35,000 nucleotides of DNA from Chiloscyllium plagiosum (Eukaryota): positions 1-35,000 of the forward strand of contig NW_025213664.1 in assembly GCF_004010195.1 (NCBI RefSeq), read 5' to 3'. Positions 1-35,000 of the stretch are shown here, piece after piece. Below the pieces are notes generated by a model. That model was not told where the DNA came from and ran no database searches. It was given only the letters and a program-made list of their open reading frames with translations. Every line of letters begins with the position of its first letter. Position 1 is the stretch's first letter. Made by a program: the position numbers and the translations under genes.

Positions 1-182
1 CCATCTGACTCTATTTTAAGTAATGGAACTGAGTGATGCGACTGCAAAACACTTTAGCATTGTCTCAAATCTGTAGTTTAGACATGAAGTAACAATATTT
101 CATTGTCAATTACTTTACAATATGGCCACAGTGTATTTCTTTGGCCAAATATTCTGTCTTTATTACGGAAGAATACAAACTT

Positions 183-390
183 CAGCGTGGGTTTCCTCCT
201 GGTGCTCCGGTTTCCTCCCACAGTCCAAAAATGAGCAGGTTAGGTGAATTGGCCATGCTGACTTGCCCGTAGTGTTAGGTGAAGGGGCAAATGTAGGGGA
301 ATGTGTCTGGGTGAGTTGCGCTTCGGCGGGTCGGTGTGGACGTTTTGGGCCGAAGGGCCTGTCTTCACACTGTAACTAATCTAAAAAAAA
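183..390 (+). mobile_element. HE1-like V-SINE, 5'-truncated
   Basis: V-domain-like core GCGTGGGTTTCCTCC..GGTGCTCCGGTTTCCTCCCACAGTCCAAA..GCAGGTTAGGTGAATTGGCCATGCT, then a CR1-like tail GGGCCGAAGGGCCTGT..CACACTGTAA and an A-rich end. Similar to 21195-21545 and 24998-25270. Confidence 0.85.
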
Positions 391-419
391 ACTTGAAACT
401 GTTCTAGAAGGAAGATATG

Positions 420-1250
420 AAGAGGACATGAGTCTATAAGGAGATTAAGATTGGTCAAGTGAACAGGCAAGTATTGGTGTATGGAACATAGTAGGACAAG
501 TGTGTCTGTGCTAAAATATATTGGCGTGATGAATGGAAACGTAATGTCTTATTTCAGTGGAGAGATTGGCTTTAGGCACAGAGGAACCAGGCACTTGGAT
601 TACAAAATAAAAAAATTACGTGTACATCAAGGTTTTCGGGAGGTAAGACAAATGTTGAAACTTTCTGAAACAGAATACATTTAAAAGTTGGGACGATTTT
701 GTACAGATTTACAATGTAGTGGTGTAACCACATCGAGAGAGCGATGGCCACAATGATATGAAATGCAATCCAGAGAAGATTCACTCAGCTGACTCCTGGG
801 AGGAGCGTTCATTTCAGGAGGAAATCTTGAAATGACTGGCTCTGGATCTGCTGGGATTTAGGCGAACAACATGTGGTCTTGCTTAATCTCAAAATATTCA
901 AAGTAGTCTTTCAAGTTGAATTCTAAAACAATATTTCAACTTGTGTGAGAGATTACCATGAGTGGATGGAGAGTAAAACAGAAAAATGTCTCTGTTAAGA
1001 AGATGGTGATTTTGGTGTCATCCTCTCAGAGTGTTGTGTCTTTGTACAATTCTCTTCCCAGATAGCGATGGAGGATAAGGCATTGAATATTCCTAAGGCA
1101 GAGGCTGGCAGATTCTTGACGAAGAATGATCCACGAACATTGTCAGGGCAAATGAGGAATGTGCGATTGAGGTCACAGTCAGATCATCCACGACCTTATC
1201 ACATGATGGAGTTGTTTTGATTCCTTACTCCTGATGCTAGGTTTTACATT
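420..1250 (+). mobile_element. highly degraded CR1 LINE 3' region
   Basis: Residual similarity to the CR1 ORF2 C-terminus and 3' UTR (CAGAGAAGATTCACT..CTGACTCCTGGGA; CTCTCAGAGTGTTGTG; CATTGAATATTCCTAAGGCAGAG). Confidence 0.6.
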
Positions 1251-1667
1251 TCTGTTGTCTTTTGATACTGAAAATAATATAACACAGTTCTCACAATTTC
1301 AAAGACAGCGACAAACTTTTATGATCAGCAAAATGCCCTTGTTGTTTAATAATTATTAGGAAATCGGATTGTCTTTTTCGCTCATTTGGGATGTTAATAG
1401 AGCTAGACCAGCATTAATTGCCTTTGAGAAGTTCCAGTTGATGTTGGTCCATCCAAGTGGCTGTTGGGAGGGAGTGCCAGCAGTGCATCTCATGTGCCGG
1501 TTTAACTGGGAGTAAATATTACTGGTGAGGAACAACTCGCAGGATAACAGACTGGTTGTCAATCCGAATATTTGGGAAGGAATTTATTAGTCTTCAGAGA
1601 AATAACAACCTTACATGAGAATCTGTATAATAATGAAGCGAAGTCTGTTTCTATGTTATTTGTGAAC

Positions 1668-2220
1668 TTAAAATAATGGTGTCAAACATCTGGAATAATG
1701 TTGATGCTGTGTTGGACGATTCTTAAAACCTCCATTCCTGGGACTAGTCAAGTGAACGTTCTTTGGAATGTCTCTGATGCCAGTATCTTTCCTTTGATAA
1801 GTGACCAAGAATTGTACACAATATTCCAACTGTTGTATGATCAGTGCCTTGTGTAGTTTAAGCACTTTTAGACTCTATTCCCTTTGAAATAAAGGTCAAT
1901 ATTCTATTTGGAGGAGAAAGTGAGGTCTGCAGATGCTGGAGATCAGAGCTGAAAATGTGTTGCTGGAAAAGCGCAGCAGTTCAGGCAGCATCCAGGGAAC
2001 AGGAGAATCGACGTTTCGGGCATAAGCCCTTCTTCAGGAAGAAGGGCTTATGCCTGAAACGTCGATTCTCCTGTTCCCTGGATGCTGCCTGACCTGCTGC
2101 GCTTTTCCAGCAACATATTTTCAGCTCAACATTCTATTTACCTTCCCTATTATCTGCTAAACTTGAATGAATTTATTTTTATGAATCATGGACGAGGACC
2201 CCCAAATCCCTGTGTCCTGT
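1668..2220 (-). mobile_element. degraded CR1 ORF2 fragment, interrupted by the fold-back element at 1910-2125
   Basis: Minus-strand ORF LKLHKALIIQQLEYCVQF matches the CR1 'LYxxLVRPxLEYCVQFW' motif. CR1-like sequence resumes after 2140. Confidence 0.7.
1910..2125. mobile_element. Penelope-derived fold-back element with TSD and minimal hammerhead motif
   Basis: Inverted arms of about 90 bp (1946-2035 and 2038-2127). Flanking direct repeat TCAATATTCTATTT (1896-1909) / TCAACATTCTATTT (2126-2139). Minus strand reads CTGAAGA-A-GGGC-TTAT-GCCC-GAAAC-GTC. Confidence 0.8.
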
Positions 2221-2351
2221 AATTTTTTTTTTAAATTGTGACCTTTCTGATGGACCAGCATTTACTGATCTTTCCTCATTGTTCTCAAGGTGAGATTCTG
2301 CCTTGCATCACTACATTGTCTGGTGTGTTTTAGTTCAGCAGTTCTATCGTT

Positions 2352-2640
2352 GAACATAAAACATAGAACAGTACAGCACAGGAACATGACACCAAATTAA
2401 ACTAATGCCTTCTGGCTGCCCTTGGTCTATATCCCTCCATTCCCTGAATATTCATGTGCTTATCTAAAAGCCCCTTAAATACCCCTATTGTACCTGCCTC
2501 AGCCACCATCCCTGGCAATGTGTTCCAGACTGCTACCACTCTCTGTGCAAGAAACTTACCCCTTACATCTCCTTTGAACTTGTAAGACATGAATTTCCCT
2601 GCACAAAACCACTTTGACTGTCCCCAATTAGGCCATGCTT
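2352..2640 (-). mobile_element. CR1 3' end joined to a short RT fragment
   Basis: ORFs KFKGDVRGKFLAQRVVAVWNTLP and GLIGDSQSGFVQGNSCLT are typical CR1 ORF2 motifs. The tail carries (TTCTATG)-like repeats. Confidence 0.8.
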
Positions 2641-3066
2641 TTGCAAATGTAAACCATTTTGATTCAGGTGTGGATTTGATGAACTCACTGTGAGATTCTG
2701 TACCATGTGCCGAGCTGGTTGTAATGCATCAAAATGAAAGATAGGAATATAATTGTTTCCCTTTAAGGTAGAAAAATATTTCTCAAGATCCGCCAGAACG
2801 TAATCTGACAAAGGTATGCATCGATATGTAAATATAGTGGCTTTTAAAACCGGAATTAATTTTGTGGGTCAGACTCTGTGTTTACTTACCATTAAAGTAG
2901 AATTGGATGAAATGCATTCTAGTGCCTGAGTTTTACATTCGATTTCACCGATAAGACATTATCACGAATTGACTACATGAGGCTGCTTCTGTCCTTTCAA
3001 CTTCAGAACAAAGCTGTGGTTAAATGTAGCGCCTATTCCCTGCTACACCCCCTCCCCCCTTCCTCT

Positions 3067-3385
3067 CTCACACATACACGCACACACACACACACAGATA
3101 CACATGGATACACACACACACAGACAGATACACTCGCGCGCGCGCACACACACACACAAACAGACACACACAAACACACAGACAGACACACACACACAGA
3201 CACACACAAAGACAGACACACACACTCACAGACACACACACGGATACACTCGCACACCACTCACACACACAGACACACATGGATACACTCGCATGCACAC
3301 TCACACACACACACACACACTCACAGACACACACAGACAGACACACACACACACCCACACACATGGATACACATGCACAGACTGT
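3067..3385. repeat. compound (CA)n/(GACA)n microsatellite
   Basis: Directly visible low-complexity CA/GACA tract. Confidence 0.95.
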
Positions 3386-3575
3386 CTCTCTGTTTCAATG
3401 AAGAAAACTGCACTATTAGTTTCTTGCTTCTGCCATTTTCTTTTAGAAAACTGCTTACACTCCTATTTCTTCAAATCAACATTGTACAACCTCATTAAAA
3501 CACAAGCAAACAAAACAGACTTCTAGCGTCACAGAGCTAAGCTCACAAATGTAACTCTAAAAATGACTGCCAATA

Positions 3576-3662
3576 TAGAATCATAGAGTCACAGTCATAG
3601 AGTACAGCACGGAAACAGACCCTTTGGTCCAACTCGTCCATGCTGACCAGATATCCTAACCC
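3576..3662 (-). mobile_element. CR1 3' tail fragment
   Basis: Reverse complement of GGATATCTGGTCAGCATGGACGAGTTGGACCAAAGGGTCTGTTTCCGTGCTGTA plus (CTATGA)-like repeats, the same tail as 12840-12907. Confidence 0.85.
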
Positions 3663-3763
3663 ATCCTCCCTTTCATTACAGAGAATAGCAAATTCAATTT
3701 AAAGGTAAAATTGTACATTATCCCCTATTACGAGCACTCATTCTTAGCTATAGGGAGAACCAA

Positions 3764-4345
3764 AGAGTCACAGAGCCATACAGCACGGAAACAGACCCTT
3801 TGCTCCAACTCATAAGTGCCGACCAGATATCCTAATCTAATCTAGTCCCATTAACCAGCACTTAGCCCACATCCCTCTAAACCCTTCCTATTCATATACC
3901 CATCCAGATACCTTTCAAATGTTGTAATTGTACCAGCCTCCACCACTTCCCCTGGCAGCTCATTCCATAAACACACCACCAGCTGCATGAAACAGTTGTC
4001 CATTAAGTCCCTTTTAAATCTTTCTCCTCTCACATTAAACCTATGCCCTCTAGTTCTGGACTCATCCACCCTAGGGAAAATACCTTGTCTATTTACCTTA
4101 TTCATATCCCTCATGATCTTATAAACCTTTGTAAGGTCACCCCCTCAGCCTCCGACGCTCCAGGGAAAACAGCTCCGGCCTATTCAGCCTCTCCCTATAG
4201 CTCAAACCCTCCAACTCTGGCAACATCCTTGTAAATCTTTTCTGAACCCTTTCAAGTTCTACAACATCTTTCCGATAGGAAGGAGACCAGAATTGTACAC
4301 AATATTCCAACAGTGGCCTAACCAATGTCCTGTACAGCCGCAACA
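3764..4345 (-). mobile_element. young 5'-truncated CR1 LINE abutting the tetraspanin exon
   Basis: ORFs LRLYRTLVRPLLEYCVQFWSPSYRKDVVELERVQKRFTRMLP and SRTRGHRF..LWNELP plus a 3' tail. Closely similar to 10680-11198 and 12130-12907. Confidence 0.95.
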
Positions 4346-4624
4346 CTGCAAGCAGTTTTGTGTCACGTTACACCTTTTCAGCTCTAGGAGAAAGATAAAG
4401 GAGAGGTCCAGGTAAAACACCACATATTTGCTGCCCTTTGACGAGGTGTACTCTGCCTTGCTGGTTTTAGGTCCTGGGTTGGAGTGTAGCCCATAGAAGG
4501 AGGAGGTGGTATCCCGGTACAAACTGCTGTAACGCCGGAAGGTACCGTGTGCCGGCGGGTATTCCTTACTGTCCAGGGACGGGCTGCGATGGGAGGCAGA
4601 TTCCTCACTGTCTGACCGATCCAT
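4343..4624 (-). pseudogene. tspan4: tetraspanin (TSPAN4/TSPAN9 group) N-terminal exon with upstream in-frame extension, truncated by CR1; functional status unresolved
   Basis: Non-repetitive ORF with a good Kozak context (GGG-ATG-G), ending YVVFYLDLSFIFLLELKRCNVTQNCLQC. ELKRC-x-(M)xxxCLQ matches my recollection of the TSPAN4 start region (ELKRCG-MARACLQ). An internal polypyrimidine tract and AG (CTCTCCTTTATCTTTCTCCTAG, AG at 4385-4384) lies 17 nt before the expected start position, which is GTG here (4366-4364). The expected KYLMFxFNLLFW continuation is replaced by CR1. Confidence 0.65.
4384..4405 (-). promoter_or_regulatory. splice acceptor embedded in the open frame
   Basis: Minus strand reads CTCTCCTTTATCTTTCTCCTAG|AGCTGAAAAGG. 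Confidence 0.6.
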
Positions 4625-5154
4625 CCCTGCAGAGCCTCGGCAGGAAACCTTCTCCCACTGTTGGTTTACAGCGAGTACAACCTCCGGGGCAGCCCCAGCC
4701 TTGGTGTCAGTGTGAGAAGGGGCAGGGGAGCCGCTTGGGGAGGGAGAGGATGCTGTGCTCAGGGAGAGACAGAGAGCTCACAGCAGCAGACATTGCTCAG
4801 AGACAGCCCCCCCCCCCCCCCCACACACACACACATCATGGTCAGCTCAGCTTTCAGCTGGAGACTGGCGACCCAGCAAGGCAGCTCTTCCAGATTTACC
4901 CCCTTCCCGCTCAGAAGCAGCAACTCCCATTCACAAAACCATCCCAGCTCCTCATTAATACAGCCAGCAGCCCCCTCCCTCGCTGTCTATCTGTCAGTGT
5001 GTGTTCAGGGCACCCTCTCAGTGCAACGCCCAAGCATCACAGTCCACCTCCTCCTCCTCCTCCTCACTGTCTGTCCCTCTCTCGTATCGGAGCTGGACTG
5101 TCAACAGCAACAGTTCCCGTCCCTGTCCCCTCACAGCCAGAACTGGACTAGCCA

Positions 5155-5960
5155 TTCACACACAGACAGAGGGAGAGACAGGCACACGCACACACACACA
5201 GTCAGACAGAGGGAGAGACAGGCACACACACAGACAGACAGAGGGAGAGACAGACACATGCACAGACAGACAGAGGGAGACACAGGCACACAGACAGACA
5301 GAGGGAGAGACCGACACACACACAGACAGACAGAGGGAGAGACTGGCACATGAACAGACAGACAGAGGGAGACACAGGCACACACACAGACAGACAGAGG
5401 GAGGGACAGACACATGCACAGACAGACAGAGGGAGACACAGACACATGCACAGACAGACAGAAGGAGAGACACACACACACACACAGTCAGACAGAGGGA
5501 GAGACAGGCACACACACAGACAGACAGAGGGAGAGACACACACACACAGACAGAGGAAGAGACAGACACATACATACAGACAGACAGAGGGAGAGACACA
5601 CACAAACACAGACAGGCAGAGGGAGAGACACACACATAGACAGACAGAGGGAGAGACACACACACAGACAGAGGGAGAGACAGACACATACACACATAGA
5701 CAGACAGACAAAGGGAGAGACAGACACACACAGACAGACAGAGGGAGAGACACACACATACACACATAGACAGACAGACAGAGGGTGATACAGACACATA
5801 CACAGACAGACAGAGGGAGAGACAGGCACACACACAGACAGACAGAGGGAGACAGATAGACAGACAGAGAGAGAAACACACAGTGACAGAAAAGGAGAGG
5901 GAGAGAGACAGACACTGACAGAGAGAGGAAAGGAGATAGACAGGAGAGGGAGGGAGGGAC
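5155..5960. repeat. degenerate GACA/GA/CA-rich minisatellite-microsatellite
   Basis: Repeated CAGACAGACAGAGGGAGAGACA(CA)n units of variable length. Confidence 0.95.
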
Positions 5961-6069
5961 GGAGAGCAGCAGGGTCCTGTGAAGGGGAAACACGCATCTC
6001 CTACTCCACACTGGCACAACGTTATCCCCCAGTGTCCCATCGGCTCCTCGCTTCACTGCACTCCCCAAT

Positions 6070-7085
6070 TCACCCTGCTGGGACCCGTCCAGCTCAGTGT
6101 TGTACAGACTGCCCCCTGCTGGGACCCCTCCAGTTCAGCGTTGTACACACTGCCCCCTGCTGGGACTCCTCCAGCTCAGGGTTGTACAGACTGCCCCCTG
6201 CTGGGACCCCTCCATCTCAGTGTTATACAGACTGCCCCCTGCTGGGACCCCTCCAGCTCAGTGTTGTACAGACTGCCCCCTGCTGGGACCCCTCCAGCTC
6301 AGTGTTGTACAGACAGCCCCCTGCTGGGACCCCTCCATCTCAGTGTTGTACACACTGCCCCCTGCTGGGACCCCTCCAGCTCATTGTTGTACACACCGCC
6401 CCTTGCTGGGACCCCTCCAGCTCAGTGTTGTACAGACTGCCCCCTGCTGGGACCCCTCCAGCTCAGTGTTGTACACACTGCCCCATGCTGGGACCCTCCA
6501 GCTCAGTGTTGTACAGACTGCCCCCTGCTGGGACCCCTCCAGCTCAGTGTTGTACAGACTGCCCCCTGCTGGGACCCTCCAGCTCAGTGTTGTACAGACT
6601 GCCCCCTGCTGGGACCTCTCCTGCCCCCTGCTGGGACCTCTCCTGCTCAGTGTTGTACAGACTGCTCCCTGCTGGGATCCCTCCAGCTCAGTGTTGTACA
6701 CACTGCCCCCTGCTGGGACTCCTCCAGCTCAGTGTTGAATAGTTGGATAGACTGCCTCCTGCTGGGACCCCTCCTGCTCAGTGTTGTACAGACTGCCCCT
6801 ATGGGACTCCTCCAGCTCAGTGTTGGATAGTTGGATAGACTGCCTCCTGCTGGGACCCCTCCTGCTCAGTGTTGTACAGACTGCCCCTGCTGGGACCCCT
6901 CCAGCTCAATCTTGGATAGTTGGATAGACTGCCCCCTGCTGGGACCCCTCCGGCTCAGTCCTGTACAGACTGCCCCCTGCTGGGACCCCTCTAGCTCAGT
7001 CTTGGATAGTTGGATAGATTGCCCCCTGCTGGGACCCCTCCAGCTCAGTCTTGGATAGTTGGATAGACTGCCCCCTGCTGGGATC
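6070..7085. repeat. 41-bp minisatellite, roughly two dozen units
   Basis: Unit CCCCCTGCTGGGACCCCTCCAGCTCAGTGTTGTACAGACTG. Distal units carry a TTGGATAG insertion. Confidence 0.95.
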
Positions 7086-7634
7086 TGGTCCCCGATCTTC
7101 CTGATGAGTCCAGGTCAGACTGCCTCCTTGGACGATCATATCCACTGCTCCCTGTTCCAGTCTCTCTACTGGTAATTCCCACAAAAGACGAGTCTTAAGG
7201 GAGAGTCTGAGGTTAAATCAGGAACCACCCTGGCCATCTACAGCCACATCAGAGGCAATCAAAAGCTGCCAGAGATGGGTCTTTCATCCTCAATCCCTTC
7301 AGGAATAACATCATACACACAGGCACTCCCGACTGGAAACACAACGAAGAGAAACATATTCCCATTTTGTGTTTTCAACAGGCAGAAAGCAATCTGATTT
7401 ATAAGGCATCTTAAAAAACTGGATAAAAAATTATAAACCTTGATAAAGCAGGCCCTACGTTAAAGGGGGCTGGTGGGGAAATAAGGTTATTTATAAGAGA
7501 CAGATCAATAATAAACACTGCATTATTTCAAAATACCTTCACAAGTGACTCACGACCGGGAGGCATGCAACTCAGTCCACATCCCAGTTTATCTCCCTCC
7601 CTGTATCCCGGTCTAACTCTCTCTGTGGTTTATT

Positions 7635-8030
7635 TTTAAATTCATTCACAGGATGTGGGCATTGCTGGCCAGGCTAGCAGTCATTACCAATCCCTATTTG
7701 CCCAGAGGGTAGTTAAGAGTCAGTCTTATTGCTGTGGGGCTGCAGTCACATGTAGGCCAGATCAGGTATGGATGGCAGTTCCCTTCCCTAAGTTGGGCTA
7801 GGGGGATCGGGCTAGGGAGCACAAGTCTTCAGTACTATTGTTGGAAAGTCATCAGGGCCCATAGCCTTTGTAATATCTTGTGTCTCCAGCCATTTCTTGG
7901 AGTGAATCGAAGTGGCTGAAGACTCATATCTGTAAAGTTGGGCACAAGTGGAGGAGGCCATGATGGATCTTCTGGCTGAAGATTGCTTCAGCCTTAGGCT
8001 TCCTGTCACACTGCTGGAATAAAGGGTCAT
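7635..8030 (-). mobile_element. internally deleted LINE (CR1/L2 group) sharing its tail with the DeuSINE-like element
   Basis: Minus ORF KKWLETQDITKAMGPDDFPTIVLKTCAP is a pre-RT 'KAxGPDxIP' motif. 7640-7790 resembles 9415-9550. Confidence 0.65.
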
Positions 8031-9115
8031 GTCAGACGATCACCACCAGGTCAAAGGAGCAGATTAGGACAAAGGGAGGAAATGAGGTCAAAGTCAGAAC
8101 AAAGGTGCAGAGAAAAAGGGGGCAGTTTGACCAGCGCACGTTCAGAAATTGGGTTCTGATGGGACTCGTGATTTACATCATGGCGTGTCCAATGAACGTG
8201 AGGCAGCTGGTTGCCACTGCACATGACAGATGGAGACCAGGTTAAACTGTATGTGTTTCCACAGACACACGTGACTTGTAATCAGAAGCTGGCCATCGTC
8301 ATGGTGACTGAGCTTGTGAAGGTCCCAAAATGGCCGAAAGATCGGAGGGTGATGGTTTTCTGGTCTCTGAGGGAAGCAGAGAGTCGCTGATGTCAAACAG
8401 GTCTTCCCTTGCAACTCAGTCATCACAGCCTGATGTATATACTGAACTCATTTGTAAATAGGTCCTTGTTTATGGGATGGCCAATTCATTGCCTGACCGA
8501 AGGTGAGGTATCAAATGATCCCCCCTCCCCCACTCATAGATCTGTGGAGCCAAAGGGAGTCTTCCTGCTCGATCTGTCTCTGCAAGACCATGATGTTGAC
8601 TAAGATTTATGGCCAGTATTGATCAGCTCCCATTTAACGTCTGGTTGCTCTAAATATAGTACAACTAGGCAGAGCTTATATAGCATACACTCTTCCCATT
8701 CAGCGCCAAGTTTTCAAGGTGATTACAGGAATGGCAAGGGACTTCAAGGGGAACGGACAGCTATCAGTTCATCTTCACACGAGGAGAGGAACATCGAGAG
8801 TAAACTCTGAAATAGAATTGGGGGGAGGGAGGACACCAAAATCTTGCAGTGGTAGGATGAGACAGTACCAACAGAGGCCATGTGGCCCACATCCTTTTGC
8901 TGTTTTGACTAATTCATCCCACTCCCTGCTCTATTCTCCTACACCTTTACTACGATGATTTCTCTAATTCTCCATAGAGAGTTCCTGCCAGAACATAATA
9001 TACCTCCTGATCTTCCCTTTCTCTTGTTTGGCATGAGAATAATCATGCTTCCTCTCCTGACTGACCCCTCAGCCAGCGGCCTACCTAGTTACTTTGAAAC
9101 CGTTGCTAGGTTTAG

Positions 9116-9350
9116 AGAAAAACAGAAATCACTGGAAGAGCTCAGCAGAACTGGCAGCATTTGTGGGGAGAAATCAGCGTGAATGTTTCGGATCGAATGA
9201 GCCTTCCTCAGACCCGTCCTGAGCGAGGGTCACTCGAGCTGAAAGGTTAACTCTGATTTCTCTCCGCAGATGCTGGCAGACCTGCTGAGCTTTTCCAATG
9301 ATTTCTGCTTTCGTTTCTGATTTACAGCATCTGCAATTCTTTCGGATTTT
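9116..9350. mobile_element. older Penelope-derived fold-back element, second family
   Basis: Imperfect inverted arms (CAGAAATCACTGGAAGAGCTCAGCAG... / ...CTGCTGAGCTTTTCCAATGATTTCTG), with degenerate CTGAGGA..GAAA cores near the centre and the shared CAGCATCTGCA end motif. Confidence 0.7.
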
Positions 9351-9409
9351 AGTTAGGTTTCAATAATCTTTGTTAAATTTCATCTCTACCTTCTGTGCTC
9401 TAAGTTGTT

Positions 9410-9730
9410 TTTTAATTCATTCATGGGATGAGGGCATCGCTGACTAGGCCCAGGATTTATTGCCCATCCCTAGTTGGCCAGACAGAGGTCAAGTATATTG
9501 CTGTGGGTCTGGAGTCAGACTAGGTAAGGATGGTAGTTTCCTTCCCTAAAGAGCATTAGTGAACCTGTTGGGTTTTTCCCGATGATCGACACTGTAGACT
9601 CTTAGTTCCCCATTTTATTGAATTCAAATTCCACTATCTGCCATGGCAGGATTTTAATCTGGGTCCCCAGAGCATTATTTGGGTGTCTGGATCAACAGTC
9701 GAGAGGGAATACCACTAGGCCACTGCCTCC
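9410..9730 (-). mobile_element. tRNA-headed SINE (DeuSINE/SacSINE-like)
   Basis: Minus strand begins GGAGGCAGTGGCCTAGTGGTA (A-box-like), followed by a degenerate B box and ...GGAATTTGAATTCAATAAAA. It ends in a (TGAA)n A-rich tail. Confidence 0.7.
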
Positions 9731-10679
9731 ACTTTGTAAAACTTTCTTCAGTCTCTCCGTCCAACGTCAGTACCTCTGCTTTAACACCATTCATGAGAAC
9801 AACAGCAGGAGGTGCTCATTCAACTCCTCCGCCATTTAATGCAATCGTTCCATGAAATTTCATCTGTACCATCCCAGAGACATTGACACTCTTCCCCATG
9901 GCTGGTGCCCAGAACTGGAAATAATTCTCCAATGAGTTCTAGTCAGTGTGTTATGGAGATTTAAGACAAGGGCTATGACAAACAATTAGATACTAGCTGG
10001 TGAGGACAGCTAAATGGGCAGGTGGAAGTAGACTGAGTGGCCTAAATAGACTGAATAGATGAGGTTCTGTTTCAAAAACCCCGTGATTAGCAATAAACAA
10101 TAAGTTAGCCAGCCTTTCTAATCCTCAGCCAATTTTATTAACGGGAAAAGGAAATTAAGAGAAGATGAGACACAGTCTGCCACCTTGCTGACCTGTGCTT
10201 TCAGATCAGGGATGAAAACATTAATCTGTGTCGTTGCATGTGTTATCCCCCACTGTGTACAGTCAGAAAGGGAAAGGATCCCTGTCTCTGACCGCATAAA
10301 GCAGGAAGGTATACAGACTACTGGGACGAGCAAATAAATCTCCTCATTAACTGCAGCCTTGAAAGAGACATCAGAGCAACCTCATGAATTTCTTAACTAT
10401 CTCAAATATCAGAATCTCTTTCACCTTGTGAGAATATATTCTGCTTTGAACAGAAGACTTGAAAGAAAATCTTCCTGTGGTCATTTTTTCAAAAGGCTCC
10501 ATACAAGTTCTGAGTGAGTGGTTAGCTAAGGGGATAATTGCTCCATAGGTGGTAAATCCATCAGGTGAAACATTGAATATAGATTTCATTAGATGCTATA
10601 AATACATAAGTCAGCAGCTGAAGAGTGAATATATGTTTGATTGTTAATCTATAAGGTGAGTGGCTTTGTTAAATATATG

Positions 10680-11198
10680 CATGAAAAGATGTTGTGAAAC
10701 TTGAAAGGGTTCAGAAAAGATTTACAAGGATGTTGCCAGGGTTGGAGGATTTGAGCTATAGGGAGAGGCTGAACAGGCTGGGGCTGTTTTCCCTGGAGCG
10801 TCGGAGGCTGAGGGGTGACATTACAGAGGTTTATAATATCACAAGGAGCATGGATAGAGTAAACAGACAAGATCTTTTCCCTTGGCTAGGCGAGTCCAGA
10901 ACTAGTGGGCATAGGTTTACGGTGAGAGGGGAAAGATTTAAAATGGACTTAAAAGGCAACTTTTTCACACAGAGGGTGGTATGTGTATGGAATGAGCTAC
11001 CAATGGAAGTGGTGGAGGCTGGTACAATTGCAACATTTAAAAGGCATCTGGATGGGTATATGGATAGGCAGGGTTTAAAGGATATGGGCCAAATGCTGAC
11101 AAATGGGACTAGATTAGGTTGGGATATCTGGTTGGCCTGGACGAGTTGGACTGAAGGGCGTGTTTCTGTGCTGTACGGCTCTATGACTTTATGACTAT
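10680..11198 (+). mobile_element. young 5'-truncated CR1 LINE
   Basis: Open ORF2 C-terminus LERVQKRFTRMLPGLEDLSYRERLNRLGLFSLERRRLRGD..FFTQRVVCVWNELP plus a CTATGA tail. Confidence 0.95.
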
Positions 11199-11424
11199 AG
11201 GTGGGGAATGGCTCCACCATATGGAAATGCCAATTTGTGTCCACGCTGCTGCCCACCAACTGTTCCATACATGGTAGGTGACCTCTTAATCACACTCAAA
11301 CGTGGTCACCATCTATTTTTGAGGCATTCCATTCATTATAAATAAAACTGCCTAGCATGGGAAGGAACTCAGACAGATGCTAAGTAAAAATATCGGGAGA
11401 TTTGAACTGGGGCACTGTCCGCTC

Positions 11425-11740
11425 CCAAATGCAATATTACTGCCCTATTGTTTCAACACTTCTCAGCGACATACCGAATACCTGCCCTGCTGTCTCCCGT
11501 TATACACTCAGGAGGCTCATTGTCCCATATCTACTCTTCAGTTCAACCTGCCTGGCCACATTGGATGCTCTTTCAAGCATAGAATTCCCCTCAAAGCTGT
11601 GTTTGTGTCTTTAAACAATATTATGACCCCCAACTCCTCTATTATCCTCTTTTCTGTCTTGCTTTTAAACCATGTAAACAGGAACGTCGTTGTGCTGTTG
11701 CTAGAACTACGTTTCAGGAATGACTCTGATATACATTCAG
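11425..11740 (-). mobile_element. degraded CR1 endonuclease-domain fragment
   Basis: Frameshifted minus-strand reading resembles the CR1 APE domain (GVIILFKDT..VELKSRYG..LLSVY..NNRAVI). Confidence 0.5.
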
Positions 11741-12129
11741 GCACTATCTATTGTCACAAGTGATGTTGGAAGAGTTCATTCTCTCTCTCTCTGTAATCCC
11801 ATCACTCCCATGAGTCCCTTTCTAACTGTAAAGGCCTTGCTTAGTTCTCAACTATACTCTGTATTGAAACAAAACCTGCTGGAGACACTCAGCAGCTCTG
11901 ATAGCATCTACGGAGGGAGATAGTCCAACGGTTTCATTGTAGTGTAATTCTTTCTCGCTGTTTCAAACGCACCCCGATTAAAGAAAAATAAAGAATATTT
12001 CCTCAGCGATCACCTTTGAAAATAAAATTCCTTTGGCCAATTCCTTTGTTCTTGAAGAGAAAAATGCTGAAGATATGAAAAGTTCAATATGGCTGTAAGT
12101 CTCCATCCTGACACATGCAATTCAGATAA

Positions 12130-12907
12130 ATGCGAGGATGCTTTCATTTTGGAAAGGCAAATCAGAGCAGGACTTATACACTTCATGGTAAGGTCCTAGG
12201 GAGTGTTGCTGAACAAAGAGACCTTGATGTGCAGGTTCATAGCTCCTTGAAAGCAGGTGGATAGGATAGTGAAGAAGGCGTTTGGTTTGCTTTCCTTTAT
12301 CCGTCAGAGTATTGTGTATCGGAGTTGGGAGGTCATGTTGCGGCTGTACAGGACATTGGTTAGGCCACTGTTGGAATATTCTGGTCTCCTTCCTATCAGA
12401 AAGATGTTGTGAAACTTGAAAGGGTTCAGAAAAGATTTACAAGGATGTTGCCAGAGTTGGAGGATCTGAGCTACAGGGAGAGGTTGAATAGGCTGGGGCT
12501 GGTTTCCCTGGAGTGTCGAAGGCTGAGGGATGACCTTATAGAGGTTTACAAAATCATGATGGGCATGGATAGGATAAATAGACAAAGTCTTTTCCCTGGG
12601 GTCAGGGAGTCCAGAACTAGAGGGGATAGGTTTAGGGTGAGAGGGGAAAGATATAAAAGAGACCTAAGGGACAACTTTTTCACGCAGAGGGTGGTACGTG
12701 TATGGAATGAGCTGCCAGTGGAAGTGGTGGAGGCTGGTACAATTGCAACATTTAAGAGCCATTTGGATGGGTATATGAATAGGAAGGGTTTGGAGGGATA
12801 TGGGCCGGGTGCTGGAAGGTGGGATTAGATTGGATTGGGATATCTGGTCGGCATGGACGGGTTGGACCGAAGGGTCTGTTTCCGTGCTGTACATCTCTAT
12901 GACTCTA
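12130..12907 (+). mobile_element. young 5'-truncated CR1 LINE
   Basis: ORF 12409-12828 is the CR1 ORF2 C-terminus. There is an upstream 'DKCExxxFG' region and the canonical tail. Confidence 0.95.
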
Positions 12908-13029
12908 TGTACACAGGAGTCACTAAACACAAGTTATCATTCAAACACAGTTCAGGTCATACCTCAAACAATATCTAAAACATTGCCATTAACCCAGGCA
13001 TATGACTTCCAATAAACAAGTCTAAACAA

Positions 13030-14132
13030 TTTGTTTAAGCTAGATGACTTCAAAGGAGCCATTAGACAAAGTACCTCACAAAAGGTTAAGTCATAAGATC
13101 AGTCTATGGTGTTGGAGGTAGTATATTAGCATGGATAGAGAATTGGGGAGTGGGCAGGAAACAGGAAGTGGGGATAAGAGGTTCCTTTTCCAGGTTGGCG
13201 ACATGGAACCAGTGAGGTTGCACAGGGGTCAGTGCCGGGATTGTAACTGTTTCCTATAAATTGATGACTTGGAGGAAGGAAGCCTTTGCAGACGACACAA
13301 AAGTAGGTGGAAAGACAAGTTTGGAAGTGGATGCAAACAATTTGCTGTTAGCAAATGGAGTATAATTTAAGAAAATGTGAAGGTGTTCATTTTGGAAGGC
13401 AGAACAAAAGAAAAGAGCATAATTTAATGGGAGAGAAAAAGCAGAAAGTCGCAACACAAAGGGACTTGAGGGTATTTGTGCAGGAAACCGAGGAAGCTAG
13501 CACGCAGCAGGTCATCAGGAATGCTCATCGAATGTTGGCCCTCATTTCAAGGGGGTTGGCGTATAAGAGTACGGAAGTCATATTGCAAATGTATAAGGTG
13601 CTGTCGAGATTATATCTGGAGTACTGGAGCAGGTTTGGCCTCCATATTTAAGGAGAAAGTTCAGAGGCGGTTCACTAGAATAATCCCAGGTGTGGAGGGA
13701 TTGTTTTATGAGCAAAGGCTAAACAGGTTGGGACTCTACTCACTGGGGCTTAGAAGGATGAGAGATGGTCTCATTGAGACACATTGGATTCGTAAGGAGC
13801 TTGACAGGGTCAATGCTGAGAGGATGTTTCCCCTCAGGGGAGAGTCGAGGACCAGAGGGCACAGTCTCGGAATAAAGGGGTACCAATATAAGACTGAGAT
13901 GTGGACGAATTTCTTGTCTCAGAGGGTAGTATGTTGTTGGAACTCCTTGCCATAGAGAGCTGTGGAGATGGAGTCCTCGTCTATAGTTAAGACTGATAGA
14001 TAGATAGATTCTTGAGCAGCTGGGGGGTCAAGGATTACATGAGGAATGTTGGATCAGCCCTGAAGATGTTCAATGGGGGAGCAGCCTCAAAGGGCTGAAC
14101 AGTCTGGGCTAGTTTCTATTTCTTATGGTCTC
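13030..14132 (+). mobile_element. older CR1 LINE, RT region to 3' end
   Basis: DFKGAxDKVPH, FADDTK (TTTGCAGACGACACAAAA), KVQRRFTRIIPG and FLSQRVVCCWNSLP motifs, with frameshifts. Confidence 0.9.
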
Positions 14133-15024
14133 AAAAGTATCTTTAAAGAAAAAGTCCCAATATCTTTATGGTGATGGCTTTAAAAAAAAAACCTCAAGTT
14201 TTGCTTCTCAGTTCTTTTCAAATGAACCATAGTCTGCGATCCTACCTAGGGAATGTTCAAAAGGAATTAACAATAATGCATCTACATAACACTATGCCGT
14301 TAGCTCCTTTTCATTATTAACTCGGCTATCCGTGTGAAATGACACATCACTACACTTATCCAAGCTTCTCTGTTCTTCCAGTTTCTAGCCTTTACTCCCT
14401 TCCCTTTCCACATTTATTTATTCATCTCCTTGATTCCATTTCTAACAGCCTCTCCTCCTTGTGAATCAGGCCCCCGGACAGTTAGTTGAAACCCTCCTCA
14501 GCAGCACCAATAGCTTTTCACTGCTAAAGATAGTCTAATGTTCCCGGGATGATCGCAGAGGAGTGAGCGGTTTTCTGCAGGACCGTGACAAGTTGTGTGC
14601 GGCCCAGTTAGATTTGGCAGTGCATGCCGCGTTACTGGGCTTAAGGGAGTGGAGATGGGTACATACTGGGAGAATGGACAGAGTAAGAGAGAACATCGTG
14701 GGTGGCAATGAACAAACTTTAAATGTTCGAGATTCTCAAAATTATGAGCGCGCCAGATAAAGTAGGCTGCTCCCACTCTTAAATGGAACAAGAATCAGAA
14801 GGTGTTGAGTCAATGCAGTCTGCATTCAGCGCAAATATACAGTGGGAGAAACATGTTAAGGGTATATTGGGGTATAAAATGTACTGCCTGGGAGTGTGGT
14901 GGATGTTCATCTGTGGCATACAATCCTATGAAATTTCTCAGAAATGATTTCCCCTTCATGAAGCCATGGTGACTCTATTAGACCATATCATATGCTTCGA
15001 AACTAAAGAAGTTGAATCTCCCAT

Positions 15025-16110
15025 CAAGATGAAGAAGAAGGCTTATGTTAGGATGAGATGGAAGGGCTCAGTTAGGGCGCTTGTCAGTTACCAGGTAACC
15101 AGGAAAGCCCTAAAGAGAGAGTTAAGAAAAGCCAGGAAGGGACATGAGAGGAGGCAGGGAGGATCAAGGAAAACCCTAAAGCTTTCTATGGGTATATCAG
15201 AATAACTAGAGTAAGATTAGGGCCAATCAAGGATAGCAGTGGGAAGTTGTGCGTGGAGTCTGAGGAGATAGGGGAAGCGCAAAATGAATATTTTTCGTCA
15301 GTATTCACACTGGAAAAACAATGTTGTCAAGCAGAATACTGAAATACAGGCTACTAGACTAAATGGGATCCAGGTGCATAACGAGGAGGTGTGAGCAGTT
15401 CTGATAAGTATGAAAATAGATAAGTCCCCTGGGCCGGATGGGATTTATCCTAGGTTGAAAGTTGCCACCCAGGTCAATAGGGTTGTTAAGAAGTGGTGTG
15501 TTCACTTTTATTGGTAGAGGGATTGAGTTTCAGAGCCATGAGGTCACGCCGCAGTCATACACACTCTGGTGCGTCCGCACTTGGAGTACTGCATGCAGTT
15601 CTGGTCACCACATTTTAGGAAGGATGTGGAAGCTTTGGAAAGGGTGCAGAGGTGATTTACTAGGATGCTGCCTGGTATGGAGGGAAGTTCTTGTGAGGAA
15701 AGGCCGAGGGACATGAAGTTCTTATGAGGAAAGGCCGAGGGACATGTTAGAGAGAAGAGGTGACTTAATTGAGACATGTAAGATAATCAGAGGGTTAGAT
15801 AGGGTAAACAGTTAGGGTCTTTCCTCGGATGGTGATGGCTGGCACAAGGGGACGTAGCTTTAATTTGGAGGGTGATAGGTAATAGGTCAGATATCAGAGG
15901 TAGGTTCTTTACTCAGAGAGTAGAAGGGGCATGGAACACACTGCCTGCAACAGTAGTAGACTTACCAACTTTAAGGGAATTTAAATGGTCATTGGGAAAA
16001 CATATGGGTGATAATGGAATAGTGTAGGATAGGTAGGCTTCAGATTGGTTCCTCAGATCAGCGCAACATTGAGGGCCATTGTACTGCGCTGTAATGTTCT
16101 ATGTTCTATA
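15025..16110 (+). mobile_element. CR1 LINE with RT core internally deleted
   Basis: The tether region (..DKSPGPDGIYPR, ending about 15454) joins directly to the post-RT 'LKVATQV' region. The tail is (TTCTATG)n. Confidence 0.85.
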
Positions 16111-16460
16111 TATATTCTATGTAAACGCTTCCTTTATAAAAGACTCACACATTTTCCCAATAATGGACATTGAGCTAAGAGAGTTATTGTTGTCTGTTCT
16201 TTGTCTCTTGCCCCTCCTCCATTTCTCAGGGACTTTTCTAAACTCAAAGGATTCCTGGATGGTTAAAAACAGTAGACCCACTATTCCTGAAGCTACGTGG
16301 AGTCATAGATGTGGAGGTGCCAGTGGTACACCCATACGCACACCCTCTCACAGGCATATACTCTATCAGGAGGGAGTGAGAACTGCAGATGCTGGAGATC
16401 ACAGCTGAAAAATATGTTGCTGGAAAAGCGCAGCAGGTCAGGCAGCATCAAATGAGCAGG

Positions 16461-16500
16461 AGAATCGACGTTTCGGACATAAGCCCTTCTTCAGGAATGC
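16461..16500 (-). ncRNA. putative minimal type I hammerhead ribozyme, copy A
   Basis: Minus strand: gcattc-CTGAAGA-A-GGGC-ttat-GTCC-GAAAC-GTC-gattct. The core is intact, helix III is the palindrome ACGU, and helix I is weak. Confidence 0.55.
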
Positions 16501-16764
16501 ACTCACACTCCATTGCACTCACACACACACCCTCTCACAGGCATATACTCCATCTACTCACACACACCCTCTCACAGTCATATACTCCATCACACTCTCA
16601 CACACACCCTCTCACAGGCATATACTCCATCACACTCACACACACACCCTCTCACAGGCATATACTCTATCAGGAGGGAGTGAGAACTGCAGATGCTGGA
16701 GATCACAGCTGAAAAATATGTTGCTGGAAAAGCGCAGCAGGTCAGGCAGCATCAAATGAGCAGG

Positions 16765-16804
16765 AGAATCGACGTTTCGGACATAAGCCCTTCTTCAGGA
16801 ATGC
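16765..16804 (-). ncRNA. putative minimal type I hammerhead ribozyme, copy B
   Basis: Identical to 16461-16500, 304 bp away. Confidence 0.55.
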
Positions 16805-17489
16805 ACTCACACTCCATTGCACTCACACACACACTTTATGAAGTTTGCGCACACGCAAACACACACTCTCTTATGTGCGCTCGCAGTCACACACACACAC
16901 ATGCACACAGTCACTATCTCTATCTCTTTCTCTCTCATGCATGTGCGCACACATATAAATCAATGGGGTGAATTTGTATATTCAGAATTATATTTGCAGG
17001 TACTTCTGTTTTGCTCAAAAAGTGCACAATCTGCAGGCAGTCAATGCAGGCAGTCAATCCATGTAATATTTTGTAAAATCCACTTTGGAAATAGAAGTAG
17101 TCTGACTCAAAATTGGCATACAGACAGACGCTAACCTCACACCTTTAATGCATTTTCTAACTGAGGTGTCACTTTTTTTTAATAAAACCTAAAGTTATCT
17201 CAAGAGCGTGACTTAAAATAAGTTCGGGGATTTACATACTAATGAACTGAAACCTCCAACCCATTCTAAAAGATGAAAGGCTAAACAATAATTTAGGTTT
17301 GTTCAATATGTCATCGAGATTATACTGGAACTGTCTAAAATCTTTTGTGTGTCTGTATCAGAGAATTAACTGTAATCTTTTGCTATAAATTCTGTGTCTT
17401 ATGGTCCTATTCTACAGCTACATGATGAAGGAGTAGTGCTTTGAAAGCTAATGCTTCCAAATAAACCTGTTGTTTTGTGAGTTATAACT

Positions 17490-18760
17490 GGGTTTTATTA
17501 AGAGGAGGTCATGTCTGACCAGCTTGATTGAATTTTTTGAAGCGGTGACCATCATCATTGTGTAGATGAGATCAGTGCTTTTGAAAAAGTCCATTTGTAC
17601 TTTAGCATGCTGTTTATAAGGTCCTAATTGGGAGACTGTTAGCAGAGATAAAGCCATGAGATCCAAGCAAATTTGGAAAATTAGATCCTAATTGACTGAG
17701 AAGCAGGAAGTGGAGGGTGATGGTTGAGGAATGCTTTTCTGACTGAAAGTCTGTGTTCAACATCCGGCAGGTATCAGTGTCAGAACCCATCTGTTTTTGG
17801 TTTACAAAAATGAATCAGACTTGAATGCAGGTCAGTTGATCAGTAGCTTTGCAGATAATACAATATTTGGTGAGTGGTAAACAATGAGGAGGATAGCCTT
17901 AGAGTACAAGAAGATATAGACAGGCTAGTCAGATGGGTTGAATCGTGACAAATGGAATTTGAACCATATAAATGTGCAATGATGAGCTTTGGCAGGAGAA
18001 AGAAAGCAAGTGAATCCATGAGGATCTTGGAAAGCACAAAAATCTGAGGGACCTTGATGTGCACATACATCAGTTTCTTAAGATATCAATTTAGATAGAT
18101 AGATAAAGTTGTTAACAGACATATGGCACACTTATCTTTATTAGTTGAGGCTTAGAGTTTCAGAGCATCGAGATTATACTGGAACTGTCTAAAATATTAA
18201 GTAGGCCACAGCCAAAGTATTGTGTGTAGTTATGGAATCCAGTTTGTAGGAGGAATGTGATAACACCGGAGAGGATGCACAGGAGATTTAACTGGATGTT
18301 GCCTGTGCTGGAAAGTTTCAGTGATAAAAGAAGATTGGATAGACTTGGATTATTTCCTTCTGGCAAAGGCAATTGAGAGGAGGTATGATTGAGAAGCAAC
18401 AAATTATGAGGGGCATAAATAAGATATAAAGAGGAAGACATTTTTCCTCTTGATAGAGGGATCATGAAGAGGGGACACAAATTTAAGGAAAGGGTAAGAA
18501 GATTTAGAGGAGATGTGAGAAAAACCTCTTTCACCCAGAGAGTGGTGGGAATTGAACTCACTACCTGTAAGGGTGGTAGAGGTTGGAACCCTTATAACTT
18601 ACATGAAGTATTTAGATGCGTACTTGTGAAACCAAGGCATTCAAGACTATGGACCAAGTGCTGGAAAATGGGATTAGAATAGTTAGGTGGTTGTTTTAGA
18701 CCGGCATGAACACAATGGAACAAAGAGCCTTTTTCTGTGCTGTAGATGTTTATGACTCTA
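17490..18760 (+). mobile_element. degraded CR1 LINE, RT region to 3' end
   Basis: RSCLTSLIEFFEAVT, FADN, and RGHKFKERVRRFRGDVRKTSFTQRVV motifs plus a tail. Confidence 0.9.
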
Positions 18761-19688
18761 TAATAAGGCAGTACAAGGATAGACAGCTAAAGTTGTAAAC
18801 CCAAAATTGGGGTCAATATCTGCTCACAGCTTTCAGATAAATTCCTATTTCTATTTTTCCCTCTAAGAAACCTGAAGGCAGGGTGAACTGCTGGGGCAGA
18901 AAGGTGGATGGCCTGCAGAGAACATAAAAACAAAGTGATTGGAAGAAGAACTAGAGGCAAGTTGTACAAAGTGATTTTTTTAATGCATTGAGTGCAGTCA
19001 AAACAGAATCAATATCAATTCTCAAGAGCAATTTGATAAATATTTGAATGCGAAGGTCAAAGGATTTAATCTCATGGGATTAACTGGAGAAGGCTACCAA
19101 AAAGATGACAGAACTACAATGGACCTAATGGTCTTTCTCTGTGCTGATGAGTTTTAATTAACTGTCTTTTGAGCATAAGCCTTAAAAAAGACTTACTTAT
19201 GTTGGAGACCCTCTCACAGGCATACATTTCATCACACTCACACACACACACCCTCTCACAGGCATACACTCCATCACACTCACACACATCTCTCTCACAG
19301 GCATATACTCCATCACACTCACACACACACCCTCTCACAGGCATATTCTCCATCACACTAATGTAAACACTCTGTTAAACAGACACACACACTCTGTGCC
19401 TCTTTCCGTCTGACACACGCTCACACATGCACACACGCTCTCACTTTCTCTCTCCCTCACACACATGCGCACAGACGCATAAGTCTATGGTGCATTTGCA
19501 GAGTTGTTTTTGCAGATGTCTTCTATTTTGTTCAAAAAGCACATAACCTGCAGGCAGCCAGTCCGTGTGACATTTTATCAATCCATGCTTTGGAGATCGG
19601 AATGGTCTGACTCAAGGTTGGGATACAGAGAGACTCTAACCTCTCGTCTTTAATGCATCGTTTCAGTTGAGATGCCACTTTTTTTTAT

Positions 19689-19890
19689 GGTTTGGCGATG
19701 CCGGTGTTGGACTGGGGTGTACAAAGTGAAAAATCACACAACACCAGGTTATAGTCCAACAGGTTTAATTGGAAGCACACTAGCTTTCAGAGCGCTGCTC
19801 CTTCATCAGGTGGTAGTGGAGTGTCGCTCCAAAAGCTAGTGTGCTTCCAATTAAACCTGTTGGACTATAATCTGGTGTTGTGTGATTTTT
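19689..19890. mobile_element. Penelope-derived fold-back element, third family, with perfect 13-bp TSD
   Basis: Near-perfect inverted arms of about 70 bp (AAAGTGAAAAATCACACAACACCAG..CTAGCTTT and its reverse complement). CACTTTTTTTTAT occurs at 19676-19688 and 19891-19903. The empty site is visible in copy 1 near 17170. Confidence 0.85.
19776..19816 (-). ncRNA. putative minimal hammerhead ribozyme, CUA cleavage triplet
   Basis: Minus strand: cac-CTGATGA-A-GGAGC-agc-GCTCT-GAAAG-CTA-gtg. Helix I is 3 bp (cac/gtg) and helix III is the palindrome AGCU. Confidence 0.55.
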
Positions 19891-20180
19891 CACTTTTTTT
19901 TATAAAACCTTAAAATATCTTGGGAATGTGACTTGAAGTTCTGGGATTTACATATTAATGAACGGAACCCTGTGACCCATTCTAAACGATGAAAGACTTA
20001 ACAGCAATCTAGGTTTGTTCAATACATCGCATCAGTTGTGTGACACTATGATGTTTTGCTGTAAATTCCGAGACCTATGATCCTGTACCATTAGCTACCT
20101 GCTGAATGAACAGTGCTCCGAAAGCTAGTGCTTCCAAATTATCCTGTTGGACTATCACCTGGTGTTGTGTGACTTTTAAC

Positions 20181-20490
20181 AGAGTCATAGATACATGGAG
20201 ATGTACAGCGTGAAAACAGACCCTTCAGTCCAAACTGTCCATGCCGGCCAGATAGCCTCAATAAATCTAGTCCCATTTGCCAGCACTTGGCCCATATCCC
20301 TCTAAACTATTCCTATTCATATACCCATCCAGATGCCTTTTAATTGTAATTGTACCAGCCTCCACTATTTCCTCTGGCAGCTCATGGCATACACGCACCA
20401 CCCTCTGCATGAAAATGTTGCCTCTTGAATTGTTTTTAAACTTTCCCCTCTCACCTTTAACCGATGCCCACTAGTTTTGGGAAAAGGATC
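20181..20490 (-). mobile_element. CR1 3' end
   Basis: Reverse complement of the young CR1 tail and 'RVVRVxxELPEE' region. Confidence 0.9.
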
Positions 20491-21194
20491 TTGGCTGTCT
20501 TTGTTACAGGTCCTCATTATCTTCTGATTTATTCTCTGCCCTATTCCTTACCCACGATTCGGGGGCCTATAGACATCTCCCACTGGTGTCTTCTCCCTTT
20601 TATTTGTTTCTTACCTCCTCTCACATGGACAGTCCATCTTCCAACTGAAGGTCATTTCTTGTTATCGTACTAACAATGCTATCCCACATCTGACATGTCC
20701 TTTTGAAAAGTCACACACCCCTGACCTTCTTCTACTTCAACTCCAGAATGGTTATGACGTCATATCCATTACTACTATCTGAGCAATTCATTCATTGATT
20801 TTGTTCTGAAATCTATGTGCGAGAACACGTCATTAATCTTGCCCTTTTAAGATTTGGTTACCCCTTTCACCTAATGTGCTGTTATTTTTACACTCATCCC
20901 TTCCTGTCCCACTCCAGGAATCATTGCCCTCATTATAGCACCACTTTATCCTCTTGCTTTGTAAGCCTACATCTCTCCTCCTCCAAAACGCTCTCCCCTC
21001 TAATTAATTTCAAGCTGTCTGACTGTAGTTATTTGATTTTCCAGGACACTGGTCTCAGCACAGTTCAGATCAAACCCAACCAACCAGGGCAGCTCCCCTC
21101 GAGCTCAATGGCCTACTGCTGTTCCTATGCACTTCTTGGCCTGTACAGACACAATGGGCCAAATGGTCTCTGTCTATACTGTCCATTTTATAGT

Positions 21195-21545
21195 ATCATC
21201 GAATCCTTACAGTGCGGAGACAGGCCAGTTGGCCCAACAAGTCCACACCGACCCTTAGAAGAGTATCCCACCCAGACCATTCCCCTACCCTATTACTCTA
21301 TATTTACTCCTGACTAATGCAGCTAACCTACACATCCCTGAAAACTACGGGCAATTTAGCATGGCCAATTCACCTGACCTGCACATCTTTGGACTGTGGG
21401 AGGAAACCGGAGCACCCAGAGGAAACCCACGCAGACACGGGGAGAATGTGCAAACTCCACACAGACAGTCATCCGAGGCTGGCATCGAACCCGGGTCCCT
21501 GGCGCTGTGAGGCAGCAGTGCCAATCACTGAGCCACCGTGCTGCC
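21195..21545 (-). mobile_element. near full-length HE1-like V-SINE
   Basis: Minus strand begins GGCAGCACGGTGGCTCAGTGATTGG (A box) and GGGTTCGATGCC (B box), followed by the V-domain and a CR1-like tail. Confidence 0.9.
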
Positions 21546-21867
21546 TCTAATTTTGATGACTGCCTGGCTCTTTGACCTGTAAAAGGTCTCTGCTTTGCTC
21601 ACCCACCAGAGACAATAATCGTCAGAAACTGTTGGTAAACCGATAGCCTCCTTTTCTCCCTTTAACAATGGCAATGCTCTCTTCACAAACTCTCTCCATA
21701 CCTTCATCAGCTCCCCACTCAAACTGGAGGGAGTTTTAATTCCAATTCAAAAGGGGGTTTTCTTCCATCTCTGTAGCCCTCTTTGCCACTTTTGGATTCA
21801 AAATCTGTAAATATTTATCTTAAACATACTCAAAACTTCACAGCTCTCTCTCAGCTAACAAATGATC

Positions 21868-22335
21868 AAGGAATAAAAGTAGGCCATTCGGTCCTTCAAG
21901 CCTGCCCCACCCTTCAATAGGGTCATGGCTGACCTGGTTTTAACCTTTATTATAAATTTCTGCGTATCCCCAAATATCTTTCATCCCTTGGTCATCAAGA
22001 ACTTAGCTCTCTCTTACTTAAGTATATACTGTCTTTTGAGAAAAGGAATTCTAAAGACTGTGAAAGAAAAAAAAATCCTCATTTCTGTTTGAAATGGGCG
22101 GCCTCTTATTTTTAAAATGTGACCTCTATTCCTACATTCTTCCACCAGAGGAACCATTCTTTCAACATCCACCCGGTCAAGCCCCCTCAGGATCTTATTT
22201 GTTTCAACTAAGTGACCTCTGACTCTTCTAAACATCAGAAGATGCAGGCCAACCCTTTCCTCATAAGGCAATCTACTCACTCCAGATATAAGTCTAGTAA
22301 ACTTTCTCTGAAATGCTTCCAATGTATTCACAAGC
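21868..22335 (-). mobile_element. CR1 3' fragment
   Basis: Minus ORF LEAFQRKFTRLISG..RRVRGHLVETNKILRGLDRVD plus a tail. Confidence 0.85.
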
Positions 22336-22364
22336 TTCCACAGAAGATTTGTATAATCAATAAT

Positions 22365-23572
22365 CACAGGTGAGATGCCAGAAGACTGGAGGTTGGCCAA
22401 CGTGGTGCCACTGTTAAAAAAGGTGGTAAGGACAAGCCAGGGAACGATAGACCGGTGAGCCTGATGTCAGTGGTGGGCAAGTTATTGGAGGGAATCCTGA
22501 GGGACAAGATCTACATGTATTTGGAAAGGTAAGGACTGATTAGGGATAGTCAACATGGCTTTGTGCGTGGGAAATCATGTCTCACAAACTTGATTGAGGT
22601 TTTTGAAGAAGTAACAAAGAAGATTGATGAGGGCAGAGCAGTAGATGTGATCTATATGGACTTCAGTAAGGCGTTCAACAAGATTCCCCATGGGAGACTG
22701 ATTAGCAAGGTTAGATCTCACGGAATACAGGGAGANNNNNNNNNNNNNNNNNNNNNNNNNNNNNNNNNNNNNNNNNNNNNNNNNNNNNNNNNNNNNNNNN
22801 NNNNNNNNNNNNNNNNNNNNNNNNNNNNNNNNNNNNNNNNNNNNNNNNNNNNNNNNNNNNNNNNNNNNNNNNNNNNNNNNNNNNNNNNNNNNNNNNNNNN
22901 NNNNNNNNNNNNNNNNNNNNNNNNNNNNNNNNNNNNNNNNNNNNNNNNNNNNNNNNNNNNNNNNNNNNNNNNNNNNNNNNNNNNNNNNNNNNNNNNNNNN
23001 NNNNNNNNNNNNNNNNNNNNNNNNNNNNNNNNNNNNNNNNNNNNNNNNNNNNNNNNNNNNNNNNNNNNNNNNNNNNNNNNNNNNNNNNNNNNNNNNNNNN
23101 NNNNNNNNNNNNNNNNNNNNNNNNNNNNNNNNNNNNNNNNNNNNNNNNNNNNNNNNNNNNNNNNNNNNNNNNNNNNNNNNNNNNNNNNNNNNNNNNNNNN
23201 NNNNNNNNNNNNNNNNNNNNNNNNNNNNNNNNNNNNNNNNNNNNNNNNNNNNNNNNNNNNNNNNNNNNNNNNNNNNNNNNNNNNNNNNNNNNNNNNNNNN
23301 NNNNNNNNNNNNNNNNNNNNNNNNNNNNNNNNNNNNNNNNNNNNNNNNNNNNNNTGGTACGTGTATGGAATGAGCTGCCAGAGGGTGTGGTGGAGGCTGG
23401 TACAATTACAGCATCTAAAAGACATCTAGATGGGTGTATGAATAGGAAGGGTTTGGAGGGATATGGGCCAAGTGCGTGTAAATGGGACTAGATTGGGTTG
23501 GGATATCTGGTCAGCATGGACGAGTTGGACCGAAGGGTATGTTTCCGTGCTGTCCATCTCTATGACTCTATG
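22365..23572 (+). mobile_element. young CR1 LINE spanning an assembly gap
   Basis: PEDWRLANVVPL and SCLTNLIEVFEEVTKKIDEGRAVDVIYMDFSKAFNKIPH precede the N run. The CR1 3' end follows it. Confidence 0.9.
22736..23354. other. assembly gap
   Basis: Run of N. Confidence 1.
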
Positions 23573-24175
23573 GTTACACCCACCAAGGAGGACTGGTGAC
23601 CACCAGGAAGAAGGGTGAATGTGTGCAGGAGTTCCTCTCAAACAGATAAACCATGTTGGATACTGTTGGGATGTGTGTGTGTGTGTGTGTGGCCTCCCAG
23701 GGGAAAGCAGCAGTCACATCAGTGGCCCCATGACTGGCTCAGCAGTACAGCAAGGAAGTGAGCAGTAGTGATAGGGGACTCTGTAGTCAGCAGCACAGGT
23801 AGGGGTTTGAGTGGCTGAACACCAGAGAGGGGTGATACCTTTCAGGTGCAAGGATCATGGATGTCTCTGGGTGGACACAGGATTTTCTAAAGGGTTGGGG
23901 GAAGCTAGAGATTGTGGTCCATCTTGGTACTAATGATGCAGGTCGGAAGAGAGATGAGGTCCTGCAAAGGGAGTTTCGGTGTTAGCTAGGAAATTGAAAA
24001 GCAGGACCTTCAGGGTTGTAATCCCTGTGCCACATTGCAGGGAGGCTCGGAATAAGAAGATAATACGGTTAACTATGTGACTCGGAAGCTGGTGTGGGAG
24101 GGAGGGCTTCGGGTATGTGGCTCATTGAGATGTCTTCCAGGGTGGAAGGACAGGTTCCATCTAAAATGGAGAGGC

Positions 24176-24341
24176 TCTGGATGAGTGGTGCTGGATGAGC
24201 ACAGCAATTCAGGCAGCATCCGAGGAGCTTTTGTCTGAAACGTCAATTTTACTGCTCCTCGGATGCTGCCTGAACTGCTGTGCTCTTCCAGCACCACTCA
24301 TCCAGAATCTGGTTTCCAGCATCTACAGTCATTGTTTTTAC
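24176..24341. mobile_element. Penelope-derived fold-back element with perfect 15-bp TSD, nested in CR1 ORF1
   Basis: Arms 24176-24228 and 24254-24306. CTAAAATGGAGAGGC occurs at 24161-24175 and 24342-24356. The loop keeps only the GAAACGTC half of the core. Confidence 0.85.
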
Positions 24342-24997
24342 CTAAAATGGAGAGGCACCAATACTTGGCCAGGGAGACCTGACAGTATCATTCAGCAGGG
24401 TTTAAACAAATGTGGAAGGGTTGGGGAGAAGTGAGGGAGGTGGGGAAACTGGAGCAGTAGATCGGCATGTGCAGTGTCGGAGGAAAAGAGAGGGACTCAA
24501 TCAAGTATGTCTAACAGGAAGAACAAGCAGGTCCAGGTTAATGAACAGGGTGGGACTGGCGGTCTGAAATGTATTTATTTTAATGTAAGGAGTATAACAG
24601 GTCAAGCAAATGAGCTTAGAGCCTGGATTAGTACATGGAACGATGGTGTTGTAGCTATTGCAGAAGCTTGGTTGAGAGTAGGACAGGACTGACTGCTCAA
24701 CGTTCCAGAGTTTAGACTTTTTAAGTGAGTTAGAACTGTAAAAGATTATGGAGAAAATATAAACCGAGTAAGGAGTAGGTCAGCACTGTAGTAATAGAGG
24801 ACATCTTGGAGAGCTGAGCCAGCTCAGGCACATGGCTGGAGCCGAGGACTGAAAGTAGTGCAATCACTATGATGGCAGGAAACTAAAGGCCTCCCAATAA
24901 CCCGCAGGAGACAGAGGGGCAGATATATAAGCAGACCGTGGAAAGATGTAAAAACAGCAGGGTTGTGGTACTGGGTGATTTTAACTTCCCCAACAAT

Positions 24998-25270
24998 TGG
25001 ATGGCTCAGTGGTTAGCACTGCTGTCTCGCAGTGCCAGGGACCCGGGTTTGATTCCAGCCTTGGATGGCTGTCTATGTGGGTTTCCTCCGGATGCTCCAG
25101 TTTCCTCCCACAGTCCAAAGATGTGCCGGTTAGGTGGATTGGCCATGCTAAGTTGTCCATAGTGTTAGGTGCATTAGTCAGAGGGAAATGGGTCTGGGTG
25201 GGTTACTCTTTGGAGGGTCGGTGTGGACTTGTTGGCCGAAGGGCCTCTTTCCACACTGTAGGGAACCTAA
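24998..25270 (+). mobile_element. HE1-like V-SINE nested in the CR1 endonuclease region
   Basis: TGGCTCAGTGGTTAGC (A box), GGGTTTGATTCC (B box), V-domain and tail. It interrupts GDFNFPN..W. Confidence 0.9.
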
Positions 25271-26149
25271 TGCCTGGGACTTCCTTAGTTCCAGGGGCTT
25301 AGATGAGGCAGAATTTGTTAGGTGCATCAAGGATGGTTTCTTGAAACAATATGGAGATAATCCAAATAGGGAAGGGGTATATTGGACCTTGTATTGGGAA
25401 ATGAAACTGGCCAGGTGATACAAGTTTCAGTGGAGAAGAAGTTTGGGTACAGTAATCAAAATTCCGTAAGTTTTAAGAAAGCTATGGATAGGGATAAGAC
25501 TAGTCCTCAGGCAAAAGTGCTAAATTGGGGGAAGGTTAACTACAACAGGATTAGAGGCAAACTGGAAGAATTAGACTGGGAGCAGCTGTTTGAAGAGAAA
25601 TCCATGTCTGACATATTGCAGCCCTTTAAAGGCCAGTTGAGTAGAGTTCGGGACCAGTATGTTGCTGTGAGGATGAAAGGTAAGTATGGAAAGATTCAGG
25701 AACCTTGGATTTTGTAAGTTTGAAAGGGATATGTAAGGTTTAAGAAACAGAAATCAAAAAAGGAATAGAAAGGAAGCAGTGAGGATATTTTTTAGAAAAT
25801 TGGGAAGGCTAGAAGAAGCCATGAAATGTCCTTGGCAAGTAGGATTAAGGTGAATCTTAAGACATTTTAAACATGTATCAGGAGCAAAAGGGTGGTGAGG
25901 GAAAAGTCCACTCAAGGACAAAGGAAGGATTTCTGCGTGGAGCTACAGGAAGTGGGTGAGGTCCTTACTGAGGACTTCACAGGAGAAGGACATGTATGAT
26001 GATGAGATTAGAGAGAAGTTTGCAGATACTTTAGAGCATGGCAATATTAAGAAGGAGGAGGTCTTTTGGGTGTTTCACGAAAAATATTAAGGTAGGCAAG
26101 TCCTCAGGGCCTGAGGGAATCTATCTCAAGATACTGTAGTTCTTAATTG

Positions 26150-26197
26150 TGGGGGGGGGGGGAGGGAGGAGGGGAGGGAGAGGGGGAGGGGGAGGTG
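26150..26197 (+). repeat. G-rich low-complexity tract
   Basis: Poly-G and GGA/GGGA runs inside the CR1. Confidence 0.85.
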
Positions 26198-27162
26198 GAG
26201 ATTGTTAAAGATCTTTAGCCTCTGGCAAGGTGCAGAAGACTGGAGAACAGTCAGTGTTGTTCCTGTGTTTAAGAAGGGTAACAGGGATAACCCAGAAAAT
26301 TATAGGCCAGTGATCTTATATTGTTAATGGGGAAATTATTGGAGAAGATTCTTACGGACAGGATTATTCACTTTTGAAACAGAATGTATTTATTAGGGAT
26401 AGTCAACATGGCTTTGTGCAGGGGTGGTCTTGTCTCACAAACCTGATTGAGTTTTCTGAGGAAATGAGAAGGAGATTGATGAGGTTAGGGCAGTGGATAC
26501 TGTCCACATGGACTTTACTAAAGCATTTGAGAAGCTCCCTCATGGTAGGCTGGTCCAGCAGATTAAGGCACATGGGGTCCACGCTGAGTTGGCAACTTGG
26601 CTTGGTCAGAGAAGACCGAAGGCAGTTGTAGAGGGGTGTTTTTCTGACTGGAGTTCTGTGACCAGTGGTGTACCTCAAGGATCTTTGCTGGCACCTCTGT
26701 TGTTTGTAAAACATACAAATGATCTGGATGAAAATCTAGGTGGTCTGATTAGAAAGTTTGCAGGCAACACGAAGATTGGTAGATCTGTGGATAGTCAGGA
26801 AGGTTGTCAAAGGAAACAGCAGGATATAGATCTTTGGAAAGTTGGACGGAGAAATGGCAAATGGAGTTTAATCTGGACAAGTTGAGGTGATGCATTTTGG
26901 GAGGTCAAGTGCAGGGGGAAAGTACACAGTAAATGGAAGGACCCTTAGAAGCATTGATATACACGGGGAATTGTTCATAGCTCCCTGAAAGTAACAACAC
27001 AAGTGGGTAAGGTGGGAATGAAGATGTACAACATGCTTGCCTTCATCAGTCAGAGCACTGAGTATAAAAGTTGGCAAATCATGTTGTAGCAGCATAAAAT
27101 TTTAGTTAGGCCACAGTTAGAGTATTGTGTATAATTCTGGTCACCACACTACAGGAAGGATT

Positions 27163-27485
27163 TGGAAAAGCACAGCAAGCCAGGCAGCATCCAAGGATCA
27201 GAGTCGATGTTTCGGGCATAAGCCTTTCATTAGGAATGAGGCTTGTGGGCTGGGGGAGCTAAGACATACAAGAGTAGGGGGTAGGGCTTGGGGGGGGGGG
27301 AGTTGTTGGGGAGGGTGAGGTCGCATTCTCAGCTATCTTCCCCACATCCCTACCCCACTCCCACTTACCCCTCAGCCCCCTCCGGCCCACAAGCCTCATT
27401 CCTGATGAAGGGCTTTTGACCGAAACATTGACTCACCTGCTCTTCGGATGCTGCCTGACCAGCAGTGTTCTTCCAGCATCACACT
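27163..27485. mobile_element. Penelope-derived fold-back element with longer arms and decayed hammerhead cores
   Basis: Inverted arms (..GGAATGAGGCTTGTGGGC.. / ..GCCCACAAGCCTCATTCC..). Plus-strand CTGATGA-A-GGGC-TTTT-GACC-GAAAC-ATT starts at 27402. Confidence 0.75.
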
Positions 27486-27825
27486 CCCCTTGTCATAAAT
27501 CTAACATTCTGTCAGCAGTCCCAATTCATTGCAGTACCTGCGTGCTAACCTTCTGTGACTCATGCAGTAGGACACTTGGATCCCTCTGCATCACCGTGGT
27601 TCAGAATTGCCGAGGGTCACAAAACTCTTGAGTGGAAAAGATCAGTTCTCCTCAGCACAGACTAAAGCAGCACTCCCATTCTTTTTCATGTGGGTCTCCC
27701 ATGCCAGGGGCAACACTTCACCGGCATCTATACTCAATGAGAAAACAGCCCAAACTTCAAAAGTGCAGTAAGCACACGTTCAGTTTACCCAGCCTCTGGG
27801 AGTTTCTGATGGGACAGTGCAGACA

Positions 27826-30800
27826 AAGAGTGCTGCTGTACCATTCTCCCCATCAGGTAACATTGACTGTGAATCACTGTGTGTGAGTGCTGCTGTACCA
27901 TTCCCGCTCAGGTGACATTGACAGCGAATCACTGTGTGTGAGTGCTGCTGTACCATTCCCCCACAGGTAACATTGACTGTGAATCACTGTGTGTGAGTGC
28001 TGTTGGAACATTCTCCCTCAGATAATATTGACTGTGAATCGCTGTCTGTGAGTGATGCTGTACCATTCTCCCCATCAGGTAAAATTGACTGTGAATTGCA
28101 GTGTGTGAGTGCTGCTGTACCATTCTCTCCATCAGGTAACATTGACTGTGAATCACTGTGTGTGAGTGCTGCTGTACCATTCTCTCCATCAGGTAACATT
28201 GACTGTGAATCACTGTGTGTGAGTGCTGCTGTACCATTCTCTCCATCAGGTAACATTGACTGTGAATCACTGTGTGTGAGTGCGGCTGTACCATTCTCAA
28301 TCACTGTGTGTGAGTGCTGCTGTACCACTCTCCCCGTCTGGTAACATTGACTGTGAATCACTGTGTGTGAGTGCTGCTGTACCACTCTCCCCGTCTGGTA
28401 ACATTGACTGTGAATCACTGTGTGTGAGTGCTGCTGTACCACTCTCCCCGTCTGGTAACATTGACTGTGAATCACTGTGTGTGAGTGCTGCTGTACCACT
28501 CTCCCCGTCTGGTAACATTGACTGTGAATCACTGTGTGTGAGTGCTGCTGTACCACTCTCCCCGTCTGGTAACATTGACTGTGAATCACTGTGTGTGAGT
28601 GCTGCTGTACCACTCTCCCCGTCTGGTAACATTGACTGTGAATCACTGTGTGTGAGTGCTGCTGTACCACTCTCCCCGTCTGGTAACATTGACTGTGAAT
28701 CACTGTGTGTGAGTGCTGCTGTACCACTCTCCCCGTCTGGTAACATTGACTGTGAATCACTGTGTGTGAGTGCTGCTGTACCACTCTCCCCGTCTGGTAA
28801 CATTGACTGTGAATCACTGTGTGTGAGTGCTGCTGTACCACTCTCCCCGTCTGGTAACATTGACTGTGAATCACTGTGTGTGAGTGCTGCTGTACCACTC
28901 TCCCCGTCTGGTAACATTGACTGTGAATCACTGTGTGTGAGTGCTGCTGTACCACTCTCCCCGTCTGGTAACATTGACTGTGAATCACTGTGTGTGAGTG
29001 CTGCTGTACCACTCTCCCCGTCTGGTAACATTGACTGTGAATCACTGTGTGTGAGTGCTGCTGTACCACTCTCCCCGTCTGGTAACATTGACTGTGAATC
29101 ACTGTGTGTGAGTGCTGCTGTACCACTCTCCCCGTCTGGTAACATTGACTGTGAATCACTGTGTGTGAGTGCTGCTGTACCACTCTCCCCGTCTGGTAAC
29201 ATTGACTGTGAATCACTGTGTGTGAGTGCTGCTGTACCACTCTCCCCGTCTGGTAACATTGACTGTGAATCACTGTGTGTGAGTGCTGCTGTACCACTCT
29301 CCCCGTCTGGTAACATTGACTGTGAATCACTGTGTGTGAGTGCTGCTGTACCACTCTCCCCGTCTGGTAACATTGACTGTGAATCACTGTGTGTGAGTGC
29401 TGCTGTACCACTCTCCCCGTCTGGTAACATTGACTGTGAATCACTGTGTGTGAGTGCTGCTGTACCACTCTCCCCGTCTGGTAACATTGACTGTGAATCA
29501 CTGTGTGTGAGTGCTGCTGTACCACTCTCCCCGTCTGGTAACATTGACTGTGAATCACTGTGTGTGAGTGCTGCTGTACCACTCTCCCCGTCTGGTAACA
29601 TTGACTGTGAATCACTGTGTGTGAGTGCTGCTGTACCACTCTCCCCGTCTGGTAACATTGACTGTGAATCACTGTGTGTGAGTGCTGCTGTACCACTCTC
29701 CCCGTCTGGTAACATTGACTGTGAATCACTGTGTGTGAGTGCTGCTGTACCACTCTCCCCGTCTGGTAACATTGACTGTGAATCACTGTGTGTGAGTGCT
29801 GCTGTACCACTCTCCCCGTCTGGTAACATTGACTGTGAATCACTGTGTGTGAGTGCTGCTGTACCACTCTCCCCGTCTGGTAACATTGACTGTGAATCAC
29901 TGTGTGTGAGTGCTGCTGTACCACTCTCCCCGTCTGGTAACATTGACTGTGAATCACTGTGTGTGAGTGCTGCTGTACCACTCTCCCCGTCTGGTAACAT
30001 TGACTGTGAATCACTGTGTGTGAGTGCTGCTGTACCACTCTCCCCGTCTGGTAACATTGACTGTGAATCACTGTGTGTGAGTGCTGCTGTACCACTCTCC
30101 CCGTCTGGTAACATTGACTGTGAATCACTGTGTGTGAGTGCTGCTGTACCACTCTCCCCGTCTGGTAACATTGACTGTGAATCACTGTGTGTGAGTGCTG
30201 CTGTACCACTCTCCCCGTCTGGTAACATTGACTGTGAATCACTGTGTGACTGCTGCTGTACCATTCATCCCGTCAGGTAACATTGACTGTGAATCACTGT
30301 GTGTGAGTGCTGCTGTACCATTCTCCCTCAAGTAACATTGATTGTGAATCACTGTGTGTGAGTGCTGCTGTACCATTCTCCTCACCAGGTAACATTGACA
30401 GTGAATCACTGTGTGTGAGTACTGCTGTACCATTCTCCCTCAAGTAACATTGACTGTGAATCACTGTGTGTGAGTGCTGCTGTACCATTCTCCCCACCAG
30501 GTAACATTGACAGTGAATCACTGTGTGTGAGTGCTGCTGTACCATTCTCTCCTTCAGGTAACATTGAATGTGAATCATTGTGTGTGAGTGCTGTTGTACC
30601 ATTCTCCCTCAGGAAACATTGACTGTGAATCACTGTGTGTGAGTGCTTGCTGTACCAAACTCCCCATCAGGTAACATTGACTGTGAATCACTGTGTGTGA
30701 GTGCTGCTGTACCACTCTCCCCATCTGGTAACATTGACTGTGAATCACTGTGTGTGAGTGCTGCTGTACCATTCTCCCCATCAGGTAACATTGACTGTGA

Positions 30801-33631
30801 ATCACTGTGTGTGAGTGCTGCTGTACCATTCTCCCCACCAGGTAACTTTGACTGTGAATCACTGTGTGTGAGTGCTGCTGTACCATTCTCCCCATCAGGT
30901 AACATTGACTGTTCATCACTGTGTGTGAGTGCTGCTGTACCATTCTCTACCTCAGGAAACATTGACTGTGAATCACTTTGTGTGAGTTCAGCTGTACCAT
31001 TCTCTCCATCAGGTAACATTGACTGTGAATCACTGTGTGAGTGCTGCTGTACCATTCTCTACCTCAGGTAACATTGACTGTTAATCACTGTGTGTGAGTG
31101 CTGCTGTACCATTCTCCCCATCAGGTAACATTGACTGTGAATCACTGTGTGTGAGTGCTGCTGTACCATTCTCCCCATCAGGTAACATTGACTGTGAATC
31201 AGTGTGCGTGAGTGCTGCTGTACCATTCTCCCCACCAGGTAACATTGACTGTGAATCACTGTGTGTGAGTGCTGCTGTACCATTCTCCCCATCAGGTAAC
31301 ATTGACTGTGATTCACTGTGTGTGAGTGCTGCTGTACCATTCTCCCTCAGGTAACAATGGCTGTGAATTGCAGTTTGTGAGTGCTGCTGTACCATTCTCC
31401 CATCAGGTAACATTGAATGTGAATCTCTGTGTGTGAGAGCTGCTTTCCCATTCTCTCCCTCAGGTAACATTGACTGTGAATCACTGGGTGTGAGTACTGC
31501 TGTACCATTCGCCCCATCAGGTAACATTGACTGTGAATCACTGTGTGTGAGTGCTGCTGTGCCATTCTCCCTCTGGTGACATTGACTGTGAATCACTGTG
31601 TGTGAGTGCTGCTGTACCATTCTCCCTCACGTGACATTGACAGGGAATCACTGTGTGTCAGTGCTGCTGTACCATTCACCCCGTCAGGTAACATTGACTG
31701 TGAATCAGTGTGTGTGAGTGCAGCTGTACCATTCTCCATCAGGTGACATTGACAGGGAATCACTGTGTGTGAGTGCTGCTGAACCATTCTCCCTCAGGTG
31801 ACATTGACAGTAAATCACTGTGTGTGAGTGCTGCTGTACCATTCTCCGCGTCTGGTAACATTGACTGTGAATCACTGTCTGTGAGTGCTGCTGTACCATT
31901 CTCCCCATCAGGTAAAATTGACTGTGAATTGCAGTGCGTGAGTGCTGCTGTACCATTCTCCCCATCAGTTAACATTGACTGTGAATCACTGTGTGTGAGT
32001 GCTGCTGTACCATTCTCCCTCAGGTAACATTGACTGTGAATCACTGTGTGTGAGTGCTGCTGTACCATTCTCCCTCAGGTGACATTGACAGTGAATCACT
32101 GTGTGTGAGTGCTCCTGTACCATTCTCCCTCAGGTAACATTGACTGTGAATCACTGTGTGTGAGTGCTGCTGAACAATTCTCCCCATCATATAACATTGA
32201 CTGTGAATCTCTGTGTGTGAGTGCTGCTGTACCATTCTCCCCATCAGGTAACATTGACTGTGAATCTCTGTGTGTGAGTGCTGCTGTACCATTCTCCCAT
32301 CAGGTAACATTGAATTTGAATCACTGTGTGTGAGAGCTGCTGTCCCGTTCTCTCCATCAGGTAACATTGACTGTGAATCACTGTGTGAGTGCTGCTGTAC
32401 CATTCTCCCATCAGGTAACATTGAATTTGAATCACTGTGTGTGAGAGCTGCTGTCCCGTTCTCTCCATCAGGTAACATTGACTGTGAATCACTGTGTGAG
32501 TGCTGCTGTACCATTCTCCCATCAGGTAACATTGAATTTGAATCACTGTGTGTGAGAGCTGCTGTCCCGTTCTCTCCATCAGGTAACATTGACTGTGAAT
32601 CACTGTGTGAGTGCTGCTGTACCATTCTCCCATCAGGTAACATTGAATTTGAATCACTGTGTGTGAGAGCTGCTGTCCCGTTCTCTCCATCAGGTAACAT
32701 TGACTGTGAATCACTGTGTGAGTGCTGCTGTACCATTCTCCCATCAGGTAACATTGAATTTGAATCACTGTGTGTGAGAGCTGCTGTCCCGTTCTCTCCA
32801 TCAGGTAACATTGACTGTGAATCACTGTGTGAGTGCTGCTGTACCATTCTCCCATCAGGTAACATTGAATTTGAATCACTGTGTGTGAGAGCTGCTGTCC
32901 CGTTCTCTCCATCAGGTAACATTGACTGTGAATCACTGTGTGAGTGCTGCTGTACCATTCTCCCATCAGGTAACATTGAATTTGAATCACTGTGTGTGAG
33001 AGCTGCTGTCCCGTTCTCTCCATCAGGTAACATTGACTGTGAATCACTGTGTGAGTGCTGCTGTACCATTCTCCCATCAGGTAACATTGAATTTGAATCA
33101 CTGTGTGTGAGAGCTGCTGTCCCGTTCTCTCCATCAGGTAACATTGACTGTGAATCACTGTGTGAGTGCTGCTGTACCATTCTCCCATCAGGTAACATTG
33201 AATTTGAATCACTGTGTGTGAGAGCTGCTGTCCCGTTCTCTCCATCAGGTAACATTGACTGTGAATCACTGTGTGAGTGCTGCTGTACCATTCTCCCATC
33301 AGGTAACATTGAATTTGAATCACTGTGTGTGAGAGCTGCTGTCCCGTTCTCTCCATCAGGTAACATTGACTGTGAATCACTGTGTGAGTGCTGCTGTACC
33401 ATTCTCCCATCAGGTAACATTGAATTTGAATCACTGTGTGTGAGAGCTGCTGTCCCGTTCTCTCCATCAGGTAACATTGACTGTGAATCACTGTGTGAGT
33501 GCTGCTGTACCATTCTCCCATCAGGTAACATTGAATTTGAATCACTGTGTGTGAGAGCTGCTGTCCCGTTCTCTCCATCAGGTAACATTGACTGTGAATC
33601 ACTGTGTGAGTGCTGCTGTACCATTCTCCCC
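27826..33631. repeat. 57-bp satellite/minisatellite array, about 100 units, running into a gap
   Basis: Unit GAATCACTGTGTGTGAGTGCTGCTGTACCACTCTCCCCGTCTGGTAACATTGACTGT. Apparently identical block about 28298-30247, diverged units about 30250-32280, and a 111-bp dimer block about 32280-33631. Confidence 0.97.
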
Positions 33632-34303
33632 NNNNNNNNNNNNNNNNNNNNNNNNNNNNNNNNNNNNNNNNNNNNNNNNNNNNNNNNNNNNNNNNNNNNN
33701 NNNNNNNNNNNNNNNNNNNNNNNNNNNNNNNNNNNNNNNNNNNNNNNNNNNNNNNNNNNNNNNNNNNNNNNNNNNNNNNNNNNNNNNNNNNNNNNNNNNN
33801 NNNNNNNNNNNNNNNNNNNNNNNNNNNNNNNNNNNNNNNNNNNNNNNNNNNNNNNNNNNNNNNNNNNNNNNNNNNNNNNNNNNNNNNNNNNNNNNNNNNN
33901 NNNNNNNNNNNNNNNNNNNNNNNNNNNNNNNNNNNNNNNNNNNNNNNNNNNNNNNNNNNNNNNNNNNNNNNNNNNNNNNNNNNNNNNNNNNNNNNNNNNN
34001 NNNNNNNNNNNNNNNNNNNNNNNNNNNNNNNNNNNNNNNNNNNNNNNNNNNNNNNNNNNNNNNNNNNNNNNNNNNNNNNNNNNNNNNNNNNNNNNNNNNN
34101 NNNNNNNNNNNNNNNNNNNNNNNNNNNNNNNNNNNNNNNNNNNNNNNNNNNNNNNNNNNNNNNNNNNNNNNNNNNNNNNNNNNNNNNNNNNNNNNNNNNN
34201 NNNNNNNNNNNNNNNNNNNNNNNNNNNNNNNNNNNNNNNNNNNNNNNNNNNNNNNNNNNNNNNNNNNNNNNNNNNNNNNNNNNNNNNNNNNNNNNNNNNN
34301 NNN
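33632..34303. other. assembly gap
   Basis: Run of N. Confidence 1.
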
Positions 34304-34387
34304 CTCTCTCTCTCTCTCACTCTGTCTCTCACACTCTGTGTCTCTCTGTCTCTCTCTGTGTCTCTCTCTCTCTCTCTCTCACTCACA
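34304..34387. repeat. (CT)n microsatellite
   Basis: Directly visible. Confidence 0.95.
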
Positions 34388-34749
34388 TATCATGAGAGAC
34401 CACCGTATTTCGACTTTGTGACACCTGGCTTTAGATTTCTCCTGTAAGGAGAAATATCCTTCAGAATCTTAGGTTCCATTAAGATCACTTCCTGTTCTTC
34501 CAAGCTCCATTGTGTGTAGGCCCAACCCATTCAACATTTGTTCAAGATAACCTTTCTCTCCCAGGAATCAGCCGAATAAACCTTTTTTCTGAGCTGCTGC
34601 CATAACACGTCTATCCTCCTTTTTAAAATGAAGAGGCTATAACTGTGTACCGTGCTGCAGGCACAGTCTCAACTTTTCCCTTATAGACACGAGAACATTA
34701 AGCAATGCTGGGTGGGGTATGGTGAAGGGAATTGTTGAAATCCTGTCTT

Positions 34750-34937
34750 AGAATCATAGAGATGTACAGCATGGAAACAGACCCTTCGGTCCAACCCGTC
34801 CATGCCGACCAGATATCCAAACCTAATCTAGTCCCACCTGCCAGCACCCGGCCCATATCCTTCTAAACCCTTCCTATTCATATACCCATCCAGATGTCTT
34901 TTAAATGCTGTAATTGTACCTGCCTCCACCACTTCCT
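34750..34937 (-). mobile_element. CR1 3' end
   Basis: Reverse complement of the 12720-12907 region. Confidence 0.92.
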
Positions 34938-35000
34938 TATTATTGTTTATAAAGTGTGTAGTTTTGTGGATAAATACTGCACCGTGGTCTCTGGGTGTAG

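Follow-up and report, generated by a model that had tools for sequence, protein, structure and literature searches.

The genome assembly of Chiloscyllium plagiosum contains a locus at which two identical minimal hammerhead motifs face in the same direction at a spacing of 304 nt, which raises the question of whether they delimit a retrozyme-like unit able to release a circular RNA, as an earlier note made from the sequence alone had suggested, or whether they are a by-product of repeat turnover. The window analysed here comprises 35,000 nucleotides (contig NW_025213664.1, positions 1 to 35,000). In our reading, the pair is probably one aged Penelope-like stub which was doubled by a recent local exchange within a minisatellite and which is inert or nearly so.

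Two minimal hammerhead motifs in a repeated block

The two motifs reside on the minus strand at 16467–16494 and 16771–16798 and are identical to each other, and their letters are those given in the earlier note: all conserved letters of the hammerhead core are present in both, with C3 at 16494 and 16798 and C17 at 16467 and 16771. Each possesses an extra A after A9, a stem II of 4 bp in which one G-U pair is a minority variant, and an ACGU palindrome, and the cuts predicted after 16771 and 16467 would yield a piece of 304 nt. The assignment to the minimal, dimer-type hammerheads is borne out by the anatomy of the core, as helix III has no loop, the ACGU palindrome occupies positions 15.2–16.2, an additional base separates 9 from 10.1, and the G10.1–C11.1 pair is present. 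The same properties are described in PMC4209133 for the minimal hammerheads (min-HHR) that the Penelope-like elements (PLEs) of metazoans carry, motifs which are mostly single and dispersed or form opposite-strand pairs 100–700 bp apart; from these the present locus differs in its two same-direction copies 304 bp apart, which would result from a secondary event. It differs further from the Schistosoma min-HHR families treated in that text, having a helix II of 4 rather than 7–8 bp and a helix I of 2+1 rather than 4–5 bp. Each repeat carries a type I hammerhead motif, as retrozyme repeats do, though one of the minimal PLE type, and in place of the helix I of about 6 bp that a canonical hammerhead has, the register comprises 2 bp, a U-U mismatch and 1 bp, which makes the earlier caveat of a weak helix I apt. 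The pattern CTGANGA-N(1,30)-GAAAC has six matches in the window against 0.87 expected, a number reached in none of 100 shuffles. An Rfam search with E up to 10 returned no hammerhead among its 17 matches in the window, which is no evidence against the motifs because minimal motifs fall outside the Rfam models.

Self-comparison of the window revealed 192 bp which are exactly identical at an offset of 304 (16339–16530 and 16643–16834, neither block being assigned a strand), and a looser alignment of the same repeat covers 203 bp at 99%; with two satellite regions left out, the pair is the sole exact local direct repeat longer than 55 bp in the window. The 112 bp between the blocks (16531–16642, no strand assigned) occur once, so that the locus amounts to 1.63 units of 304 bp. 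Parsed at the unit boundary, the array consists of an insert-bearing minisatellite unit of 187 bp, three empty units of 37, 40 and 40 bp, which form the single-copy spacer, and a second insert-bearing unit. What recurs is precisely one insert-bearing unit together with CA-run microhomology, and CA runs are found at both ends of the block. TRF reported the 40-bp minisatellite but no array of period 304 among its 30 rows for the window, using settings which differ from those of Li et al. (10.64898/2026.07.22.740005), who call tandem arrays of at least two consecutive whole units by TRF. The earlier description of about 190 identical bp at 304-bp spacing inside a CA-rich minisatellite is thus confirmed, and of the direct tandem of a 304-nt unit that was read from it, the two same-direction copies stand but the full tandem does not, since 192 of 304 bp are repeated. 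A simple tandem duplication of 304 bp in a single event was rejected, since the identity would then extend over 304 bases and not over 192.

An abundant, probably Penelope-like stub

The motifs lie within a stub of 132 bp on the minus strand (16368–16499, with an identical second copy at 16672–16803), which starts 5 nt before the hammerhead core and whose anatomy points to the 5'-truncated end of a very abundant Penelope-like element, here referred to as family A. Insertions of endonuclease-bearing PLEs are characterised by 5' truncation, an inverted partner, an optional tail of 30–40 bp and a target-site duplication (PMC3846280, PMC8557442 and PMC11167929). The relatives of the stub within the window resemble such insertions: the closest one (1910–2126, no strand assigned, 90–92% alike) is a head-to-head stub pair with a target-site duplication of 13–14 bp, a total of seven other blast pieces of the family-A module are found in the window at 75–92% identity, mostly as head-to-head pairs, and duplications of 13–17 bp were identified at three of the five palindromic stub insertions tested (two of family A, one of family B). 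The stub at 16368–16499 is unlike them in that it has no inverted partner and resides inside the minisatellite of another element, and a search for target-site duplications around it and around the two host elements yielded nothing convincing. Two palindromes were also noted in the window: one of family A at 27163–27481, which retains pyrimidine-rich sequence upstream of the hammerhead and which causes the sub-threshold Rfam microRNA matches at 27218–27416, and a more diverged one at 9119–9340 with a hammerhead-like core at 9185–9211.

Public contigs and reads were placed on 16090–16700, with 16623–16700 left out and the right flank outside the stretch; the contig records placed number 6214 for run X1, 11929 for X2 and 8480 for X9 (organism B). 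Summed contig depth reaches 10^5–10^6 on the stub, where the unique flank has 18 and 8.5, a difference to be read as an order of magnitude and not as a copy number. Loose contig ends with mixed flanks pile up at 16497–16499, where the stub at 16368–16499 also ends, and a second pile is found at 16403–16409, approximately 30–35 bp short of the other end of the stub, the other copies running on in a tail-like manner; copies ending either at 16403–16409 or about 30–35 bp further are a further likeness to the endonuclease-bearing PLEs. Family A was thereby found to be dispersed, high in copy number and 5'-truncated, as PLE ends are. At four positions of the stub (16402, 16414, 16453 and 16477) the window carries a minority letter, 85–99% of the depth in the three contig runs having another one; the same four minority letters are common to both copies, meaning that the duplication postdates the ageing of the stub. 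Owing to the letter at 16477, stem II has a G-U in place of a G-C pair, which shifts its predicted energy from -7.9 to -5.2 kcal/mol.

A Pfam search of 296 window frames (148 on the minus and 148 on the plus strand, at least 42 aa long, satellites and gaps left out) linked no Penelope open reading frame, that is neither reverse transcriptase nor GIY-YIG, to family A; its sole match at the curated threshold was an RVT_1 fragment at 26460–26882, outside any stub. The hammerhead core pattern had no match in metagenome and viral contigs, all 15 matches of a 22-base downstream pattern in metagenomes were chance matches of 22–30 bases, and none of the literature matches listed dealt with shark Penelope hammerheads, the one 'shark' match being the name of a ribozyme.

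The host element and the origin of the pair

The stub is hosted by an element of another family (family B, 16328–17472, plus strand), which consists of the CA-rich minisatellite, a 3' region of approximately 550 bp and, near its end, a decayed hammerhead of family B at 17422–17450 (plus strand) with C3 changed and helix I broken. A paralogue of the host at 19208–20180 (plus strand), to which it is 69–72% alike, possesses the same minisatellite without the family-A insert and thus represents the empty state. The proposed 304-bp monomer is thus a chance mosaic, namely a family-A stub within family-B sequence. Nested in the older paralogue is a young-looking family-B hammerhead palindrome (19689–19890) with a perfect target-site duplication of 13 bp, a helix I of 3 bp and an AGCU palindrome. 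The host itself holds a piece of 33 bp (17312–17344) which is 97% alike 18166–18198 in the LINE-like region at 18.2 kb and which is absent from the paralogue.

The favoured account starts from a plus-strand family-B element whose minisatellite was CA-rich and had a 40-bp unit, the state still shown by the empty paralogue. Next, the 132-bp 5'-truncated family-A end would have inserted antisense into one minisatellite unit and aged there; the insertion is documented by the comparison with the paralogue, and its Penelope identity is suggested by its anatomy. Much later, turnover of the minisatellite would have copied the insert-bearing unit to another position in the array, by unequal crossover or a conversion-like exchange with both ends in CA runs. 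The outcome would be an insert-bearing unit, three empty units and again an insert-bearing unit, and possibly only some individuals carry the second copy. That minisatellites turn over between alleles is established (PMC2599865). The earlier note had proposed unequal crossover, which fits well: provided that the duplication is real, local exchange within the minisatellite is its likeliest origin, the block being one insert-bearing unit. Alternatively, the duplicate might have been made during retrotransposition of the host, the reverse transcriptase having slipped back in the CA minisatellite, so that the insert-bearing unit was copied a second time. This is extremely unlikely, as the host is old, given its 69–72% likeness to the paralogue and its decayed hammerhead, yet the copies are identical; moreover, recent mobilisation of an already decayed chimera would be needed, and the contig and read data placed here contain no donor locus.

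Evidence for and against a second copy

Local duplication presupposes that the second copy exists in the animal. It has no read support so far, which counts against the duplication and favours an assembly duplicate, whereby the animal would possess one stub and the assembler or gap filler either re-ran the repeat loop or joined two haplotypes. This explanation is to be taken seriously, albeit as the less probable one. The junction from the stub to its minisatellite flank at 16503 is covered by a single contig in X1 (16472–16622, depth 6.28, 1 difference), by which the spacer is spanned, and by a single contig in X2 (16454–16554, depth 9.67, 3 differences), the X1 contig alone having at least 31 letters on each side of 16530. 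The stub-to-spacer junction is hence present in two samples from two studies and the spacer was not invented by an assembler; such a junction would, however, also be expected if empty units came after one lone stub. Both contigs cross 16530 unbroken into the spacer, at a depth which is about or below that of the flank and not doubled, whereas an identical copy leading on to 16835 should have produced a break or fork. For the X1 and X2 animals this speaks mildly in favour of one copy, both junctions of copy 2 lying outside the covered stretch. Against an artefact it has to be considered that contigs drop branches beside high-copy repeats and therefore show presence, not absence, and that other individuals need not possess a recent duplication.

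The complete identity of the two blocks can be read in the same two ways. Compared with the window, X2 has 6 differences in 271 flank bases and 3 in 101 junction bases, and at the 2.2% divergence seen there, zero differences in 192 bp have a probability of 0.014, as would suit an artefact. The left-flank contig of X1 (16152–16363, depth 18), on the other hand, agrees with the window in all 212 bases compared, and hence identity alone requires no artefact. Two letters of this contig are unmatched and were read as lying just past 16363, where empty and insert-bearing units differ. X1 may possess an allele with an empty first unit, given that its junction contig has one third of the flank depth. 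As to the assembly itself, the window contains two N gaps and, at 28299–33631, a 57-bp satellite of about 95 copies, which includes an exact period-57 run of 1893 bp, ends at a 672-base N gap and reflects either very recent homogenisation or assembly looping. Gaps and perfect run together suggest a raised prior for assembly loops, and PLE insertions are said to trouble short-read assemblies (PMC8557442). The earlier warning that the duplication could be an assembly artefact was well placed. Taking both sides together, we still hold the local duplication of one aged stub to be the better explanation.

Depth at 16503 bears furthermore on the idea that the 304-bp unit belongs to a mobile retrozyme family that occupies further loci or forms longer arrays elsewhere in the genome. 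Non-LTR retrozymes with a mean consensus of 363 bp are reported from the sole cartilaginous fish sampled by Li et al. (10.64898/2026.07.22.740005), which would make such a family conceivable in this genome. An amplified unit would show multi-copy depth, though, and the defining junction was found at single-copy depth in X1 and X2, arguing that the unit is no amplified family; it was without coverage in X9 and in the RNA run X21 at 94% likeness, a comparison which misses more diverged copies. In X9, coverage of 16195–16299 was likewise nil. As the unit is moreover a mosaic, its host half being found without the stub as well, and as it is present 1.63 times only, membership in a mobile family is scarcely credible.

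Predicted folding and cleavage

A more specific version of the retrozyme reading assumes a real duplication, read-through minus-strand RNA in which the two motifs dimerise in cis via ACGU, perhaps aided by a Penelope protein, and a double cut yielding a 304-nt RNA which could be circularised. In favour of such a nascent retrozyme, the conserved core letters are complete in both copies and 304 lies within the 150–450 bp range given for animal retrozyme units in PMC7229834. Predicted folding speaks against it. The short helix I (2+1 bp) has its 5' strand, together with C3, taken up by the minisatellite flank in a predicted 7-bp hairpin (16494–16512, and the same at 16798–16816; minus strand, -7.0 kcal/mol), and the bases of this strand are 91–100% paired elsewhere in the folding model. 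For two constructs, helix III between the copies was predicted with a probability of 0.0005–0.002, the double hammerhead being 17–20 and the single folds 8–14 kcal/mol above the ensemble. The cis dimer suggested in the earlier note is thus topologically possible but strongly disfavoured in the model, where the fold ranks poor. Self-pairing of the 304-nt monomer is at chance level, with z 0.09 for the linear form (47 of 100 shuffles fold as well) and z 0.32 on 60 shuffles for the circular one, and hence the highly self-paired circle as which retrozymes are described (PMC7229834) was not obtained.

The folding model contains neither a tertiary term for the hammerhead core nor protein help and was run with no positive-control dimer, so that its absolute numbers understate activity. 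Published dimers speak against a nascent retrozyme, too: those of minimal hammerheads cleave weakly (PMC4209133), and of nine Xenopus dimers one cleaved and eight did not (Li et al., 10.64898/2026.07.22.740005). The PLE hammerhead of the anole is reported to cleave only with its protein (PMC11167929), and as a consequence poor folding alone does not exclude activity. All in all, we regard a nascent retrozyme at this locus as very unlikely and return to the doubled, largely inert stub as the preferred explanation.

Comparison with retrozymes

The locus resembles the animal non-LTR retrozymes, as described in PMC7229834 and 10.64898/2026.07.22.740005, in possessing two type I motifs of the same sense at a distance of a few hundred bases and a G+C content of 0.49, i.e., below 50%. 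It is unlike them in comprising 1.63 units at a single locus, in the mosaic nature of the unit, in its minimal ribozyme and in the lack of a predicted self-paired circle. Four retrozyme features looked for are consequently absent: two whole units, a family of the unit, a canonical helix I and a self-paired monomer. The retrozyme-like, circle-yielding 304-nt unit which the earlier note had envisaged is therefore not upheld, the unit being a mosaic repeated 1.63 times whose junction occurs at a single locus, whose fold resembles that of shuffles and whose helix I is trapped.

The underlying idea that the end of a PLE may become a tandem retrozyme by local amplification is already in print, as Li et al. 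propose this origin for retrozymes (10.64898/2026.07.22.740005), where the step has so far been deduced from phylogeny and distribution. It lends some plausibility to the nascent retrozyme. A related scenario is a retrozyme at birth, in which the stub was duplicated by minisatellite turnover in some individuals and gives rise, with the aid of a Penelope protein, to a chimeric 304-nt circular RNA; we consider this scenario very improbable. If it did hold true, meaning that the dimer is real, polymorphic and active, the locus would directly exemplify how a single Penelope end becomes a tandem retrozyme, and one- and two-copy alleles within one species would be a natural test of the origin of retrozymes from PLE ends. 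As it most likely stands, the locus is of little importance, representing an ordinary doubling in a genome where such stubs are extremely numerous. For retrozyme callers which rely on two tandem motifs it implies that stubs doubled by repeat turnover or by an assembler will be picked up.

Transcription and locus context

RNA reads were taken from run X21, a poly(A) single-cell library of which approximately 2% was read (12,955,460 records); the search of sequencing runs listed no RNA run with the stub. From this sample 287 reads were placed, on both strands, of which 286 fit partly and 4 are at least 99% alike. In the same sample, no read fell on the unique flank 16090–16362 or on 16503, and no pile-up of read starts or ends was listed. 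The reads placed look like passengers from other family-A copies. The absence of locus-specific reads counts weakly against a nascent retrozyme and does not show silence, because circles would escape a poly(A) single-cell library.

The earlier note had further suggested that a minus-strand transcript of the locus, having the same sense as a tetraspanin exon, might be intronic. The sense agrees: a TSPAN4-like N-terminal coding exon lies on the minus strand at 4346–4624, 12 kb 3' of the hammerhead locus, and its best matches in a homologue search (244 matches among 281 candidates) are TSPAN4 of cartilaginous fish at 72–74% identity. The homologue match stops at 4346, where a LINE 3' fragment (3761–4345) begins, and neither the rest of the exon nor any later exon gave a credible tblastn match in the window; Pfam detected no tetraspanin among the 296 window frames, and the exon-candidate scan missed the exon at 4346–4624 as well. 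Possible explanations are a dead duplicate, a disrupted allele and a mis-join. As the exon breaks off at the LINE and the window yielded no later exon, transcription across the hammerhead locus from a host gene is unproven, and so is the intronic position, which would hold only if an upstream exon exists beyond those found. Near the exon break, the Met of the homologues reads Val in the window. Approximately 1.5 kb 5' of the exon, at 6073–7083, lies a G+C-rich 41-bp minisatellite with variants of 49 and 90 bp.
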